This document shows positions 1-64,000 of a DNA stretch of 64,000 nucleotides, one piece after another. The position numbers and the translations under genes were made by a program. This stretch comes from Chloroflexota bacterium (GTDB taxonomy: Bacteria > Chloroflexota > Dehalococcoidia > Lucifugimonadales > Australimonadaceae): contig JADFQE010000002.1 in the NCBI GenBank assembly GCA_022561985.1, positions 697 to 64,696 on the forward strand, read 5' to 3'. Under the pieces are notes generated by a model that saw nothing but the letters and a program-made list of their open reading frames with translations, did not search any database and was not told the DNA's origin. Numbering within the stretch: position 1 is the first letter of the stretch; the number at the start of each line of letters is the position of its first letter.

Positions 1-348
1 GCGCTCCCGCCGCGCACCGGCGGCGCGTACGAGAAGCTGGCGAACCGCGCGTCGCACTTCGCCATCGTCGGCGTCGCCGCGCTCGTGACGCTCGATGCGG
101 CGGGCGCGTGCTCGCGCGTGCGGATCGGCGTGACCGGCGCCGGCCCCGCGGCCGGCCGGGCGCGGCGCGCGGAGCGCTACCTGACGGGCAGGGCACCGAC
201 GCCCGCCGCCCTCGAAGCGGCGGCGGCACGGGCGGGCCACGGCATCGACTTCACGGACGACCTGCACGGGTCGGCCGCCTACCGCGAGCACCTCACCCAT
301 CGCCTCGCGTTGCGGGCACTCATCGCGGCGGCCGAGCGAGCGGGCTGA
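1..348 (+). CDS. FAD-binding medium subunit (CoxM/XdhB-like) of a xanthine dehydrogenase / aerobic CO dehydrogenase family molybdoenzyme, C-terminal part (5' end outside window)
   Basis: Frame 1 is open from base 1. The tail ...YEKLANRASHFAIVGVAA...DDLHGSAAYREHLTHRLALRAL matches the CO-dehydrogenase flavoprotein C-terminal domain. Its TGA stop overlaps the ATG of the next gene (TGATG at 346-350). Confidence 0.7.
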   Translation, partial: ALPPRTGGAYEKLANRASHFAIVGVAALVTLDAAGACSRVRIGVTGAGPAAGRARRAERYLTGRAPTPAALEAAAARAGHGIDFTDDLHGSAAYREHLTHRLALRALIAAAERAG

Positions 349-2648
349 TGGCCGGCGCAACGCCATACCGAGGGAGGCCGCTGCGGCGCTTCGAGGACGA
401 GCGGCTGCTCCGGGGCGAGGGGTCCTTCGTCGACGACATGCACCGCCCCGGCATGCTGCACGCCTCGGTGCTCCGCAGTCCGCACGCCCACGCGCGGATA
501 CGCTCCGTGGACGCATCCCGCGCTCGCGCGATGGCGGGCGTGGTCGCGGTGCTGACGGGGGATGACGTACACGGGGTGCTGCCCAACATCGCCGCGGTCC
601 GCCGGGAGGGGATGGGCGAGACGCCCATCCCGGAGCATCCGGTGCTGGCGCATGAGCGCGTCTGCTACGTCGGCCAGCCCGTGGCCATCGCGGTGGCCGA
701 GGACCGCTACGCCGCGAGGGACGCGCTCGATCTGATCGAGGTGAGCTACGAGCCGCTGGAGCCGCTGCTGGACCCGCGCGCGGCGGCCGAGCCGGACGCT
801 CCGCTGCTGCACGCAGGAGGGGGCTCGAACGTCGTGCTGCGCACAGCGGCCGGCGCGGGCGACGTGGAGGGCGCGTTCGCGGCCGCGGACCACGTCGTGC
901 GCGCCAGCTTCGAGGTGCCGCGCCTGGCCGCGGTGCCGATGGAGTGCCGCGCCACGCTGGCCGAGTATGACGTGAGCACGGACACCCTCACGGTGTGGAC
1001 GTCGACGCAGGTGCCGCACCGCGTGAAGACGTACCTCGCCAACCTGCTGCCGGAGGCGCCGAGCCACATCCGCGTCATCGCGCCGGACGTGGGTGGCGGG
1101 TTCGGCCGCAAGATAGAGGTGTGGCCCGAGGAGGTCGCGCTCGCGTATCTGGCCCAGCAGCTCGGGCGGCCCGTGAAGTGGGCCGAGGACCGCTCCGAGA
1201 ACGTCGTGACGGGCCACGGCCGCGGCTTCACGGCGGACGTCGAAGCGGCGGTCGCCTCGGACGGGCGCGTGCTCGGCATGCGCTTCCGCATGCTGGCCGA
1301 CCTGGGGGCGTTCTTCCTGACGTCCACCGGCGGCCCACCCGGCAACGCGGTGCAGCGCGTCGCCGGCCCCTACGCGATCGAGGCGATGGACGTCGAATGC
1401 CTGGGCGTCGTGACGAACCGCCCGCCGACGGGCCCCTACCGCGGCGCTGGCGGCCCGGAGGCGGCGGTGCTCATCGAGCGCACGATGGACCTGATCGCCG
1501 CGGAGCTTGGGATGGACCCGGTCGAGCTGCGCAGGCGCAACTTCATCCCCGCCGACGCCTTCCCCTATGAGACGGCCACGGGGCTCACGTACGACTCGGG
1601 CGACTTCGGACGCGCGCTTGAGCGCGTGCTGGAGCTCGCGGGCTACGACGAGGTCCGCGAGCGCCAGCGCGCCGCGGGCGGGGACGGCCCGCTGATCGGG
1701 ATCGGCGTGGCCACGATCGTCAAAGCATCGGGCGGCAAGGCGAACGTGCGGAACGGCGAGGCGCGCGTGGAGATCGACGCCACCGGCCGGGTGACCATCT
1801 ACACGGACGTCTCGCCCCACGGCCAGGGCATCGAGACCTCCTTCGCGCAGATCGCGGCCGACCTGCTTGGCGTGCCGCCGGAGGATGTCTCGGTCCGTCA
1901 CGGCGACACCGACATGCTGGCGACCGGCGGCGGGACGACCTCGAGCCGGGGGCTGGCCGTCGGTGGATCGGCCGCCTACCTCGCGCTCGAGCAGGCGCAA
2001 GAACGCCTCACGCGGGCCGCCGCAACGCTGCTCGGCTGCGCGCCCGCCGACGTTTCACTCGCCGATGGGGCCGCGACGGCCGCACCCCCAGGGGCATCCA
2101 CCGGGCGGGTGCCGATCGGGGAGGTCGCGGCCGCCGCCCACCGGGAGGACGGCGAGCTCGTCTTCTCCGCGTCCTACACGCTGCCGGCGAACCCCTTCGC
2201 CTTCGCGGCGCACGCGGCGGTGGTCGAAATCGACCGCGATACCGGCGACGTCGCGCTGGTGCGCTTCGCCGCGGTGCACGACTGCGGCCGGATCATCAAC
2301 CCGATGATCGTCCGCGGCCAGATCCACGGAGGCATCACGCAGGGCATCGGCCAGGCGCTCTCCGAGGCGATGGTGTACGACGACGACGGGCAGCCGCTGA
2401 CGGGCAGCCTGATGACCTACGGCATCCCCACCGCCGAGACGACGCCGTCGTTCATCCTCGACCATATCGAGTCGCCGTCGCCGACCAACCCGCTGGGGAT
2501 CAAGGGCATCGGCGAGCTGCCAACAGTGGCCGCGCCGGTGGCGGTCGCCAACGCCGTCATGGACGCCCTCCGTGCGACGGCGACCCGGCACATCGACATG
2601 CCGCTGCTGCCGGAAAAGGTCTGGCGCGCGCTGCGCGAGGGCGCCTAG
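348..2648 (+). CDS. Molybdopterin-binding large subunit (CoxL/XdhA-like), xanthine dehydrogenase family; not a form I CO dehydrogenase
   Basis: 766 aa starting at the ATG at 348, inside ORF 108..2648. The N-terminus RFEDERLLRGEGSFVDDM..LHASVLRSPHAHARI is typical of aldehyde oxidase/XDH a/b-hammerhead proteins. The active-site loop reads PYRGAGGPE, not AYxCSFR. It is translationally coupled to the upstream subunit. Confidence 0.85.
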   Translation: MAGATPYRGRPLRRFEDERLLRGEGSFVDDMHRPGMLHASVLRSPHAHARIRSVDASRARAMAGVVAVLTGDDVHGVLPNIAAVRREGMGETPIPEHPVLAHERVCYVGQPVAIAVAEDRYAARDALDLIEVSYEPLEPLLDPRAAAEPDAPLLHAGGGSNVVLRTAAGAGDVEGAFAAADHVVRASFEVPRLAAVPMECRATLAEYDVSTDTLTVWTSTQVPHRVKTYLANLLPEAPSHIRVIAPDVGGGFGRKIEVWPEEVALAYLAQQLGRPVKWAEDRSENVVTGHGRGFTADVEAAVASDGRVLGMRFRMLADLGAFFLTSTGGPPGNAVQRVAGPYAIEAMDVECLGVVTNRPPTGPYRGAGGPEAAVLIERTMDLIAAELGMDPVELRRRNFIPADAFPYETATGLTYDSGDFGRALERVLELAGYDEVRERQRAAGGDGPLIGIGVATIVKASGGKANVRNGEARVEIDATGRVTIYTDVSPHGQGIETSFAQIAADLLGVPPEDVSVRHGDTDMLATGGGTTSSRGLAVGGSAAYLALEQAQERLTRAAATLLGCAPADVSLADGAATAAPPGASTGRVPIGEVAAAAHREDGELVFSASYTLPANPFAFAAHAAVVEIDRDTGDVALVRFAAVHDCGRIINPMIVRGQIHGGITQGIGQALSEAMVYDDDGQPLTGSLMTYGIPTAETTPSFILDHIESPSPTNPLGIKGIGELPTVAAPVAVANAVMDALRATATRHIDMPLLPEKVWRALREGA

Positions 2649-2764
2649 CAGGGGAGGGCGCGGCGCCTCTTTACAGTGACCGAAGCCCACGGTAGTGTTC
2701 CGAAGTGTCCCACCCGCAGACGCGGGGCGGGCGCATACGGCTCCACGGCCCCCTGAAGGCATCG

Positions 2765-3205
2765 ATGGCGACCACTTCCAAGTCACCGCTCAGCGAAACG
2801 ATCCAGGCCAGGGCCCGCGGCGTGCGGCGTAGCCTGAATGCCACGAACTTCATCTTCGTCCCGGCGACGCTCCCGGTCATCTGGTTCCTCGGTATCCCCC
2901 TGCTGATGCTCGTGTACATGAGCTTCCACACGGGCAACCCCATCGACGCCGGGGACTGGACGCTCCGGAACTACATCGGCACGTTCTTCGGCTTCATCAG
3001 CGGCTTCCGCTCCGTGACGATCCCGCTGATGCTGGCCACGCCCAGCACCGAGACCATCGGCGTCCTCCTGTTCCGGCTCATGGAGCGGGACGGCAACTTC
3101 GCCGGGATGGCCGCCCTCGGCATGATCATGGTGGTCTTCACCGGAGGTATCGGGATCGGGCTGCGCAAAGCGATCGAGAATGCGTTCGGTGGAACGCGCA
3201 GATAA
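2765..3205 (+). pseudogene. Remnant of a binding-protein-dependent ABC transporter permease (N-terminal TM1 region fused to the C-terminal TM region; internal part missing)
   Basis: ORF 2705..3205. The N-terminal part (..ATLPVIWFLGIPLLMLVYMSFHTGNPIDAGDWTLRNY) resembles the start of the intact 612-aa permease at 56964..58802. The tail (..IPLMLATPSTETIGVLLFRLMERDGNFAGMAALGMIMVVFTGGIGIG) resembles that permease's end. At ~146 aa it is far too short for a permease. Confidence 0.5.
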
Positions 3206-3232
3206 GCGACCCCCGGCGACAAGGAGAGATCA

Positions 3233-4387
3233 ATGACACAGCCATCGCAAGAGACCCCTCGGCGGAGCGGCCTGGTCTACGACGAATGGATGGAGTCCAT
3301 CGGCATCCCGATCCACCGGGGGCACTACCAGTCCGATCTGCGGACCCTGGAGCTGGGATGGTGGGAGGACCGGGGGTGCAACGCCGCCTTCCTGCAGATG
3401 AAGGGCATGGAGGGCGTGAGCGAGGCCCGGATCATCGAGATCCCACCGGGCAAGACGCTGCCGCCGCTCAAGATGGCCATCGGCGAGACGATCTACGTGC
3501 TCTCCGGCTCCGGCCTGGCGAGCGTCTGGGCGGGCGAGGGGCCCAAGACGAGCTTCGAGTGGGGTCCGCACGCGATGTTCCACGTGCCGCGCTACGCCTA
3601 CGCCCAGCTCTCGAACGCCCGGGGCGACCAGCCCGCGCGTCTGCTCCACTACAACTACATGCCCATGGCCATGACGGTCGTGCCTGACCCCGACTTCTTC
3701 TTCAACAACCCGTATGAGGAGCCGAGCCTGCTCTACGGGCAGGGTGGGAACCCCTACTCCTCGGCCCACGCGGTGCTCGGCGCCGGTGCGAAGGACAAAG
3801 CGGCCGAGGCCGAGGGGGCCGTGAGGGACGACAGCATCACGGCGGCGTCCCACGGCGGCGCGTGGTGGGTCGGCAACTTCTTCCCGGACATGGCCCAGTG
3901 GGACAAGCTCTCCCCGTACCGGGGCAGGGGCGCCGGTGGGTTCTCCGTCAAGATGATGTTCCCGCAGACGAACATGAGCGCAAGCATGTCCGTGTTCGAT
4001 GCGTCGATGTACAAGAAAGCGCACCTGCACGGTCCTGGGCGCGTCATCGTGATCCCCCGCGGCGAGGGCTACTCGCTGCTGACCGAGCCCGGCAAGGAGG
4101 CCGTCGTCTGCCCCTGGGGCGAGGCCGCGGTCTTCACGCCCCCCGGCGGCTGGTACCACCAGCACTTCAACCTCGGCACGGAGCCCGCGCGCTACCTCAA
4201 GTTCGGCCACCTGCCGCAGTTCGCGGGTGCGGGCGACTACCGCGACCAGATCGAGTACCCCGACGAGGCACCCAAGGTACGCGAGTACTTCGAGGCCGAG
4301 CTCGCCAAACGGGGCCGCGAGAGCCAGATGCCCGACATCGTCTACAAGGACCGCGACTTCGAGTGGGACTACGGCGACGAAGACTAG
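3233..4387 (+). CDS. Bicupin protein, paralog P1 (gentisate-dioxygenase-like two-barrel architecture; only the C-terminal barrel has a metal motif)
   Basis: 384 aa, with RBS AAGGAGAG upstream. The C-terminal barrel has KKAHLHGPG...PPGGWYHQHFN (cupin motifs 1 and 2). The N-terminal barrel lacks HxH. It is homologous to four other ORFs in the window. Confidence 0.8.
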   Translation: MTQPSQETPRRSGLVYDEWMESIGIPIHRGHYQSDLRTLELGWWEDRGCNAAFLQMKGMEGVSEARIIEIPPGKTLPPLKMAIGETIYVLSGSGLASVWAGEGPKTSFEWGPHAMFHVPRYAYAQLSNARGDQPARLLHYNYMPMAMTVVPDPDFFFNNPYEEPSLLYGQGGNPYSSAHAVLGAGAKDKAAEAEGAVRDDSITAASHGGAWWVGNFFPDMAQWDKLSPYRGRGAGGFSVKMMFPQTNMSASMSVFDASMYKKAHLHGPGRVIVIPRGEGYSLLTEPGKEAVVCPWGEAAVFTPPGGWYHQHFNLGTEPARYLKFGHLPQFAGAGDYRDQIEYPDEAPKVREYFEAELAKRGRESQMPDIVYKDRDFEWDYGDED

Positions 4388-4441
4388 CGGCGACCCCGCC
4401 CACCCGCACCACGGCGCACGCATGAGGAGAGGAGCGACACG

Positions 4442-5845
4442 ATGCTGACCAAAGAGCAGAACGACCGATTGACGAAGGTGGGGCCCGGCACGCCGATGGG
4501 CGAGCTGATGCGCCGCTACTGGCAGCCCATCGCCGCCTACGCGGAGCTGTCCGAGAACCCGACCAAGGCGATACGCCTGCTCGGCGAGGACCTGGTGCTC
4601 TTCAAGGACCGCTCGGGCACCCTCGGACTCCTCGAGGCCTCCTGCGCGCACCGCCGCGTCCACCTGCTCTACGGCATCCCCGAGGACAACGGTCTGCGCT
4701 GCCCCTACCACGGCTGGCTCTACGACTCGAGCGGCCAGTGCTTGGAGATGCCGGCCGAAGCGCCGGAGAGCACCTTCCCCTCCCGCGTGCAGCTCAAGGC
4801 GTACCCGGTCGAGGAGCTCGGCGGCCTCGTCTTCGCCTACCTCGGTCCCAAGCCGGTGCCGCTGGTGCCGCGGTGGGGGCCGTTCGTGCGCGAGGGCGTC
4901 CGGGACATCGGGTGGGCCATCGTGGGCTGCAACTGGCTCCAGGTCCAGGAGAACTCCCTGGACCCGATGCACGGCGAGTTCCTGCACCGCTACTTCTCCA
5001 ACTACGTGCTGGAGCGCCAGGGCTTCCTGAAGGACCGCGGCACGCTGGCGCATGGCCGCGACTACGTCGTCGCCGAGGACGCCGACAAGATCGAGGGCGG
5101 CTGGCGCGACCCGGCGAAGATCGCACACCACACGAAGGTCGGCTTCACCATCTTCGAGCACGGGATCTTGAAGCACCGGCTGATCCAGGGCGAGGACGAG
5201 GCGACGTCCCCCTCGTGGCGCATCGGCCACCCGATCCTGATCCCGAACTACGAGCACGGCGGCGGCGGCGGCGGCTTCCAGATCCGCGTGCCCATGGACG
5301 ACACGCACACCTACTACATCTGGTACAACGTCCGCGACGCCGTTGACCACGAGGACGCGCACCAGGCGCCGGAGGACATCCCCGTCTACCGCACGCCCAT
5401 GCCGGGCGTGGACGAGAACGGCATCCCGATCTGGGAGCTCTTCGACAACAACAGCGGCCAGGACCACATGGCGTGGCAGTCCCAGGGGCCGGTCACGCAG
5501 CGGTTCCTGGAGAAGCTCGGTCAGTCCGACGTCGGCGTCATCATGTTCCGGCGGCTGCTGAACGAGCAGATGGACATCGTCGAGGACGGCGGCGACCCCA
5601 TGAACGTCTTCCGCGACCCCGCCAAGAACCAGGAGATCATCCTGCACTTCGACGGCGAGGAGGGCGGCGCCGCCAACAACGAGGACGTCTACGGATACGG
5701 CGGCTCGCGGTCCACGAAGGTCTCGACGGGCTCCGCGGGCAAGTACAGCCCGATAGGCCGCGAGCGGGCCCGGCTGGCCGGGTCCCCGATACCGCCGACG
5801 CCGCGTCCTTTCGCCCGGGACATACCGACGAACTCGCCGGGCTAG
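4442..5845 (+). CDS. Rieske [2Fe-2S] aromatic ring-hydroxylating oxygenase, alpha subunit (phthalate-family, class IA type)
   Basis: The Rieske motif is CAHRRVHLLYG..(17)..CPYHGW. The mononuclear iron motif is NWLQVQENSLDPMHGEFLH (NWxxxxENxxDxxHxxxxH). 467 aa. Confidence 0.85.
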   Translation: MLTKEQNDRLTKVGPGTPMGELMRRYWQPIAAYAELSENPTKAIRLLGEDLVLFKDRSGTLGLLEASCAHRRVHLLYGIPEDNGLRCPYHGWLYDSSGQCLEMPAEAPESTFPSRVQLKAYPVEELGGLVFAYLGPKPVPLVPRWGPFVREGVRDIGWAIVGCNWLQVQENSLDPMHGEFLHRYFSNYVLERQGFLKDRGTLAHGRDYVVAEDADKIEGGWRDPAKIAHHTKVGFTIFEHGILKHRLIQGEDEATSPSWRIGHPILIPNYEHGGGGGGFQIRVPMDDTHTYYIWYNVRDAVDHEDAHQAPEDIPVYRTPMPGVDENGIPIWELFDNNSGQDHMAWQSQGPVTQRFLEKLGQSDVGVIMFRRLLNEQMDIVEDGGDPMNVFRDPAKNQEIILHFDGEEGGAANNEDVYGYGGSRSTKVSTGSAGKYSPIGRERARLAGSPIPPTPRPFARDIPTNSPG

Positions 5846-5877
5846 CCCCATCAGCACGCCATAAGCAGGAGGATCAC

Positions 5878-6090
5878 ATGGACATAACGAAGTTGAAGCC
5901 CGGCACGAGCGTCGTCACATCCTCAGGCGACGTGGTGGAGCTGCTCGAGGTGCTCGGAGGCGGTTTGTCGGCGCGCGTGCGCTTCTCCGACCCGACGAGC
6001 TCGTCCCCCGCGGCGAAGGGCTCCGAGTCGGAGATCGGCTGCGACGACATCATGACCCTCGCCGGCGAGCGGTTCGTCGGCCCCATCTAG
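5878..6090 (+). CDS. Small hypothetical protein (70 aa) downstream of the Rieske oxygenase
   Basis: An ATG is preceded by AGGAGG 6 nt upstream. It lies in the same operon-like run as 3233 and 4442. No recognisable domain and no Cys cluster. Confidence 0.45.
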   Translation: MDITKLKPGTSVVTSSGDVVELLEVLGGGLSARVRFSDPTSSSPAAKGSESEIGCDDIMTLAGERFVGPI

Positions 6091-6195
6091 GCGCCAGACC
6101 CTCAAGGCGCCCGGCCCCGCCCCGGTCCCCGAGCAGTCCACTCGCAGAGCGGCCCGCTCTCTAGGCAGCCCGCTTTCTAGGCAGAAGGTCTATCT

Positions 6196-7310
6196 ATGCT
6201 TCGTGTCGAGAATCTGAAGAAGGTCTTCAACATCGACGGCCAGGAGGACGTCCAGGCCCTTCGTGGCGTGAGCTTCTCCATCTTACCGGGGGAGTTCTTC
6301 ACGCTGCTCGGGCCCAGCGGCTCCGGGAAGTCCACCCTGATCCGCTGCGTCGCCGGGCTCGAATCCCCCGAGGACGGAGAGATCTACATCGGCGACGTGC
6401 TCGTCTATTCGAAGCAGAAGAACGTCTACGTCCCCACGGAGCAGCGTCCCATCGGCATGGTGTTTCAGTCCTACGCCATCTGGCCGCACATGAGCGTGTT
6501 CGACAACGTGGCGTTCCCCCTGATCCACGGCGCGAGGAGCCGGGCGGACCGCGTGCCCAGGAGCGAGGTGCAGGGCCGCGTCCACGAGGCGCTGAGCCTC
6601 GTGAAGCTCCAGGACTTCGGCAAGCGCGGACCACGCAGCTCAGCGGCGGCCAGCAGCAGCGCGTCGCCCTCGCCCGGGCGCTCGTCGCCAAGCCGCGGCT
6701 GCTGCTGCTCGACGAGCCGCTCTCCAACCTGGACGCGAAGCTGCGCGAGGAGACGCGCGAGGAGCTCAAGGACCTGGTGGGCCCGCTCGACATCACGACC
6801 CTCTACGTCACCCACGACCAGGCCGAGGCGCTGACCATGTCGGACCGCATCGGCGTGATGCGCGACGGCAACCTGCTCGGGATCGGCACGCCGTACGAGC
6901 TCTACGCCGCGCCGCCCAGCAAGGACATCGCCGCCTTCATCGGGACCGCGAATTTCTTGGAGGGCACGCTCAAGCGGACCGACGGGCTCGCGACGGTCGA
7001 TACGGAGATCGGGAGCGTCCGCGTCACGCTCCCCGGCGACGCCGCCTCCCTGGAGGACGGGGTGACGGTGAGCGTGCTGGTCCGCCCCGAGTCGGTGAGC
7101 TGCACCGTCGGGGAGAAGGTTGCTGCGGACGCCGTGAACGTCTACGCCGGCACGATCCGCCGGGTCCAATTCCTTGGCAACACCATCGACGCCGACGTGC
7201 ACATCAACGGCACCGTCCTGCATGCGTCCCTCGCCGCGGCGGCACCACCGCAAGACGGCGACGTCGTCAGCGTCCATCTCCCTCCCGATGAGTGCAGGGT
7301 CGTCATCTAG
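6196..7310 (+). pseudogene. ABC transporter ATP-binding protein (PotA/FbpC/MalK-type importer ATPase) with a 1-nt frameshift
   Basis: ORF 6196..6834 carries Walker A (GPSGSGKST) and the Q-loop, then runs into nonsense. ORF 6777..7310 in another frame carries ..LLLLDEPLSNLDAKLR.. and the C-terminal regulatory domain. Adding one base after 6632 restores FGKRGPTQLSGGQQQRVALARAL. Confidence 0.8.
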
Positions 7311-7380
7311 CCGATGTAACCTGCACGTGGCCAGGAGCGCGTGATACGGACCTGCGTAAGAACCTGATGGTCGAAAGCGT

Positions 7381-8883
7381 TTGCCTTTGTCCGAGCACCA
7401 ACCGAACAACGACGCCAGCGAGGGCACCCCGAGCGCGGGATCACGCGCGCCGGATGGTGCTTCGTCCGGCATCGGGACCGATATCGACCTCGGTGCAGCA
7501 CGCGCCGAGCGCCGTGGGCGCCGCTCCGTCCGCCACACCCGCGACCTGACCAAGGGGACCGTGCCCAGGAACCTCTGGTTCCTGGCGTGGCCCCAGATGG
7601 TCGAGGGCATCTTCAACTCCCTGGACCAGATGGTGGACCTGTTCTGGGCGGGCCGCGTCGTCGGCTTCAGGGCCATCGGCGGCATCGGTGCGGCGCAGGC
7701 CTACGCCCACCTCATCATGATGGCGCGCACGGGCATCGACATCAGCATGCAGGCGATGATCTCGCGCGCGGTCGGGTCCGGCCGCATGGACGTGGCCACC
7801 CATGTCGCCATCCAGGGCCTCGTGCTGACGGTCCTCCTTTCATCGGTGCTGGCGGTCGGCGGAGTCTTGATCGCGGAGCCCCTGCTGCACATCCTCGCGC
7901 TCAGCGACGAGGTCATCGCGATCACCATCGTCTATCTCCAGTTCCAGTTCGCCGGCTCGGCTGTCCAGGGGTGGCGCAAGAGCGCGGAGGCGACGCTGCA
8001 GGCCTCCGGCGACGTGATGACACCGATGAAGGCGACGCTCCTGGCGCGGGGCATCCACATCGCGATCACGCCGGTCCTGATCTTCGGCTGGTTCGGAGCG
8101 CCCGAGATGGGCATCGCCGGCGCGGCCGCGGCCAACATCTTCGCGCAGGGGGTCGGGTTCGTCTGGAACCTCTACGCGCTCTTCGCCGGCCGCTCGCTGC
8201 TCAAGCTGACGCTCCGGGGCTACCACCTCGACGTGCCGCTGATGTGGCGGATGATAAGGCTCGGGCTCCCGGCCAGCGGCACGCAGCTCGAGCGGGGGTT
8301 GTCGGAGCTGATGCTCGTCCGGCTGGTCGCGCCCTTCGGGGACATCGCGCTGGGGGCGTACTCGCTCACGCGCAGGCTGGAGCGGCTGACGCACATCGGC
8401 AGCATGGGCATGGGCCGCGCGTCGGGCATCCTCGTCGGCCAGAACCTGGGTGCCGGATACGTGGAGAGGGCCAAGAGCACCGTCCGGTGGGCGGTGGGCT
8501 ACGTGCTGGCGATCCGGGGGGCCGCCGGCATCGTGCTGTTCCTGGCGCCCGCCGTCTTCATCGGTATCTTCAACCAGGACCCCGTCTTCCTGGCCGTGGC
8601 GATCATCTGGATCCGTATCCAGGCCATCTCAGGCATGCTCCTGGGAGGCGGGCAGGTGCTCCAGCAGTCGTTCAACGTCGCCGGCGACACGATGGCGCCG
8701 CTGCTCATCACGTTCATGAGCATGTGGGTCCTCGAGGTCCCCGCAGCCTTCCTGCTCTCGCAGTTCACCCCGCTCGGCCAGTACGGCATCCCCGTCGCCA
8801 TCGGCCTGGCGATGTTCCTCCGCCTCGGCCTCTACGCGCTGTACTACCGCACCGGCCGCTGGACCCGCGTGAAGGTCCTCTAA
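7381..8883 (+). CDS. MATE family efflux transporter
   Basis: About 12 TM segments. The motif ..NLWFLAWPQMVEGIFNSLDQMVDLFWAGR.. is typical of MATE N-termini. The start codon is uncertain (TTG at 7381 is the ORF limit). Confidence 0.8.
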   Translation: MPLSEHQPNNDASEGTPSAGSRAPDGASSGIGTDIDLGAARAERRGRRSVRHTRDLTKGTVPRNLWFLAWPQMVEGIFNSLDQMVDLFWAGRVVGFRAIGGIGAAQAYAHLIMMARTGIDISMQAMISRAVGSGRMDVATHVAIQGLVLTVLLSSVLAVGGVLIAEPLLHILALSDEVIAITIVYLQFQFAGSAVQGWRKSAEATLQASGDVMTPMKATLLARGIHIAITPVLIFGWFGAPEMGIAGAAAANIFAQGVGFVWNLYALFAGRSLLKLTLRGYHLDVPLMWRMIRLGLPASGTQLERGLSELMLVRLVAPFGDIALGAYSLTRRLERLTHIGSMGMGRASGILVGQNLGAGYVERAKSTVRWAVGYVLAIRGAAGIVLFLAPAVFIGIFNQDPVFLAVAIIWIRIQAISGMLLGGGQVLQQSFNVAGDTMAPLLITFMSMWVLEVPAAFLLSQFTPLGQYGIPVAIGLAMFLRLGLYALYYRTGRWTRVKVL

Positions 8884-8910
8884 GCAGGGCACAGCCCTGC
8901 ACCCACTCGC
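8884..8910 (+). terminator. Stop-adjacent hairpin element (GCAGGGC-ACA-GCCCTGC followed by ACCCACTCGC), copy 1
   Basis: It starts immediately after the TAA stop of the MATE gene. The same element recurs at 10211, 12696, 18731 and 43541. Confidence 0.5.
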
Positions 8911-9043
8911 TGCCGCGTGGCGATAGCGGCGCGGCTTGTTACGGACCGAGGGCGCGATGGATCGCGCCCCTACAGGTCGTCTGCCGGGTCCGGCCAGCGC
9001 TCAGCAGGGTCGTGAACAAGCGCCGGCCGACAAGCGCAAAGGC

Positions 9044-9146
9044 CTGCCCCGCAAGACGGCCGCAGCAGCGCGTGCCGCTTCAGTCCGGAGCCGTCCTTCG
9101 ACAGGCTCAGGATGAGCGGATTGAGAGGGCAGGCGCACAGTCAGAC
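9044..9146 (-). repeat. Intergenic repeat family A, single inverted copy
   Basis: It is the reverse complement of the 109-bp unit found at 18383-18668 (..CTGACTGTGCGCCTGCCCTCTCAATCCGCTCATCCTGAGCCTGTCGAAGGACGGCTCCGGACTGAAGCGGCACGCGCTGCT..). Confidence 0.8.
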
Positions 9147-9155
9147 GAGGTCTTG

Positions 9156-9938
9156 CTAGACGGCGTCTAGGTCGTCGGGGAGGCCGATGTTGTTGGCGAC
9201 GAGCATGCGCAGGTAGTGGTTCCACGCGAAGGTGTCCCCGCCCTCGAGCTGCGCCCTCCAGCCCGTCCGCTCACGCGGCTTGCCGTCCCGGCGGCCGAAG
9301 CGCGCCATGTCCTGGTCCGAAAGCACCGGCGCCTCGCGGCCCGAGATCGCGATGTCCCACATGATCTGCGCCGTGCGGTCGAAGCGGATCGCCATCTGCG
9401 TGGCGAGCTCGACGGACGCGCCGGTGGCCGTGATGCCGTGGCCCTGCATCAGCAGCACGTCGCGGTCCCCGAGCGCCTTGAGCATGTCCGCGCCCAGCTC
9501 CTTGTTCGTCACCGTCACCGCGCGCGGGAAGACGGGGATGCCCGCGAGGATCATCGCGAGGCTCGACGGGTCGTAGGCGCCGAAGACCGGGCTGAACTCC
9601 AGGCGCGTCACGCCGCACATGAGCGCGTAGTACGGATGCGCGTGCACCACCGAGCCCACCTCCGGGTGCGCCCGGTAGATCTCGCCGTGGATCGTCGTCT
9701 CGCTGGGCGAGGCGTGCTCGCTCCCGACCCCCGGCCCCTTGCCGTCGAAGTCGGTCCGCCTGATGTTGTGGATCCCCGTGAACGTGTTCCCCGCCTCGTC
9801 CCCGCCCCGGCAGCGGATCCACATCTCGTCGGTACCGGGGATGCGGGCGCTCACATGCCCCGTGGACTCGCGCACCAAGCCGAGCATCCCGAGGATGCGG
9901 CAGGAAGTCGCGACCTTCATGCGCAGCTCATCAACCAT
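9156..9938 (-). CDS. Class II aldolase/adducin family protein
   Basis: 260 aa. It contains ..GLVRESTGHVSARIP.., HGEIYRAHPEVGSVVHAHPYY and LMQGHGITATG, which are signatures of the class II aldolase fold. Confidence 0.85.
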   Translation of the reverse strand: MVDELRMKVATSCRILGMLGLVRESTGHVSARIPGTDEMWIRCRGGDEAGNTFTGIHNIRRTDFDGKGPGVGSEHASPSETTIHGEIYRAHPEVGSVVHAHPYYALMCGVTRLEFSPVFGAYDPSSLAMILAGIPVFPRAVTVTNKELGADMLKALGDRDVLLMQGHGITATGASVELATQMAIRFDRTAQIMWDIAISGREAPVLSDQDMARFGRRDGKPRERTGWRAQLEGGDTFAWNHYLRMLVANNIGLPDDLDAV

Positions 9939-9954
9939 GGGGGGCCTCCTTGTT

Positions 9955-10200
9955 TGACTGTGACTATGCGCCTACGCTTCGCTCCGGCTCCGGACTGAAG
10001 CGGCACGCGCTGCTACGACTGCCGTGCTGGGCGTGTGCTCTCCAAAACTGTGCGCCTACGCTTCGCTCCGGCTCCGGACTGAAGCGGCACGCGCTGCTGC
10101 GACTGCCGTGCTGGGCGTGTCTTTGCGTTTGACTGTGCGCCTGCTCTTCGCTCTGGCTCCGGACTGAATCGGCACGCGCCACTGCGTTCGGCTCAGCGCC
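9955..10200 (+). repeat. Intergenic repeat family A, about three tandem units of ~84 bp
   Basis: The core CCGGACTGAAGCGGCACGCGCTGCT occurs at 9990 and 10074, with a degenerate copy at 10159. It lies between two minus-strand genes. Confidence 0.85.
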
Positions 10201-10210
10201 GGCCCTTTTC

Positions 10211-10234
10211 GTGGGTCAAGGGCAGTGCCCTTGC
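10211..10234 (-). terminator. Stop-adjacent hairpin element, copy 2 (GTGGGTCAAGGGCAGTGCCCTTGC on the plus strand)
   Basis: In gene orientation it follows the TAG stop of 10234..11406 directly. The stem is an inverted repeat, AAGGGCA/TGCCCTT. Confidence 0.5.
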
Positions 10235-11406
10235 TATGTCGTGGCCAGGTGGAAGAAATCGATGGCGTTGCCGGCCACCATCTGGTAGCGCTCCTCCTCG
10301 GGCACGCCCTCGAAATTCTTCTCGATGACACGCATCGAGTTCGGCCAGTCCGACTCCTGGTGTGGGAAGTCGGAGCCCCACAGGATGTGGTCCGTGCCGA
10401 GGTGGTGCCGCAGCTCGACGCCGATACGGTCGTACTGGAAGCCCCACAGGCAGTGCTCGCGGAGGATCTCGCTGGGCGGGCGGGCGAGCGGCACGAAGCC
10501 GAGCAGCTTCTCGGCCCAGATCACGTGCCGCTCGTAGCGCACGTCGGCCGACTGGTAGAAGAACGGTATCCAGCCGATCTGGTTCTCCGCGAACAGCACG
10601 CGGAGGCTGGGGAAGCGGTCGAACAACCCCGAGAGCACCATCTGGACGGCGGTGATGGAGCCGCTTCCGCGCGCGGGAGCGAACCGGCCCGTCTGCTCCA
10701 CGAGCTCCAGCCGGATGTCTTCGCGCGGAGTCGGGTAATCGAGCAGGAGCTTGCCGGCGCGCTCGCTGGCGCGGTCCATGTCCACGTGGACCGTCACCGG
10801 CATCTCCATGTCGATGGCGGCCGCCCAGAAGCGGTCGTCCTCCGGCTTCGGGCGCGCCGTGCCGTTCGGATAGCCCGTGAGCAGCACACCGCGCAGGCCG
10901 GTCTCGCGGCTGTGCTCCATCTCGGCGATCACGTCGTCGACGTTCGTCCACGGCATCACGCCCAAGCCCAGGAGCCGGTCGCGGTCGACGGCGCAGTACT
11001 CCTCGGCGAGCCAGTCGTTGTAGCCCCGAACGACTGCCTTGTAGGCATCGTCGTCGGGGATGTTGCGCCAGAACCGGGGGCCGGACACCTGGCCGGGGAA
11101 CAGGACCTCGGCGTCGACGCCGTCCTGGTCCTGCTCCTGGATGCGCTGCTCCCCCGGCCCCGTCCCGGCGGTCGCGTCGTAGGTCTGGCCGAAGGGCTCC
11201 CAGACGTCGCGCCCCTTGCCGCCGTAGAGGTCGGACGAGACCTCGCGTGGGCGCGAGCCCTCGATCACCCACGCGTCGGCGCCGTTCGGCAGCCGCTCGA
11301 CGCGCGGTGCGCGGTCGCGGTACTTCGCGTCCACGCGGTGCACCCAGCGCTTGGAGTCGACCTCCACGTGCGAGTCACCGGAGATGTATCGGTACGTGCG
11401 TGCCAT
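10234..11406 (-). CDS. Amidohydrolase-2 family protein (ACMSD/LigW-like metal-dependent hydrolase/decarboxylase), subtype A
   Basis: 390 aa. The N-terminus is YRYISGDSHVEV..KYRDRAPRVERLPNG. The C-terminal WGSDFPHQES is typical of the family. It is paralogous to 44629..45819. Confidence 0.8.
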   Translation of the reverse strand: MARTYRYISGDSHVEVDSKRWVHRVDAKYRDRAPRVERLPNGADAWVIEGSRPREVSSDLYGGKGRDVWEPFGQTYDATAGTGPGEQRIQEQDQDGVDAEVLFPGQVSGPRFWRNIPDDDAYKAVVRGYNDWLAEEYCAVDRDRLLGLGVMPWTNVDDVIAEMEHSRETGLRGVLLTGYPNGTARPKPEDDRFWAAAIDMEMPVTVHVDMDRASERAGKLLLDYPTPREDIRLELVEQTGRFAPARGSGSITAVQMVLSGLFDRFPSLRVLFAENQIGWIPFFYQSADVRYERHVIWAEKLLGFVPLARPPSEILREHCLWGFQYDRIGVELRHHLGTDHILWGSDFPHQESDWPNSMRVIEKNFEGVPEEERYQMVAGNAIDFFHLATT

Positions 11407-11414
11407 ATGCCCCC

Positions 11415-12614
11415 TCAGTCCACGGTTGGAGTCTGGTGATGGAGGAAGATCTCCTTGCGCTCGCGGCCCGACTCCTCGATCGCCAGGAGCACTTCGAGGG
11501 TCGCCAACCCCCAGCTGCCGTCGGCGGGCAGCGGCCGGTCGTGGGCGATGGCCTCGTAGTAGCTCTCGATGCGCCCGTCACGCCCGTCCTTGCCCTTCTC
11601 TCCCAGGGGTATCTCGTAGATCTTCTCGTCGCCGTACACGGTCAGGCCGTCCTCGCTGAGGCGGACGTCGCCCTGGTCGAAGCTCACGATCATCGGGCCG
11701 CCCATGATCCAGCCCATGGACGGGAAGCCAGCGCCCGACCCGCTGCCGCCGGGGCGCCCGCCCCCGTAGCGCTCGTCGCGCGCGGCGTTGGCCTCCCACT
11801 CCGCGTTCGGCGCCTCGCGCAGCTCCCGGCGCGCGGACGCGTGGTTCGCGCGGTCCGGCGAGACCCCGAGCGAGACCAGCTCACGCGAGTCGAAGTGGTC
11901 GTAGCCCGAATAGACCGCCGTGGCCAGCGCGCCGTCCTCGAAGTCGAGGAAGGCCGCGTGCGCGCCGGGCACGCGCCGGGCCGGGTCCCAGGTGTCGGCC
12001 GTGCCGCGCAGCGAGCGCACCATGCCTCCGGCGATGGTCCGGATGATGTCGAACTGATGGGGGCCCTGGCGCCAGAGGATGCCGCCGCCGACCTCCGGGG
12101 TCAGCTCCTCGGGCGTCCGCGGGCGGTAGAGCCAGTCCTGGAAGCGCCAGTGGTTGATCATGCGCAGGCGGCCAAGCTCGCCGTCGCGTGCCATCTGCCG
12201 CAGCCGCAGGACGCGCGGCTCGAAGCTGTGCTTCACGTTCACGCCCAGCAGCACGCCGTTGCGCTCCGCCGTGGCGATCATCTCCTGCGCGCCGGCGATG
12301 TCCACCGTCATCGGCTTCTCGATGAGCACGTGCTTCTTGGCATCGAGCGCCATCCGGGCGTGCTCGGTGTGGAACTTGGTGGGCGTCGCGATGTAGACCA
12401 GGTCCACGTCCTTGCACGCCACCAGCCCGGCCGCGTCGGTGAAGACCTCGGTTTCGGGATAGTCCTTGTGGAACCGGCCCAGGATCTCCTCGTCGATGTC
12501 GCCGGCCGCGGCCAGCTTGTAATGGGGGTTCTTGGCGAACTTCGGGATCATCGCGCCGGAGGCTCCTCCGAGACCGATGATGCCCACGCCAACCACGGTG
12601 TCCTTCGATGCCAT
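11415..12614 (-). CDS. Gfo/Idh/MocA family oxidoreductase (phthalate 4,5-cis-dihydrodiol dehydrogenase-like, ~400 aa type)
   Basis: Its N-terminal Rossmann segment is VGVGIIGLGGASG, followed by ..HVLIEKPM.. It is paralogous to 62322..63419. Only 8 nt separate it from the downstream amidohydrolase. Confidence 0.8.
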   Translation of the reverse strand: MASKDTVVGVGIIGLGGASGAMIPKFAKNPHYKLAAAGDIDEEILGRFHKDYPETEVFTDAAGLVACKDVDLVYIATPTKFHTEHARMALDAKKHVLIEKPMTVDIAGAQEMIATAERNGVLLGVNVKHSFEPRVLRLRQMARDGELGRLRMINHWRFQDWLYRPRTPEELTPEVGGGILWRQGPHQFDIIRTIAGGMVRSLRGTADTWDPARRVPGAHAAFLDFEDGALATAVYSGYDHFDSRELVSLGVSPDRANHASARRELREAPNAEWEANAARDERYGGGRPGGSGSGAGFPSMGWIMGGPMIVSFDQGDVRLSEDGLTVYGDEKIYEIPLGEKGKDGRDGRIESYYEAIAHDRPLPADGSWGLATLEVLLAIEESGRERKEIFLHHQTPTVD

Positions 12615-12695
12615 GGGGCTCTTCCTCCTGGGGATCTGTTGACGGCTGAGGGTCTGTTGACGGCCGGGCCATCATAGGTCGCGCGCAACCGAGCG

Positions 12696-12726
12696 GCAAG
12701 CAGGGCACAGCCCCGCACCTACTCGC
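12696..12726 (+). repeat. Hairpin element, copy 3 (degenerate) in a divergent intergenic region
   Basis: GCAAGCAGGGCACAGCCCCGCACCTACTCGC is followed by CAGCGCAG...GCGCTGGCCGGGACGC. This parallels the sequence 3' of the gene ending at 18747. Confidence 0.45.
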
Positions 12727-12781
12727 CAGCGCAGAACGCCGCTGACAGAGACACCGGCTGGGCGCTGGCCGGGACGCTATC

Positions 12782-13954
12782 ATGGCAACCACCAACCACC
12801 AACTCGCATCCAGGGAGCGGTCGATGAAGCGCAGCGAGCACGCGGTCCTCACCACCCACACCGGCAGCCTGCCGCGGTCCGAAGCCCTCCTCGGCCTGCT
12901 CGCCGAGCGCGAGGGCGGCCCGGAGCAGCGCGCCGCCTTCGACCAGGCCGCCGCCGGGGCCGTCGCGGACGCCGTGGACCGCCAGGCCGCGTTGGGCCTG
13001 GGCGTGGTCAGCGACGGCGAGCAGTCCAAGCCCAGCTACGCGACCTACGTGAAGGACCGGCTCTCCGGCTTCGACGGCACGACCCAGAGCCGCGACGGCC
13101 TCCCCTCGGACGTCGCCGATTTCCCGAGCTTCACCGCGGCCCGGAACAGCGACTCCGTGGAGCGCCCCACCTGCACCGGGCCCATCGCCTGGAGGGACTG
13201 GGACGCCGTGGGCCGCGACATCGAGAACCTCAGGGCCGCCGTGGAGCACGCCGACGTCCAGGAAGCCTTCATGACGGCCGCCTCGCCCGGCGTCATCACC
13301 CGGTTCCTGTCCAACGAGTACTACCCGACCCACGAGGCGTACCTCTACGCGCTGGCCGATGTGATGAAGGACGAGTACGAGGCCATCGCCGCAGCCGGCT
13401 TCATCGTCCAGGTCGACTGCCCAGACCTCGCCTCCGGCCGGAACACGGTCTTCGCGAGCCTCACGCCCGAAGAGTTCCGGGGCGTCGTGGCGCAGCACCT
13501 CGATGCGCTGGACCACGCGCTGGCAGATATCCCGCCGGAGCGCATCCGGATGCACCTGTGCTGGGGGAACCGCGAGGGGCCGCACCACAAGGACGTGCCG
13601 CTGGCCGAGATCATCGACCTGGTGCTGCTCGCCCGCCCGCAGGGCATCTCCTTCCCGGCGGCCAACCCCCGCCACGAGCACGAGTGGAAGGTCTGGGAGA
13701 GCGTGAAGCTGCCGGAGGGCAAGGTGCTGATCCCCGGCGTGATCGACACGACGACGAATTTCATCGAGCACCCGGAGCTCGTCGCGCAGCGCATCGAGCG
13801 CTACACGGGCGTGGTTGGCCGCGAGAACGTCATCGCGGGTACGGACTGCGGCCTGTCGACCTTCGCGGGAGGCTCGCGGGTGAATGGCGACATCGCGTGG
13901 GCGAAGCTCGGGGCGCTGGTGGAGGGCGCGGCCATCGCCAGCGCCCGCGCGTAG
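12782..13954 (+). CDS. Cobalamin-independent methionine synthase (MetE C-terminal domain)-like methyltransferase family protein
   Basis: It contains ..THTGSLPR.., a Zn-ligand-type RMHLCWGN and IAGTDCGLS. An alternative start is the ATG at 12824 (MKRSEHAV..). Confidence 0.75.
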   Translation: MATTNHQLASRERSMKRSEHAVLTTHTGSLPRSEALLGLLAEREGGPEQRAAFDQAAAGAVADAVDRQAALGLGVVSDGEQSKPSYATYVKDRLSGFDGTTQSRDGLPSDVADFPSFTAARNSDSVERPTCTGPIAWRDWDAVGRDIENLRAAVEHADVQEAFMTAASPGVITRFLSNEYYPTHEAYLYALADVMKDEYEAIAAAGFIVQVDCPDLASGRNTVFASLTPEEFRGVVAQHLDALDHALADIPPERIRMHLCWGNREGPHHKDVPLAEIIDLVLLARPQGISFPAANPRHEHEWKVWESVKLPEGKVLIPGVIDTTTNFIEHPELVAQRIERYTGVVGRENVIAGTDCGLSTFAGGSRVNGDIAWAKLGALVEGAAIASARA

Positions 13955-13960
13955 GGCCGC

Positions 13961-14689
13961 CTAGGGCACGTCCATGCGTTTGAGCCGCCGCACGGTGAGC
14001 AGCGTGAAGACGACGATGGTCAGGCCCGCAAGCGCGAGCGCCCAGCTCAGGTCGATGGCATTCTCCCCCAGGCTCGCGAAGGTCGTATCGTCCAGCCCGT
14101 GCAGGACGCCGACGGTGTAGCCCCGGACGCTCGCATAGCGGGCGCCGGGCAGGAACGAGTTCACGAGCGTCTCCCAGAGGAACACGTAGACCAGCGCGAA
14201 GCCGAGCGCGTGGGGGCTGAGCAGGCCGGCCCACGTGAAGATGGCCGCGTACGTCATGACCCCCACGAGGAGCGCAGCAGCGGCGGCGAGCACCGCGCGC
14301 GCACCGCCATCGCCGAGCGCGACCAGCACGATCACGACCGTGGCGCCCACGAGCAGCGGCGCGGCGATCATGGCCGATGCCATGAGCTTCGGGAGCACGA
14401 TCGAGAGCCGTGAGATGGGTTTGAGCACCAGCATGTTCAGCGTGCGGTCCTCGACCTCGTTCCCGAAGGCGGCCGTGCCCAGCGTCATGACGACGATGGG
14501 GAGGACGATGCCGATCATCGTGGCGTCGATGATGCCCCCGACGAAGCCGTCGGTGAAGTCCGCCTCCTGGGCCAGCAGTGCGTTGAGCAGGATGGCAAGG
14601 CCGACCGGCACCGCGGCCAGGAAGAACACGACCGCCAGGCGCCGCCGGCCCCCCAGCTGACGCAGCGTGAGCCTCAGCACGGCGCCCAT
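13961..14689 (-). CDS. ABC-2 type transporter permease (second permease of the operon)
   Basis: 242 aa from MGAVLRLTLRQLGG.., with about 6 hydrophobic helices. Its start overlaps the stop of the upstream ATPase (TGATG). Confidence 0.7.
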   Translation of the reverse strand: MGAVLRLTLRQLGGRRRLAVVFFLAAVPVGLAILLNALLAQEADFTDGFVGGIIDATMIGIVLPIVVMTLGTAAFGNEVEDRTLNMLVLKPISRLSIVLPKLMASAMIAAPLLVGATVVIVLVALGDGGARAVLAAAAALLVGVMTYAAIFTWAGLLSPHALGFALVYVFLWETLVNSFLPGARYASVRGYTVGVLHGLDDTTFASLGENAIDLSWALALAGLTIVVFTLLTVRRLKRMDVP

Positions 14690-15645
14690 CAGCGCTCCAC
14701 CACGTAGCTGAAGACGCTCTCGAGCGAGTCGTCCAGCGGCTCGACGCGGTACAGGCGGACCGAGAGATCGCGCGCCAGTGCCGCGACGGAGCGCTGGAGG
14801 TCCGCGACGTTGCTGCTCATCACGACCAGGGAGCCGTCCGTCTCGACCGCGACCGAGTCCACCGACGAGAGACGCACCAGCGCCGAGGCGAGCGCCCGCG
14901 GGTCGTCGGTCACGATCCGCAGGGTGAACGGCCGGTCGTCGAGCGCCTCGCGGATCGCGCGGTAGTCGCCGGAAGCGGCGAGCTTGCCGCTCACGATGAG
15001 CAGGATCGTGTCGGCCAGCTTCTCGACCTCTTCGAGGATGTGCGACGAGATGAGGATGGTCCGGCCCCGCTCGGCCATGGAGCGCATCAGGTCCTCGAAC
15101 TCGATCCGCTGGCGGGGGTCCGTGCCGTTCAGCGGCTCGTCGAGGATCAGCACCTCCGGGTCGTGGACCATCGCCGCGGCCAGCCGCATGCGCTGGCGCA
15201 TGCCGCGGGAGTAGGTGCCGAGGGGACGGTGCTGCGCGTCCTCCAGGTTCACGGTGCTGATGGCCCAGTCGGTGCTTGTGCGCACGTCCTCGACGCCCTG
15301 GAGCCGTGCCGCGAGCTCGACGAGCCCGCGCCCCGTCAGGAACTCGTAGACGGCCTCGTGCTCCGACATGACGCCGATGTGGCGGTAGAGCGAAGGGTTG
15401 GAGCGCGGGCGCTGTCCCAGGACGCGCACCTCGCCCTTTGACACCTTCGCGAGGCCCGCCATCATGTGGAGCAGCGTCGTCTTGCCGGCGCCGTTGGGGC
15501 CGAGCAGTCCGGTGATGCCGGGGCGTACCTGGAACGACACCTCGTTCACCGCGACGACGCTCCCGTACCACTTGGAGACCTCGTTGACCTCGATGGTCGC
15601 CCCCGAGACGGCTGCCCCCGAGACGGCTGCGTTGCCGGACGTCAT
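14689..15645 (-). CDS. ABC transporter ATP-binding protein (ABC-2/DrrA-type)
   Basis: 318 aa from MTSGNAAVSG.. It has Walker A (GPNGAGKTT), the signature YSRGMRQR and Walker B (LILDEP). An ATGA overlap joins it to the upstream permease. Confidence 0.85.
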   Translation of the reverse strand: MTSGNAAVSGAAVSGATIEVNEVSKWYGSVVAVNEVSFQVRPGITGLLGPNGAGKTTLLHMMAGLAKVSKGEVRVLGQRPRSNPSLYRHIGVMSEHEAVYEFLTGRGLVELAARLQGVEDVRTSTDWAISTVNLEDAQHRPLGTYSRGMRQRMRLAAAMVHDPEVLILDEPLNGTDPRQRIEFEDLMRSMAERGRTILISSHILEEVEKLADTILLIVSGKLAASGDYRAIREALDDRPFTLRIVTDDPRALASALVRLSSVDSVAVETDGSLVVMSSNVADLQRSVAALARDLSVRLYRVEPLDDSLESVFSYVVER

Positions 15646-16601
15646 ATGCGGATCCTCTGGTACCGCCACCACAACAAGGCGCCGGGGCCCGCGGTGAAGA
15701 GCAGGTACCAGCCGACGAGGAGCGCATCGGGGAGGTCGGCGGCCGCACGGGCGATCTCGGAGTCGTTCTCCCGGTCGAAGATCAGGTCGTTGACCCGGAG
15801 TGGGATCTCGCCGAGGGCGATCAGCGTGAACCACTTCGCGGCCTCCCCCGTGAGGGCTCCCTCCCCGCTCGGACGGCACTCCGTGTGGACGATCCGTCCA
15901 TCGACCTCGATCTCCTCGCACACGAAGTCCGGCGCCGTGAGCGCGGCAGCGGCCGCCGTGGACGTCAGGAACAGCCCGATGACGAAGGCCGCCGCGTAGG
16001 CCCGGCGGGTCGTGAACGCAGCTACCGCCAGCGGGATCACGGCGATGAACGCCGCGATCACCACGCCGGCGGCGAGGATGCGCAAGATCGTGCTCCAGCT
16101 ATCGCGGAGGTAGGTCAGCGGGTTGTCGGCCGAGAGCACCAGCCCGACCTGCAGCACGAGCTGCCCGGAGTAGACGATCGCCAGCACGATCGCGAAGAAG
16201 GCGAGGTAACGGCCCACCACGTAGTCGGTGGGCGTGAGCGGCCGCACGAGGTAGAGGTGGATGACGTTGTCGCGGCGGTCGGCGCACAGGAGCTCGGGGG
16301 CCATGATCGCCGAGAACAGCAGCAGGATCATGAAGACGACCTGGTAGTAGTCGGCGGGGCCGGGCAGGAAGCTGGCCAGGGGCTCGGCGAGCGACGCGAT
16401 GATGACGAGCACCAGGGCAGGGATCATCGCCGCGATGAAGAGGGCCGTCGGCAGTATCTTCGCCCGCGGGCCGCGCCCGAGGCCCAGCACCGTGCGCACG
16501 CCGTTCTCGAAGATGGCGCGCCGCGCCCGCGAGCGCCCCTCACGCGGGCCGTCGTAGTGCTGATATCCGAGGTCGAAGACCTCGCCCTGTGCTTCCGTCA
16601 C
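15642..16601 (-). CDS. ABC-2 type transporter permease-like membrane protein
   Basis: 319 aa with multiple TM helices. It sits between the two ATPases with 4-nt overlaps on both sides. Confidence 0.65.
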   Translation of the reverse strand: MTEAQGEVFDLGYQHYDGPREGRSRARRAIFENGVRTVLGLGRGPRAKILPTALFIAAMIPALVLVIIASLAEPLASFLPGPADYYQVVFMILLLFSAIMAPELLCADRRDNVIHLYLVRPLTPTDYVVGRYLAFFAIVLAIVYSGQLVLQVGLVLSADNPLTYLRDSWSTILRILAAGVVIAAFIAVIPLAVAAFTTRRAYAAAFVIGLFLTSTAAAAALTAPDFVCEEIEVDGRIVHTECRPSGEGALTGEAAKWFTLIALGEIPLRVNDLIFDRENDSEIARAAADLPDALLVGWYLLFTAGPGALLWWRYQRIRI

Positions 16602-17497
16602 TCCTCGCGCCTCCGGAACATCTCCGTGAGCGTGTGGCGGCGCGGGGTCAGCCGGCGCAAGCGGGCGCCCACATCGGCGACCGCGTCGCGGATCGCGTCG
16701 TAGTCGGCGTCGGTCGCGTTCTGGACGACGAGCTGCTGCGGCTCCTCGATGACCCGCACCCCGCGTCCGCTCAGCGCCCGCGCCACCCCCTCTCGGTCGT
16801 CGACCTCGATCAGCAGGTCCTCGGTCTCCTGCGTGAACTCCGAGAGCGCGCCCTCCTCGGAGACACGCCCATTTTCGAGCAGGATGACCCGGTCGGCCGT
16901 CCGCTCGATATCGCCCATCAGGTGCGTCGAGAGCAGCATGCTGATACCGAAGGAGTGCGCGGTGCGCCGGATCAGCTCCAGCATCTCCTCGCGCCCGCCG
17001 GGGTCGAGGCCCGCCGTCGGCTCGTCCAGCAGCACGAGCACCGGGTCGTGCACCAGCGACTGCGCGAGCTTGACGCGCTGCTTCATGCCCGTCGAGTACT
17101 CGCCGATCAGGCGGTAGCGCTCCTCGTCGAGGCCAACGTGCCGCAGGATGTCCGCTGCGCGGGTGCGCGCGTGGGCCGGCGGCAGGCCGCTGAGCTGCGC
17201 CATGTGCATGAGGAACTCGGACGCGTTCATGTTGGACGGCACGGTCTCGGTCTCGGGCATGTAGCCGAGCCGGGAGCGGCTCTCCACCGAGTCGTAGGGC
17301 CGCTTGCCCAGGACCTCGGCCGAGCCACTCGTGGGCCGGATCAACCCCAGGAACAGCTTGATGGCCGTGCTCTTCCCAGCGCCGTTGGGACCGAGCAGCC
17401 CGGTCACGCCCTCGTGCACCTCGAAGTTGACCGCGTCGAGGGCAATGGTCGAGCCGTAGTGCTTGGAGAGGTCGTGGGCTTCGATGAGCGGGGGCAT
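16598..17497 (-). CDS. ABC transporter ATP-binding protein (ABC-2/DrrA-type), first gene of the operon
   Basis: 299 aa. It has Walker A (GPNGAGKST), the signature YSTGMKQR and Walker B (LLDEP). Confidence 0.85.
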   Translation of the reverse strand: MPPLIEAHDLSKHYGSTIALDAVNFEVHEGVTGLLGPNGAGKSTAIKLFLGLIRPTSGSAEVLGKRPYDSVESRSRLGYMPETETVPSNMNASEFLMHMAQLSGLPPAHARTRAADILRHVGLDEERYRLIGEYSTGMKQRVKLAQSLVHDPVLVLLDEPTAGLDPGGREEMLELIRRTAHSFGISMLLSTHLMGDIERTADRVILLENGRVSEEGALSEFTQETEDLLIEVDDREGVARALSGRGVRVIEEPQQLVVQNATDADYDAIRDAVADVGARLRRLTPRRHTLTEMFRRREE

Positions 17498-17528
17498 CGC
17501 GCCGGGATTCTACACCGTGCCGCCGCGT

Positions 17529-18356
17529 CTACGAGCTAACGCTGGTCGCGGTCGCGGTCTGCCCGCCGTCCACCACGAGCGCGTGCCCCGTCACGAACGA
17601 CGATTCGTCCGATGCCAGGAACAGCACGGCGTAGGCGATCTCCTCGGGCCTGGCCATCCGGTGCATCGCCGGGACCGACTGCCCTGCGCGCGCCTTCTGC
17701 TCATCGGTGAGCAACCGCGGCCGCGGCGGGAGCTCCCGGATCCGCGGCGTGTCCGTCGGTCCGGGGCAGACGCAGTTGACGCGTATCTCGGGGCCGTAGT
17801 CGATCGCCATCGCGCGCGTCAGGTTCACGATCGCAGCCTTCGTGGCCGAGTACGCGGGATAGCGGGCCGAGGCGATGATGCCGTAGCTCGACGCGGTCGC
17901 GATGATGTTCCCGCGGCCGGCCTCCATGAAGTGGGGCAGGGCGGCCCGGACGCCGTGGTACACGCCGTGCAGGTTGGTATCTATGACGTGGTTCCACTCT
18001 TCGTCGGACAGCTCGTGGATGCGCTTCCGTATCCCCGTGCCCGCGTTCAGGAAGACGACGTGCAGGTCGCCGAAGCGCTCGAGCGCCATCGCGACCATCG
18101 CCTCGTTCGTCGAGCGCTCGGCCACGTCGCCCTTCACGAACACGGCCTGCCCGCCGTCGGCCTCGATCAGCCGGTCGACGCGCGGCTCTCCACTCTCCAG
18201 CCGGTCCACGCACACGACCTTGGCCCCTTCGCGCGCGAACAGCCGCGCGGTGGCCCGCCCGATACCGCTATCGGCGCCCGTCACCACGGCCACGCGCCCC
18301 TCAAGCCGCCCAAGCCCAGGCCCGATGCCGGGGTGCTCGTCGTTCGTCGATGTCAT
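17529..18356 (-). CDS. Short-chain dehydrogenase/reductase (SDR)
   Basis: 275 aa from MTSTNDEH.. It has TGADSGIG, NAG and the YSATKAA catalytic motif. The longer ORF to 18560 runs into the intergenic repeat. Confidence 0.85.
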   Translation of the reverse strand: MTSTNDEHPGIGPGLGRLEGRVAVVTGADSGIGRATARLFAREGAKVVCVDRLESGEPRVDRLIEADGGQAVFVKGDVAERSTNEAMVAMALERFGDLHVVFLNAGTGIRKRIHELSDEEWNHVIDTNLHGVYHGVRAALPHFMEAGRGNIIATASSYGIIASARYPAYSATKAAIVNLTRAMAIDYGPEIRVNCVCPGPTDTPRIRELPPRPRLLTDEQKARAGQSVPAMHRMARPEEIAYAVLFLASDESSFVTGHALVVDGGQTATATSVSS

Positions 18357-18382
18357 CGCGTCTCCTGAGCTGTGCGTGTCCA

Positions 18383-18668
18383 AAACTGTGCGCCTACGCT
18401 CCGCTCCGGCTCCGGACTGAAGCGGCACGCGCTGCTCCGGCCGTCCTGCGAGGCGCACGCTTGCCTGACTGTGCGCCTGCCCTCTCAATCCGCTCATCCT
18501 GAGCCTGTCGAAGGACGGCTCCGGACTGAAGCGGCACGCGCTGCTCCGGCCGTCCTGCAAGGCGCACGCTCGCCTGACTGTGCGCCTGCCCTCTCAATCC
18601 GCTCATCCTGAGCCTGTCGAAGGACGGCTCCGGACTGAAGCGGCACGCGCTGCTGCGGCCGCCATTCT
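18383..18668 (+). repeat. Intergenic repeat family A, about 2.6 tandem units of 109 bp
   Basis: The core CCGGACTGAAGCGGCACGCG occurs at 18412, 18521 and 18630. Units are nearly identical. The repeat produces the spurious peptides ..SFDRLRMSGLRGQAHSQ.. and ..SAHPEPVEGRLRTEAARAA.. Confidence 0.9.
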
Positions 18669-18730
18669 GGGCATGTGAGCGGTCCGGCCAGCGCGTAGCC
18701 ACGTCCGCTTTCGACCCACGCCCTGCGCTG

Positions 18731-18757
18731 GCGAGTGGGTCAAGGGCTATGCCCTTG
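18731..18757 (-). terminator. Stop-associated hairpin element, copy 4 (the stop codon lies in the loop)
   Basis: The plus strand reads GCGAGTGGGTCAAGGGCTATGCCCTTGCC. The CTA in the loop is the TAG stop of 18747..19772, and the left arm encodes the terminal ..ARA. Confidence 0.5.
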
Positions 18758-19772
18758 CCACGGTCACGCTCATCACGGGCGGCAGCCCATCGAGCACCCT
18801 CTCGAACGATCGGGCGCCGTCGTGGCTCATCCAGACCGTGCCGTCCGTCATGCCCGTGAACCACAGGTCCGGGTCGTCGGCCGCGGCCGCGAGCCCACGG
18901 GGAACCGCCACGCACGGCTGCGGCAAGCCCTCGGCCGAGACGCGCCAGGTGCGCCCGCCGTCCTCGCTGCGCGCGAAGGCCGACTCTCCGCCGGCGGGGC
19001 GGGTCATCCAGCTCCCAGGGCCCGCCGCCGTCACCGCCGACAGCAGCAGTCCCGGCCGGTCGGGGTGCCCGACCAGCGGCGAGGAGGTGTACCGACGGCC
19101 ATCGAGCCCCTCGTTCGCGGGCTCGAAGTGCGCCCCACGGTCCTCGCTGCGGAACATACCCTTGCCCGTGCTCGCCACCACCACCTCGGGCTCCTCGGCG
19201 CTCACGGCGATGCCGTGGCCGTCGTGGTCCACGCCGTTGTCGATCTGCTCCCACGTCTTCCCGCCGTCCAGGCTCCGGACCGCCCAGCCCTCCTCGATGG
19301 CGCCGTAGACCGCCAGCGGATCCTCCGCGGTGAGCGCCAGGGACTTCAGACGGCTCACGTGCGGCGGCACGGGGCCCGTCCATCCCTTCGTCGTCGGGAT
19401 CCGCTCCAGCCCCTCGCACGCGCTCCAGCTATCGCCCCGGTCGGCGCTCACGAACACGTTCGCCGGGCTCGTGCCGACGAACAGCGTGCCGGTGCGCGGG
19501 TCCTGTGCGATGGACCAGATCGCCTTGTGCACGATCCCCGCGTTGATCTCATCCCACGTCCGCCCGGCGTCCCGGCTGCGGAACATGCCCGAGGTCGTCG
19601 TGCCCGCGTACAGCGTCTCCGGCTCGTCGCAGTCGACGACCACCGCGGCGCGGAAGCCTCCGCTGCCCGCGAAGCCGGCGAGGCGCGCCGAATAGCCCTT
19701 GGCGCCCGGCTCCGCCAGGTACAGCCCGTCGCCGGTGCCCAGGTACAGCGTGTGTCCGTTGGTGGTACTCAT
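18747..19772 (-). CDS. BNR/Asp-box repeat protein (sialidase-fold / Ycf48-like beta-propeller)
   Basis: 341 aa from MSTTNGH.., with RBS GGGAGGGAA. It has repeated SxDxGxTW motifs: SRDAGRTW, SADRGDSW, SLDGGKTW, SEDGGRTW. Confidence 0.8.
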   Translation of the reverse strand: MSTTNGHTLYLGTGDGLYLAEPGAKGYSARLAGFAGSGGFRAAVVVDCDEPETLYAGTTTSGMFRSRDAGRTWDEINAGIVHKAIWSIAQDPRTGTLFVGTSPANVFVSADRGDSWSACEGLERIPTTKGWTGPVPPHVSRLKSLALTAEDPLAVYGAIEEGWAVRSLDGGKTWEQIDNGVDHDGHGIAVSAEEPEVVVASTGKGMFRSEDRGAHFEPANEGLDGRRYTSSPLVGHPDRPGLLLSAVTAAGPGSWMTRPAGGESAFARSEDGGRTWRVSAEGLPQPCVAVPRGLAAAADDPDLWFTGMTDGTVWMSHDGARSFERVLDGLPPVMSVTVARA

Positions 19773-19880
19773 GGGTTCCCTCCCGTCAGCCTCTCGCACC
19801 CTGCCTCTCGTCCGCCGATCATATCGCAGCACGCCCGGCGGGTAGGGGCTCACCCCCACCGCCTCACTCCCCTCACACCC

Positions 19881-20366
19881 TCACTCCTGGACCCGGAGGA
19901 TCTGCCAGAACTCGTCGCGTGTCGCCCGCGCCCGCTCCTCGTCGACCCCGAAGAAGCCGAGGACCCGGCAGCCGATCCCCTCCGGCACCCGCAGCAGACC
20001 CAGCAGGATGTGCTCGGTGCCGATCGGGTACGTCGCGCTGAACAGCGCCGCCTCATCGAGCGCAAGCTCCATGACCGTTCGCGCAGCCCTGGTGTGCGGC
20101 ACGCCCGCATAGTCGACCGTGGCCACGTCCACGCCCTCCACGCTCCTCCCGTGCAGCATGACGAACTCCGTGTGCGCGAGGACGACGGGAAGGTCGATCC
20201 CCATCTTCGCAAGCATCAAGCCGCCGGCGCACGCAGGCTCCTTCAGCACCCCGAGCAGCAGGTGCCCCGTCATCACGCCGGGCCGCTCGATGCGCCCTCC
20301 GGGGCGCGCCTCGACCGCGTGCTCCCACGCCAGCAGCGCGCACCGCCCCATGCGTTCGGTCTCCAC
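19881..20366 (-). CDS. Clp N-terminal (Clp_N / Clp R) domain protein
   Basis: 161 aa with two Clp_N-type repeats, including GTEHILLGLL and GHLLLGVL. Confidence 0.7.
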   Translation of the reverse strand: METERMGRCALLAWEHAVEARPGGRIERPGVMTGHLLLGVLKEPACAGGLMLAKMGIDLPVVLAHTEFVMLHGRSVEGVDVATVDYAGVPHTRAARTVMELALDEAALFSATYPIGTEHILLGLLRVPEGIGCRVLGFFGVDEERARATRDEFWQILRVQE

Positions 20367-20382
20367 GATCGCCGTCCTCCAA

Positions 20383-20532
20383 AACTATGCGCCTACGCTC
20401 TCGCTCCGGCTCCGGACTGAAGCGGCACGCGCTGCTGCGGCCGCCTTGCCGGGCATATCCTCTCGCTTGGCTGTGCGCCTATGCTCCTCAACCCCGCTCA
20501 TCCTGAGCCTGTCGAAGGACGGCTCCGGACGC
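20383..20532 (+). repeat. Intergenic repeat family A, one full plus one truncated unit
   Basis: AAAACTATGCGCCTACGCTCTCGCTCCGGCTCCGGACTGAAGCGGCACGCGCTGCTGCGG...GCTCATCCTGAGCCTGTCGAAGGACGGCTCCGGAC. Confidence 0.85.
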
Positions 20533-20537
20533 GCAGT

Positions 20538-21773
20538 CTACGCCCCTGAACCCTGCGCTCCCGGTTTCACCAGGGTCTCGCGTCCGACGAATGCCAGCAG
20601 CAGGGAGCCTGCGAGCAGGATCGGGGCGTAGGCGATGAAGGGCACGCCAGGATTGAACGCATTGGCGAGGATGCCGCCCACCAGCGGCGCGCCGACGGCC
20701 CCCACCTCCGCGATCGTTCGCCGCGCGGCCTGGAGCCGCCCTCGCGCAGCGGCCGGCACGACGTCGTACGTCGACGTCGCGAGCGAGCCCAGCGACAGCC
20801 CGTTGGCGACGCCCATCACGGACACCAGCACCGCAAGCTGGAGGAACGTGTCCGAGAAGGGGAGCAGCACGAACGCCAGCGCGGGCAGCCCCGTGCTCGG
20901 CACCGTCGCCCACTTGCGCCCTATCTTGTCGATGACGAACCCCGCCGGCACGATCATCGAGAAGATCACGATCCCCGATATCGAGAACAGGAGGCCGATC
21001 TGCGCCGGGGAGAAGCCAAGCTGCGAGCCCGCGTAGAGCGGCAGCATCGCCTGGAGCGTCAGGCGGAACACGAAGCTGCTGAAGGTCGCGAACACCAGCA
21101 CCGCGTAGGTTGCCCGCAGCGGACGCTCGATCTGCTTGAACAGCCCCACCATCGCCTCGACGCGCCGCACCGGCGAGAGCATGCTGCGCAGCGTCGTGGC
21201 CCGGCGCGGCGCGGGCGCCCCGCCACGCGATGGATACGCCTCGTGTGCGACGGTCCCGAGGACGACGGCCACGAGTGCGAGCGCCGCGAACACGACGAAG
21301 ATCGCCTGATACCCGACCCGCTCGGTCAGGATGCCACCCACCAGCGGCCCCATCGCCATCCCGCCCGAGTGGATGCCGTGGAAGCCGCTCATCAGCCGCC
21401 CCCGCTGCCGCAGGGGCACGAGGTCGATCCCCGCGATCTCACGGCCGATCGCCCAGATCACGTCGCCAGCCCCGATCACGAACATCGCGCCGAGCACTAC
21501 CGCGAACGCCGGGACGAGCGCTGCCGCGACGGCCGCCAGCCCCACCATGGCCGGGCCCGCGATCATCGTCCTCCGCGAGCCGAAGCGGTCCACCAAGAAG
21601 CCGCTGGCAGGCGTCCCCACGAACCGGCCGAGGGCGAACGCGGTGATGACCTGCGCGGCCGCGCCCACCGAGACGTCGAACTCCGTGACGAACACCGGTA
21701 TCGCGGGCAGCACCATCGCGAACCCCAGCCCCGAGATCAGCGCGGAGGCGTAGAGCGGTGCGATGGCCCGCAT
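20538..21773 (-). CDS. MFS transporter
   Basis: 411 aa from MRAIAPLYASALISG.., with about 12 TM helices. It has the MFS loop motif GFLVDRFGSRR. Confidence 0.8.
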   Translation of the reverse strand: MRAIAPLYASALISGLGFAMVLPAIPVFVTEFDVSVGAAAQVITAFALGRFVGTPASGFLVDRFGSRRTMIAGPAMVGLAAVAAALVPAFAVVLGAMFVIGAGDVIWAIGREIAGIDLVPLRQRGRLMSGFHGIHSGGMAMGPLVGGILTERVGYQAIFVVFAALALVAVVLGTVAHEAYPSRGGAPAPRRATTLRSMLSPVRRVEAMVGLFKQIERPLRATYAVLVFATFSSFVFRLTLQAMLPLYAGSQLGFSPAQIGLLFSISGIVIFSMIVPAGFVIDKIGRKWATVPSTGLPALAFVLLPFSDTFLQLAVLVSVMGVANGLSLGSLATSTYDVVPAAARGRLQAARRTIAEVGAVGAPLVGGILANAFNPGVPFIAYAPILLAGSLLLAFVGRETLVKPGAQGSGA

Positions 21774-21954
21774 GGTTCGGTTGAGCCGGAGCGTTGCGAT
21801 GGTGTTCCCCGAGCGCGCGCCGAGCGTGCCGGCGCGGCCCGCACAGGCTAGCGCCGGGACGGCCGGCCCACAAGCGCGGTTCGACAGGGCGGGGCGGTTG
21901 CGGGTACGCTCCCCGCGACGCGAGGCATCAGCGGACCCGTACTGGAGGCTTCGT

Positions 21955-22839
21955 TTGGTCCAGCAGAGCAAGCTCACCTACGACCCGGCCGCGCGCTTCG
22001 AGGTCGAGTCCACCGAGGTCGTCTACCGCGACGATGGGCGGACGCCGCTGCCCATGACCGTGTTCAGCCCGCGTCACGATGCCCCGGGGGCGGGCGGCCC
22101 GTTCCCGGCTCTCGTGCGGGTGCACGGCGGCGCGTGGAACGTGGGCGACCGCGCGGGGAACGAGCGCATCGACCGCGCGCTCGCCGAGTGCGGCATGGTC
22201 GTCGCAGCCATCGAGTTCCGCCGCGCGCCCGACCACCCCTATCCCGCGCAGGTCCAGGACACGAACTACGCGGTACGCTGGCTCAAGCTCCACGCGGACG
22301 ACTTCGGGATCGACCCCGCCTGCTTCGGCGGTGCGGGCGATTCGAGCGGCGGGCACACGATGATGCTCAACGCCATGCGGCCCGACGACCCGGCCTACGC
22401 CGCGCTCCCCCTCGACGGCGGGGAGGGCGTGGACGCCTCGGTGGCCTATGTGATCGCCATCTGCTCCGTGCTCGACCCCTACACCCGCTACTTCTACGAC
22501 CGGAGCGACGGGACCCCCGAGAGGGCCAAGCGTGCCGAGGCCTACTTCCTGACGACCGCGGCCATGAAGCAGGCCAACCCGCAGATGATCCTCGAGCGGG
22601 GCGAGCCCGTCCGCCTGCCGCCCGTCCTCATCATCCAGGGTGACACCGACGACAACATACCGAACAACGTACCGCTGATGTTCGAGGAGTCCTACACCGC
22701 GGCGGGGGGCTCGGTCCAGCTCGAATGGTTCCCCGGCATGGCCCACCAGTTCGCCCGCCAGGCAGGCCCCGAGTCCGACCGCGCCATCGAGATCATGCGC
22801 TCGTTCATCGCGCGGCAGATCGGCGCGTGGGCCGCATAG
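21955..22839 (+). CDS. Alpha/beta hydrolase (fold-3, esterase/lipase HSL-like)
   Basis: It has the oxyanion motif VHGGAW and the nucleophile elbow GDSSGGH. The proposed start is the TTG at 21955, preceded by GGAGG. The ORF limit is 21763, so the start is uncertain. Confidence 0.7.
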   Translation: MVQQSKLTYDPAARFEVESTEVVYRDDGRTPLPMTVFSPRHDAPGAGGPFPALVRVHGGAWNVGDRAGNERIDRALAECGMVVAAIEFRRAPDHPYPAQVQDTNYAVRWLKLHADDFGIDPACFGGAGDSSGGHTMMLNAMRPDDPAYAALPLDGGEGVDASVAYVIAICSVLDPYTRYFYDRSDGTPERAKRAEAYFLTTAAMKQANPQMILERGEPVRLPPVLIIQGDTDDNIPNNVPLMFEESYTAAGGSVQLEWFPGMAHQFARQAGPESDRAIEIMRSFIARQIGAWAA

Positions 22840-22889
22840 TCGCGGGCCGGGGCCACCGAAGCTACGCAACGCAGCCAAAGGAGAAGACG

Positions 22890-23510
22890 ATGAGCTACAA
22901 GGCGCTCGACCCGGACAAGACGGCCCTCCTGTTCTTCGACATGCTGAACCAGTACCACACCAACGATGAGCCCCTCGTGCTCAACTGCGTGCGGCTGCGG
23001 GAAGCGGCCGACGCGCACGGCATCCCTGTCTTCTTCGCCATGGCCGACCACCGTCCCGACGGCGCGGACGCAGCCACCCTGTATACGGACACGGGCTACG
23101 GCCTCGAACCCTGGCCCGACCCCGAGCACGGTGCGGGAGGCGTGCGCCGGGCGATGGTCTCCGGCAGCAAGGAGATCCAGGTCATCGACGCGCTCGCGCC
23201 GAAGTCGGAGGACTACGTCATCAAGAAGCACCGGTGGAGCGCCTTCCACCAGACGAGCCTGGAGCTGAGCCTCCGGACGCGCGGCGTGGACACCATCGTG
23301 CTGTGCGGCGGCTCGACGCGCATCGGCATCGGCAGCACGGCCTACAGCGCGCGGGACCTCGACTTCAACCTCGTCATCGTCCGCGACTGCTGCTCCGACT
23401 CGCTCGAGGACACCATGGCGCAGTACATGGAGCGCGTTTTCCCGGTGATGGCACGCGTGCGGACGGCCGATGAGACGATTGCCATGATGGACGCGGGCAA
23501 GGCGGGCTAG
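22890..23510 (+). CDS. Isochorismatase-like (cysteine hydrolase fold) protein
   Basis: 206 aa with RBS AAAGGAG. It has ..LLFFDMLN.., ..KKHRWSAF.. and ..VLCGGSTRIGIGSTAYSARD.. The position usually holding the catalytic Cys appears to be Gly. Confidence 0.7.
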   Translation: MSYKALDPDKTALLFFDMLNQYHTNDEPLVLNCVRLREAADAHGIPVFFAMADHRPDGADAATLYTDTGYGLEPWPDPEHGAGGVRRAMVSGSKEIQVIDALAPKSEDYVIKKHRWSAFHQTSLELSLRTRGVDTIVLCGGSTRIGIGSTAYSARDLDFNLVIVRDCCSDSLEDTMAQYMERVFPVMARVRTADETIAMMDAGKAG

Positions 23511-23642
23511 TGCCCCGCGGGCCAATGCATCGCGCCCCGACGGCCCGATAGTGCGTTGACAACGCTATAGGGAGAGGGGATAGCATAGGAGCGGCCTGGC
23601 GCAAGCCTGCGCTGTGAGCCGGGATCGGAAGGGTATCGAGAG

Positions 23643-25835
23643 GTGTGGATGATGCGGAGAGCAGGTCAGGGACGGATGCGATTGTTCATCACCATCGCCG
23701 GTGTGCTCATGGTGGCGCTGGCGCTCAGCGGCGTGACCGCCGCCGCAGGTCCACCCACCGACCGAGGCCCGGCGACGCACATCGTGGTCTTCAACGACGG
23801 CGTCGACGCTGACGCCGCGTCTCAGGACCTGGCCCAGGCGCACGGCCTCGTCCGTGAGTTCGTCTACAGCCAGGCCCTCAACGGCGCCTCCTTCATCGTC
23901 CCGCCGGGCCGGGTGGCAGCCATCGAGAGCGACCCCCGCGTCGCGTTCATCGAGCGCAACCAGATCGTCAAGGCATTCGCTCAGGAGCTCCCGACCGGGG
24001 TCGACCGCATCGACGCCGCGCTGAGCTCGACGGCCAACATCGACGGCGCCGACGACCGGGTGGACGTCGACATCGCGATCATCGATACCGGGATCGACCT
24101 CGATCATCCCGACCTGAACGTCGTTGCATCCATCAACTGCGCCAGGGGCGGACCCTTCGGCGGCGGCTGCAAGGGGGGCGGCGACGACGGCAACGGCCAC
24201 GGCACGCACGTCGCGGGCACCGCCGCGGCCCTGGACAACGGCATCGGCGTCGTGGGCGTTGCCCCGGGCGCCCGCCTCTGGGCCGTGCGGGTGCTGGACA
24301 ACAGCGGCTCCGGATGGATGTCTTGGATCGTCGGCGGCATCGACTGGGTGACCGCCAACGCAGACCAGATCGACGTCGCCAACATGAGCCTGGGCTGCGC
24401 GTGTGACAGCGCGGCGCTCGATGCCGCCATCGCGGGCTCGGTCGCCGCGGGCGTCGTGTACACGGTGGCAGCGGGCAACAGCGGGAGCGACGCCGCGGGC
24501 TACAGCCCGGCCAACCACCCGGACGTGATCACCGTCTCGGCCATCGCCGACTTCGACGGCCAGGGAGGTGCGCTGGCCGCAACGACCTGCCGGAGCGACG
24601 CTGGCTCCGACGACACCTTCGCCACCTTCAGCAACGACGGCTCGCTGATCGAGATCGCCGCGCCCGGCGTGTGCATCCTCTCGACGTGGAACGACGGAGG
24701 GTACAACACGATCAGCGGCACCAGCATGGCCTCGCCGCACGCGGCTGGCGCTGCGGCGCTGTACATCGCCGCCAGCGGCACGGTTGCCGATGGGGCGGGG
24801 GCCGCCGCGGTACGCGATGCCCTGATCGCCGCGGGGACGCCCCAGGGCGACGCCGACGGCTTCACCGGCGACACCGATGGCCACGCCGAGCCCCTCCTGA
24901 ACGTCGGCGACACGGCAGCCGAGCCCGACACTGCTGGGCCAGTGATCTCCAACGTGGCAGCCGGCAATATCACCGACACCTCGGCTGACATCACCTGGGG
25001 CACGGACGAGGCCAGCGACAGCGTCGTGAACTATGGCACCACCACGGACCTGGGGTCCAACGCCTCGGTGGGTGGCCTGGTGACCAGCCACCTGGTGGGT
25101 CTGAGCGGGCTGACCGCCGAGACGACCTATTACTACGAGGTGCAATCCACGGACAGCAGCGGCAACTCCGCCACCGATGATAATGGCGGGAGCTACTACA
25201 CCTTCACCACCGCTGCGGCAGATACGACTGGGCCGGTGATTTCCAACGTGGCAGCCGGCAATATCACCGATACCTCGGCCGACATCACCTGGGACACCGA
25301 CGAGGCCAGCGACAGCGTCGTGAACTACGGCACCACCACGGCCCTGGGGTCCAACGCCTCGGTGACTGGCCTGGTGACCAGCCACCTCGTGGGCCTGAGC
25401 GGGCTGACCACCGGGACAACCTACTACTACGAGGTGCAGTCCACCGACAGTAGCGGCAACCCCTCCACTGATGACAATGGCGAGAGCTACTACACCTTCG
25501 TCACCGCTGCGGCGCCTGCTGAAGCCTCAACCGTGAGCGTTGGCTCGATCACCTACGCGACTAGCGGCGGAAAGAACCGCGATAAGCACCTGCTCATCAC
25601 CGTGGCCCTTGTGGATGACCTGGGCAACCCGGCCTCCAATGCTTCCGTGACCATCGACCTGTTCCGCGACGGAAGTTTCGTCGCCTCAGGCACGGGGACC
25701 ACGGGCGAGGCGGGGACACTGACCTTCACGCTCAACAATGCCGCATCGGGCTGCTACGAGACAACCGTCACCGATGTGAGCGCAGGTACGCTGACCTGGG
25801 ATGGCGCCACTCCGGCCAACGGACTCTGTAAGTAG
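23643..25835 (+). CDS. Secreted subtilisin-like serine protease (peptidase S8) with I9 propeptide, two tandem FN3-like domains and a C-terminal beta-rich domain
   Basis: The signal peptide is MRLFITIAGVLMVALALSGVTAAAG. The catalytic triad motifs are AIIDTGID (Asp), GHGTHVAG (His) and GTSMASPHAAG (Ser). A 98-aa unit is duplicated. Confidence 0.85.
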   Translation: MWMMRRAGQGRMRLFITIAGVLMVALALSGVTAAAGPPTDRGPATHIVVFNDGVDADAASQDLAQAHGLVREFVYSQALNGASFIVPPGRVAAIESDPRVAFIERNQIVKAFAQELPTGVDRIDAALSSTANIDGADDRVDVDIAIIDTGIDLDHPDLNVVASINCARGGPFGGGCKGGGDDGNGHGTHVAGTAAALDNGIGVVGVAPGARLWAVRVLDNSGSGWMSWIVGGIDWVTANADQIDVANMSLGCACDSAALDAAIAGSVAAGVVYTVAAGNSGSDAAGYSPANHPDVITVSAIADFDGQGGALAATTCRSDAGSDDTFATFSNDGSLIEIAAPGVCILSTWNDGGYNTISGTSMASPHAAGAAALYIAASGTVADGAGAAAVRDALIAAGTPQGDADGFTGDTDGHAEPLLNVGDTAAEPDTAGPVISNVAAGNITDTSADITWGTDEASDSVVNYGTTTDLGSNASVGGLVTSHLVGLSGLTAETTYYYEVQSTDSSGNSATDDNGGSYYTFTTAAADTTGPVISNVAAGNITDTSADITWDTDEASDSVVNYGTTTALGSNASVTGLVTSHLVGLSGLTTGTTYYYEVQSTDSSGNPSTDDNGESYYTFVTAAAPAEASTVSVGSITYATSGGKNRDKHLLITVALVDDLGNPASNASVTIDLFRDGSFVASGTGTTGEAGTLTFTLNNAASGCYETTVTDVSAGTLTWDGATPANGLCK

Positions 25836-25848
25836 CCGACTGAGCGGT

Positions 25849-25891
25849 ACAAAGAAGCCGTCAGGACTCGTTGTCCTGGCGGCTTCTTTGT
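25849..25891. terminator. Bidirectional hairpin between convergent genes
   Basis: ACAAAGAAGCCG-TCAGGAC-TCGTT-GTCCTGG-CGGCTTCTTTGT. The outer stem is a perfect 12 bp and the inner stem is 6 bp. Confidence 0.6.
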
Positions 25892-25926
25892 GGCTGAGGC
25901 CGTGGGCGGTCCGCACGGACGAGCGG

Positions 25927-27441
25927 CTACATCTGGAAGACCAGCGACTTCACCGTCACCGGCACGGTCCCCGACGGCTCCAGCACCGTCCCCAGGTCGA
26001 TGTAATCGAAGTCTCGTAGCTCGATCCCGTCGATGGACAGGATGTCGTTCCCAAGGCCGAAGTCGTCCTTGAGGATCGTGCCGACGAGCCCCCCCAGGTC
26101 GCGGTCGAACACGAGGTAGATGGGCTTTCCGCCTTTGATCGTGCCGGGCAGACCGGCGATCAGCCCGCGGCAGAAGGCGGCGATCCGAGCCGCGGCGGGC
26201 GGCCCGTCCCACCGGAACACCAGCGCGACCTCCGCCTCTCCCTCCTCGAGGTCGAAGGTGCGGAAGTGGTGCAGCACCCGCGCCGCGACGGCCTCCGGGT
26301 CGATGTCCCCGCTCAGGTCGACGTCGGGCCGCAGCACCTGGAGGTTCTTGCGCGGGAGCAGCACGTCGGCCGAGCGATAGAGCGTGTTGCCGCTCACCTG
26401 CACGGTGTACTGCGAGGCGCCCATGACCGTGGCGCGGATGCGCTCCGCCGCCGCCTCGAGCGGCCAGGAGAGCGCGCCGTCGGCGATCCGCGCCCGGAGC
26501 GCGGCCCCCATCGCTGCGCCGAGGTCCCCGAAGGATGCCGGCTCCTGGCCGTAGACGTACTCGCCCACGCCGCCGGAGAACACGATCGCGTCGTACTCCT
26601 TCGGCCCCTCAAGCGGCTCCGTGAGCCAGAGCGCCGCTATCTCGGCGGCCGGCTTCTCGTCGCGGATCAGCGCCAGGATGGCCGAGGCCATGTGGACCGC
26701 CACGCGCTCGATCTCCTCGGCCGGCGGCTTGTCGCCGAGGTTCCAGGCCAAGCCTGCCTGAGCGGCGAGGGTCTGTCCTCCCGGCTCGAGGATGGTGATG
26801 GCGCCGGCCTCGTCGGTCGCCATCAGGCGGCCGCCGACGTGCAGCGCCGCGGTGCCCAGCACGCGGCCACGCTCGGCCACCGCGAGCTTGGTCGTGCCGC
26901 CTCCGATGTCGACGTTGAGCACGCGGCACCCCCGCTTGGCGGAGAGCGCCACGGCGCCCGAGCCGTGGGCGGCCAGCAGCGCCTCGAAGTTGTGGCCGGC
27001 GCTCGCGCAGACGAAGTTGCCGCTCCGCTCGGCGAACAGGTCCGCGATGGCGCGGGCGTTGTCCCGCCGGATCGCCTCGCCGGTCAGGATGATGGCGCCC
27101 GTATCCACGCCGTCCGGCGCGATGCCCGCGTCGGCGTAGGCCGTGGCGACGAGCTGCCCGAGGGCGTCGTCGTCGATGCGCTCACGGTTGGGCGTATACG
27201 GCGTGAACCAGACGGGCGAGCGGTAGAGGGTCGTGCGCTCGACGACGACGAAGCGGCTGGAGAGCTCCAGGCCGAGCCTGCGGAGCACGAGCTTCGAGAA
27301 GATGATCTGCGAGGTCGCGGTGCCGACGTCGATGCCCACGCTGGTGAGCGTGATCGTATCGAGCTTCCAGAGGGGGTGCTCCTCCTCCTGCTCGTACAGG
27401 TCGTCGCCGTCGTGATCGTGCTCGCCTGGGTCGTCGTGCAT
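25927..27441 (-). CDS. eutA: EutA-like protein (ethanolamine ammonia-lyase reactivase family, ASKHA ATPase fold), orphan
   Basis: 504 aa from MHDDPGEH.., with GGAG upstream. It contains TSVGIDVGTATSQIIFSKL.., ..GAIILTGEA.., ..VLNVDIGGGTTK.. and the C-terminal ..YIDLGTVLEPSGTVPVTVKSLVF. These parallel enterobacterial EutA end to end. Confidence 0.75.
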   Translation of the reverse strand: MHDDPGEHDHDGDDLYEQEEEHPLWKLDTITLTSVGIDVGTATSQIIFSKLVLRRLGLELSSRFVVVERTTLYRSPVWFTPYTPNRERIDDDALGQLVATAYADAGIAPDGVDTGAIILTGEAIRRDNARAIADLFAERSGNFVCASAGHNFEALLAAHGSGAVALSAKRGCRVLNVDIGGGTTKLAVAERGRVLGTAALHVGGRLMATDEAGAITILEPGGQTLAAQAGLAWNLGDKPPAEEIERVAVHMASAILALIRDEKPAAEIAALWLTEPLEGPKEYDAIVFSGGVGEYVYGQEPASFGDLGAAMGAALRARIADGALSWPLEAAAERIRATVMGASQYTVQVSGNTLYRSADVLLPRKNLQVLRPDVDLSGDIDPEAVAARVLHHFRTFDLEEGEAEVALVFRWDGPPAAARIAAFCRGLIAGLPGTIKGGKPIYLVFDRDLGGLVGTILKDDFGLGNDILSIDGIELRDFDYIDLGTVLEPSGTVPVTVKSLVFQM

Positions 27442-27552
27442 CGGTTGCTCCACACCGCTTGTGGGGTGACGCAGCACCGAGCGGACCCCAGGAGTAAAAG
27501 GGCTCCGCTCGGTCCTGTGATCTCGGTCGGTTGCTGGAAGACCGGCTCCGGC

Positions 27553-28746
27553 TTACTCGTTCCCGGTGTGCTCGTCTTCGAAGTGGGCGTGGGCCGCCTC
27601 GGCGCCCGCCTCCCCCTCGCACCACGGGACCATGTTCTTCATGTGACAGACGAGGCCCCGCTTCTTGAGCTCCTCCTCGAAGATGCGGTGGATCTCCGGG
27701 TTCTCGTCCTCGTACTCGGTCTGGTGGCCGCCGGCCTTGGCGCTGACCTCGCCGCCGCGCAGCACCGTGGACTCGCTGGCCTGCCACCGGTCCCGTGCGT
27801 ACTTGCGGGAGATGCCCTGGCCCAGGACCAGGTACGTGGCTGGCGTCTCGCCCACGTTGAAGTGCTGGTGGAGCCACAGGCCTGCGCCCGCGCCCGAGAG
27901 GTACAGGCTGCCCTCCTGCCAGTCGCAGCGGATCCGCTCCTCCTCCTCCCGCTGGGTCAGCACGTAGCCGACGCCCTCGGTGATGTAGAGGTGCGCGCCG
28001 GGGCCGTGGCGGTGGGCCTTCTTGTAGTGGCCGGGCTCGAACCGCGACATGTGGGACTCGGCCATGCCGCTGCCCATGATCATGAAGGCGTTGGTGCCGC
28101 CGCCGCCGCGGCTCTTCCACTCGTACAGCGGCAGCTTCTTCACGTCCGGGATGAAGTTGGTCTCCCACACCCGGCCGCGCCAGAGCGTCGCCTCGGCGTT
28201 GAAGTAGTCGGGCGCGCCGGTGAAGCGGTCCTTGAACTCGTAGTTGTTCTCGAAGACGAAGTCCTCGCTGAGCCAGTTCCGCATGAGCGCGGGGAGGTCG
28301 GTGACCGCGAACCACCGCGCGGGCTGCGACATGCTGGCGTTGAAGAACTGGTGGGAGGCGTTCGTCGGCAGCACGAAGTAGCTGTGCGGGCCCCACTCGA
28401 AGGTCTGCTTCTCGCCGCCCTCGTGCCACACCGAGGTCGAGCCGTGCCCCGAGAGGACATAGATCGTCTCGGTGTACATGTGCCGCATCGGTGCGGTCGA
28501 GCCCCCCGGCGGCAGCTCGACGATGTGCTCGTCCTGGTCGTCGTCGCCGTCGAGATAGATGAGGGCGCCCTTGACGCCGTCGCCCTTGCGCGGCCAGAGG
28601 TCGACCTCGACGTCGAACATGCTCTTGATGTAGATGCCCCCGACCTTGGGGACGTCCTCGCGGTCGCGCCAGTCGGTGTAGACGTCGAGGCGGACGAGTG
28701 CCGCCTGCTTCTCGGGGTCCGGATCCGTGGGTCTTGCCGTAACCAT
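27553..28746 (-). CDS. Bicupin protein, paralog P2
   Basis: 397 aa from MVTARPTD.., with RBS GAGGGAGGGG. The C-terminal barrel has KKAHRHGPGAH...LWLHQHFN. The tail has EYEDENPEIHRIFEEELKKRG. Confidence 0.8.
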   Translation of the reverse strand: MVTARPTDPDPEKQAALVRLDVYTDWRDREDVPKVGGIYIKSMFDVEVDLWPRKGDGVKGALIYLDGDDDQDEHIVELPPGGSTAPMRHMYTETIYVLSGHGSTSVWHEGGEKQTFEWGPHSYFVLPTNASHQFFNASMSQPARWFAVTDLPALMRNWLSEDFVFENNYEFKDRFTGAPDYFNAEATLWRGRVWETNFIPDVKKLPLYEWKSRGGGGTNAFMIMGSGMAESHMSRFEPGHYKKAHRHGPGAHLYITEGVGYVLTQREEEERIRCDWQEGSLYLSGAGAGLWLHQHFNVGETPATYLVLGQGISRKYARDRWQASESTVLRGGEVSAKAGGHQTEYEDENPEIHRIFEEELKKRGLVCHMKNMVPWCEGEAGAEAAHAHFEDEHTGNE

Positions 28747-28818
28747 GCACCCCTCCCTCAAGGACCGGTTCAGCCGGCGATCCGGTGCGTCGGAGCACAC
28801 CGTTCCCGCAGCTTATCA

Positions 28819-28850
28819 CCTCACGCGCACGCCCGGGCGTGCGCGTGAGG
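28819..28850. promoter_or_regulatory. Perfect 32-bp palindrome (CCTCACGCGCACGCCC|GGGCGTGCGCGTGAGG)
   Basis: It lies in the 337-bp gap between the amidohydrolase stop (29084) and the bicupin P2 start (28746). It could be a hairpin terminator/attenuator or a dimeric-regulator operator. Confidence 0.4.
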
Positions 28851-29083
28851 GCAGGCCACCAGGCGCGGCCCTGTCAAGGCGGACCGTGGATGGACTACAC
28901 TCCGGCGGCAGCGGAGCGGAGCCTCGGGAGGGCGCTCACGATGGCGGATGAGACGCCGCGGTGGTCATCCTGACGCCCCACGCGATGGCGGCGACCGAGA
29001 CCGGGTGCGCAGGGCGGCGAGATGCCCGCCTCCGCGCTGAACCCGAACGTCCTGCCGAGATGGCGCGGGCGCCGAAGCCCGCT

Positions 29084-30256
29084 CTAGGTCCCGCGCAGAG
29101 CGTCCGCGAGGGCCATCGCTGGCGCAACATGGTCCGTGTTCCACCGCTCCAACCCCTGGTGCTCGCCGGGTGGGTCCGCGGCCGGTGGCAGGACGCCGCC
29201 GTTGTAGAGCCGGGCGGCGTTGGTGCACGTGACGGCCACGCGGGCCTCCACGGTGAGGTGGCCCAGGTCCTGCTGGATGATGGCGTCCGATATAGGCCAC
29301 GTGCAGGCGGGGTGCGGGTAGTCGTTGGACCACATGAAGGTGTCCTGGCCGTAGCGCTCCGCCATGTGCCCGCCGACGCGGTCGCTGATGAAAGTGGCCC
29401 ACACCTGCTTGCGCTCGAAGATGTACTCGCTCGGCGGCCGCGGGATCGCCGAGCGCCCGGCCTCGTTGCGGGAGAAGAAGTAGTAGTCGTACTCCTGGGC
29501 GAAAAACGGCAGCCAGCCCATCCCTGCTTCGGCGATGACGATGTTGAGGCCGGGGTGACGCTCCAGCACGCCGGACCCGATGATGTGACCCAGGGCCTGC
29601 ATGCAGTCGAGCTTCGAGACCTGCGGCGGCAGCAGCTTGGAGCGGTTCCCGCGCTCGTTGCCGCGGAGTGCGTTCGGGCCGGTGTTGATGTGCAGGTTCA
29701 CGGGCACACCGAGGGATTCGGCCATCGCCCACAGCGGCTCGTAGTGCAACGAGCTGAAGGGGAGCTCGTCCGGGGGGCCGATCCAGATGTCGGCGCCACG
29801 GAGCCCGGCCTTGACGCATCGCTCGAGCTCGGCGGCACCGTGGGCGCCGTTCCACATCGAGATCATGGCGAGCCCCCACAACCGCTGCGGAGCGACGGCG
29901 CAGAACTCGATCATCCAGTCGTTGTAGACGCGGATGTGGGCCTCCTCCAGCGCCGGGTCGCCCAGGAGCCAGGCCTGCTTGGCGTAGGTCGGGAACAGCA
30001 CGTCGGCGCTGACGCCGTCGAGGGCGAAGTCGCGCAGCCGCTCGTGGGGGTCCCAGCCGCCCGCGCGCAGGTGGTGGTTCGTCTCGTAGAGCACGTTCTT
30101 CGGGAAGCGCATCGCGCGGTCGCGCAGCCCCGCCGGGAGGCGCGTCTCCCACAGATCGGGCGGCTCCGCCATGTGCGAGTCCGCGGAGATACGCTGCTCT
30201 CCGGCGACGGCGGCTCCGCCGGCGCTCGGGTCGATGGCGGGTCGTGGGTCGGGCAT
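29084..30256 (-). CDS. Amidohydrolase-2 family protein, subtype B
   Basis: 390 aa. It has ..RISADSHMAEPPDLWETRLP.. and ..WSNDYPHPACTWP.. Confidence 0.8.
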   Translation of the reverse strand: MPDPRPAIDPSAGGAAVAGEQRISADSHMAEPPDLWETRLPAGLRDRAMRFPKNVLYETNHHLRAGGWDPHERLRDFALDGVSADVLFPTYAKQAWLLGDPALEEAHIRVYNDWMIEFCAVAPQRLWGLAMISMWNGAHGAAELERCVKAGLRGADIWIGPPDELPFSSLHYEPLWAMAESLGVPVNLHINTGPNALRGNERGNRSKLLPPQVSKLDCMQALGHIIGSGVLERHPGLNIVIAEAGMGWLPFFAQEYDYYFFSRNEAGRSAIPRPPSEYIFERKQVWATFISDRVGGHMAERYGQDTFMWSNDYPHPACTWPISDAIIQQDLGHLTVEARVAVTCTNAARLYNGGVLPPAADPPGEHQGLERWNTDHVAPAMALADALRGT

Positions 30257-30416
30257 GGTGGGCCTCCTCGGGGCGGCCGGCGCTCATGTCGGTGCGCGAA
30301 GCCAGCCAGCGGGTACGCTACGCGCGGGCCCACCGCTCGTCAATCGGCGTCCTCTTTGATCTCCAGCCCTGATAGTGTTGCAGCGGCACATGGACGTGAG
30401 GGAAGGGGACACGCAA

Positions 30417-31544
30417 ATGGCAGAGCTGCCGTACATCTCGTCGGACTCCCACATGAGCGAGCCGCTGGATCTCTGGACGGAGCGCATGGACACGAAGCTC
30501 CGCGACCGCGCGCCGCACATGGAGCCGGTCTACGACGGCGTGGAGGGCGCGTGGTGGGTCTACGAGGGCTACCCGGCGCACGACCTCGCCGTCGGGATCG
30601 CCGGCGGCAAGACCCGCACCGAGGAGGAGAAGGTCGAGTTCATGAAATCGGGCGGCTACGGCGACGCCAGGCCCGGCGGATGGGACCCGGCCGCGCGGTT
30701 AGAGGACATGGCCGTCGACGGCGTCGCCGGCGAGGTGCTCTACACGACCCTCGGGTTCCGCCTCTTCTGGCTGAAGGACCCGGGCCTCCAGCGCGAGTGC
30801 TTCCGCGTGTACAACGACTGGCTCGCCGAGTACTGCCGCTACGCCCCTGACCGCCTCAAAGGGCTCGCGCTGATCTCGCTCTACGACCCGGGCTTGGGCG
30901 CCAAGGAGCTGGAGCGGTGCGCCCGCATGGGCCTCAGCGGCGCCATGATCTGGGTCACCCCGCCCGAGGAGCAGCCCTACCACCTGGACCTCTACGACGT
31001 CTTCTGGGCGAAGGCCCAGGAGCTGGGCATGATCCTGAGCCTCCACCCGCCGACGGGCATGGAGCGCCCGAAGTACGAGTTCGGCCGCGAGAACAGGGCG
31101 CTGCGCTCGACCATCGCACCGCACGAGATCCAGAAGGCGCTCACGATCTTCATCGCGTCGGGGATCCTGGAGCGGTTCCCGGAGCTGCAGGTGATCTCCG
31201 CCGAGTACGGGGTCGGCTGGGTGCCGCACTGGCTCGGGCGCCTGCGCGGAGCCGTCGGCACCGGGCCGAGTCGACGCGGCGGCTTCGCCACCAAGCTCAC
31301 CATGCCGCCGGCCGACTACTTCGCGCGCCAGGTCCACGTCACGTACATCGACGACCCCGTCGGCATCAAGTACCGGGACGACATCGGGGTGGACCGCATC
31401 ATGTGGTCGAACGACTACCCGCACGCCGCCTCGACCTGGCCGGAATCGGGCCCGCTCATCGAGCGCGACTTCGCCGGGAGCCCGCAGGACAAGCGCAAGA
31501 TCGTCTGGGACAACGTGTCCAAGCTCTACGGCTTCGACCTCTAA
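30417..31544 (+). CDS. Amidohydrolase-2 family protein, subtype B (divergent from 29084..30256)
   Basis: It starts MAELPYISSDSHMSEPLDLWTERM.. and has ..WSNDYPHAASTWP.. The ORF limit is 30375. Confidence 0.8.
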   Translation: MAELPYISSDSHMSEPLDLWTERMDTKLRDRAPHMEPVYDGVEGAWWVYEGYPAHDLAVGIAGGKTRTEEEKVEFMKSGGYGDARPGGWDPAARLEDMAVDGVAGEVLYTTLGFRLFWLKDPGLQRECFRVYNDWLAEYCRYAPDRLKGLALISLYDPGLGAKELERCARMGLSGAMIWVTPPEEQPYHLDLYDVFWAKAQELGMILSLHPPTGMERPKYEFGRENRALRSTIAPHEIQKALTIFIASGILERFPELQVISAEYGVGWVPHWLGRLRGAVGTGPSRRGGFATKLTMPPADYFARQVHVTYIDDPVGIKYRDDIGVDRIMWSNDYPHAASTWPESGPLIERDFAGSPQDKRKIVWDNVSKLYGFDL

Positions 31545-31566
31545 GTCCTCAGGGCCGGGCGGAGCC

Positions 31567-32424
31567 TCAGGGGAGCGGCCACGCGGCGGAGGTCACCTCC
31601 CACCAGTTGCGGTCCATGTCGGCGAAGATGAACGAGGCGTCGTCCTTGCCCCGGGCTTCGAGGTCCCAGACCTCGGTGACGCCCAGCTCCTTGCCGCGCG
31701 CCGAGAAGGTCCCGTGCGCCTCCTGCACCTCCTCGGACGAAGCGACCTTGAGCGTGTAGCGGTTCACCGGCGCGAGGTAGCTCCGCTCCTCCGCCGGCAG
31801 CACCACGACGTACCAGGGCGTGTCGGCGTGGGCGATGTAGGTGGAGTAGTGCCCGCCACCGACGATCGAGAGGCCCAAGACCTCCGTGTAGAAGCGGTTG
31901 CTCGCCTCCTTGTCGCTCGTCTGCAGCGTGCCGTGGCTGAGTGCCTGGGGCACGTAGCCGCGGCCTGGGAAGCGCTCGGCCGGGAGCTGCTCCCCCCAGT
32001 GTCCGGCGGCGACCCTGCGGCCGTGTCCCGCCGCCTTGGGGTTGTAGTACTCGAGCTCGAGGGTATTGCCGCCCGGCTCGTCCAGGTAGATCGAGTAGGC
32101 GAAGTGGCTGGCGCTGGGCTCCTTGAGCCCCGTGATGCCGTAGTCGTCCTGGCGCTCGTGGATGTACGCCCACGCGGCCTCGATCTCCTTGTGGTCCGCC
32201 ACGCGGAAGCCGTAGTGGTTGCCGCGGGGCTTGGTCGGCGCGTCGGGGCCGCCCTCGTGGATGACGAGCAGCCAGCCTGTGTTCGGGTGCTTGACCACGG
32301 CCGTGCCGTCGCGGCGGTCGACCACCTCGGCGGCGAGCAGGTCCGAGAAGATAGGCAGCGTCTCGTCCAACGAGCGGCATTCGTAGTGGCCGTGCACGAG
32401 ACCATCGAGCTTGAGTATCGCCAT
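31567..32424 (-). CDS. Two-domain VOC (glyoxalase/bleomycin resistance/extradiol dioxygenase) family protein
   Basis: 285 aa from MAILKLDGLVHGHYE.., with RBS GGAGGTGG. It has two tandem beta-alpha-beta-beta-beta modules (..GNHYGFRV.., ..LELEYYN..). Confidence 0.7.
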   Translation of the reverse strand: MAILKLDGLVHGHYECRSLDETLPIFSDLLAAEVVDRRDGTAVVKHPNTGWLLVIHEGGPDAPTKPRGNHYGFRVADHKEIEAAWAYIHERQDDYGITGLKEPSASHFAYSIYLDEPGGNTLELEYYNPKAAGHGRRVAAGHWGEQLPAERFPGRGYVPQALSHGTLQTSDKEASNRFYTEVLGLSIVGGGHYSTYIAHADTPWYVVVLPAEERSYLAPVNRYTLKVASSEEVQEAHGTFSARGKELGVTEVWDLEARGKDDASFIFADMDRNWWEVTSAAWPLP

Positions 32425-32599
32425 CGGTCCACCTCCCGGCGGCACCTCCCGCCCACGAGTGGGCACATGGTACGGCGAGCGGCCACGAACGCAACCTCAC
32501 CGCCTGCCCGCGTGCGGGGGCGCTCCCTTGACCGGCCCGCGCCTGCTGGGCAAACTGCACCGGCACCCATCAGTCCCGGAGCACGAAGGAGGCACAGAG

Positions 32600-33046
32600 A
32601 TGAGCTTGGACGTCCGCCGCGTGGTGACCGCGAATGACGAGAACGGCAAGGCGACGGTGTGGATCGACGACGTGGCGTCGAACTTCCGGATCAACCGGCC
32701 GCTGGTCTCCTCGGTGCTGCTCTGGTCCACCGACGGCACCCCGCCCGACGTGAGCGGAGACGAGGACCTCGGCGCGCGAGCGCTCGGGCGGCCACCGGCG
32801 CACCGGGGCTCGATCTTCCGGATCGTGGAGTTCGAGCCGGGCAACGCGGCCGACATGCACGTGACGCCAACGCTTGACTACGCGGTCGTCATGTCCGGCG
32901 AGATCGACATGGAGCTTGAGGACGGCGCCGAGGTGCACCTGGTGGCGGGGGATGTGCTCGTGCAGCGGGCAACCCTGCACAACTGGGTCAACCGGGGGAC
33001 CGAGCCGTGCCGGATCGCATTCATCCTGATCGACGCCTCGCCCTAG
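32600..33046 (+). CDS. Cupin domain protein (single barrel)
   Basis: 148 aa from MSLDVRRVV.., with RBS GAAGGAGG. It contains ..MHVTPTLDYAVVMSGEIDMELEDG..GDVLVQRATLHNW.. Confidence 0.7.
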   Translation: MSLDVRRVVTANDENGKATVWIDDVASNFRINRPLVSSVLLWSTDGTPPDVSGDEDLGARALGRPPAHRGSIFRIVEFEPGNAADMHVTPTLDYAVVMSGEIDMELEDGAEVHLVAGDVLVQRATLHNWVNRGTEPCRIAFILIDASP

Positions 33047-33120
33047 TGCCCGGAGGCGGGTTCGCGTTATAGTACGCGGGACGTCCGGTCCATCGGAGCC
33101 TTCTCGAAAAGGAGCGCATC

Positions 33121-33519
33121 ATGCCCATAGAGATCTACGACACCCGGAAATTCGCCCACGAAGCCAAGCGGCGCAAGAACGTCTTCGACACGAGCCGGTT
33201 CCACGCGTGGATCCACTACTACAAGGTGGATCAGCAGGACGAGATGCACTGCCACAACCAGGACCAGACCTTCCAGATCGTCGAGGGCGAGTGCACCATG
33301 AGCTTCCCCGACGGCGGCAAGGCCGTCCTCGGCCCCGGGTCGCTCGCGACCATCACGGGCGGCTCCTTCTACCAGCTCCACAACACCGGCGGGAAGCCGC
33401 TGGTCATGATCGGCACCCGCTCGGGCTCGGTCAAAGACACCGTCAAGGTCGAGCACGGCACCGGCCGGATCATCGACTACGCGGCCGAGCGAGAGGCAGC
33501 GGGCCAGCCGAGCGCATAG
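33121..33519 (+). CDS. Cupin-2 domain protein (single barrel)
   Basis: 132 aa with RBS AAAGGAG. It contains ..DEMHCHNQDQTFQIVEGECTM..GGSFYQLHNTG.. Confidence 0.7.
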   Translation: MPIEIYDTRKFAHEAKRRKNVFDTSRFHAWIHYYKVDQQDEMHCHNQDQTFQIVEGECTMSFPDGGKAVLGPGSLATITGGSFYQLHNTGGKPLVMIGTRSGSVKDTVKVEHGTGRIIDYAAEREAAGQPSA

Positions 33520-33652
33520 CCGGCTCCGGTCCAGGCGCTCCGGCGCCCACTCGCTCCACATGACAGTGGGCTAGGCTTGTCATCCTGACGGCGCTGGGCG
33601 TGGACCGCCCAGCGCCGTCTCATGTACGACACCGCAAGCAGTGGAGGCAGCC

Positions 33653-35437
33653 ATGCAGCGCCAAGCCAAGCCCGTATCCTCGCCGCTGGCGCCCGCGCGC
33701 GCCTCGGCCGCCGTCTACGGCTCCGACCTGATGGTCGAGATGCTCCGCGAGCTCGGCATCGAGTACATCGCGCTCAACCCCGGAGCCAGCTACCGCGGAC
33801 TGCACGACTCCCTGGTCAACTTCCCCGGCGGCGGCCCGGAGATCATCCTGTGCCCCCACGAGGAGATCGCCGTGGCCATCGCCAACGGCTACGCACGGGT
33901 GACCGGCAAGCCCATGGCCACCGGCCTCCACGACGTCGTCGGCCTGCAGCACGCCGCCATGGCCATGTTCATCTCCTGGTGCAGCCGCACGCCGGTCCTG
34001 AACCTGGGCGGCGGCGGCCCGCAGGACGCGACCAACCGGCGCTCCACCGACTGGATCCACACCGCCCTCGTCCAGGGCAACCTCGTGCGCGAGTTCGTGA
34101 AGTACGACGACCAGCCGGCGAGCATCGACGCGGTCCCGGAGTCGTTTCTGCGCGCCTACCGCATCGCGACCACCGAGCCCATGGGCCCGGTGTACATCTG
34201 TCTCGATTCCGACGTGCAGGAGGCGCCCATCGAGAAGCCCATGACCGTCCCCGACGCCTCTTTGTACCGTGCACCGGCGCCGCCGCGGCCCAACCTGGAC
34301 GCGCTGAACGAGGCCGCCGCGCTCCTCGTGGGCGCCGCCTGGCCCGTGATCCTCTCGGGCGAGATCGGGCGCAGCGCCGAGACGCGCGCCGCCCTCGCGC
34401 AGCTCGCCGAGCTCCTGGGGGCGCCCGTGATCGCCGCCGAAGGCGTCGGCCTGCCGACCGCGCACCCCCTCGAAGTCACGCCGCTGCGCGAGGACGTCCT
34501 GGCGCGCGCGGACGTCATCCTGGGCCTCGACGTGCCGAGCCTTGGCGTGCCGCTCGGGCCCGTCGTCCGCGAGCGGGGGGAGTTCCACCTGATCGTCTCG
34601 CCGGAGACCAAGGTCATCAACGTCACGATGGCGGACCAGCAGAAGCAGAGCTGGGTGACCGAGGGCATGTGGGTCACGCCGGTCGCGGTGCCCATCGCGG
34701 CCACCGCCGAGCAGACGCTCCCGGAGCTGCTCGCGGCGTGCAGCGCGCTCGCCGCCGGCGACCCCGGCCACGGCCGCAAGGCGCAGGAGCGGCGCGACGA
34801 GATCGGCCGCATGCACGCGGGCGCCGCCGAGCGCTCCGCCGAGCGCACGCGAGAGCTGTGGGACGCGAAGCCCATCGCCTCCGGCCGCCTCTACGGCGAG
34901 CTCGTCAAGAGCCTCGCGGGCCGGCCCTGGGCCATGGTCCAGGGCCACAACCGCCGCTGGGGCGAGATGGACGTGAGCGAGCCCGACCACGCCATCGGCG
35001 CCGGGCGCGGCGGCGGCGTGGGCACGGGACTGCCGTCCTCGATCGGCTCCGCGCTGGCGCTCAAGGGCTCCGGGCGCCTGTGCGTCACCGTCCTGGGGGA
35101 CGGCGACTTCTTCATGACCTCGAACGCGCTGTGGACGGCCGCGAAGTACGACATACCCCTGCTGGTCCTCATCTACAACAACCACTCGTACTACAACGAC
35201 GAGGAGCACCAGGAGCGCATCGCCGTGCGCCGCGAGCGGCCCGTCGAGAACAAGGGCGTCGGCATCCGCATCGAGGACCCCGCACCGGACTTCGCGGGCC
35301 TCGCGCGCTCCCTCGGCGTCGCGGGCTTCGGGCCGGTCTCCGACCCCGCGCAGCTCGGCGACGTGCTGGACGAGGCGCTCACCGTCGTCGCCGGCGGCAA
35401 GCCGGCCGTCGTGGACATCGAGACGCAGGTGCGCTGA
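33653..35437 (+). CDS. Thiamine diphosphate-dependent enzyme (acetolactate synthase / benzoylformate decarboxylase family)
   Basis: It has three-domain TPP architecture, with ..YIALNPGASYRGLHDS.. at the N-terminus and the TPP-binding GDGDFFMTSNALWTAAKY...NN motif. GGAGG lies 5 nt upstream of the ATG at 33653. The ORF limit is 33641. Confidence 0.8.
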   Translation: MQRQAKPVSSPLAPARASAAVYGSDLMVEMLRELGIEYIALNPGASYRGLHDSLVNFPGGGPEIILCPHEEIAVAIANGYARVTGKPMATGLHDVVGLQHAAMAMFISWCSRTPVLNLGGGGPQDATNRRSTDWIHTALVQGNLVREFVKYDDQPASIDAVPESFLRAYRIATTEPMGPVYICLDSDVQEAPIEKPMTVPDASLYRAPAPPRPNLDALNEAAALLVGAAWPVILSGEIGRSAETRAALAQLAELLGAPVIAAEGVGLPTAHPLEVTPLREDVLARADVILGLDVPSLGVPLGPVVRERGEFHLIVSPETKVINVTMADQQKQSWVTEGMWVTPVAVPIAATAEQTLPELLAACSALAAGDPGHGRKAQERRDEIGRMHAGAAERSAERTRELWDAKPIASGRLYGELVKSLAGRPWAMVQGHNRRWGEMDVSEPDHAIGAGRGGGVGTGLPSSIGSALALKGSGRLCVTVLGDGDFFMTSNALWTAAKYDIPLLVLIYNNHSYYNDEEHQERIAVRRERPVENKGVGIRIEDPAPDFAGLARSLGVAGFGPVSDPAQLGDVLDEALTVVAGGKPAVVDIETQVR

Positions 35438-35455
35438 AGGTCCAGTCGCTTCGGG

Positions 35456-36403
35456 CTACTCCAGGTCGTGGGTCCCGGCGGCGAACAGTCCGTCGATATC
35501 GAGCGCGCTCGGTATGATCTTCTGGTCGACGTCCATCGCCACCATGCCTTCCATGGCCGTGCGGTTCCGCGCCAGGCCGAAGGGCAGCGGGTCGCCCCCC
35601 ACGATCCCCCGGTTGCGGATCGATTGACGGTCGCGGCCGTTCGGCGACCCGATGCCATCGAGCCCCGCGACGTAGCGGTCCTTGGATGCCGCGAAGGCGC
35701 GGAACAATGCGCTGGCGACCCAGGGGTTGGCCTCCAGCACGGCGTTCTTCACCGTCATCAGGTGGCCGATGGGGTACACGCCCGTCCGCTCGTAGAACCC
35801 GAGGGCGGTGGCGTCGCGCTCCTCCGGGGTGAGCAGCGCGCGGATGTCCCCCTCGATCTTCGACCGGAGCTGTATCCCCGCGTCGATCTCGCCGGCCTCC
35901 AGCATCTCCTCCAGCGTGCGGCCGTCCGCTGCGCGCTCGACGTTCGGCGGCTCCTTGTACTGCGCAACGTGCGCGTCCTCGGTCACCACCCACCGCACGG
36001 CGTCGGTGTCCACGCCGAATTCCGAGCGCAGCAGCGCGCGGGCTTGTGTGTTGTTCGTGACGGTGTAGGAGCGCATCCCCACGCGCTTGCCTTCGAGGTC
36101 CTTCGGCCGCTCGATGCCGGAGCGCACGTTGGTGACGATCTCGCTCATGGTGAGGTCGCGGTTCGAGAAGACGGGCAGGGCGGTGATGGGGATCCCGAAG
36201 GAGCGGGCGCACAGGTATGTCGTGATGGCGACCTCGGCGACGTCGAATTCGAGGTCGCGCACCATGCGCCGGTAGATCATGGGCGGCGGATCAACCTCCA
36301 CCCGGTCGAGGGCGATGCCCTCGGGCGTGACGCTCCCGTCCTTGAGCGCGTCCCACTGGCCGTGGTTGAGGACGGCGATACTCAGTCGCAGCTCATCCGC
36401 CAT
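35456..36403 (-). CDS. 4,5-dihydroxyphthalate decarboxylase-like protein (periplasmic-binding-protein/NMT1 fold, no signal peptide)
   Basis: 315 aa. The N-terminus LRLSIAVLNHGQWDALKDGSVTPEGIALDRVEVDPPPMIYRRMVRDLEFDVAEVAITTY matches the pattern of PhtD-type decarboxylases. Confidence 0.6.
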   Translation of the reverse strand: MADELRLSIAVLNHGQWDALKDGSVTPEGIALDRVEVDPPPMIYRRMVRDLEFDVAEVAITTYLCARSFGIPITALPVFSNRDLTMSEIVTNVRSGIERPKDLEGKRVGMRSYTVTNNTQARALLRSEFGVDTDAVRWVVTEDAHVAQYKEPPNVERAADGRTLEEMLEAGEIDAGIQLRSKIEGDIRALLTPEERDATALGFYERTGVYPIGHLMTVKNAVLEANPWVASALFRAFAASKDRYVAGLDGIGSPNGRDRQSIRNRGIVGGDPLPFGLARNRTAMEGMVAMDVDQKIIPSALDIDGLFAAGTHDLE

Positions 36404-36453
36404 GCGTGTTCTCCCTACGTCGCCGGATCGGCCTACTTCGCCGGATCGGCCGC

Positions 36454-37251
36454 CTAACCGAACTGCCCGCCGAGCCCGATCGCGTCGGCGCGGAGGGCGC
36501 CGTGCTCGAGGATGGCGATGAGGCCGTCCCAGCCGCCCCCCTTGCGCTCTCCGCTCGATGGCTGGCGGTCGCGGCGGCGCAGCTCGGCCTTGTCCAGGTC
36601 GGAGATATCAGGCGCGCCGCCGCCGAGGTGGGCCAGCCAGTTGATGCGGGCCAGGCTTTCGAGGGTGAGGGCCCGCGACGTGACCTCCTCGACGCTCCGG
36701 CCGGTGACCACGATCCCGTGGCCGGGCATCAGCACCATGTTGTTGTTGGCGAAGAGGTCCAGGAACGGCGCTGTCTCCTCGGGGGTGTGCAGCGTGATGG
36801 ACCGGTCGAAGACCGGGGCCAGGTCGTAGAGTGCGATGCGCATCGCACTCGGCTCGAAGCCGCTGAAGATGGGCCGCAGCTTGACGCCGTTGAGCGTGCA
36901 CAGCAGCACGCCGGGGGGATGCGCGTGGATGATGGCGTTCACGTCGGGACGGTACCGGTAGAGGTCGGTGTGCAGGTAGATCTCGCCGATGCGCTCCACG
37001 TCGCCGTTGTCGCCGACGGGCTGAGCGTCGTCCACGCCCACCCGCATGACGCTGGAGGGCTCGGCGAAGCGCAGCCCCTTGTCCACGAGTGGACGTCCGC
37101 GGATCAGTATGTTGTCGGTCCCCGGCTCCCGCACGCTCACGTGTCCGGTCGAGCCCTTCACGAGGCCGTGCTGGGCAAGGATCTGACAGGAGAGGGCGAC
37201 CTTCTCCTTCAGCTCATCGACGGTCGGCTCTGCGGATGTCTTCTGCGTCAT
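36454..37251 (-). CDS. Class II aldolase/adducin family protein (second copy)
   Basis: 265 aa from MTQKTSAEPTVDELKEKVALSCQILAQHGLVKGSTGHVSVR.. It has ..IIHAHPPGV.. and ..LMPGHGIVVTG.. Confidence 0.8.
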   Translation of the reverse strand: MTQKTSAEPTVDELKEKVALSCQILAQHGLVKGSTGHVSVREPGTDNILIRGRPLVDKGLRFAEPSSVMRVGVDDAQPVGDNGDVERIGEIYLHTDLYRYRPDVNAIIHAHPPGVLLCTLNGVKLRPIFSGFEPSAMRIALYDLAPVFDRSITLHTPEETAPFLDLFANNNMVLMPGHGIVVTGRSVEEVTSRALTLESLARINWLAHLGGGAPDISDLDKAELRRRDRQPSSGERKGGGWDGLIAILEHGALRADAIGLGGQFG

Positions 37252-37297
37252 GCGTCTCGCTCCTGCGTTCGGATCGGGGGCTGCGGCCCCCGTGGGG

Positions 37298-37345
37298 CCC
37301 CAGGCAGCGCCCCAGGCAGCGCCTTGGACAGCGCCTTGGACAGCG
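37298..37345. repeat. Four tandem 12-bp units (CCCCAGGCAGCG x2, CCTTGGACAGCG x2) in a divergent promoter region
   Basis: Read directly from the sequence. The units sit between the aldolase start (37251, minus strand) and the amidohydrolase start (37448, plus strand). Confidence 0.7.
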
Positions 37346-37447
37346 GGCCGGAGCATACACCAACGCGCCCGGGGGCTCGCTCTCGGCCCGCGGATGAGGG
37401 AGAATCGCCCACGCAGCGAACGCCCCGCGACGCGAACAGGAGCCCTC

Positions 37448-38359
37448 ATGCCCATCATCGACGTCCACGCGCACCACGTGCCCCCCTCCGTCCTCGACCT
37501 GGTGGGCTACGAACCGGGCAGAGGTGGCGGGATGCAGGGAGACATCGTCGATCTGTCCGTGCGCGTCGCGGACATGGACGCCCAGGGCGTCGAGATGCAG
37601 GCGGTCTCCGGCGTCGGCGGCATCTTCGGCCGGGACCTGGCCACGGCACGCGCCTTCAACGACGCCATGGCGGAGTCGCTCGCGCACTATCCGGACCGCT
37701 TCGTCGCCCTCGCCATCGCGCCGCTGGCCGAGCCGGAGGCAGCAGCCTCGGAGGTCGAGCGCGCCGTGAAGGACCTCGGCATGCGCGGCGTGGCCATCGG
37801 GTCCCACGTCGACGGCCGCAACCTCGACGACCCGGCGCTCGGCCCGTTCTTCCGGAAGGTCGAGGAGCTCGACATACCGATGTTCATCCATCCGGTCGCG
37901 CCGCAGCTCGGCCTCGACCGGCTCGGGAGATACCACCTGGCGAACCTGGTGGGGAACGTCACGGAGACGGCCGTGGCGGCCGCCAGCCTGATCTTCGGGG
38001 GCGTGCTCGACGAGTTCCCCAAGCTCAAGCCGTACCTGGCGCACGGCGGCGGCTCGTGCCCGTACATCAGCGGGCGCTGGGACCAGGGCTGGCGCGCACG
38101 CGGGGAGGGGGGCATGCCCACAGCGCCCAGCGCGTACCTCAAGCGCCTCTACTACGACGCGCTGACGCACTCCCACCAGACGTTGGAGTACCTGGTCCGC
38201 TTCGCCGGGGCGGACCACGTCATGCTCGGCTCGGACTACCCCTACAGCATGGGCGACAGTGACCCGGTGCGGCAGATCGAGAGCGCGCCGGGCCTCTCGG
38301 ACGGCGAGAAGCGCGAGGTGCTGAGCGAGACGGCGAGCGAGCTGTTCAAGCTGTCCTGA
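37448..38359 (+). CDS. Amidohydrolase-2 family protein, subtype C (ACMSD-like decarboxylase/hydratase)
   Basis: 303 aa from MPIIDVHAHHVPP.., with RBS AGGAG. It has ..FIHPV.., ..LAHGGG.. and ..MLGSDYPY.. Confidence 0.8.
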   Translation: MPIIDVHAHHVPPSVLDLVGYEPGRGGGMQGDIVDLSVRVADMDAQGVEMQAVSGVGGIFGRDLATARAFNDAMAESLAHYPDRFVALAIAPLAEPEAAASEVERAVKDLGMRGVAIGSHVDGRNLDDPALGPFFRKVEELDIPMFIHPVAPQLGLDRLGRYHLANLVGNVTETAVAAASLIFGGVLDEFPKLKPYLAHGGGSCPYISGRWDQGWRARGEGGMPTAPSAYLKRLYYDALTHSHQTLEYLVRFAGADHVMLGSDYPYSMGDSDPVRQIESAPGLSDGEKREVLSETASELFKLS

Positions 38360-38377
38360 CGGGAAGAGACGGCCGGC

Positions 38378-38809
38378 TTAGAGCGCGGTAAGCTCCTCGA
38401 GCGTCGGCTCGGGCATGCCGTCGTGCCAGGTTGGGTCGCGGAGCTCGAGGCGGTTCCCGCTGGGGTCGAAGAAGTAGAGCTCCCGTCCGGTGAACGTGCC
38501 CGTCTTCCGGTACTCCAGGTGAGCGATCCGGACGTTCTCCTCCTTGAAGACCTTGCAGGCGAGCACGAGTGTCTCCGGGCTCACGGTGAAGGAGTGGTGG
38601 ACGCGCCCCTCGGGCGGCTCCGTCGCGGGCTTCTCGCGCTCGCACAGCAGTATGTTGTGGTCCCCCACGTTGAAGCACGACATCACCTGGTTGCCGAGCC
38701 GCCCCAGCGGCTTCAGGCCGAGCAGGTCGCCGTAGAACTTCTCCGACTCCGTGAGGTCGTTCACCGCGATCGACCAGTGCGTGACGCCTTCCATCTTGAG
38801 CTTCCCCAT
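38378..38809 (-). CDS. VOC family protein (glyoxalase-like, single domain pair)
   Basis: 143 aa from MGKLKMEGVTHWSIAVNDL.. It contains ..HHSFTV.. and ..LYFFDPSGNRLEL.. Confidence 0.7.
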   Translation of the reverse strand: MGKLKMEGVTHWSIAVNDLTESEKFYGDLLGLKPLGRLGNQVMSCFNVGDHNILLCEREKPATEPPEGRVHHSFTVSPETLVLACKVFKEENVRIAHLEYRKTGTFTGRELYFFDPSGNRLELRDPTWHDGMPEPTLEELTAL

Positions 38810-38959
38810 CGCCGGCCCCCTTTCGACGCGCCGCCGATCTTGAGGAGCGGCGGCAAGCAAGAGGATACGCCCCAGGCGCGGCGAGCGCGACGGCACGGCG
38901 TTTGACGCTCGGGCCGTCCAGGACTAGGGTGCGCGCAGCACACGTGAGGAGGGGGAGCC

Positions 38960-39409
38960 ATGGCTGAGAAGACCAAGGTTGAGCACAAGCTGCAGCCCTT
39001 CAAGTACGAGAAGCCCGACATCAGAGAGGGCCGGGGGAAGGGGAGCACGGGGCTGGCCAGGACCGACGTGGTCGGCGTGAGCGTCCAGGCCGTCGTGGAC
39101 GGCGGGGAGACCAACCTCCACGCCCACCCCGGCACGGACGGCATCTGGTTCGTGCTCGCGGGCCGCGCCCGCTTCTACGACGACGTCACCTCGGTGGCGT
39201 GCGAGCTCGGCGCCCACGAAGGCGTGCTCGTCCCACACGGCGTGAAGTACTGGTTCGAGAGCGCCAGCGACGAGCCGCTGGAGATCATGCACATCACGGG
39301 CCGCGTCCCCGGCGCGAAGAGCGAGCGCATGAACTACACGCCCATCCTGCCGCAGCAGGAGCAGCGCGGCATCAACGTGTACGAGTACCAGGAGAAGCGC
39401 AAGTCCTAA
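38960..39409 (+). CDS. Cupin domain protein (single barrel)
   Basis: 149 aa. It contains ..GGETNLHAHPGTDGIWFVLAGRARF..VLVPHGVKYWFES.. Confidence 0.65.
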   Translation: MAEKTKVEHKLQPFKYEKPDIREGRGKGSTGLARTDVVGVSVQAVVDGGETNLHAHPGTDGIWFVLAGRARFYDDVTSVACELGAHEGVLVPHGVKYWFESASDEPLEIMHITGRVPGAKSERMNYTPILPQQEQRGINVYEYQEKRKS

Positions 39410-39483
39410 CGCCCGCGTTCTCTTACGCGGCCCTCACGACGGCACACAGCTTTGTACGAACGCCCACCACAGATGGAGAACCC

Positions 39484-40245
39484 ATGCCCGCTTACATCGG
39501 ACTGAGCACGAAGGTCGTGCAGCTCAAGGGCTACAACGGCGACACGGTCGACGCGTACGCCGGAGCGCCTGATGCCCCGGGGCCCGTCCCCGGCGTCGTC
39601 GTCATCCATCACATGCCCGGCTGGGACGAGTGGAGCATGGAGGTCGTGCGCCGCTTCGCACACCACGGCTTCGCGGCGATCTGCCCCAACCTGCACCAGC
39701 GCGGCGGCCAGGGTACCAACGAAGAGATCATCCAGCGCATCCGCGACGCCGGCGGCGTCAACGACGCCCAGTCCTTCGGCGACCTGCAGGCGGCGGTGGA
39801 CCATCTGCTCGCCTCGCCGCTCTCCAACGGCAAGGTGGGCATCATCGGCTTCTGCTCGGGCGGGCGTATCTGCTACATGGCGGCAGCGCGCCTCGATGGG
39901 GTCGATGCCGCGGTGGACTGCTGGGGCGGCAATATCACGAGCCCGCCGGCCGAGGTGACCGACCTGCGCCCGGTGGCGCCGATCGACATGACGCCCGATA
40001 TCAAGTGCCCGATGCTCGGCATATTCGGCAACGACGACACCAACCCCGGCCCGGAGCAGGTGGACGCGATCGAGGCCGAGCTCAAGAAGCACGGCAAGAC
40101 CTACGAGTTCCACCGCTACGACGGCGCGGGCCACGGCTTCTTCGCCTGGGAGCGCCCGAACTACCGCCAGGAGCAGGCGGGGGAGGCCTGGGAGCGGGTC
40201 TTCGCCTTCTACGAGAAGCACCTCGGCGCGCCCGCGACGGCCTAG
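39484..40245 (+). CDS. Dienelactone hydrolase family protein
   Basis: 253 aa from MPAYIGLST.. It has the nucleophile motif IIGFCSGGR and ..YDGAGHGF.. Confidence 0.8.
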   Translation: MPAYIGLSTKVVQLKGYNGDTVDAYAGAPDAPGPVPGVVVIHHMPGWDEWSMEVVRRFAHHGFAAICPNLHQRGGQGTNEEIIQRIRDAGGVNDAQSFGDLQAAVDHLLASPLSNGKVGIIGFCSGGRICYMAAARLDGVDAAVDCWGGNITSPPAEVTDLRPVAPIDMTPDIKCPMLGIFGNDDTNPGPEQVDAIEAELKKHGKTYEFHRYDGAGHGFFAWERPNYRQEQAGEAWERVFAFYEKHLGAPATA

Positions 40246-40270
40246 GCGCGCTCCTCGGCCTCGCGGCCCC

Positions 40271-41050
40271 CTAGTCGTCGAGCTTGACGAGCTTCCCGTC
40301 TCTCGCGGTGATCTGGTTGCCGGTGAGCTCCATCGGCGCCTCGGCCGCGAGGATGTAGCGGTCCTTGACGACGTCGCCGACCCAGCGCATGCGCGCGCGG
40401 TTCTCGGCGGGCGTCTCGTCGGTGGCGATCCCACGCAACCCGTCGTTGGGCTGGGCGTCGCCGCCGCCGGGGCCCATGCTCACGATGCAGATGTTGTGCT
40501 CACGCTCCTCGGCCGCCACCTCCTTGGTGAACGCACGGATCGCGACCTTCGAGACGTGGTAGACGCAGGCGCCGATGGAGTCGGGCTCCCGGTCGTTGCG
40601 GACGTTGCCCTGGCCGAAGTTGATGATGTGCCCCCCGCCTTGGGCCACCATGAAAGGGATCACGGACTTGGTGGCGTGGAAGGTGCCGATGAGGTTCGTG
40701 CGGATGATGTTGTCGAAGAAGCTTGAGTCCATGTCGCGGATCGCCGGCCACCGGGGCGAGCCGGCCATGAAGTGCGTGACGATGCCCGCGTCGTTGATGA
40801 GCACGTCGATGCGGCCGTAGTGCTTGTGCACCTGCGCCATCGCGGCTTTGACCTGCTCCTCGTCGCGGAGGTCGGTGTGGACCGGGAGCACCTGCGCGCC
40901 CAGCTCCGCGACCTCGCTGGCCACGTCCTCCATCGGCGCGATGTCCACGATCGCGAGCCTGGCGCCCGCCGCCGCGAACTCACGCGCGTTGTACCTGCCG
41001 ATGCCCATGGCACCGCCGGTGATGATCACCACCTTGTCTTTCACGGCCAT
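40271..41050 (-). CDS. Short-chain dehydrogenase/reductase (SDR)
   Basis: 259 aa from MAVKDKVVIITGGAMGIG.. It has NDAG and YHVSKVA. Confidence 0.8.
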   Translation of the reverse strand: MAVKDKVVIITGGAMGIGRYNAREFAAAGARLAIVDIAPMEDVASEVAELGAQVLPVHTDLRDEEQVKAAMAQVHKHYGRIDVLINDAGIVTHFMAGSPRWPAIRDMDSSFFDNIIRTNLIGTFHATKSVIPFMVAQGGGHIINFGQGNVRNDREPDSIGACVYHVSKVAIRAFTKEVAAEEREHNICIVSMGPGGGDAQPNDGLRGIATDETPAENRARMRWVGDVVKDRYILAAEAPMELTGNQITARDGKLVKLDD

Positions 41051-41148
41051 CGTGCACGCTCCTCGCCCGCCTGGGGTGTTGGGCCGCCTCGGCGGCCGCG
41101 CGCAGGGTAGCTGGTTCCGGCTGATCCCGCCACCGCACGCCCGCTTTT

Positions 41149-41177
41149 TTGACAATCTCCCGCCGGGCACCTAGCCT
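41149..41177 (+). promoter_or_regulatory. Candidate sigma-70-type promoter for bicupin P3 (TTGACA-N17-TAGCCT, T-rich upstream)
   Basis: The -35 hexamer is a perfect TTGACA at 41149-41154. The spacer is 17 nt and the -10 is TAGCCT at 41172-41177. It lies ~65 nt upstream of the ATG at 41241, which has RBS GAGGAGG. Confidence 0.35.
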
Positions 41178-41240
41178 CGCGGGGCGGCAGCGGGCATCCT
41201 TGCGCCAGGGCCGCATCCGGACCATCCGAGGAGGCCAAGC

Positions 41241-42359
41241 ATGACCCAGCAAGTCGACCTGCCGAAGCACACGTCCTGGGAGCGGTGGGTCCAGAGCGAG
41301 GGCCTCTCCGTCACCCAGCAGCAGCTGATCCCCGACGTGCTCACCCACCCACTGGAGCCGTGGGCGCGCACGGGGGTCGACGCCGCGCTCCTGGACTTCA
41401 CGCCCGAGGACCCGCCGGGCGGCGGGCACCTCGTGCACCAGGGGACCTCACGCTACATGTGCGAGATCCCGAAGGGGGGCACGTACAAGGCCGAGCGCCA
41501 CATGTACGAGGAGATCTTCTACGTCATCGCCGGGCGCGGAGCGACGACCGTCTGGTACGACGGCAGTCCCAAGCAGACCTTCGAGTGGCAGGAGGGCAGC
41601 GTCTTCTCCATCCCGCTGAACGCCTGGCACGAGATCTACAACGCCAGCGGCGAGCAGCCCGCCCGTTTGTACGCCTGCTTCACGGCGCCCATGGTGCTCA
41701 ACATGTACGGGATCTCGGACTTCATCTTCAACTCGAACGCGACCTTCCCCGACCGCTTCGACCCCTACGACGAGACGTACTTCAGCGGCAAGTCCCTCCG
41801 TCTGCAGGACCGGCTCGTCAAGACCAACTTCGTCTCCAACGTGCTCACGATGGGGCTGGACGACCACGGACGGCGCGGGCCCGGCACGAACATGCACGCC
41901 ATCATGGCCAACGGGCATTTCGTCTGCCACGTCTCGGAGTTCCCCGGCCAGACCTACAAGAAGGCCCACAGCGCGGGGGAGTTCATCCGGCACCGCGCCG
42001 GGCTGACGTCGGACGTCGCGTATCTGTTCCTCAACGGCGATGGGTACGACATCCAGTGGGCCTGGGGCACGACGCCGGGCCCCGGCGTGCCCTTCGAGCG
42101 CATCGACTACAAGGCGGGGTCGCTGCTGACGCCGGGCTCCGGCTACCACCAGCACTTCAACGCCACGACCGAGCCGCTCCGGTACGTGGTGCTGCGCTTC
42201 GGCAGCCCGGAGCTGCTGGGGCGGAGGGCCGTGGGAGGGCTCTCGAAGCCGCCGCAGATCGAGTTCGACGAGGAGGACCCAGCCGTCTGGGAGACCTTCG
42301 TCGAGGAGCTCGCGAGCCGCGGCCTCAAGCCCAAGATGCAGGACTACAAGGGGAAGTAG
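41241..42359 (+). CDS. Bicupin protein, paralog P3 (divergent; degenerate HxH)
   Basis: 372 aa. It has KKAHSAGEFIRHRAG in place of KKAH[LR]HGPG and retains GSGYHQHFN. The tail has IEFDEEDPAVWETFVEELASRG. Confidence 0.75.
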   Translation: MTQQVDLPKHTSWERWVQSEGLSVTQQQLIPDVLTHPLEPWARTGVDAALLDFTPEDPPGGGHLVHQGTSRYMCEIPKGGTYKAERHMYEEIFYVIAGRGATTVWYDGSPKQTFEWQEGSVFSIPLNAWHEIYNASGEQPARLYACFTAPMVLNMYGISDFIFNSNATFPDRFDPYDETYFSGKSLRLQDRLVKTNFVSNVLTMGLDDHGRRGPGTNMHAIMANGHFVCHVSEFPGQTYKKAHSAGEFIRHRAGLTSDVAYLFLNGDGYDIQWAWGTTPGPGVPFERIDYKAGSLLTPGSGYHQHFNATTEPLRYVVLRFGSPELLGRRAVGGLSKPPQIEFDEEDPAVWETFVEELASRGLKPKMQDYKGK

Positions 42360-42393
42360 CGCCGCGCCCACCAGCGCGGGGCGCGCTGCGGCT

Positions 42394-43446
42394 TCATCCG
42401 GCGCTCTCCAGGACCACGTCGAGCGCGTCGGCGCCGATCTCGAACCGCGTGCCGAAGGGCGCCGAGATGGACTGGATGTGCTGCACGGTCTCTCGCGCCT
42501 GCGCCGGGGCGGAGAACTCGGGTGGACCGTTGCCCTCGTACCATCCCGGGAACAGGGACACGCGCCGGATCCGGCCGTCCGTGACCAGGCAGCGCGTCAG
42601 CATCGCCGGGTAGCTCGTGGTGCGCTCTCCGTAGTGCATGTCGTGGACCAGGTTGCCGAGGCAGTAGAGGATGGCCTTGCCCCGATAGACCTCGATGGGC
42701 TGGAGCACGTGTGGGTGATGCCCGGCCACCAGGTCGGCGCCGGCGTCGATGGCGAAGCGGGCCATCTCGGTCTGATAGTCCATGAGCTTGCCTGTCCCGC
42801 CCGAGGCTGAGGACACGCCCCAATGCCAGGAGACGATGACGACGTCCGCCTGCTCCCGGGCTGCGCGTATGTCCTCTTCCAGTGCGTCGCGGTCCTCGCC
42901 GTGGTCGGGCACCGTGTGGATGATCGGTGGCGAGCCCGGCACGTGGTGCACGCGCATGCGCGGCTCGTAGTAGGTCGCGACGCGGTAGTGGGCGACGCCG
43001 CCGCGCTCGGGGGTCGCCGCAGCCTCCGGTGCGCCAACGGACGTCCGGCACACGAACGCGACCCGCGTTCCGTTCCGCTCGATGATGGCCGGGCGGCGCG
43101 CCTCGGCGAGCGTGCGGCCTCCACCGCCGTGGACGATCCCCGCCTCATCGAGCACATCGAGGCACCGGAAGAACGCGCCGAGGCCATGCCACGTCGTCAC
43201 GTTGTTCGCCAGGTTGACGACGTTGAAGCCGGCGCGCGCGTAGGCGGCCAGCTTCCACTCGTCGGTCCGGGGATGGGAGTCGTGGTCGTCGGGCGCGAGG
43301 TATCCGAGGTCGGCCACCACCGTCTCCAGGTTGCAGAACGCGATATCCGCGTCCGCCAAGAGGTGCCGCGCGGTGTCGAATGCGGTGTCCGGGTCGGGCC
43401 TGCCGACGAAGGTGTCGCCGACCATCACGATGCTGACGTCGCCCAC
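42394..43446 (-). CDS. CapA/PgsA family metallophosphatase-like protein
   Basis: 350 aa with a GTG start preceded by GGAGGAGG. It contains ..VMVGDTF.., ..IAFCNLE.., ..VIVSWHWG.. and ..LVAGHHPHVLQP.. Confidence 0.75.
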   Translation of the reverse strand: MGDVSIVMVGDTFVGRPDPDTAFDTARHLLADADIAFCNLETVVADLGYLAPDDHDSHPRTDEWKLAAYARAGFNVVNLANNVTTWHGLGAFFRCLDVLDEAGIVHGGGGRTLAEARRPAIIERNGTRVAFVCRTSVGAPEAAATPERGGVAHYRVATYYEPRMRVHHVPGSPPIIHTVPDHGEDRDALEEDIRAAREQADVVIVSWHWGVSSASGGTGKLMDYQTEMARFAIDAGADLVAGHHPHVLQPIEVYRGKAILYCLGNLVHDMHYGERTTSYPAMLTRCLVTDGRIRRVSLFPGWYEGNGPPEFSAPAQARETVQHIQSISAPFGTRFEIGADALDVVLESAG

Positions 43447-43540
43447 CCGAACGCCTCCTCCGGCGTGGTCTTAGCCGGCCTGCCCACCACTCCGCCTGAC
43501 CGTCCCCCTCAGCGCCAGCCGGCCTCCTACGTGCGCCCCT

Positions 43541-43592
43541 GGTTGTGGGTCCAGGGCTGTGCCCTGGTTGTGGGTCCAGGGCTACGCCCTGG
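43541..43592 (-). repeat. Stop-associated hairpin element, copies 5a/5b (25-bp tandem: GGTTGTGGGTCCAGGGCT[GT/AC]GCCCTGG)
   Basis: In the second copy the CTA in the loop is the TAG stop of 43582..44565, and the left arm encodes ..TRA. Confidence 0.55.
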
Positions 43593-44565
43593 TGCCCTGG
43601 TGCTCTTGGTACCAGCGCTCCGCGCCCGGATGCAGCGGGACGTCGAGCGGCGTCGCTTTGGTATCGCGCCCAAGCTGACCGATGTCCGTATACGCGCCCT
43701 CCTCCCAGGGGATGTCGTCCACGCGCGCCGCGAAGGCCGCGCACACGCGGTAGGCGACGTCGTCCGGGAGCGAGGCTCGCGTGTAGAGCGGCCAGCCGCT
43801 GAAGTCGATGCCGACCGTGTCCGCGTCCAGCCCTGCTCTCCCCGCGGGGATCGTGGCGCGGCGCCAGCCGATGGCCTCGAGATGGACAAGCGTGTCCTCA
43901 TCGAACGTGAGCGGCCGCAGGCCTGCTGCCAGCGCGGAGGGGAGCCAGCCGCCGATGCCTTCGTCGAAGACCGCGTCGATGGTGCCGTCCGCGATCGCCC
44001 CCATGCGCCGGGGGTCGCTCGGCGAGCCGATGAGCTGCAGGCTGCCCCCCCACGACTCGATGTCGGCCATCGTGAAATCGTGGAGGGCGAACATCTGGTC
44101 CATGAGCACGCGGGTGGCGTGCGCCTCGCTCGCTCGGATCGACACGCGCAGCGGGTATCGCTTGGCCTTGAGGTCGGCGACGGAGGTGAGGCCGGTCCGC
44201 TCATGGACGGCCATGACGAAGTGGTCCCACGACGGAAAGTTCGCGACGACGCGGACCGGGAGCGGCTCGGAGAAGAGCCCGGTGCCCCTGTAGGCCTGGG
44301 TGAGGCAGCCGGACGGGTTCAGGAACGCCATCTCGATGCCGCCGCCCACGACGTCGTGGGCGAGCAGGGGGGTGCCCGTGGCGAAGCGCAGCCACGGCTC
44401 GAAGCGCTCACCCGTCCCGTTGCCGATGACCATCGAGATGTCGCGGTCGTCGCCCGGTCGCTCCCGGTCGTTGACGATCTCGAATGCGATCTGCCACAGC
44501 GTCATGGCGCGCGCGGTGCTTCCTGATGCACGGGGCCGGCTCTTGCTCTGGCTTTGACTCTGCAC
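43582..44565 (-). CDS. TAXI/NMT1-like periplasmic-binding-fold protein without an obvious signal peptide
   Basis: It contains ..LRFATGTPLLAHDVVGGGIEMAFLNPSG.. and ..LHPGAERWYQE.., typical of TAXI-type solute receptors. The start is uncertain: a GTG at 44565 preceded by GAGGAGG, or an ATG at 44505. Confidence 0.55.
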   Translation of the reverse strand: MQSQSQSKSRPRASGSTARAMTLWQIAFEIVNDRERPGDDRDISMVIGNGTGERFEPWLRFATGTPLLAHDVVGGGIEMAFLNPSGCLTQAYRGTGLFSEPLPVRVVANFPSWDHFVMAVHERTGLTSVADLKAKRYPLRVSIRASEAHATRVLMDQMFALHDFTMADIESWGGSLQLIGSPSDPRRMGAIADGTIDAVFDEGIGGWLPSALAAGLRPLTFDEDTLVHLEAIGWRRATIPAGRAGLDADTVGIDFSGWPLYTRASLPDDVAYRVCAAFAARVDDIPWEEGAYTDIGQLGRDTKATPLDVPLHPGAERWYQEHQGTRA

Positions 44566-44628
44566 GGGGGAGGCCTCCTCAACCGGGGGGACTTGGCTAT
44601 GCCGACGGGCGGGGCCGTCCGCACACAA

Positions 44629-45819
44629 TCAGGATGCGTCGGCCGCCGTCTTGGCCGCTGCGCTCTGGACCTCGGTGGTGAGGTGGAAGTAGTCGATGAC
44701 GTTGCCGCCGATCATGCGCTGCAGCTCGTCCTCCGGGACGCCGGTGAAGATCTCTTCGATCACGTGCTGGGACTCGGGCCAATCGGTCTCCGCGTGGGGG
44801 AAGTCGGTGGCCCAGAACATGTTGCCGACGCCGATCTGATCGCGGACGCGCACGCCGGAGATGTTGTGCATGAAGCCCCAGGAGAAGTGCTCGCTCACGT
44901 ATTCGGATGGCTTCCGGCTGAGTCTCTTCATGCCCGTGAGCCGCTCCGCCCAGGGGATGGCCCGGGCGTACTGGTCGTCGAGGGTGTCGAGGAAGTGGGG
45001 TATCCAGCCGACCTGCGTCTCGGCGAAGTAGAAGCGCAGCTTCGGGAAGCGGTCGAAGACGCCCGTGAAGATCATCTGGAGCGCGTTGCCGGCACCCCTG
45101 ACCGCGTACTGCGTGAACTTCGAGAAGGGGTCGACCCCGCCTGCGACCTCGTTGAGGTCGTAGTCGTAGCGGTAGGAGGTCCGGACGGGGGTCTTGCTGG
45201 CGAACTGCACGTGTCCGGTGAGTGGCATGTCGAGATCGAGCGCGGCCGCCCAGAAGAGGTCGTCCTCCGGTGAGGGGTACTCCCCGCCGCTCGGGTACTT
45301 CGAGAGGTACACGCCCTTGAGCCCCGCGCGGGCGCAGTACTCCATCTCCGCGATGGCGTCCTCCACGCTGGTGTCCGGCAGGAGCCCCATGCCCATGAGC
45401 CGCTCGGGGGCCACGGCGCAGTACTCCTCCGCCAGGAACTCGTTCCAGGCACGGATCGTCGCCTTGTAGGCGGCGAGGTCGTCGATCCCCGCGTAGAAGG
45501 CCGGGCCCTGGACGTAGGTGTAGAGGATCTCGCCGTCGATGCCGTCGACGTCCTGCTCCTCCAGGCGCTGCTCGGGGCTGCCGGCGCCCGGCGAGCCCTC
45601 GAACTGGCCACCGATGGGCGAGCGGCTCTCGTACGGTCCGATGAGCCCGCCGTGGAAGCGGAACGACTTGTCGTTGATGACGGTCGTATCCGTGCCGTCG
45701 GGCAGCCGGACCGTCCGGGGGGCCTGGTCCCGGTACTTGGCCGGGATGTGCGGGGTCCAGCGCTCCGCAGCGAGCTGCAGGTGCGAGTCCCCCGAGATGA
45801 CGCGGTAGTCCCTGACCAT
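44629..45819 (-). CDS. Amidohydrolase-2 family protein, subtype A
   Basis: 396 aa. It has YRVISGDSHLQL..KYRDQAPRTVRLPDG and ..WATDFPHAETDWP.. It is a clear paralog of 10234..11406. Confidence 0.8.
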   Translation of the reverse strand: MVRDYRVISGDSHLQLAAERWTPHIPAKYRDQAPRTVRLPDGTDTTVINDKSFRFHGGLIGPYESRSPIGGQFEGSPGAGSPEQRLEEQDVDGIDGEILYTYVQGPAFYAGIDDLAAYKATIRAWNEFLAEEYCAVAPERLMGMGLLPDTSVEDAIAEMEYCARAGLKGVYLSKYPSGGEYPSPEDDLFWAAALDLDMPLTGHVQFASKTPVRTSYRYDYDLNEVAGGVDPFSKFTQYAVRGAGNALQMIFTGVFDRFPKLRFYFAETQVGWIPHFLDTLDDQYARAIPWAERLTGMKRLSRKPSEYVSEHFSWGFMHNISGVRVRDQIGVGNMFWATDFPHAETDWPESQHVIEEIFTGVPEDELQRMIGGNVIDYFHLTTEVQSAAAKTAADAS

Positions 45820-45880
45820 GCCTTCACCTCCCTACGTTTCAACAGCCAGACCGGAGTGGGGCTGTTTGAAGTGCTGCCGG

Positions 45881-47044
45881 CTATTTGCCGGAAGCGCGCG
45901 CGCCGATGTTCGCCCCCGACTCCTCGCCCTCGCCGTATCCCCATTTGTAGTCGAGGTTCTCGTAGGCCTCGGCCGGCATGAGGCTCTTGAGGCCGTGCTT
46001 GCCGAGCTCCTCCTCGAACTTCTCGCGGATCCAGAGCTCCTCGGCCGGGTACTCGATCTGGTTGCGGGCGCGGTCCTCGACATCCTCGCTCCAGCCCGAG
46101 AACTGCGGGAGCGGTGCGAGCGCGAGGTAGCGCGCCGGCGTCACGCTCACGTTGAAGTGCTGGTGGAACCAGCGGTCGGGCGGCGTGAACATGCTGCCCT
46201 CGTGCCACGGCGCGACGATCTTCTCCCCGCCCTCCGGCCACATGATGGAGTAGCCCTCCCCGGCGGGGATCACGATGACGCGGCCGGGGCCGTGACGGTG
46301 GCCCTTCTTGTAGGTGCCGGGCGGGAAGACCGACATGTGGCCGCCCATCTGGGAGTTGGGGAACGAGACGTCGACCACGTGGCCGCCGCCACCGCGGGCG
46401 CGGTGCGGGACGAGGTCCTCCCAGGCGCCCATGTCCGTGAAGAAGTTGCCGTACCAAGTCGCGCCGCGGCCCATGGCCGGCGCGCGCTTGGCGACCGCGT
46501 ACAGGTCGTCCCCCTTCGGCTGGAGCAGCTCCGGGTGGGCGTAGGAGTTGTTGAAGTAGAAGCCGGGGTCCGGCTCGAGCGACATGGCGACGGGCAGGTA
46601 GTTGTTGTGCAGCAGCCGCAGCGGCTGGTCCCCCCGGGCGTTGGCGAACTGCCGGTAGCTGCCCCGGGGGATCAGGAAGAGCGAGCGCGGGCCGAACTCG
46701 AAGCTATGCTTCGCCACGCCCTCGGCCCAGACGGTGGCGATGCCCCACCCGCTCACGGTGTAGATCACCTCGTCCAGCGCGAACCGCATCGGGGGCACCG
46801 ACGCCTTGGGCGCGATCTCGGTGATGCGCGCCTCGGCAACGCCCTCCATGCCGGAGAGCTGGACGAACGCGGCGTCACACTCCCGCTCGCCCCAAGGCGC
46901 CACCTCGATGGTCTTGAGGTCCTCGATGAAGTAGCCGCGGTGGACCGGCACGCCCTGGGCCTCCATCCATCGGTCGTACACGTACTTCCCGTCCCCGGCG
47001 CCGCCGCGGGCGATCTGGTCCTGCGCGTCCGCTTGCTGAGTCAA
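45881..47044 (-). CDS. Bicupin protein, paralog P4 (closest to P1)
   Basis: 387 aa. The proposed TTG start at 47044 is preceded by AGGAG 8 nt upstream. It contains YVYDRWMEAQGVPVHRGY.., KKGHRHGPGRVIVIPAGEGY and DRWFHQHFN. The 671-aa ORF extension upstream is Arg/Pro-rich junk. Confidence 0.75.
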   Translation of the reverse strand: MTQQADAQDQIARGGAGDGKYVYDRWMEAQGVPVHRGYFIEDLKTIEVAPWGERECDAAFVQLSGMEGVAEARITEIAPKASVPPMRFALDEVIYTVSGWGIATVWAEGVAKHSFEFGPRSLFLIPRGSYRQFANARGDQPLRLLHNNYLPVAMSLEPDPGFYFNNSYAHPELLQPKGDDLYAVAKRAPAMGRGATWYGNFFTDMGAWEDLVPHRARGGGGHVVDVSFPNSQMGGHMSVFPPGTYKKGHRHGPGRVIVIPAGEGYSIMWPEGGEKIVAPWHEGSMFTPPDRWFHQHFNVSVTPARYLALAPLPQFSGWSEDVEDRARNQIEYPAEELWIREKFEEELGKHGLKSLMPAEAYENLDYKWGYGEGEESGANIGARASGK

Positions 47045-47151
47045 CGTTGTTGCTCCTGAGCCTCGATTCGCCCGCCTAGGATAGCGGATGGCCAGGCACC
47101 GCGTGGTGCTTTGCTTTAACAGGGCGCTCGCTGCCGCGACGGGGCACCCGC

Positions 47152-48273
47152 TCACGGCTGGAAGGCGGAGAGCTGCAGCAACGGCTCGGTCAGCGTGCTG
47201 CGCCCCGAATCTCGCCACACCTGAACCGTGTACACGCCGGGCTCGCGCGCCAGCGCGCCGAGGTCCGCGCGCAGCTCGAAGCCGAGCGCCGTCTCGCTCC
47301 AACCGCTGGCGACGACCTCGCCGGCGCCTAAGTCCGGGTAGAAGCGGCCTGCGCCGGGGGGCGCGAGCACGCGGATGGCCGGCTCGACGCATTCGGTGGT
47401 GAACCCGCCGCCCACGCAGTAGCGGTCCAGGGTGCCGATCTCGGCCGGGGAGCGAGCCACCGGCGTGGGGTCGTAGTAGACCGACACGACGTTCGCGATC
47501 TCGATGCCGGGGACGCGCTTCCTCAGCGAGAGCGAGAGCACGCCCGCACTCGTCAGCCCGAGGCCGCTCCCCTCGACGTCGCCTCCCTCGAAGTGCTGCG
47601 TGAAGGTCACCAGCCGCCCGTTCCAGGCGATCCCAAGGCTCACGGCCCGGTGCGTCTCGCGCAGGATGTTGTCCCGGTGGCCCCAGTCCGCGTGGGCGTC
47701 GTCGTACATCATGCCCCACTGGGCCTCCCGGACCGCCACGTCGGGGACCGGGAGCGCGCACGAGACCAGGAGTGCGTCGCAGCGGCTCTGCCGCCAACGC
47801 TGCGACGTCCAGCCGTCGAAGGCGGCGTTCTCGGCGGCGTAGCTCGTGCCGCCGGTCTGCGTGTAGACCATGTACGGCTTGCGGCCGTCGACCCACCAGT
47901 GTCCGAGGTACTCGTGCTCGAGCATGTCCTCGGCGTGGAGCTGGGCCGCCGGGTTCGAGCCCATCGCCACGGGAGGGAGGCCGTGGTCGGCCCGGTCGCG
48001 GTTGATGAGATCAAGCGCGAAGATGCGCAGCTCGTCCAGCTCCGGGCCCGTGAGGAGCTGCCCTCCGCCGAGGGTGCCGGAAGCGCCGGTGCCGGAAACT
48101 CCCGGTGGCGGTGGCGATGTCTCCTTCGCGGGATCGAGGGTCCAGATGCTGCGCGCGGTCGCGAGGAGGCGGACGAGCGGCTCCTGGACGGGGAGGGGGA
48201 GCAGCGGCACCCACAGCACCAGGGCTATCCCACCCAGGACGAGCACCGCGATCCCATTCAGGAGCTTCTTCAT
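47152..48273 (-). CDS. Membrane-anchored CAP/SCP/PR-1-like domain protein
   Basis: 373 aa from MKKLLNGIAVLVLGGIALVLWV.. (N-terminal TM anchor). It contains ..LINRDRADHGLPPV.., ..GHWWVDG.. and ..GHRDNIL.. Confidence 0.65.
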   Translation of the reverse strand: MKKLLNGIAVLVLGGIALVLWVPLLPLPVQEPLVRLLATARSIWTLDPAKETSPPPPGVSGTGASGTLGGGQLLTGPELDELRIFALDLINRDRADHGLPPVAMGSNPAAQLHAEDMLEHEYLGHWWVDGRKPYMVYTQTGGTSYAAENAAFDGWTSQRWRQSRCDALLVSCALPVPDVAVREAQWGMMYDDAHADWGHRDNILRETHRAVSLGIAWNGRLVTFTQHFEGGDVEGSGLGLTSAGVLSLSLRKRVPGIEIANVVSVYYDPTPVARSPAEIGTLDRYCVGGGFTTECVEPAIRVLAPPGAGRFYPDLGAGEVVASGWSETALGFELRADLGALAREPGVYTVQVWRDSGRSTLTEPLLQLSAFQP

Positions 48274-48609
48274 AGACGAACTCGGGCGGCACGCTCGGCG
48301 GGCGGTATGCTGCTGCTCCCGAGCGGGGCTCAAGAAGCGCAGTGTATCGAAGGATAGCTCGCCATGGCGCCGTCGGTTGTCGCTGCGCCCTTCGCCGATG
48401 ACGAGCCACCTCCGCCCGGAACGCGGTATGCTACCGCTACCGCGCTGAGACGCCGTCGTCCTGCCGGCGGCGTCCTGCCCACGATGCCCTGATTCAGTGC
48501 CGCAGGCTGGGATCGAGGCGTCGTCTGCCGGCCGGGCGGGCGCGATCGAACCCGAGGAACCTCGTGGCGGGTGCAAATCCAAAGGGCGGGACGAACGGAG
48601 GGTGAGCAC

Positions 48610-48897
48610 ATGGCAGAGCTGAACCAGGAGGTCCCGCGGCTGCGGGTCGGTACCGAGTGGATGGACCTGACCCTCGAGGCGGGGCCCTACATCGTGGTCA
48701 CCGTCCGCGGCTATTCGGCCGCACTCGCGGTCCGCGATGCGTCCGGGGCCTCCTTCGAGCTGCTGGCGGGCGCAGGCTCCATCTGCACGGGCATCGAGCT
48801 CCTCCGCGAGGAGAACGAGGGCGAGTACGAAGGGGTCCGTTTCAAGATCCGGCGGGAGAGCGCGGAGCGAACGGCACGATACGAGATCGAGGGCTGA
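48610..48897 (+). CDS. Hypothetical protein (95 aa)
   Basis: The ATG is preceded by GGAGGG. No recognisable domain. Confidence 0.4.
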   Translation: MAELNQEVPRLRVGTEWMDLTLEAGPYIVVTVRGYSAALAVRDASGASFELLAGAGSICTGIELLREENEGEYEGVRFKIRRESAERTARYEIEG

Positions 48898-48919
48898 GCG
48901 TCCTCAGGCGAGGAGAGGC

Positions 48920-49132
48920 ATGACGACCAACGTTCTGTTCGACGGGAAGATGCAGGAGCTGATCGCGGCGGTCCAGGAGCTCGATGAGAAGACGGCGGCC
49001 TTCAAGGCTTTCGTGCAGCCATCGTTCGAGCTTGGCGACTTCCACACCCACTACGACCCGGTCACGGACGCCGCCAAGGCCGTCCACGACGTCTACCACG
49101 AGCTGCTCCACCTCCACGGGCACGATCACTAG
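48920..49132 (+). CDS. Small hypothetical protein with a His-rich C-terminus (70 aa)
   Basis: The ATG is preceded by AGGAGAGG. The tail is ..HDVYHELLHLHGHDH. Confidence 0.45.
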   Translation: MTTNVLFDGKMQELIAAVQELDEKTAAFKAFVQPSFELGDFHTHYDPVTDAAKAVHDVYHELLHLHGHDH

Positions 49133-49137
49133 AAGGC

Positions 49138-49174
49138 CCCTCGCCCACGCCACGAGAGACCCGTCGGGCGAGGG
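49138..49174. terminator. Bidirectional hairpin between convergent genes
   Basis: CCCTCGCCC-(19 nt)-GGGCGAGGG, a perfect 9-bp stem. Confidence 0.5.
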
Positions 49175-49194
49175 TCAGGCGCCGGCCGGGCCGC

Positions 49195-49416
49195 TCAGCG
49201 GGCCGGGAATCCCGCGCGCGCCAACTGCTCCCTCGCCTCGTCCGGCGACATGCGCTCGATGTCCAGCGTGAGTTTCACGACCTGGGTCTTATGGTCGGCC
49301 GTTACCCTTTCCACGCCCGGCAGACCGCCGAGCTCGCGCACGATGCGGTGCACTCAGCCCGCTCAGAAGATCGCTTTGTCGAGGACCGTCAGCTCGATCT
49401 CTTCTATGGTCGCCAT
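49195..49416 (-). CDS. HMA (CopZ/MerP-like heavy-metal-associated) domain protein with two in-frame TGA codons at the CxxC positions. It is a candidate UxxU selenoprotein, or alternatively a pseudogene.
   Basis: Manual translation gives MATIEEIELTVLDKAIF-TGA-AG-TGA-VHRIVRELGGLPGVERVTADHKTQVVKLTLDIERMSPDEAREQLARAGFPAR-stop. The TGA codons are at 49363-49365 and 49354-49356. A GC-rich hairpin with a GGUCU loop lies at 49315-49333. The gene is not in the ORF track because each piece is under 60 aa. Confidence 0.45.
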
Positions 49417-49487
49417 GGCGGGTATCTTACGCGCATGACGGGAACCCCACGAACGCTAGGGCAGTGGGGTGCTTGGAGCCTCAGGCG

Positions 49488-52400
49488 CTAGCCGCCACGA
49501 CGCCGAGCCTCGTGGAGATCGGCGACGCACCGGCGAAGCTCCGCGGCGTCGACCGGCTTCGCCAGGGAGGGGCCGGGGGCCGAGGCCAGGAAGGCGAGCG
49601 TGTCGCTGCTCACCGTGTCGCCGGTCACGAAGATGAACCGGCGGGCCATATCCGGGTCCGTTTCTTCCGCGAGCTCATAGAGGGCTTGGCCGCCCATGCG
49701 CGGCATGCGGAGGTCCACCACGACGCAGTCGAAGGATGCGGACTGGAGGTGGTGCCACGCATCGGCGCCGTCGGAGGCCGTCTCGACGTCGTGATCGTCG
49801 CGCATCAGGGCCCTGGCCATGAATTCCCGCGCGGCGGGCTCATCGTCCACGACCAGGACCCGCATGCGCGGCGCGGGCTCGGGGTCGGGGGCCGGGACCG
49901 ACAGCTGCGGGTGCTCCCCGACCGCAACCGGCAGCTCGATAGTGAACGTTGCGCCTGCCCCGTCGCTACTCTCCGCCCAGAGCTTGCCACCGTGCTGACG
50001 GACGATACCCTGACAAACGCTCAGCCCGAGGCCCGTCCCCGCTCCGACCTCCTTGGTGGTGAAGAACGGCTCGAAGATCCTCCCCAATACCTCTGGAGAG
50101 ATGCCGGGGCCGTCGTCACTCACACGGATCTGCACCATCCCCTCGGATGCGCTGCAGCTCACCGTCACGACGCCGGGCCGGCTGGCCGCTGCGATCGCCT
50201 GCTCCGCGTTGCTCAGGATATTCAGCACGACCTGCACGAGCCGCTGCTCATCGCCCCAGACCGGGGGCAAACTCTGCGGAACCTCGATGCGCACCTCGAC
50301 TGCGCTCCGCCTCATGTCGTACGCCTTCAGGGCGCAGGCCCGCTCGATCACCGTCCGCAGGTCGACCGCCTCGCGGTCCGCGTCGGGGCTCCGCGCGAAG
50401 GAGAGCAGGTTCGCCACGATAGCCGCGGCCCGCTTGCCCTCGGCATAGATCTTCTCGATGTCGCTCCTCGCCTGGGGGGGGAGGTCCTGCTCCATCAGCA
50501 GCTGGGCGAAGCCAAGCACGCTATTGAGCGGGTTGTTGATCTCGTGGGCCACGCCGGCGGCCAGCTCGCCGATGGATGCGAGGTGCCGCGTGCGCTCGAG
50601 GCGCTCCGCCTGGGCCTCGTGAAGCATCCGCTCCGCTTTTTTGCGCTCGGTGATGTCCTCGACCATGCGGAAGATGCGCTTCACCGGGCCTGCCTGGCTG
50701 GGAACGGCAGTGATGGTGATATCCACCGAAACGACAGCACCGCTGCTGTGCGCGAGCTGCTGCTCGAAGCGCAGCACGTCGATCTCGCCACTGGCAAGGC
50801 GCCTGAAGGCATCGACGCTCCCCGTTATGGTGCGGCCGACCCTGAGATCACGTAGCCTCAATCCACGCAGCTCCTCTCCGCTGCGGCCAAGCATCTTCTC
50901 CAGCGCTGGGTTCGTCTGGAGGATGAGCCCTGATTCCCCGGACACCGCTATACCGACGGGGGCGGATTCGAAGAGAGCCCGGTATTGTTCCTCGCTCTGC
51001 CGAAGCGCCTCTTCGACCCGTTCCTGCTCGGTAACGTCCTCCATGATGCGCATGACACAGACGAGCCGCCCGTTCGTATCGCGGACGGCGGAAGCCGTCA
51101 CCTTGGCCCGGATCGTCGTCCCGTCGCCCCGCAGGTAGTCCCTCGTGAACTGCACCGTGTCGAGCTCTCCGGCTGCCATGCGGGTGTGCATCCGGTGTCC
51201 GGGCCGGGACTCCACGTCCTCGGCGTCCCACCCCGTATCGAGGATCTGTGCCCCCACCAGATCCTCTTCCGTGCGGCCGAGCATGCTGGCCAGCGCCGCA
51301 TTCACGTGCAGCACCTTCCGGTCTCCATCGGAGATCGCGATGCCAACCGGGGCGGCCTCGAACAGGATGCGGTACCGCTCCTCGGAATCCCGGAGCGCTT
51401 CGGCCGCCGCCTTCCGCTCCGTGACGTCCTGGTGCACCGAGACCCACACCGACCCGTGCTCGATGTGCTCGAAAGGCGACACGGAGGCGTGGGACCAGAA
51501 GGGAGTGCCGTCCTTCTTGACGTTGCGGATCTCGCCCTCCCAGGAGCCCTTCGCGTTGAGGGCCGCGACGATCTCCTGGGCTGTCTCCTCGGGGCTCTTC
51601 TCGCCGGGGGCGTTGACCACGGAGACGTGCTTGCCGATGAGCTCGCCCGCGTCGTAGCCGAACATCTCCTCGAACCGCTCGTTGGCGTAGACGATGACGC
51701 CGTCCCTGGCCCGGATCAACTGGACGCCCTCCGCCATGTTCGTCACGATCCCGGCGAGCAGATGCTCGGCGTCCTGGCGCCGGTTGCGGGCGGTGACGTC
51801 GCGGGCCACGCCGATGAACCCGGAGCCTTCGTCATCGGGCAGCTCGCCCACCGAGAGCTCCATCGCGAACGTCGATCCGTCCTTCCGGCGCCCGCGGACC
51901 TCCCGCCCGATGCCGATGATCTTCGGGATGCCGGTCCGCGCGTAGTTCTCGAGGTAGCTCCCGTGCTCTGCGCGATAGGGCTCCGGCATGAGCACGTTGA
52001 CGTTCTTGCCGAGCACCTCGGACCGGGTGTAGCCGAAGAGGTGCTCCGCAGACGGGTTGAGGTACGTGAGCCGGCCCCGCCGGTCGATGGTGAGCACCGC
52101 GTCGACCATGCTGCCGAGGGCTGCTGCGAGCCGCTCGTCGCTCCGCCAAACCACTCCCTGGAGCCTGCGCCGCTCGAGCAGCTCGCTTTCCAGGCGCGCC
52201 CGGACATCCCGCAGGTGTCCGACCGCCAGCGCCACTCCGGCAAGCGTCACGGTGCTCAGTGCGCCGCCATGGACAAGCCACCAGGCGAGGCCCTCCTCCA
52301 CGAACGCCGTCACGAGCAGCAGGTTCAACAGGAAGCCCAGCAGACTCGCGAGCAGCCCAGCACGGGCTCCGAAGCTCCAGGCGGCCAGCAAGGCCGGCAC

Positions 52401-52544
52401 GGTCACCGCGATCAGGACCGAGCCGCCGACGATGGGGCGCAGCATGAGGACGGCGGCGACGTACACGACCGTCGCGCCCAGCACCGCCGCGAGCTTCGCG
52501 TGCGAATACGTATCACGAACGGCGAAGAAACGCTGGACATCCAT
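49488..52544 (-). CDS. Multi-PAS hybrid sensor histidine kinase with a C-terminal receiver domain
   Basis: 1018 aa from MDVQRFF.. It has N-terminal TM helices and several PAS modules. The HisKA H-box is ELAAGVAHEINNPLN. The HATPase_c G-boxes are ..DDGPGI.. and ..GTGLGLS.. The receiver reads RVLVVDDEP...VVDLRMPRMGG. Confidence 0.85.
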   Translation of the reverse strand: MDVQRFFAVRDTYSHAKLAAVLGATVVYVAAVLMLRPIVGGSVLIAVTVPALLAAWSFGARAGLLASLLGFLLNLLLVTAFVEEGLAWWLVHGGALSTVTLAGVALAVGHLRDVRARLESELLERRRLQGVVWRSDERLAAALGSMVDAVLTIDRRGRLTYLNPSAEHLFGYTRSEVLGKNVNVLMPEPYRAEHGSYLENYARTGIPKIIGIGREVRGRRKDGSTFAMELSVGELPDDEGSGFIGVARDVTARNRRQDAEHLLAGIVTNMAEGVQLIRARDGVIVYANERFEEMFGYDAGELIGKHVSVVNAPGEKSPEETAQEIVAALNAKGSWEGEIRNVKKDGTPFWSHASVSPFEHIEHGSVWVSVHQDVTERKAAAEALRDSEERYRILFEAAPVGIAISDGDRKVLHVNAALASMLGRTEEDLVGAQILDTGWDAEDVESRPGHRMHTRMAAGELDTVQFTRDYLRGDGTTIRAKVTASAVRDTNGRLVCVMRIMEDVTEQERVEEALRQSEEQYRALFESAPVGIAVSGESGLILQTNPALEKMLGRSGEELRGLRLRDLRVGRTITGSVDAFRRLASGEIDVLRFEQQLAHSSGAVVSVDITITAVPSQAGPVKRIFRMVEDITERKKAERMLHEAQAERLERTRHLASIGELAAGVAHEINNPLNSVLGFAQLLMEQDLPPQARSDIEKIYAEGKRAAAIVANLLSFARSPDADREAVDLRTVIERACALKAYDMRRSAVEVRIEVPQSLPPVWGDEQRLVQVVLNILSNAEQAIAAASRPGVVTVSCSASEGMVQIRVSDDGPGISPEVLGRIFEPFFTTKEVGAGTGLGLSVCQGIVRQHGGKLWAESSDGAGATFTIELPVAVGEHPQLSVPAPDPEPAPRMRVLVVDDEPAAREFMARALMRDDHDVETASDGADAWHHLQSASFDCVVVDLRMPRMGGQALYELAEETDPDMARRFIFVTGDTVSSDTLAFLASAPGPSLAKPVDAAELRRCVADLHEARRRGG

Positions 52545-52725
52545 CCGTGCACCCCTCTTCGGTGGAGGTCGTGCCCCTCCTACCCGGTACCCGTAAACGG
52601 CGCGCCCGGGCACACGCCCATAGAGTCTCGTAGCGAGCCGCTCGGCACGCATCAGCCAAAGGGATGATTCCCTGAAGGCTGGCAACGCCAGCCAGCCAGC
52701 TTTTGGAGTACCGGCCAGCTCCAGA

Positions 52726-52754
52726 TTGACGGGCCGTTACCCTTCCGCTAGCGT
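52726..52754 (+). promoter_or_regulatory. Candidate promoter for the ELWxxDGT-repeat gene (TTGACG-N17-TAGCGT)
   Basis: The hexamers are at 52726-52731 and 52749-52754, about 30 nt upstream of the ATG at 52785. Confidence 0.3.
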
Positions 52755-52784
52755 AGCCGTCCGACGGGCCTTCCTCCTCCCACC

Positions 52785-55752
52785 ATGGTCAAACACCTCG
52801 CGCGCATCTCACCGCGGTCGATCGTCGCAGGCGCCGCCCTCCTGGGGATGCTCCTGCTCATCACTCTGCCAAGCGCCGTGCCCACCAGCGCCGCCCCGCT
52901 CGCGGCCGGCCCGGATTTCGGGCTCCTCAAGGACATCAACCCATCGGGCTCGTCGTTCCCGCACAACCTGGTCAATTTCTGTTGCGGCAAGCCCATCTTC
53001 TTCGCCGCGAACGATGGGACCACGGGCATCGAGCCCTGGGTGACCGACGGGACGACCGACGGCACCACACTGCTGAAGGACATCAACCCCTCCGGCGATT
53101 CTTCGCCCTCGGCCCTGGTGGGCCTAGGGACGTGGATCTTCTCGGCGGACGACGGCACGAGTGGGGTCGAGCTGTGGAGGACCTTCGGCGACGAGACGAA
53201 CACGGTGCTGGAGAAGGACATCAACCCGGGGCCGGGCAGCTCCTTCCCGATGGACATGGTCCTGGAGGGCTTCTCGACCTTCTACTTCACCGCCGATGAC
53301 GGCGCGAAGGGGCGGGAGGTGTGGAGGAAGAAGTTCAGCGGCTTCACCCAGACCGACATCTGGCCCGGCGCCACCGGCTCGAATCCCCAGGACCTTACCG
53401 TCGTCGGCAGCACGCTGTTCTTCGCAGCCGACGATGGCACGAGCGGCGTCGAGCTCTGGTCGTCGACCGGCACGACGGATGGGTCGACGCTGATCGCGGC
53501 GATGGTTCTCGACATCAACACGGGGGGCTCCTCCGCGGACGGACAACCTCACCAAGGTGGGGAGCACGCTGTTCTTCGCGGCCGACGATGGGACGAACGG
53601 CCTGGAGCTCTGGAAGAGCGATGGCACCGGCGGTGGCACCGTGCTGGTCAAGGACATCCGGCCGGGAGGGGCCTCGTCCGGCCCGCACAACCTGATCGCG
53701 GTGGGCACGACGCTTTATTTCGCGGCCGACGATGGGACGAACGGCATCGAGCTCTGGAAGAGCGACGGCACCGGGGCCGGCACCGTGCTCGTCAAGGACA
53801 TAGCAGCCGGCGCCCCCAGCTCCACGCCCGCTGAGCTCGCGAGCGTGGGCGGCGTGCTGCTCTTCGCGGCGGACGACGGGACCACCGGCGTGGAGCCGTG
53901 GACCAGCGACGGCACGGGGGGCGGGACGACGCTCATCAAGGACGTGGCCGCGGGGACGGCTTCCTCCAGCCCCGCGTCGTTCGTCAGCGGAGGTGGTGCA
54001 GCGGCCGTGGTCTTCGTGGCGACCGAGTCCACCGCCGGCCGGGAGTGGTGGGTGACGGACCTCACGAGCGCGGGCACGAAATTGTTCTTCGACCTGAACC
54101 CAGGGGCTGCTTCGTCGTCCCCGAGCGATGAGGCGGTCTCGTCGCTGAGCGGCGACCTCATATTCGCCGCCGAGGTCGCCGGCGCCAGCACGGAGCTCTA
54201 CAGCGTCCCCCGCGACCAGTTCGAGGGGCTCGAAGTCACCAAGACGAGCGACGCAGGGTCATCGGCGGAGATCTGGGAATTCGTGACCTTCACCGTAACG
54301 GTGACGAACCACGGCACCGAAACGATCGACGTGGCGCTGAACGACTTCCACACGGGGGCCATCTATGAGGATACCGAGGGGGGGCCGGGCGCTGGGCTGA
54401 TAAGCGTCTTCACTGGACGCACATTCGTGCTTGGATCGATCTCCGCAGGGTCGAGCGGCACGCTGACTTATCGCTCCCGTTACTTGCAATCAGGCACGTT
54501 TTCCAACACCGTTACCGTCGTGGGAGACGGCGCCAGCGCCACTGCATTCGTGACGATCGAGGAGCCGGAGGCGGCAGTCAAGCTCACGAGCGCAGCCGGG
54601 GTGACGTCTGCGGGCACCGTCGTCGAGACCACGCAGATAACCGGCGAGACCATCGAACCCCCGGACGGAGGCTGTTCGGAGTCGCACCTGACAGGAAGCA
54701 TCACGATCGCGGGCGCCGGCGATGGCCCCTTCGCCGACCCGGACCCGGCTGGGTGCGGTTGGGGCCCGGCCTTCGCCCTTCCGGCGTTCTTCGCGGCCGA
54801 CGGCGTGCTCGGTGTGGCGGGGCTTTCCTGTTGCGCTAACGAGACCACGGTCTATGTCTGTGACGAAGACTACGTGTGCACCGACCTGAACGGCGCGACG
54901 CTATCCTCCAACCCCGCTTCGCCCGATTTCCACGCGTCGTTGGCCGGCGCGACCAGCGCCGCCACGACGTCCGTGCTGATCGGCAGCGGTTGCTGCGACG
55001 ATGTGCTCACGTTCGGGGGCTTCCCGGACGCCACCGGATCGCTCGACCGCTTCGTCTCCTCCGGGGCTGGGGACGACCTGCTCACCTGCACAGGCGGCCC
55101 GGGCTGCGCGATGGACGGGGGCGATGGGGACGACGCGCTGGTCGGCGGAACGGGAGGCGACGCCCTGTTGGGCGGGCCCGGCAACGACACCTGCGATGGC
55201 AAGGCCGGCGACGACACGTGCCTATTCGGTCCGGCATCCACGTCGCAGACCGACACCGTCACCGAGGGTGCGGCCGGCGGCTTCGATACCCTCGACTTCA
55301 GCGCGCTCTTCGCCGATGACCCGCTGACCGTCGACCTGCGGGTCGACTCATCGATGGCTACGCACACGAACCGCGTGGTGAGCACGGGAGGCGCCGGGCA
55401 GGTCGACTACTTCGAGCAGGTGATCGGGGGCGCGGGCAACGACTCGTTCACGCTGGCGTTCCTCGCTACGGCGACGAGGACCATCGACGGCGGTGCGGGA
55501 ACGGACACCCTGACCGTCGACGCGGGCGGCGGCGTTGCGACGGACAACCCCGGCGCGGCGGGCTCGGGGACCGTCACGGGGCCCGGCGGGACGATCACCT
55601 ACGTGAACATCGAGAACGTGGTGCTGACGAACGTCGCCGGCGCGACACCGCCCCCGGTCCCAGGCCTGAGCACGTGGACGCTCGGCGCGCTGGCTCTGGC
55701 CCTGGCGGCTGCGGCCTTCGTCTCCACGCGCCGCCGCCGAGAGCCGGGCTAA
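52785..55752 (+). pseudogene. Large secreted ELWxxDGT-repeat / RTX-like Ca-binding repeat protein with a PEP-CTERM-like tail, interrupted by a +1 frameshift
   Basis: ORFs 52785..53834 and 53557..55752 together carry more than 8 repeats of ..LKDINPG..SS.P..L..VG.TLFFAADDGT.G.ELW.SDGT.. The signal peptide is ..AGAALLGMLLLITLPSAVPTSAA. The GGxGxD repeats read GGDGDDALVGGTGGDALLGGPGND. The tail is VPGLSTWTLGALALALAAAAFVSTRRRR. The frames switch at a GGACGGAC duplication (53537-53544). Confidence 0.7.
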
Positions 55753-56915
55753 TCGATGTGGTCCGCGACCTGTGCGCCCCTGGGCCACACGACGGCTGCT
55801 GCTTCAGGGAACTCCAGGTAGACGGTCTCGCCGACCGCGTATCGCTTGGTGGCCGGCAGCGGGATAACGGCCTCCGTGTCCCCGATCTGCCCCTTGTATT
55901 CGTAGCGGTCGCCAACGAACGTCACTTCTTGGACGACCAGGCGGACGATGTTCCGGCCCTCGCCGCTCGGGGGCGTGTCGTACGTCAGCATCTGCTCGGG
56001 GCGGATGGCGACCGTCACCTCGTCTCCGACAGCCATCTTGGAGGGGTCCATCGTCACGTGGATCTGGTTCTCCTGGTCTCCCGCGACGGCGACCACCCCC
56101 TGCTCGATCACGATGCCACCGATGCTGATCGTCTGGCCCAGGAAGTCTTGGGCGAATGCGGTCGCGGGGTGCAGGTAGATCTGCTCCGGCGTCCCGATCT
56201 GCTCGACGCGGCCCGAGTTCATGATCGCGATGCGATCGGACAGGCTGAGTGCCTCGGTCTGGTCGTGGGTGACGTAGATCATCGTGACGTCGACACGGCT
56301 CTGGAGGTCCTTGAGCTCCTGACGCATGGTGACGCGCAGCTTGGCATCGAGGTTGCTCAGGGGCTCATCGAGCAGGAGGACCCGCGGGGAGTAGACCAAG
56401 GCCCTGGCGAGGGCCACGCGCTGCTGCTGTCCACCGCTGAGCAGCGGAGACGGGCGGCTGCTGAAGCCCTCGAGGCCGACCAGCCGGAGCGACTCCTCCA
56501 CCCGGTCTCCGATATCCGCCTTCTTCAGCCCACGCATCTTCAGCGGGTAGGCCACGTTCTCGAACACGGTCATGTGGGGCCAGAGCGCATAGCTCTGGAA
56601 CACCATGCCCATGTCCCGCTTGTCCGGCTGAACGAACCGCCGGTCGCTGACCGAGACGACCACGTCGTCACCCACGGTCACCTTGCCGGCATCAGGCCTC
56701 TCCAAGCCGCCGATCATACGCAGCGTCGTCGTCTTCCCGCACCCGCTCGGGCCGAGCAGCGTGAAGAATTCGCCCGCCTTGATGTCCAGGTTGATGTGGT
56801 CGACCGCGGCGACCGAGCCGAAGGTCTTGAGCAGCCCCTCGATACGAACGGCGGCGCCGGTCCCCGTGAGCGAGACCGTCGAAGCACGCTGCGCCGTATC
56901 CACGAGGTCGGTCAT
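55749..56915 (-). CDS. ABC importer ATP-binding protein (PotA/FbpC/UgpC-type)
   Basis: 388 aa. It has Walker A (GPSGCGKTT), the signature LSGGQQQRVALARAL and Walker B (LLLDEP). A C-terminal TOBE-like domain follows. Confidence 0.85.
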   Translation of the reverse strand: MTDLVDTAQRASTVSLTGTGAAVRIEGLLKTFGSVAAVDHINLDIKAGEFFTLLGPSGCGKTTTLRMIGGLERPDAGKVTVGDDVVVSVSDRRFVQPDKRDMGMVFQSYALWPHMTVFENVAYPLKMRGLKKADIGDRVEESLRLVGLEGFSSRPSPLLSGGQQQRVALARALVYSPRVLLLDEPLSNLDAKLRVTMRQELKDLQSRVDVTMIYVTHDQTEALSLSDRIAIMNSGRVEQIGTPEQIYLHPATAFAQDFLGQTISIGGIVIEQGVVAVAGDQENQIHVTMDPSKMAVGDEVTVAIRPEQMLTYDTPPSGEGRNIVRLVVQEVTFVGDRYEYKGQIGDTEAVIPLPATKRYAVGETVYLEFPEAAAVVWPRGAQVADHID

Positions 56916-56963
56916 GGGCCCTCTTTTCCTCTCTCTTCTTTCCCGCTCGCTACTCGCTGCTCT

Positions 56964-58802
56964 CTACCGGCCGTCCCGCGCCGGCGGAGCAGCGCTGGGG
57001 TCGGCCGCCGGGACGCCCTGGCGGGCCGCGTCTCGGCTCCGTGCATCGTGGCGGACGCCGAGCCGAAGTCCGAATCTCCGTGCGACCAGCGCGACGCCGA
57101 CCGTCATCATGATGATGACGATGGTGACGACACCGGCCTCCTCCCGCATCCCGAGGCCCGGCGAGGACAGCTCCAAAGTCAGTATGGACAGTGTCTTGGT
57201 GCCAATGGCCGACAGCAGGATGATGCTGCTGGTCGTCGAGGCAGCCAACACGAAGTTGAAGGTGCCCAGGAGGATCAGCGTGGGCATGATCAGGGGCAGC
57301 CAGACGCGCAGGTAGGTCTGGACCCAGCTCGCGCCGGCGATCCGCGAGGCCTCCTCGAGCTCCGACCCGAGCTGGATGAACACGCCCTTGATGAACGTCG
57401 TGCTCGTCAGCTTGCCCTGGAGGATGACGACCAGTATGAGGAGGTAGATGGTGCCGTAGAGGGGCAGGAAGGGGCGCCAGCCGAAGAGCTCGGTGCCCAG
57501 GACCGCCCAGAGCAGCCCGATGCTGGACAGGATGCCCGGGATGGCGGCCGAGAGCCAGATCATTGTCTCCAGCGCCGCCCTGAACCGCCACTTCGTACGC
57601 ACCAGGATGTAGGCGAAGATGGAGAAGAGGACCGGGCTGATCAATGCCGTCGAAAAGGCCAGGATCAGGGTCGTCCTGATCCCGTCCCAGAACTGCCCAT
57701 CGTTGAACACGAACTTCCAGTGATCGAGCGTGAATATCGGCTGCCACTCGAAGTAGCCGATGCGGTTCATGAAGCTACCCAGGATGAGCGAGAGGAACGG
57801 CGCGACGGTCAGCAGGAAGATGAGCGTCACGATGCCGCCGAAGATCACCCAGCGCCACCGGCCGATGTCGATGTAGCCGGGGCGGAAGCGCCCCGTCACC
57901 GTCTCGAAGTTCCGCCGGCCGAGGAGCCAACGCTGGAGCGGCAGCAGGATCGCAATCATGATTATCGTGATCGAGCCGAGCGCCGTCGCCTGGCCCCACT
58001 GTGGCACCTCGTCCCGGATCAGCGAGAAGAGCTTCGTCGAGTAGACGAAGTAGTTGAAGCGGACGCCCAGGAGCCACTCGATCTCGAAGGACTCGAACAG
58101 ACGGACGGTGTTGAGCGCGAAGACGACGACGAGGATCGGCGTCATGACCGGCAGCGTCACGCGCATCATCGTCTTGAACGTCGATGCGCCCGCCATGCGG
58201 CTGGCCTCCTCCATCGTGGAGTCCATGTTACGGAACGCAGGAGTGAGCAGCATCACCTTGGCCGAGATCGCCGTGGACAGGAGATGCACCAGCACGATTC
58301 CAGGGACGCTGAAGATATCGAAGATAAAGCGGTCGACGAACGGCAGCTTGGCGGCGAGGATGTTGATGAAGCCCAGGTTCGGGTCCAGCAGCATGATCCA
58401 TCCCGTCGCAACCGCGATGGTCGGGAACATGAACGACACCCAGAACATGAACTCCAGCGTGTAGCTGCCGGGGATGTGCAGGCGCGCCAAGGACCACGCG
58501 ATGAGCACGGCCACGGGGAAGCTGATGCCCGTGTAAAGGAACCAGATCAGGACCGTGTGCCAGAGGGCGAGGAAGATGCCAGGCTTCGTGAACGCGATCT
58601 GCCAGTTGTCGAGCCCGAAATTGAACCCCTGCTGGGGAATCGCCGACGTGTTGAAGCTGTTGATGAGGATCAGAAGGGTGGGATAGAGGACATAGCCGGC
58701 GAGCAAGACGACCAGCACAGCGACGAACACCGTGCTGTTGGCTGGCCGGTGCAACTCTATCAGAGGCCGCCGCCGGGTCAGCGTCTCACCTACCTTCGCC
58801 AT
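56964..58802 (-). CDS. ABC importer permease, fused double-domain (FbpB/ThiP-like, ~12 TM)
   Basis: 612 aa with two binding-protein-dependent transport inner-membrane modules. Confidence 0.8.
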   Translation of the reverse strand: MAKVGETLTRRRPLIELHRPANSTVFVAVLVVLLAGYVLYPTLLILINSFNTSAIPQQGFNFGLDNWQIAFTKPGIFLALWHTVLIWFLYTGISFPVAVLIAWSLARLHIPGSYTLEFMFWVSFMFPTIAVATGWIMLLDPNLGFINILAAKLPFVDRFIFDIFSVPGIVLVHLLSTAISAKVMLLTPAFRNMDSTMEEASRMAGASTFKTMMRVTLPVMTPILVVVFALNTVRLFESFEIEWLLGVRFNYFVYSTKLFSLIRDEVPQWGQATALGSITIIMIAILLPLQRWLLGRRNFETVTGRFRPGYIDIGRWRWVIFGGIVTLIFLLTVAPFLSLILGSFMNRIGYFEWQPIFTLDHWKFVFNDGQFWDGIRTTLILAFSTALISPVLFSIFAYILVRTKWRFRAALETMIWLSAAIPGILSSIGLLWAVLGTELFGWRPFLPLYGTIYLLILVVILQGKLTSTTFIKGVFIQLGSELEEASRIAGASWVQTYLRVWLPLIMPTLILLGTFNFVLAASTTSSIILLSAIGTKTLSILTLELSSPGLGMREEAGVVTIVIIMMTVGVALVARRFGLRLGVRHDARSRDAARQGVPAADPSAAPPARDGR

Positions 58803-58912
58803 GAACTTATCTCCGGCCCGTGTCCTATCACGTTGCGGAGTGGCCCGCGGGCGAGGGCCACTCCGCCGTTACTATGCCTTGCGCGCTTCCGAAGCGCTGT
58901 CGCAGCGACCGC

Positions 58913-60187
58913 CTACCGCAATCCCGCCTCGTCGGCAAGCTGCCTGTTGAATGCGAGGCCAGGGTTGTTCGTGGGGACGCTCGGGTCGGCCTCCGGGAAG
59001 AAGTATTCGACCCCTTCCTTACGGATGTAGTTCTCCAGCAGGTTGTCCGTCGGAACGTCCACGCGGAGCGAGTGGCTGAGCCCGTTGATCCCGCCCGCCG
59101 CGTATTGGTTCTCCTTGGTGAGCCACCAGTTGAGGAAGACCTTCTGAGCGTTGGGGTGCGGTGGGTCGTTCAGCAGCGACAGAGAACAGAGGCCGCCGAT
59201 GCCGATCACACCACCTTCCTTGAAGCCCTGAGCGAAGTGGTTCTTCACGGGCAGACCGAAGCTCTCGAGGGCTTCGATGTCGCTCGATGCGTTGCCCGTC
59301 GGCATGAAGATGGACTTCACGCCCTTCGCGAGCAGGTCCACCGCCTGCTGAGCGTCAGCCACCCACTCCGCGTCCTGGTCGAGTATGAACGCCCGGATGA
59401 ATGCCTCGCCGAGCTCCGGCTTGTTGATGAAGTGCTCGGAGTCCGTCTGCCCCGGCTCCCAAGGGAGCTTGCCTACCCACTGTCCCTTGAAGCGCCCGTC
59501 AACGAGGTCCCACCACGAGGTGAGCTGCGATACGTCCACCAGGTCCGTGTTGTACGAGAACGCGACGTTCGGCGAAGCGCAGAACGCGATGGTGGTGTCC
59601 TCGAGCCCATTCGGGAACCAGAGGTGACCATCGACCCAGGTGTTCGGGTCGACGACGTCGGCCAGGATGAGGTGGTCTGAGATGTTGTCCTTCAGGGCGC
59701 CGACCCCGGCCACGTTCTTGGTCGACGTCACGCCCGTCATCCAAACGTCCGTCGTGAAAACGCCTGCTGCCCGCTCGGCGCTGATCTTCGCGAACTGCAC
59801 CGATCCGCCGCCCGTGCCTGCGATGACCTCGATGCCCATCTCGGCTTCGAATGCCTCGAACCGCGGTGCGTAGGTCCGGCTCGCGTTGCCGCCCAGCGCG
59901 ATGACGACCTTGCCTTCTTCCTTCGCGGCCGCGAGGGTCTCGTCCCACTCGATCTGCCAGGCCGGCGGAGCCAGCGTCGGGGTCGCCGTGGGCGCGGGCG
60001 TGGGTGTCGGCTCCCCAGGTGCCAGCGTCGCCGTCGGCTCCGCGGGCGGGGACGTGGGTGTCGCCGTTGCGACCGGAGTGGCCGTTGGGTCGGACCCGCA
60101 CGCAGCCACCAGGAGCGCCAACACCCCAAGGGTGCCGGCTACCACCGACCATCGCACCATGCTCTTCACCGGTGTGTTGCTCATCAT
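58913..60187 (-). CDS. ABC importer extracellular solute-binding lipoprotein (family 1; iron(III)/polyamine-type)
   Basis: The lipobox is LALLVAAC|GS. A Thr/Pro-rich linker follows. RBS GGAGG lies upstream. It is the first gene of the SBP-permease-ATPase operon. Confidence 0.8.
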   Translation of the reverse strand: MMSNTPVKSMVRWSVVAGTLGVLALLVAACGSDPTATPVATATPTSPPAEPTATLAPGEPTPTPAPTATPTLAPPAWQIEWDETLAAAKEEGKVVIALGGNASRTYAPRFEAFEAEMGIEVIAGTGGGSVQFAKISAERAAGVFTTDVWMTGVTSTKNVAGVGALKDNISDHLILADVVDPNTWVDGHLWFPNGLEDTTIAFCASPNVAFSYNTDLVDVSQLTSWWDLVDGRFKGQWVGKLPWEPGQTDSEHFINKPELGEAFIRAFILDQDAEWVADAQQAVDLLAKGVKSIFMPTGNASSDIEALESFGLPVKNHFAQGFKEGGVIGIGGLCSLSLLNDPPHPNAQKVFLNWWLTKENQYAAGGINGLSHSLRVDVPTDNLLENYIRKEGVEYFFPEADPSVPTNNPGLAFNRQLADEAGLR

Positions 60188-60498
60188 CGGGTAGCCTCCG
60201 TTCCTGTGATGCCCCGGACCCTCATCGCCGATCTTGGGTTGACCTCGATCTATCTATGTCCTACCTACGTCTCAACGCAGCGGACGGCTCCATCGGTCCA
60301 TCGGGTGCTTGCGCCTGCAGCCCCCCCTCTTCACTCGCCAAAAGTTTCCGGGACTATAAGCGCGCACCGGGAAGGTGTCAATCGCGCGCGACCCTCGTGG
60401 AGGGGGCCGTGGCCAGCTAGGTGGAGGAAGCGACGATGCAGCGCGGCGTCCCCCAGCGGAGTGGAGATGCCCCGACCGAGAAGGGCGTCCGGCTCCCG

Positions 60499-60918
60499 TC
60501 AATCCTCGAGCTTGGAAAGCGCGATAACGGGGATGATACGGGTGGTGCGGCGCTCATATTCAGCGAACTGCGGATACGCCCCTGCCTGCTTCGCGTAGAG
60601 CCGGTCCCGTTCTCCGCCCGCGACGACTTCGGCGCGCGCCTCGATGGTCTCGGTCCCCACTTCGATCGTCACGACCGGGTTGGCGACGAGGTTGTGATAC
60701 CAATCCGGGTGCTTGGGACCGCCGCCCTTGGTTGCGAAGATCACCCACCGGCCGCCGTCGGCCAGGTACATGACCGGGTTGACGCGCCGCTGCCCGGTCC
60801 TGGCGCCGGTCGTGCCGAGCAGCAGCACGGGCCTCCCTTCGAAGTTGCCCCCAACGCGGCCGTCGTTGCGCCGGAACTCCTCGATGATCGTTCGGTTGCG
60901 CTCCTGCCGGCTGGTCAT
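60499..60918 (-). CDS. Deazaflavin (F420)-dependent nitroreductase family protein (DDN/PNPOx-like split barrel)
   Basis: 139 aa. It contains ..NRTIIEEFRRNDGRVGGNFEGRPVLLLGTTGARTGQRRVNPVMY.., ..GGGPKHPDWYHNL.. and ..RIIPVIAL.. Confidence 0.75.
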   Translation of the reverse strand: MTSRQERNRTIIEEFRRNDGRVGGNFEGRPVLLLGTTGARTGQRRVNPVMYLADGGRWVIFATKGGGPKHPDWYHNLVANPVVTIEVGTETIEARAEVVAGGERDRLYAKQAGAYPQFAEYERRTTRIIPVIALSKLED

Positions 60919-60970
60919 CGCAAGCCTCCCTCTCCGCCTTCGCCACCATTATCTACCGCCGTTCGCGGTG

Positions 60971-62227
60971 CTACGACCTCTCGATCGATCCGAGGTTCGG
61001 ATCGCGCAGCTCCCGGTGCGCGGTGCCGATCCCGACGACGAGGAGCGCGCACGCTCCCGCCCCCACGAGCAGGGCCAGGGGCGCGCCGAGGGCCGCCGCC
61101 ACGACCCCGCTGAGGGCGTAGCCCAGCGGGGGGCCTCCGCCCGCGAGCATGCTCCGGAACGCCGCCACCCTCCCGCGCATCGCGTCCGGCGGGAGCGAGA
61201 GGATCACGGCGTTGCGCGGGATCATCTGCACGGAGTTGGTCGCACCCAGCAGGCTGGCGGCGAGCAGGCTCACGTAGAACCAGTCCGAGACCGCGAGGAG
61301 CGCGAGGGCGGCGGCATACGCCAGCACGCCGAAGATCGTGTAGAGCCCTTTGTATCGCATGTCGCCGAGGGTGAGCATGAACACGGCCGCGACGAGGCTC
61401 CCCACGCCGGGCGCCGCGCTGAGCAAGCCATACCCGCCGGCCCCGGCCCCGAGCATCTCGGCGAAGATCGGCAGCAGCGCCCGATAGCTCCCGAGCACGA
61501 CCGCTCCGAGATCGAGCACCAGCAGCGAGATGATCACGGGCTTGCTCCGCACGAAGCTCATGCCGTCCACGAAGCTCTGCCAGGGACCCTCGCTCGGCTT
61601 CGCCGAGGCGGCCGGCACGCGGATCCCGATGATGACGCTCACCGCCGCCAGGTAGAGCAGCGCGTTGAAGAGATACGCCGGGCCCAGGCCGACCGTGGCG
61701 ATGCCCACGCCCGCGATGGCCGGCCCGGCGATCTGCGAGACCTGGGCGATCGTTGCGTTGAGCGCGATCGCATTGAGGAGACGCTCCCGCGGCACGAGGT
61801 TGGCGATGAGCGCGGCGCGGGCGGGCTGCGTCATCGCGGCGAGGGCGCCATTGAGCACCGTGATCACGTAGAGGTGCCAGACCTCGATGGCGTCGGTTAC
61901 CGCGAGGGCCGTCAGCACCACGAGCACGACGGCGTTCATCGCCTGCCCGGCCTGGATGAGCCGCACGCGGTCGATGCGGTCGGCGAGAACGCCGCCCACG
62001 AGGGAGAGCACGATGTGCGGTCCGGCGCGTGCGAGGCCCGTGAGGCCGAGCAGGAGCGCGCTGCCGGTCAGGTCGTAGACCTGCCAGAAGATCGCCGTCT
62101 GCAGCAGGTGACTGCCGAGCGACGTGAACAGGTGGGCTATCGCGAAACGCCGGTAACCGCCGTAGGCGAGGGCGCTGAGCGCTTGCCGCAGGCCAGATGG
62201 GGTCTGTGTCAACGGGGGTCGCCTCAC
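60971..62227 (-). CDS. MFS transporter (DHA3/EntS-like)
   Basis: 418 aa with about 12 TM helices. It contains ..FRRFAIAHLFTSLGSHLLQTAIFWQVY.. Confidence 0.75.
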   Translation of the reverse strand: MRRPPLTQTPSGLRQALSALAYGGYRRFAIAHLFTSLGSHLLQTAIFWQVYDLTGSALLLGLTGLARAGPHIVLSLVGGVLADRIDRVRLIQAGQAMNAVVLVVLTALAVTDAIEVWHLYVITVLNGALAAMTQPARAALIANLVPRERLLNAIALNATIAQVSQIAGPAIAGVGIATVGLGPAYLFNALLYLAAVSVIIGIRVPAASAKPSEGPWQSFVDGMSFVRSKPVIISLLVLDLGAVVLGSYRALLPIFAEMLGAGAGGYGLLSAAPGVGSLVAAVFMLTLGDMRYKGLYTIFGVLAYAAALALLAVSDWFYVSLLAASLLGATNSVQMIPRNAVILSLPPDAMRGRVAAFRSMLAGGGPPLGYALSGVVAAALGAPLALLVGAGACALLVVGIGTAHRELRDPNLGSIERS

Positions 62228-62321
62228 GGGCCGCCAGCACCAGGGGGGCTTGCGCGGCCAGGGATCCTAGCGATCTTGCACGAGGGGAGCGAGGGAAGGG
62301 TACAGCATGGCGGCCCCACCG

Positions 62322-63419
62322 CTAGAACGGGCAGGGGACCTGGTGGGAGAGCAGCACCTCTCGCCGCTGGCGCGACGATCCCAAGATGGCGAGGACGACT
62401 TCGAGGCTCGCCATACCCCAGCGTTCGTCCGGAAAGACCGGCCGGTCCTCCGCCAATGCCTCCTTGAGCTCGGCGATCTCGCGGCGGCCCGGCCCGCTTG
62501 GCTCCAGGGCGACCTCCTCCCTCCCCGCATCGGTGTAGACGTAAAGCCCGTCCGGCGACTGCCGGATATCGCCCCGCTCGCAGCTCACGACCGTCAGGCC
62601 GTAGAAGGGCTGGCGCCTGCGCCCCTCGCCGCCCTGGGAGCTTTCGGCGACCTCCTTCTGCTGCCCTCCCTCGCCGATGCCCCAGGTGAGCTCCGTGATG
62701 TCGAAGTAGCCGTAACCGTTGAAGACCATCGTGGCCGCGGTGCCGTCCTCGAACTCCAAGAAGGCGCTGTAGTCACCCTCTCCGAGGGGGAACGCCGGAT
62801 GCCAACGGCCGGCGAGCGCCCTCACGCTCCGCACCATGCCGCCCCCGATGCCGCGCACGATCTCGGCCTGGTGCGGGCCTTGGCGGTAGACGACGCCGCC
62901 CCCCTGGGCCGTGTCGACGTCGGCGGCGCGGCGCGGCGCGCCGGAGATCCACGGCTTGAACTCCCATGTGTTGATCTGGATGACGCGCCCGAGCCGCCCG
63001 CTGGAGACGATCTCCCGCATGCGGCGCACGGGTGGATCGAAGAGCTTGGAGTGGGCTTGGACGTACCTGACGCCGTTGCGCCCGATGGCCTCGGCCATCG
63101 CCTGGGCCTCATCCAGGCTCACGGCCATCGGCTTCTCGCAGATCACGTGCTTCCCATGCTCCGCGGCCACGATGGTGTGCTCGGCGTGGAACGCGTTGGG
63201 CGTGCAGACCCAGACGACGTCGACGTCAGGGCTCGCACACATGGCCTCGACGCTCGCGTACGTCTCCACGCCGTAGCGCTCCCGAGCCTCGTCCCGCGGG
63301 CCCTGACGGGGAGCGGCCACCGCGGTGAGCTCGACGTCCGGCATGCCCTGGATGCTCGGCGCGAGCGAGCGCGTCACGGCCCCGAATCCCGCGAGCCCGA
63401 CCCTCAACGCTGGAGCCAT
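62322..63419 (-). CDS. Gfo/Idh/MocA family oxidoreductase (second phthalate-dihydrodiol-dehydrogenase-like paralog)
   Basis: 365 aa from MAPALRVGLAGFGAV.., with RBS GGAGG 5 nt upstream. It contains ..HVICEKPM.. and ..VVYRQGPHQAEIVRGIGGGMVRSV.., which parallels 11415..12614. Confidence 0.8.
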   Translation of the reverse strand: MAPALRVGLAGFGAVTRSLAPSIQGMPDVELTAVAAPRQGPRDEARERYGVETYASVEAMCASPDVDVVWVCTPNAFHAEHTIVAAEHGKHVICEKPMAVSLDEAQAMAEAIGRNGVRYVQAHSKLFDPPVRRMREIVSSGRLGRVIQINTWEFKPWISGAPRRAADVDTAQGGGVVYRQGPHQAEIVRGIGGGMVRSVRALAGRWHPAFPLGEGDYSAFLEFEDGTAATMVFNGYGYFDITELTWGIGEGGQQKEVAESSQGGEGRRRQPFYGLTVVSCERGDIRQSPDGLYVYTDAGREEVALEPSGPGRREIAELKEALAEDRPVFPDERWGMASLEVVLAILGSSRQRREVLLSHQVPCPF

Positions 63420-63544
63420 GACTGCCTCCGCATCCAACCGCCCCGCAGCGGGCCTCTCTCCTACCGGAACAGGTGGGGGTTGGCCCTGGTGTGGTCCGCC
63501 GTGCAGCCCGGACTGGACGTGGGGTTGGCGCAAGGGTCGCGGGG

Positions 63545-64000
63545 CTAGGTATCCCGCACGTTGGTCGGGCCGACCACCCCGGTGCAGGAGGAGACGAACG
63601 CCTTCATGCGGCAGGGCACCCCGAGCTTCTTGAGGTCGGCCTCGAACATCTCGTGGACCTCTGCGACTTCGTCCTCGTACTCGATCTGCCAGCCACCCTC
63701 GCTGATGCTCACGTCCGAGCCGGTGGTGGTGCTGCTCGGCGTTCCGATCCCCTGGCGCAGCGCGAGGTAGCGGGCGCGCTCGGAACCGGTGTTGAAGTGC
63801 TGGTGGTAGGTCGCGTCGGCGGGGACGATGACCATGCTGCCCACCTTCCAGTCCGCCCGGCGTATGTCCGAACGGTCCTCTTTGTTCCAGAGGAGTGAGA
63901 AGCCGGCGCCGCTGAGGATGAGCAGGTGCGCGCCGGGGCCATGCCGGTGGGCCTTCTTGTAGGTGCCCACGGGGAACTCGGAGATGTGCGCCCCCGTGAC
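63545..64000 (-). CDS. Bicupin protein, paralog P5, C-terminal part (5' end outside window; closest to P2)
   Basis: It contains ..YKKAHRHGPGAHLLILSGAGF.., ATYHQHFN and IEYEDEVAEVHEMFEADLKKLG. The frame stays open to base 64000. Confidence 0.75.
   Translation of the reverse strand, partial: VTGAHISEFPVGTYKKAHRHGPGAHLLILSGAGFSLLWNKEDRSDIRRADWKVGSMVIVPADATYHQHFNTGSERARYLALRQGIGTPSSTTTGSDVSISEGGWQIEYEDEVAEVHEMFEADLKKLGVPCRMKAFVSSCTGVVGPTNVRDT

Follow-up and report, generated by a model that had tools for sequence, protein, structure and literature searches.

A non-canonical EutA-like ATPase encoded beside a bicupin as a candidate accessory factor for a cupin metalloenzyme

The window, i.e., the whole 64-kb stretch of DNA analyzed here, encodes a EutA-like ASKHA ATPase whose properties are best explained, as judged from sequence comparison, if its product is not an ethanolamine ammonia-lyase reactivase and represents a large, uncharacterized branch of the EutA family. 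The protein belongs to this family at the superfamily level, is distinct from canonical EutA, is encoded with no eutBC nearby, possesses a His-rich tail, and is paired with a bicupin in a conserved and co-diversifying manner. We lean slightly toward the view that it serves the adjacent bicupin metalloenzyme as a dedicated accessory factor driven by ATP (activase or chaperone), operating in aromatic or heteroaromatic catabolic clusters.

Results

The EutA-like gene and its locus

The EutA-like reading frame (Table 1) encodes SVGIDVGTATSQIIFS close to the N terminus and YIDLGTVLEPSGTVPVTVKSLVF at the C terminus. Residues 31 to 503 of its product aligned to positions 2 to 475 of the 475-position Pfam model EutA (PF06277; E = 3.7e-114), bearing out over the full length the EutA match claimed in an earlier note on this DNA, and identity to E. 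coli K-12 EutA was 34% across 482 aligned residues (E = 2e-62). The phosphate-1 (DxGxT), phosphate-2 (DxGGGT), and adenosine (GGxxE) motifs of ASKHA proteins are present as GIDVGT, DIGGGT, and SGGVGE and are retained in the window protein, clades 1 and 2, and E. coli EutA, a conservation by which all EutA-like clades are predicted to be competent ATPases. The assignment of the ATG at 27441 as the start is backed by the invariance of H2 and H8 among 30 homologs and by a GGAG that precedes it by 6 nt. Homologs 72 to 79% identical to the window protein occur in MAGs named Binatia, Deltaproteobacteria, and Syntrophobacterales. C145 and C424 exhibit an invariance limited to clade A, and an alignment of the window protein, clades 1 and 2, and E. 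coli EutA contained no Cys conserved across clades. Pfam scans of the protein detected no Fe-S or flavin domain (Fer2 and Fer4 included) and no DdrA-family match, and returned a weak, subthreshold cross-match to BcrAD_BadFG; a PDB sequence search gave no match. The AF2 model, computed from a shallow alignment of sequences with more than 70% identity, was poor (pLDDT 61, pTM 0.49) and was set aside for fold search and interpretation, so no structural argument is drawn from the ATPase.

Bicupin P2 is encoded directly upstream on the same strand, preceded in turn by an amidohydrolase gene. Both neighbors had been named in the earlier note, and the same-strand adjacency of P2 stands; the gap, given there as 112 nt, is 111 nt. 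RNAfold assigned the spacer a folding energy of −50.4 kcal/mol, and a T-tract is lacking. The 14-bp hairpin was rejected as a conserved regulatory element because it is not retained in other clade-A loci. Scans with sigma-70-type consensus sequences revealed no promoter or terminator between P2 and the EutA-like gene; in a genome of high GC content, this counts for little.

Table 1. Positions of the EutA-like gene, its surroundings, and the bicupin genes in the window
Feature	Coordinates	Strand	Basis or remarks
EutA-like ASKHA ATPase gene, 504 aa, non-canonical clade A	25927..27441	-	Pfam, NCBIfam, motifs, tree
His/Asp/Glu-rich N-terminal extension, ~30 aa (MHDDPGEHDHDGDDLYEQEEEHPLW)	27352..27441	-	Codons; extension missing in E. 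coli EutA
Intergenic spacer P2/EutA-like, 111 nt	27442..27552	-	14-bp stem-loop at ~27476..27513; GGAG 6 nt before ATG
Bicupin P2, 397 aa, proposed client/partner	27553..28746	-	Two Cupin_2 and Cupin_7 (Pfam)
Amidohydro_2 gene	29084..30256	-	Pfam; 337 nt upstream of P2
Bicupin paralog P1, 37% identical to P2	3233..4387	+	Same blastp family as P2; EutA-like neighbor absent
Bicupin paralog P3, 36% identical to P2	41241..42359	+	No adjacent EutA-like gene
Bicupin paralog P4, P1-like, start approximate	45881..47000	-	tblastn match 45950..46978; missed by a simple gene caller

Separation from canonical EutA and from B12 enzymes

The window protein scored below the cut-offs of all NCBIfam EutA equivalogs (NF007991–NF007994), reaching 311.1 bits against 598 for the best and 216 to 266 bits against 769 to 952 for the others. 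Its identity to the EutAs of E. coli, Halalkalicoccus, and Listeria is 30 to 34%, as compared to 42 to 78% within the non-canonical clades. In a neighbor-joining tree of 153 sequences, built without bootstrap and with only three sequences on the canonical side, the 150 non-canonical members formed one clan and the three canonical EutAs fell outside it. At E ≤ 1e-30, the family library contained 838 clusters (50% identity), and every one of the top 150 exceeded 300 bits; the non-canonical clan encompasses at least 150 clusters at that identity. EutA lies beside or near eutBC in the eut loci of E. coli, Halalkalicoccus, and Listeria, and the latter two, whose EutA genes adjoin eutBC, served as positive controls. 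Canonical EutA acts in cofactor exchange, swapping damaged cobalamin in ethanolamine ammonia-lyase under ATP (PMC9426561). A literature search found nothing on the non-canonical clade or on a cupin/EutA link, and the matches for EutA together with cupin concerned the unrelated ectoine-utilization EutA, or EutQ.

Pfam scans of approximately 50 predicted genes across the window detected no EutB, EutC, BMC shell, B12-binding, diol-dehydratase, or mutase domain, and the one stretch outside these scans (13961..15921) holds ABC-exporter genes as read from ORF translations. Likewise, the EutB and EutC sequences of E. coli, Halalkalicoccus, and Listeria had no tblastn match in the 64-kb window; both results agree with the earlier claim that no ethanolamine ammonia-lyase or other B12 enzyme is visible in the window. 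The same queries also gave no match when 95 related loci were added to the window (1.51 Mb in total), i.e., no clustering of eutBC with this EutA clade was observed across the window and these loci. A wider set (EutB, EutC, EutT, EutH, EutL, EutM, and EutJ) had no match in the window and 83 loci, the window neighbors include no gene for a DdrA-type small (beta) subunit, and no corrinoid link of the EutA-like gene was detected.

Conserved pairing with bicupins

In all nine clade-A loci (window included), a bicupin gene directly precedes the EutA-like gene on its strand, the other neighbors varying, and the clade-A orthologs of P2 are 76 to 86% identical. The same immediately upstream position is occupied by a bicupin in 17 of 17 loci of the paralogous clade 2. 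Immediately downstream of the EutA-like gene, clade 1 has a bicupin in 9 loci and a monocupin in 11; most other clade-1 loci have cupins a few genes off, beyond an inserted ABC transporter, and approximately 12 (of Xanthobacteraceae type) encode Glyoxalase_3 and lack a cupin within 10 kb. Bicupins of the same family were also found beside or near the EutA-like gene in four of five distant representatives sampled (P0320, P0306, P0264, and P0243). Several loci show an overlap or a gap of a few nucleotides between the two genes, and no EutA-cupin fusion was seen among 150 family representatives as judged from protein length alone. In a mirror-tree test of 24 EutA-like/bicupin pairs, identities co-varied with r = 0.94, a value attained in none of 1000 permutations, and in genomes with two pairs each EutA paralog matches its own bicupin paralog. 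Bicupins of the P2 family also occur with no adjacent EutA-like gene, namely P1, P3, and P4 in the window and P0226 (63% identity) elsewhere.

Linkage conserved throughout clades A and 2, together with co-variation, strongly supports a partnership between EutA-like protein and bicupin at the level of comparative genomics. With no eutBC nearby, these patterns favor the proposal of the earlier note that an ASKHA reactivase took on a client other than a B12 enzyme, possibly the cupin; the bicupin would be that client.

The bicupin and its predicted metal site

P2 retains the four-His cupin metal motif, and the predicted metal site, HxH(x)4H...H(x)3N, is located in the C-terminal domain, in which H245, H247, H293, and H295 are invariant and H252 is nearly so (HRHGPGAH...LHQHFN). 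H89 and E93 of the N-terminal cupin are nearly invariant, and a C-terminal helix and a Cys/His tail set the protein apart. The AF2 model of P2 (pLDDT 85.7) assumes a generic bicupin fold. Its best PDB matches in Foldseek were OxdC, MncA, and gentisate/salicylate dioxygenases at a TM score of only ∼0.45, and the matches included 3bu7 and 2phd alongside OxdC and vicilins; a functional assignment by this route was dropped, the matches being generic bicupins only. Identity to any solved bicupin is only 10 to 17%, and a PDB sequence search gave partial, marginal matches (E ∼ 1e-3). The best NCBIfam matches reached 25 to 30 bits against cut-offs of 140 to 650, and none was an equivalog, the top one being 5-aminosalicylate dioxygenase at 25 bits against 650. 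P2 is thus a bicupin with a predicted His-ligated metal site and no equivalog-level match to a characterized enzyme. In the alignment, P1 retains the C-domain HxH...HQHFN and has lost the N-domain His and Glu, and the translation of P4 contains YKKGHRHGPG...WFHQHFN. P1 is possibly a further client of the EutA-like ATPase.

His/Asp-rich tails and metal genes

Within the N-terminal extension of the window protein (MHDDPGEHDHD...EEEH), H2, H8, and H22 never vary among 30 homologs and H10 hardly does; in E. coli EutA, only 8 aa precede the first ASKHA motif. His/Asp-rich N-terminal tails are retained in clades A and 1, those of clade 1 being longer (DHDHDH-type, 6–11 His) and accompanied by poly-His C-terminal tails, and are absent from clade 2. 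At least four His precede the first ASKHA motif in 52 of 139 family representatives. Such a tract is a mark of Ni/Co metallochaperones, and that of the EutA-like family is predicted to bind metal.

A NiCoT-like permease with an HX4DH motif lies within the conserved cluster in 13 to 22 loci. The gene order in Phyllobacterium zundukense is cupin, EutA-like, HoxN/NixA transporter, and nikR; NikR is also encoded in locus L004, and a CDF exporter adjoins the pair in locus L096. None of the nine clade-A loci, window included, has a recognizable Ni/Co transporter within reach, so the nickel or cobalt idea rests on clades 1 and 2. Together, the tails and the Ni/Co-gene linkage suggest a metal role for EutA-like proteins. 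Ahead of the cupin gene of Phyllobacterium, a search for a NikR box yielded only an atypical TCATAC-N5-GTATTA repeat. The NiCoT/nikR promoter contains a near-consensus GTATGA-N16-TCTTAC; its presence at that promoter is expected and uninformative on the cupin.

The clusters are rich in oxygenases (Rieske oxygenases, reductases, and ferredoxins), and a catabolic supercluster of Rieske oxygenase, reductase, TPP enzyme, class II aldolase, cupins, ABC transporter, and NiCoT is recurrent. Clade-1 genes often have an NMT1-like gene upstream and an aldolase II or ABC permease gene downstream. The ABC transporter matched only PhnS2T2U2/Pot-like NCBIfam models, below cut-off, and metal and substrate import are therefore not told apart; NCBIfam left the bicupins, the NMT1-like protein, and the substrate-binding proteins without a specific name. 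The presence of PdxA-like, RraA, LigXa-like Rieske, class II aldolase, and Mo-hydroxylase genes led us to consider phthalate-like, gallate-like, and pyridine-ring pathways as the substrate route, none of which was specifically supported.

Discussion

If the EutA-like protein is an accessory factor for the bicupin, the ASKHA ATPase would bind the bicupin and open it with ATP, by analogy to EutA swapping damaged cobalamin, and a wrongly loaded, oxidized, or missing active-site metal could then be exchanged. The His/Asp-rich tail may be a metal-binding donor or reservoir, and the metal may be nickel or cobalt because NiCoT-type permeases and NikR are encoded in some clusters. We infer the physical interaction, the metal-handling role, the identity of the metal, and the bicupin substrate from sequence patterns. 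Counting against this role are the tail-less clade 2, the roughly 12 cupin-free clade-1 loci, and the partnerless bicupins.

Tight 1:1 pairing and 72 to 79% conservation over distant lineages fit a two-subunit enzyme equally. Many ASKHA members are ATP-dependent small-molecule enzymes, and in a two-component enzyme the ATPase would activate a small-molecule substrate with ATP in a kinase-, carboxylase-, or hydantoinase-A-like manner, the bicupin then cleaving, decarboxylating, or isomerizing the product. Strict adjacency, gene overlap, co-diversification, and the missing tails of clade 2 are compatible with this explanation, which we nonetheless regard as unlikely: related bicupins exist without an ATPase partner, Ni/Co permeases and NikR accompany some clusters, His tracts of variable length and low complexity, placed at one end of a protein or the other, typically mark metal-handling tails and not catalytic sites, and the nearest characterized relative, EutA, is a protein-directed reactivase (PMC9426561). 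An improbable alternative is a redox reactivase, acting in repair rather than metal delivery, with ATP hydrolysis driving re-reduction or release of an oxidized or inhibited Fe center in a bicupin dioxygenase. Precedents are XylT, the ferredoxin that serves catechol 2,3-dioxygenase, and two ASKHA activases, RACo and HgdC; ASKHA activation of metal centers is an established theme, the clusters are rich in oxygenases, and the modeled bicupin fold resembles ring-cleaving dioxygenases. The EutA-like protein, however, lacks an Fe-S or flavin domain and a conserved Cys cluster, and His-rich tails and Ni/Co transporters favor metal supply over electron transfer.

A client elsewhere in the cluster (the TPP enzyme, the class II aldolase/adducin, Glyoxalase_3 (VOC), or the NMT1-like protein often preceding clade-1 genes) would accord with the recurrent clade-1 flanks and with the roughly 12 Glyoxalase_3 loci devoid of a cupin over 10 kb. 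We consider it quite improbable, as the bicupin is the sole invariable neighbor in clades A and 2 and the mirror-tree signal belongs to the bicupin. Least credible is an ordinary EutA that reactivates an ethanolamine ammonia-lyase encoded elsewhere in the genome, the cupin adjacency being incidental. The full-length PF06277 match, the public annotation of homologs as EutA, and searches confined to a 64-kb window of the genome leave it a very small probability, against which stand the missed equivalog cut-offs, the clan apart from eutBC-linked EutAs, the absence of EutB/EutC from 1.5 Mb around 95 homologs, the co-diversifying bicupin pairing kept across phyla, and the lack of His-rich tails in E. 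coli EutA.

A bolder form of the accessory role, which we put forward tentatively and consider doubtful, is that the non-canonical EutA clade would constitute the first ASKHA-fold metallochaperone, an ATP-dependent nickel (or cobalt) insertase and exchange factor that matures previously unrecognized Ni/Co-dependent bicupins in aerobic aromatic catabolism with the His/Asp-rich tails as donor, the EutA of eut operons being a specialized offshoot of broader metal-cofactor exchangers. If the accessory role holds, it would add a new fold class to the few ATP/GTP-driven factors of metal-center assembly and repair, define a new family of accessory-dependent cupin enzymes, and explain a recurrent uncharacterized catabolic supercluster; heterologous bicupins may then be inactive unless the ATPase is co-expressed. 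On present evidence, the product name EutA is wrong for at least 150 clusters (50% identity), and thousands of genes from soil and sediment bacteria bear the automatic label ethanolamine ammonia-lyase reactivating factor EutA. Carriers include Binatia, Acidobacteriota, Alpha-, Beta-, and Gammaproteobacteria, and the present high-GC window. At least one partner bicupin is annotated as an ethanolamine ammonia lyase-activating protein.

Comparison with known systems

Like gentisate/salicylate 1,2-dioxygenases, OxdC, and MncA, P2 is a two-domain cupin with a His-based metal motif, and it differs from them in its 10 to 17% identity, TM score of ∼0.45, and lack of an equivalog; no bicupin metalloenzyme of this group is known to depend on an ATPase partner. 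RACo, which acts on a corrinoid Fe-S protein, and HgdC/BcrAD-type activators are likewise ASKHA ATPases that activate a partner's metal cofactor, but these proceed through Fe-S clusters and ATP-coupled electron transfer, whereas the EutA-like protein has no Fe-S domain or Cys motif. Ni/Co metallochaperones with His-rich tracts (HypB, UreE, SlyD, and CooJ) and nitrile-hydratase activators resemble the EutA-like proteins in variable His-rich N- or C-terminal tracts, in a NiCoT/NikR linkage at some loci, and in a gene position beside the metalloenzyme that is, or would be, served. Their fold is unrelated and homology is absent, the EutA-like protein having only ASKHA-type Pfam and NCBIfam matches, so that the likeness is a functional analogy only. 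The known factors that deliver nickel in a nucleotide-dependent way, HypB, UreG, and CooC, belong to the SIMIBI class of NTPases rather than to the ASKHA ATPases, and the EutA family is not known to contain a metallochaperone.

DdrAB and GdrAB, the diol and glycerol dehydratase reactivases, are ATP-dependent Hsp70/ASKHA-like chaperones that pry the client open and exchange the inactivated cofactor. The concept of client opening and cofactor exchange may be shared by analogy; the EutA-like protein differs in having no DdrA Pfam match, no small beta subunit gene, and a putative non-B12 client. The closest counterpart is the EutA of E. coli and Salmonella (PF06277), with which homology is full-length at 34% identity and the ASKHA nucleotide-binding motifs are common. 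In contrast to EutA, the EutA-like protein is encoded away from eutBC, eutT, and shell genes and has a bicupin partner instead, scores below the NCBIfam cut-offs, belongs to a separate clan, and possesses His/Asp-rich tails that E. coli EutA lacks. By analogy, the two probably follow the same logic, that of an ATP-driven accessory protein restoring a cofactor-dependent enzyme encoded next to it.

Gene content around the EutA-like ATPase

ORFs in the window, which has a G + C content of ∼69%, were obtained by GC3-guided calling and translation. The start codon of the EutA-like gene was fixed from N-terminal residues invariant among homologs and from a GGAG 6 nt upstream, and the encoded protein matches the Pfam EutA family over the whole model (E = 3.7e-114) and aligns to E. 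coli EutA with 34% identity. The pair is flanked by an Amidohydro_2 gene, 337 nt upstream of bicupin gene P2, and by a convergent S8 protease gene downstream of the EutA-like gene. Pfam scans covering essentially all genes of the window, together with inspection of the remaining gap, detected no EutB, EutC, shell protein, B12-binding domain, or mutase/dehydratase. The ORF calls, Pfam scans, and gap inspection thus confirm the claim of the earlier note that a EutA-like gene stands beside a bicupin gene in a window devoid of eutBC and B12 enzymes. The spacer between the two genes contains a hairpin (14-bp stem with one mismatch, 10-nt loop, no T-tract), which could set enzyme:chaperone stoichiometry through transcript attenuation or processing; it is not kept in the other loci of clade A, the group of EutA-like proteins that includes the window protein.

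The four bicupins of the window (P1–P4) form one family with mutual identities of 31 to 37%, and all keep a YKKxH...HQHFN motif. Only P2 has a EutA-like neighbor, and the N-domain His and Glu are lost in P1 and P4. A fragment at the right edge of the window is possibly a fifth bicupin. Also encoded are three monocupins, five Amidohydro_2 proteins, two class II aldolase/adducin proteins, a LigXa-like Rieske oxygenase, a Mo-hydroxylase, a TPP enzyme, two NMT1-like proteins, VOC/glyoxalase proteins, a dienelactone hydrolase, an F420H2-dependent quinone reductase, and a Pot/Phn-type ABC importer. The F420H2-dependent reductase is a possible sign of an actinobacterial-type host. An ABC ATPase appears to be divided between two overlapping ORFs, the first with an ABC_tran match ending at model position 106 of 137 and the second with TOBE_2, which suggests a frameshift, either of a pseudogene or from sequencing error. 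A MetE-like protein (Meth_synt_2, cobalamin-independent) is encoded in the window and also near a distant EutA-like/bicupin pair in locus L094.

Table. Positions of features in the window and in homologous loci
Feature	Sequence	Position	Strand	Remark
EutA-like ATPase, 504 aa	window	25927..27441	-	111 nt downstream of P2, co-directional
Spacer hairpin	window	27476..27513	-	between P2 and EutA-like gene
Bicupin P2, 397 aa	window	27553..28746	-	ORF calling and translation
Bicupin P1	window	3233..4387	+	paralog, no adjoining EutA-like gene
Bicupin P3	window	41241..42359	+	paralog, no adjoining EutA-like gene
Bicupin P4	window	~45881..47000	-	paralog, no adjoining EutA-like gene
Possible bicupin fragment	window	63602..63967	-	partial tblastn match
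ABC ATPase, first ORF	window	6196..6834	+	ABC_tran
ABC ATPase, second ORF	window	6777..7310	+	TOBE_2
MetE-like protein	window	12782..13954	+	
MetE-like protein	L094	931..2082	-	
Clade-1 supercluster	L047	1..21448		
Cupin, EutA-like, HoxN/NixA transporter (convergent), nikR	L089	12681..17063		Phyllobacterium zundukense plasmid NZ_CP104971.1
GTATGA-N16-TCTTAC	L089	~16604..16631		transporter/nikR promoter
Clade-1 EutA-like with C-terminal poly-His	L012	9884..11581		e.g. HEHGHHHHHHDHDHGHTHDQHGHHGHEH (this row or the next)
Clade-1 EutA-like with C-terminal poly-His	L068	9857..11602		

Pairing of EutA-like ATPases with bicupins

Homologous loci comprised 80 from a scan of a genome collection and the contexts of 11 EutA-like homologs, one bicupin homolog, and plasmid records; gene calls in these loci were crude (GC3-based), so adjacency tallies rest on tblastn coordinates. 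In clade A (65–100% identical; the window and metagenome-assembled genomes named Binatia, Deltaproteobacteria, or Syntrophobacterales), a P2 ortholog (76–86% identical) lies directly upstream on the same strand in nine of nine loci, while all other neighbors vary (DLH hydrolase, TctABC with Amdase, enoyl-CoA hydratases with a CoA ligase, UbiD, MFS). Members of clade 2 (42–47% identical; Proteobacteria) have their own bicupin paralog directly upstream (17/17 loci). Clade 1 (51–56% identical; Proteobacteria and Acidobacteriota) occurs within a conserved supercluster, and where a transporter is not inserted the gene directly downstream encodes a bicupin (9 loci) or a monocupin (11 loci). Of five distant representatives picked at random (36–50% identical), four lie next to or close to bicupins of the P2 family; the fifth is on a contig of only 2.4 kb.

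Pairwise identities across 24 adjoining EutA-like/bicupin pairs correlate with r = 0.94, a value inflated by shared phylogeny, and none of 1000 permutations was as high. Not subject to this inflation is the paralog-specific pairing observed in genomes with two pairs, where each ATPase paralog matches its own bicupin paralog.

Separation from canonical EutA

That the window protein is a canonical EutA, the reactivase of ethanolamine ammonia-lyase, is unlikely. Its full-length Pfam match notwithstanding, it scores 216 to 311 bits with four NCBIfam EutA equivalog models against cut-offs of 598 to 952, and canonical EutA controls are 30 to 34% identical to it. The eut genes adjoin as eutB-eutC-eutA on a Halalkalicoccus plasmid and as eutA-eutB-eutC in Listeria, and in E. 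coli K-12 eutA lies inside the eut operon with a cryptic prophage between eutA and eutBC; no EutB or EutC homolog was found in 95 loci totaling 1.51 Mb. Among 1.84 billion cluster representatives searched, 838 clusters matched at E ≤ 1e-30, and each of the 150 best scores >300 bits. In a neighbor-joining tree without bootstrap values, in which canonical EutA is represented by three sequences only, these 150 and clades A, 1, and 2 form one clan with the three canonical EutAs outside.

Public annotation nevertheless names the noncanonical ATPases “EutA” (P0005, P0020, and P0081 among them), even though their scores do not reach the equivalog cut-offs set by NCBIfam itself. P0215, a bicupin sharing 79% identity with P2, bears the name “ethanolamine ammonia lyase-activating protein,” adjacency having been propagated as a name without interpretation. 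Such naming seems to reflect annotation by association. What the data support best is that the EutA-like protein is unrelated in role to ethanolamine ammonia-lyase and has a dedicated bicupin partner.

Clade-1 supercluster and metal transport genes

The clade-1 supercluster typically runs Mo-hydroxylase, [bicupin2-EutA2], SBP, NiCoT-like permease, IclR, ferredoxin reductase, NMT1-like protein, EutA1, (class II aldolase), fused ABC permease, ABC ATPase, (TPP enzyme), monocupin, monocupin, bicupin1, SBP, and Rieske oxygenase. It was found in L004, L010, L023, L047, L068, and ∼40 other loci of Proteobacteria and Acidobacteriota, and holds two EutA-like/bicupin pairs, a Pot/Phn-type ABC importer, a LigXa-like Rieske oxygenase, and a PdxA-like dehydrogenase. 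This catabolic cluster is apparently uncharacterized; most of its families have homologs in the window, scattered over 64 kb. A clade-1 subgroup of Xanthobacteraceae/Rhodoplanes type with no cupin at ≤10 kb (L011, L016, L024, L027, L045, L056, L066, L069) has as recurrent neighbors a response regulator, TctC-type binding proteins, a Glyoxalase_3 protein, a short TPP_N protein, an AMP-ligase, a thioesterase, and a Zn-ADH.

The supercluster permease, present in 13 to 22 loci, carries a NiCoT-like HX4DH motif. On a plasmid of Phyllobacterium zundukense, a culturable species, cupin and EutA-like genes are followed by a HoxN/NixA Ni/Co transporter and nikR, with a promoter sequence that we take to be a near-consensus NikR box. 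A NikR homolog is also present in L004, and a CDF cation exporter adjoins the EutA-like/bicupin pair of L096. None of these transporters (NiCoT-like, HoxN/NixA, CDF) was found in the window or the other loci of clade A.

Sequence features of the ATPase and the bicupin

The ASKHA nucleotide-binding motifs are kept in all clades. Clade A carries an N-terminal extension of ∼30 aa (MHDxPxxHDHD...EEEHPLW) with invariant His, which E. coli EutA lacks. In clade 1 the extension is ∼60 aa, with 6 to 11 His around a DHDHDH core, and a C-terminal poly-His tract is frequent (e.g., HEHGHHHHHHDHDHGHTH), so that both ends of the ATPase can carry putative metal-binding low-complexity sequence. At least four His precede the first ASKHA motif in 52 of 139 family representatives; clade 2 has no His-rich tail. 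The P2 model is confident (pLDDT 85.7) and shows a generic bicupin with no close relative among solved structures (nearest TM ∼0.45). In the C-terminal domain, invariant His make up a classical cupin site, HxH(x)4H...H(x)3N; H89 and E93 are retained in the N-terminal domain, and Cys and His occur in the C-terminal tail.

Possible roles of the EutA-like/bicupin pair

Several EutA-like/bicupin gene pairs overlap by a few bases, and the main rival to a chaperone role is that the two proteins are subunits of one ATP-consuming enzyme; bicupins of the same family also occur without an adjoining ATPase gene (P1, P3, P4, and P0226, which is 63% identical to P2). Two lesser rivals are that the EutA-like protein is a redox reactivase or that it serves a client other than the bicupin. 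The conserved pairs point to the bicupin, and in ∼12 Xanthobacteraceae-type clade-1 loci any cupin lies more than 10 kb away; the client in this subgroup may be a VOC-fold metalloenzyme or a protein encoded elsewhere.

We infer that the EutA-like protein is an ATP-dependent activase or metallochaperone, which would load or exchange the metal of the bicupin. This reading draws on the recurrence of Ni/Co transport genes in the clusters and on the variable His-rich tails, since His-rich tails of variable length are a hallmark of metal-delivery proteins. It draws also on the characterized relative EutA, which exchanges a damaged metal cofactor in its client enzyme (PMC9426561). We found neither a noncanonical EutA nor a EutA-cupin link described in the full-text literature outside most subscription journals. 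As an ASKHA reactivase or chaperone, the EutA-like protein would serve a new class of client and carry new putative metal-binding tails, and the novelty would be greater still if it proved to perform ASKHA-fold nickel or cobalt insertion.

Follow-up and report, generated by a model that had tools for sequence, protein, structure and literature searches.

On the minus strand of the window (the whole 64-kb stretch of DNA, from an uncultured Chloroflexota bacterium, that was analysed) lies a short gene for a heavy-metal-associated (HMA) domain, with two TGA codons inside its reading frame. An earlier note on this DNA had proposed a hidden HMA-domain frame opening with an ATG at 49416, and translation gave exactly that frame: 49195-49416 (-) reads MATIEEIELTVLDKAIF-stop-AG-stop-VHRIVRELGG...AGFPAR-stop. 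The features of the locus are as follows.

49195..49416, minus strand: predicted selenoprotein gene, complete, 73 codons plus the terminal TGA (frame from translation).
49363..49365, minus strand: first in-frame TGA, codon 18, predicted Sec-1, in the first metal-ligand Cys column.
49354..49356, minus strand: second in-frame TGA, codon 21, predicted Sec-2, in the second metal-ligand Cys column.
49315..49333, minus strand: candidate bacterial SECIS; stem of 7 bp (GCUCGGC/GCCGGGC), apical loop GGUCU.
49313..49368, minus strand: nucleotide-level conserved block (recoding region), from TTC-TGA through the 3' arm of the hairpin.
49195..49197, minus strand: terminal TGA, the true stop; the C-terminus ...AGFPAR-TGA is kept across loci and the sequence past the stop is not.
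49424..49429, minus strand: TAAGAT, resembling a -10 hexamer and placed 7 nt before the ATG, possibly the promoter of a leaderless transcript.

A PAS hybrid kinase lies upstream of the gene. The gene 3' of the terminal TGA is convergent and ends 62 nt away; the small convergent protein with a His-rich tail (48920..49132) is a 70-aa ORF. Both neighbours were found where the earlier note had put them. Neither of the two convergent ORFs, of 70 and 95 aa, matched Pfam or NCBIfam. The identical gene was found on 17 independently assembled contigs, and sequencing error is thereby excluded.

Judged by comparison with its relatives, the gene very probably encodes selenocysteine (Sec) at both metal-binding positions. 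We give a probability of roughly 80% to the reading that it is a functional selenoprotein gene, predicted to encode a 73-residue cytosolic HMA metallochaperone in which both CxxC ligands are Sec (F-U-A-G-U). This reading was reached because both UGAs are kept, both of their flanks are under purifying selection, relatives have Cys at the same places, and a hairpin of the bacterial SECIS (bSECIS) type is conserved behind them.

The predicted product is a single HMA domain, MATIEEIELTVLDKAIF-U-AG-U-VHRIVRELGGLPGV...AGFPAR, with the ferredoxin-like beta-alpha-beta-beta-alpha-beta order. The assignment as an HMA domain, with a predicted CopZ/MerP-type fold, was borne out by Pfam model PF00403, whose gathering threshold of 24.8 bits is passed with Cys at both TGA positions (40.7 bits) and still with X at both (26.5 bits). 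As a proxy for its structure, the researchers used the predicted structure of a Cys homolog, P0009, which is 55% identical and collinear. That model has the same beta-alpha-beta-beta-alpha-beta order at a pLDDT of 94.6, and its Cys18 and Cys21 sit at the beta1-alpha1 loop and the start of alpha1, with Cys21 in the first turn of helix alpha-1. It matches the structures of MerP, ATP7B and CopZ at TM 0.8-0.9, with MerP as the top match. Among solved structures, the nearest in sequence and fold are Cu(I)-binding domains from ATP7B and CopA, together with MerP and CopZ. On the narrower family models the window protein stays under the cutoffs, both for CopZ (25.5 bits against 62 for TIGR00003, and 23.0 against 95 and 19.2 against 91 for NF033794 and NF033795) and for MerP (15.4 against 92.55 for TIGR02052). 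No signal peptide was found in it, strand beta-1 being its first element.

NCBI and other gene callers annotate something shorter at this locus, a truncated HMA protein of 48-52 aa (MCH7481740.1, 52 aa; MEE8518834.1, 49 aa; MCH7654467.1). Taken at face value, this would mean that translation begins at an internal GTG after the second TGA, that the product is without MATIEEIELTVLDK, and that the upstream 17 codons are untranslated or form a separate micro-ORF. The 52 aa after the TGAs do pass the Pfam HMA threshold on their own, at 26.1 bits. Such a fragment would, however, be without strand beta-1 and without the whole metal-binding loop, and so would be unable to take up the HMA fold or to bind metal. 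The GTG start at codon 22 of the window is not conserved in the related loci, being GAG in L001 and GCG in L007. The upstream 17 codons, for their part, have a conserved ATG start, are collinear with beta-1 of the Cys homologs and are under purifying selection: codons 1-17, before the first TGA, show 3-4 synonymous versus 0-1 non-synonymous changes against L001, L003, L006 and L008. This leaves the fragment a very small chance of being the real product, and the public annotation of the gene as an HMA fragment is a mis-annotation.

The two TGAs fall on the metal-binding Cys positions, as had been claimed for them, and match the two columns, the only ones in 115 homologs, where Cys is invariant. 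A check of these homologs, which the earlier note had asked for, found Cys at both columns, in the form C-x-G-C, in 115/115 full-length Cys-form relatives. The nearest one (P0009, locus L026) has TGC at both, reading CAC-TGC-GCG-GGC-TGC where the window reads TTC-TGA-GCG-GGC-TGA. The residue before the first ligand is His in all 115 Cys forms and Phe in all Sec forms. The tetrapeptide ELG[GSR] is likewise confined to the Sec forms, and none of the Cys forms has it. In a neighbour-joining tree the Sec forms are monophyletic, and their clade is nested in a Chloroflexota/Actinomycetota family of CopZ-like proteins with the motif IH-C-x-G-C.

The related loci come from Chloroflexota/Dehalococcoidia MAGs and from metagenomes. 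Every one of them that covers the site, about 25 loci, keeps both TGAs, at protein identities as low as about 50%. The loci with both TGAs are L001 (a Chloroflexota MAG), L003, L005-L008, L012-L021 and L027, together with L022/L023 (a Dehalococcoidia MAG), L024 and L025, which are divergent (about 50% protein identity). Assemblies with the gene include GCA_022560295.1 (JADFTN01), the Chloroflexota MAG B83T1L10 (JADFRC01) and GCA_036448115.1. The reading frame is kept in L001, L003, L006-L008, L012-L024 and L027, and on both flanks of the TGAs the substitutions are mostly synonymous, i.e. the protein is under purifying selection. A pattern scan of metagenomes added one further true member and one chance match only. 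The comparison of orthologs that had been suggested thus found both TGAs, and the hairpin described below, conserved in orthologous and in more distant loci.

These loci bear directly on whether the gene is a CopZ-like pseudogene, decaying after the loss of an adjacent ATPase, whose two Cys codons happened to be hit by nonsense mutations. TGC to TGA is a single-step change, the window and most of its close relatives have no adjoining ATPase, L025 has one additional in-frame TGA, and L003 has a C-terminal frameshift, all of which would suit decay. But the same two TGAs occur in lineages about 50% apart in protein identity, stops and frameshifts are otherwise absent in 20+ loci, and the substitutions on either side are, as said, mostly synonymous. 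Loci that retain the ATPase (L001, L007 and L027) have the same two TGAs as well, and conservation of the hairpin block is specific to the TGA forms. The divergence between the loci also excludes recent copies of a single mobile pseudogene. The comparative data effectively refute decay, which we consider extremely unlikely.

Behind the TGAs, the GC-rich hairpin that the earlier note had described, with a 7-bp stem and a GGUCU loop at 49315-49333, is present as it was described. Its energy is -11.9 to -13.3 kcal/mol. The spacings of 27 and 36 nt that had been given for its start are right as distances from the second and first UGA to the apical loop; the stem begins 20 nt after the second TGA and 29 nt after the first. 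The published bSECIS consensus (PMC13188914 Fig. 2) asks for an apical loop of 3-9 nt, an upper stem of 4-16 bp, a G in the first two loop positions, a UGA-to-loop distance of 16-37 nt and an MFE of -7.5 kcal/mol or lower. The hairpin had been called one of the bacterial SECIS kind, and it agrees with all four published bSECIS rules (PMC13188914) for both UGAs. Among the 1356 TGA triplets of the window, 10.8% have a qualifying bSECIS hairpin behind them and 2.2% have one as good as the candidate.

What supports the hairpin is conservation, which in part overlaps the protein-level constraint on the L-P-G-V motif. Over 10 distinct sequences, 100% of its cells are paired, one pair changing from C-G to U-G. 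No compensatory double substitutions were found in it, either by RNAalifold or by explicit pair counts. It is near-invariant at synonymous sites among sequences whose protein identity is only about 50%, and the loop variants AGUCU, AGGCU and AGUUU all still have G in position 1 or 2. Pairwise identity is 93% in the hairpin versus 72% in the downstream CDS. Third-codon positions are variable in 7/20 codons of the 49313..49368 block versus 42/51 elsewhere in the gene (Fisher p = 2e-4), a difference that is significant only with the divergent members included and weak in the six closest sequences alone (p = 0.04-0.13). An RNA constraint, as it appears from this substitution pattern, and coding sequence overlap in 49313..49368.

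The equivalent place in the nearest Cys homolog (L026) has no such hairpin. Plain MFE folding of an 81-nt region preferred other pairing, which was not more stable than that of shuffled sequences (z = -0.5). A search of Rfam, over the whole window at the gathering threshold and over 49150-49480 at E <= 10, returned no SECIS and no other credible family. Upstream of the main hairpin, a second helix was also tentatively considered; it was 77.5% paired, its pairs were inconsistent, and it is not supported.

The E. coli fdhF SECIS offers the closest comparison. Its loop was verified to be GGUC, as the earlier note had stated. Like the candidate in the window, it is a stem-loop within the coding sequence just downstream of a UGA, its loop starts GG-U, and the core GGUCUGC is common to both. 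The candidate differs in its spacing (27 and 36 nt, against 18 nt in fdhF), in being without the bulged U of the fdhF type, and in that two UGAs, separated by 9 nt, would both depend on one hairpin.

If the candidate works as a SECIS, SelB-GTP-Sec-tRNA(Sec) would bind the GGUCU-loop hairpin 27-36 nt downstream and UGA-18 would be decoded. UGA-21, three codons on, would be served by the same hairpin, both spacings agreeing with the 16-37 nt of natural bSECIS elements. Behind the third TGA there is no comparable element, and translation would end there.

TGA is otherwise an ordinary stop in the window, as the earlier note had observed: it terminates 8/37 confident genes. TAG is the dominant stop (23/37), so that TGA is under-used for a 69% GC genome, and this low use is the one observation that would suit a genome-wide reassignment of TGA to Trp or Gly (genetic codes 4 and 25), under which both in-frame TGAs would be ordinary sense codons. 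Against this, TGA ends the 8 confident genes and also this gene itself, at its conserved C-terminus. Trp or Gly at both HMA metal ligands would abolish function, and every homolog has Cys there. No further in-frame TGA with coding flanks was found in the 64 kb, with its about 55 genes, and this lack refutes a global reassignment within the window. The chance of such a reassignment seems close to nil. In a motif-aware six-frame scan of the window, likewise, no TGAs but these two combined an in-frame position with coding flanks and a redox-type motif. Two in-frame-TGA scans found no other selenoprotein gene in the window and gave only antisense artefacts and ordinary stops.

The machinery for Sec insertion was searched for in the window and in the related loci. 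With E. coli SelA, SelB and SelD as tblastn queries, no selA, selB or selD homolog was found in the 64 kb or in the related loci, and ARAGORN found no tRNA genes, selC included, in the window or in the fetched loci. Sec decoders are known among the Chloroflexi, as are tRNA-Sec genes (PMC1794560 Table 2; PMC5389517 introduction).

The UGAs could also be recoded in a SECIS-dependent manner with Cys rather than Sec as the inserted residue, by a tRNA-Sec-like tRNA-Cys(UCA) and a SelB paralog of the selC*/selB* type. Opal suppressors of this kind, selC* tRNA-Cys with adjacent selB*, are known in delta-proteobacteria and Nitrospirae-like contigs (PMC5389517), and from sequence alone insertion of Sec and of Cys at a UGA with a SECIS looks the same. 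The selC*/selB* pair is, however, not reported for Chloroflexota, and PMC5389517 cites Chloroflexi only for genuine 8/4 tRNA-Sec. The loss in all Sec forms of the His that is invariant before Cys1 in the 115 Cys forms points to a chemically different residue and not to the same Cys. Keeping two UGAs and a SECIS just for Cys would also bring no evident benefit. Insertion of Cys has only a small chance of being the explanation.

With Sec at both positions as the preferred reading, the protein can be set beside known systems. The earlier note had implied that an HMA protein with a UxxU site would be new, which was overstated: such a family is curated as NF041115 ('UxxU_metal_bind') and listed in reviews, and Sec-containing MerP and HMA-ATPase forms were predicted in 2007-2008 (MerP: GOS census, PMC2398784). 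NF041115, which is a bioinformatic prediction only, is likewise a single HMA-like domain of about 74 residues with UxxU in the metal loop. The window protein has 73 residues with U-A-G-U at positions 18-21, and it aligns with positions 7-70 of the 74 in the NF041115 profile. Sharing the domain and the Sec motif, it would be filed under the same heading by the reviewers' convention. On the NF041115 model, an equivalog with a cutoff of 95 bits, the window protein scores 24.8 bits and the Sec forms overall 22.8-27.7 bits, which is no better than they score against generic CopZ/MerP models; the Cys homolog P0009 reaches 46.1 bits. The Sec clade does not belong to the NF041115 equivalog, because its scores are so far below the cutoff. 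A further difference is that the clade is linked, in some loci, to a CopB-type copper ATPase, where for NF041115 the contrasting link is to mercuric reductase.

CopZ/Atx1 chaperones and the N-terminal domains of CopA/ATP7B (PF00403, TIGR00003, NF033794/5) have the fold that is predicted for the window protein and share its length and ligand positions, and its Cys-form relatives are named 'copper chaperone CopZ' in their sources. It differs from CopZ in that its ligands are UGA-encoded and in having Phe before ligand 1, not Thr, Ser or His. The Sec-MerP of the GOS census (PMC2398784) and NF045683 (MerT/CopZ fusion-like heavy metal transport selenoprotein), predictions from marine metagenomes, also have the HMA fold with Sec at a metal-ligand position. 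Compared with MerP and NF045683, the window protein is without a signal peptide and without a MerT fusion, and on NF045683 it scores 12.3 bits against a cutoff of 375.

The neighbourhood of some relatives suggests a function. In L001 a copper-type P1B ATPase starts 15 nt downstream of the gene (TIGR01511, 603 bits against a cutoff of 397), and a copper P1B ATPase is also downstream in L002, L007 and L027. In these four loci the gene is, as in cop operons, immediately upstream of the copper P1B ATPase; in the window it is not. The downstream ATPase is CopB-type, with a CPH motif and a His-rich N-terminus, and is without an HMA domain of its own. The position of the gene directly upstream of an HMA-less copper P1B ATPase in four related loci suggests a role as metallochaperone. 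The adjacent ATPase is absent in the window, in L004-L006, L008 and L012-L021 and in the divergent L022-L025, the divergent members being in unrelated gene contexts, so the link between chaperone and ATPase is circumstantial. The nearest Cys homolog adjoins a weak MerC-like gene, and no mer genes were found among the neighbours in the window.

Two selenolates at the predicted site would make a soft-metal site, most likely for Cu(I) and alternatively for Hg(II). The metal would then be handed to the CopB-type P1B ATPase that lacks an HMA domain of its own. In the genome of the window that partner may be encoded elsewhere, or may be absent.

The concept itself is unchanged by this gene: HMA selenoproteins with UxxU had been predicted before, and NCBIfam has a curated model for them. 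What may be particular to the Chloroflexota/Dehalococcoidia clade, though we hold this only tentatively and at less than even odds, is that it represents an independent, lineage-specific conversion of both CopZ-like ligands from Cys to Sec. Such a conversion would have rewritten four codons of helix alpha-1 (ALRR/ALKQ to ELGG), building one SECIS hairpin for two UGAs 9 nt apart. It would also have changed the invariant His before ligand 1 to Phe, and would have made the protein a diselenolate donor of Cu(I) (or Hg(II)) to the His-rich CopB-type ATPase. If this were true, the clade would be a natural and tractable system for studying how tandem UGAs are read with one bacterial SECIS, and what selenolates contribute as ligands in metal trafficking, as opposed to redox catalysis.

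Recognition of the gene corrects its annotation and would extend the so far short list of non-redox, metal-binding selenoproteins by a Chloroflexota/Dehalococcoidia clade. Together, the matched Sec and Cys forms, a strict switch from His to Phe next to the first ligand and an ELGG peptide apparently imposed by the SECIS make a compact comparative system. Its use would be in asking why selection favours selenolates as ligands for metal and how two close UGAs are handled by one SECIS.

A last observation concerns expression of the gene. A consensus scan around it found no full sigma-70 promoter and no intrinsic terminator, and RNA structure in the intergenic stretch behind the stop did not reach significance (z = -0.84). 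The earlier note had taken the TAAGAT hexamer 7 nt before the ATG as a hint of a leaderless transcript. The hexamer and its 7-nt spacing are there, and both are kept in the closest subgroup (the window, L001, L003, L006, L008 and L027), in which the spacer sequence varies and there is no SD-like motif. The hint does not extend outside that subgroup: in the divergent L022 and L024, and in L026 with its Cys homolog, GGAGG-like SD motifs stand in place of TAAGAT.

The minus-strand frame singled out in the earlier note is probably a genuine selenoprotein gene (at a probability of about 0.8), combining a UxxU metal site with a SECIS-like hairpin that is conserved. This reading of the earlier note is supported by conservation of both TGAs, by homologs with Cys in their place, and by conservation of the hairpin. 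Its coordinates, translation and hairpin position were all correct when the sequence was read again, as was its description of the context: a PAS hybrid kinase, a convergent ORF with a His-rich tail, and TGA used as an ordinary stop. The frame translates as MATIEEIELTVLDKAIF-(TGA)-AG-(TGA)-VHRIVRELGGLPGVERVTADHKTQVVKLTLDIERMSPDEAREQLARAGFPAR.

49416 (ATG) to TGA 49197-49195, minus strand: UxxU gene, 73-codon frame, by translation
49365-49363 and 49356-49354, minus strand: in-frame TGAs of the gene (UGA-1, codon 18; UGA-2, codon 21), by translation

The window has a GC content of 69% and strong GC3 periodicity. A motif-aware six-frame scan of the 64 kb recovered only these two TGAs as in frame, with coding flanks and in a redox-type motif, and a stricter in-frame-TGA scan of the window gave antisense artefacts only. 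With Cys at both TGAs, the protein scores 40.7 bits on the Pfam HMA domain PF00403 (gathering cutoff 24.8). Since the score stays above the cutoff when both positions are X (26.5 bits), and also for the 52 residues past the second TGA alone (26.1 bits), the match is independent of the Cys substitution.

Public annotation puts the start of the gene at an internal GTG beyond the second TGA, giving a product of 48-52 aa (window 49195-49353, minus strand), and so misses the selenoprotein. MCH7481740.1, MCH7654467.1 and MEE8518834.1 are such short NCBI calls, named "heavy-metal-associated domain-containing protein" or "cation transporter". Recognition of the gene corrects the annotation of these truncated fragments.

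A protein search matched only truncated calls of 48-66 aa, the signature of gene callers halting at a conserved TGA. The exact 52-aa call is present on 17 independently assembled contigs, one of them from NCBI MAG GCA_022560295.1, which shares 98-99.5% identity with the window across 19 kb. The DNA was read behind the truncated calls, in a Chloroflexota MAG locus (L001) and in the contigs of the exact call, and in every locus covering the site codons 18 and 21 are both TGA and the frame is otherwise open. Across codons 1-17, the synonymous/non-synonymous differences from the window are 3/0 in L001, 4/0 in L006, 4/0 in L008 and 4/1 in L003; this synonymous bias indicates translation and purifying selection of the segment 5' of the first TGA. 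More distant truncated calls came from an exhaustive search with the post-TGA part, and their DNA again reads F-TGA-x-G-TGA. These distant Sec forms, with TGA at both ligand codons (L022/L023, a Dehalococcoidia MAG with MEE8518834.1; L024; L025), keep the N-terminus at about 50% protein identity.

Two single-contig peculiarities were seen near the C-terminus. L025 (54-200) has a third in-frame TGA there (..KQIE-TGA-AGFPAVP-TGA), where Arg, Ile or Ser stands in the others; a third Sec, a recent nonsense mutation and an assembly error are all conceivable. The close relative L003 (700-764) ends ...AGFPAARPCPDALGATEELRGKWP in place of ...AGFPAR-stop, which looks like a 1-nt deletion right before the stop that lengthened the frame.

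The post-TGA search and a profile search yielded 409 Cys-form relatives of full length, most of them 73-80 aa, from Chloroflexota, Dehalococcoidia and Actinomycetota MAGs. Their source names are copper chaperone CopZ, cation transporter and HMA protein, and none of the 409 is named as a selenoprotein. As the earlier note proposed, both TGAs fall on metal-ligand Cys positions: Cys occupies both columns in 115/115 aligned Cys forms, and the closest of them, P0009 (locus L026), has CAC-TGC-GCG-GGC-TGC against TTC-TGA-GCG-GGC-TGA in the window. By alignment, this TGC/TGA pairing is the classical Sec/Cys signature, twice over. A neighbor-joining tree of 6 Sec and 115 Cys forms unites the Sec forms in a single clade, whose nearest Cys neighbour is P0009. 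The clade offers a Sec/Cys comparative system.

49366-49368, minus strand: codon 17 (Phe, TTC) of the UxxU gene, from the family alignment

The residue before the first ligand is His in 115/115 Cys forms (I-H-C-x-G-C) and Phe in all Sec forms (F-U-x-G-U), so that in the family alignment the His-to-Phe switch goes strictly together with the change from Cys to Sec. The cause may be that the His tunes the thiol and would be dispensable beside a selenolate, or else that the TTC codon is favoured 5' of a recoded UGA.

The hairpin agrees with every rule of the bacterial SECIS consensus, as quoted in a 2026 review (PMC13188914, Fig. 2 legend), for both UGAs. The distances of 27 and 36 nt, which the earlier note gave as spacing from TGA to stem start, are in fact distances to the apical loop.

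49333-49315, minus strand: candidate SECIS, GCUCGGC-GGUCU-GCCGGGC, 7-bp stem, 5-nt loop

Bacterial SECIS rules and observed values
Apical loop 3-9 nt: 5 nt (GGUCU)
Upper stem 4-16 bp: 7 bp
G in loop positions 1-2, required: GG
UGA to apical loop 16-37 nt: 27 nt (UGA-2), 36 nt (UGA-1)
MFE -7.5 kcal/mol or lower: -11.9 to -13.3 kcal/mol

The fetched E. coli fdhF SECIS does have the GGUC loop named in the earlier note, and shares a GGUCUGC core with the window hairpin. Among the 1356 TGA triplets of the window, 10.8% have a perfect hairpin satisfying all four rules and 2.2% have an equally good one. The rule match alone is informative, not decisive, and conservation is the stronger evidence. The block GAGCTCGGCRGTYTGCCGGGCGT hardly varies among ten distinct sequences, and all seven stem pairs form in 100% of alignment cells, the sole stem change being C-G to U-G. 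Third-codon positions vary in 7/20 codons from TGA to hairpin versus 42/51 elsewhere (p = 2e-4), and pairwise identity is 93% in the hairpin and 72% in the downstream CDS. The 5'-arm tetrapeptide ELG followed by G, S or R occurs in no Cys form (these have ALRR, ALKQ and similar), and the hairpin is absent from the Cys locus L026. The ten-sequence alignment contains no compensatory covariation in the hairpin, MFE folding of the wider region was unremarkable, and no Rfam family matches the hairpin region or the window. The gene poses a tandem-UGA question, with one candidate SECIS for both UGAs.

Global reassignment of TGA would also explain open in-frame TGAs, and is excluded because TGA terminates 8 of the 37 confident window genes (TAG 23, TGA 8, TAA 6), in line with the earlier note, as well as the UxxU gene itself. 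TGA is normally the prevailing stop in bacterial genomes of 69% GC, and the dominance of TAG is unusual. No tRNA genes or SelA, SelB or SelD homologs were found in the window or any fetched locus. Chloroflexi are documented Sec users, with three selenoprotein families for the phylum in a 2006 census (PMC1794560) and an 8/4-type tRNA-Sec reported for it (PMC5389517).

The novelty implied by the earlier note was overstated, and the UxxU metal-site concept is already known. NCBIfam already has the models NF041115 ("UxxU_metal_bind, metal-binding (seleno)protein") and NF045683 ("MerT/CopZ fusion-like heavy metal transport selenoprotein"), and the GOS (PMC2398784) and Olavius censuses list a Sec-containing MerP, a putative mercuric transport protein and an E1-E2 cation ATPase. 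Membership in the NF041115 equivalog was rejected: the window protein and all Sec-form relatives score 22.8-27.7 bits (cutoff 95), no better than on generic CopZ or MerP models, which places the clade outside the equivalog, as a distant relative at most. The Cys form P0009 scores 46 bits. The clade adds to a computationally predicted kind of selenoprotein.

P0009, 55% identical to and collinear with the UxxU protein, was modelled as a Cys proxy. The model is beta-alpha-beta-beta-alpha-beta (pLDDT 94.6), with the ligands in the beta1-alpha1 loop and first turn of alpha1. Structurally it comes closest to MerP, the ATP7B and CopA metal-binding domains and CopZ; by sequence, the top hits in solved structures are the ATP7B and CopA Cu(I) domains. 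In L001, a 680-aa P-type ATPase starts 15 nt past the UxxU gene and scores 603 bits on the copper P1B model TIGR01511 (cutoff 397). This ATPase combines a CPH motif with a His-rich N-terminus and lacks an HMA domain of its own, which is the CopB / P1B-3 architecture. These fold and sequence matches, together with the ATPase neighbourhood, make a soft-metal chaperone feeding a P1B exporter the likeliest role, one we favour by a modest margin, with Cu(I) preferred and Hg(II) possible.

Window 49133-49194 versus L001 10223-12290: site of ATPase presence/absence, by locus comparison
48920-49132, plus strand: convergent small ORF, 70 aa, ends HELLHLHGHDH, no Pfam or NCBIfam match
48610-48897, plus strand: convergent small ORF, about 95 aa, no Pfam or NCBIfam match
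49424-49429, minus strand: hexamer GCGTAAGAT, exactly 7 nt before the ATG

The same ATPase lies 3' of the UxxU gene in L002, L007 and L027, and is cleanly absent from the window, L004-L006, L008 and L012-L021. In every close relative, ATPase present or not, both small ORFs stay in synteny with the UxxU gene. In the window and most close relatives, a PAS hybrid histidine kinase lies upstream, and the ATPase-less order is the UxxU gene, the two convergent ORFs and then a CAP-domain protein. Divergent Sec forms have unrelated neighbours. L026 (108-1706) is a compact operon of an HMA protein, a weak MerC-like membrane protein (26.9 bits, below the 27.6 cutoff) and a P1B ATPase that itself carries an HMA domain, a hint that mercury besides copper may be handled in the wider family.

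The leaderless transcript hinted at earlier fits the closest subgroup only. The hexamer is at the same position in L001, L003, L006, L008 and L027, where the spacer varies and SD-like motifs are absent, which suggests that the transcript may be leaderless there; by contrast, L022, L024 and the Cys homolog L026 carry SD motifs of the GGAGG type.

Both the window (56964-58802, minus strand) and L001 (7985-9823, minus strand) have a 612-aa ORF a few kb away from the UxxU gene, in different relative orientation. The L001 copy is visibly repetitive and looks NHL/beta-propeller-like.
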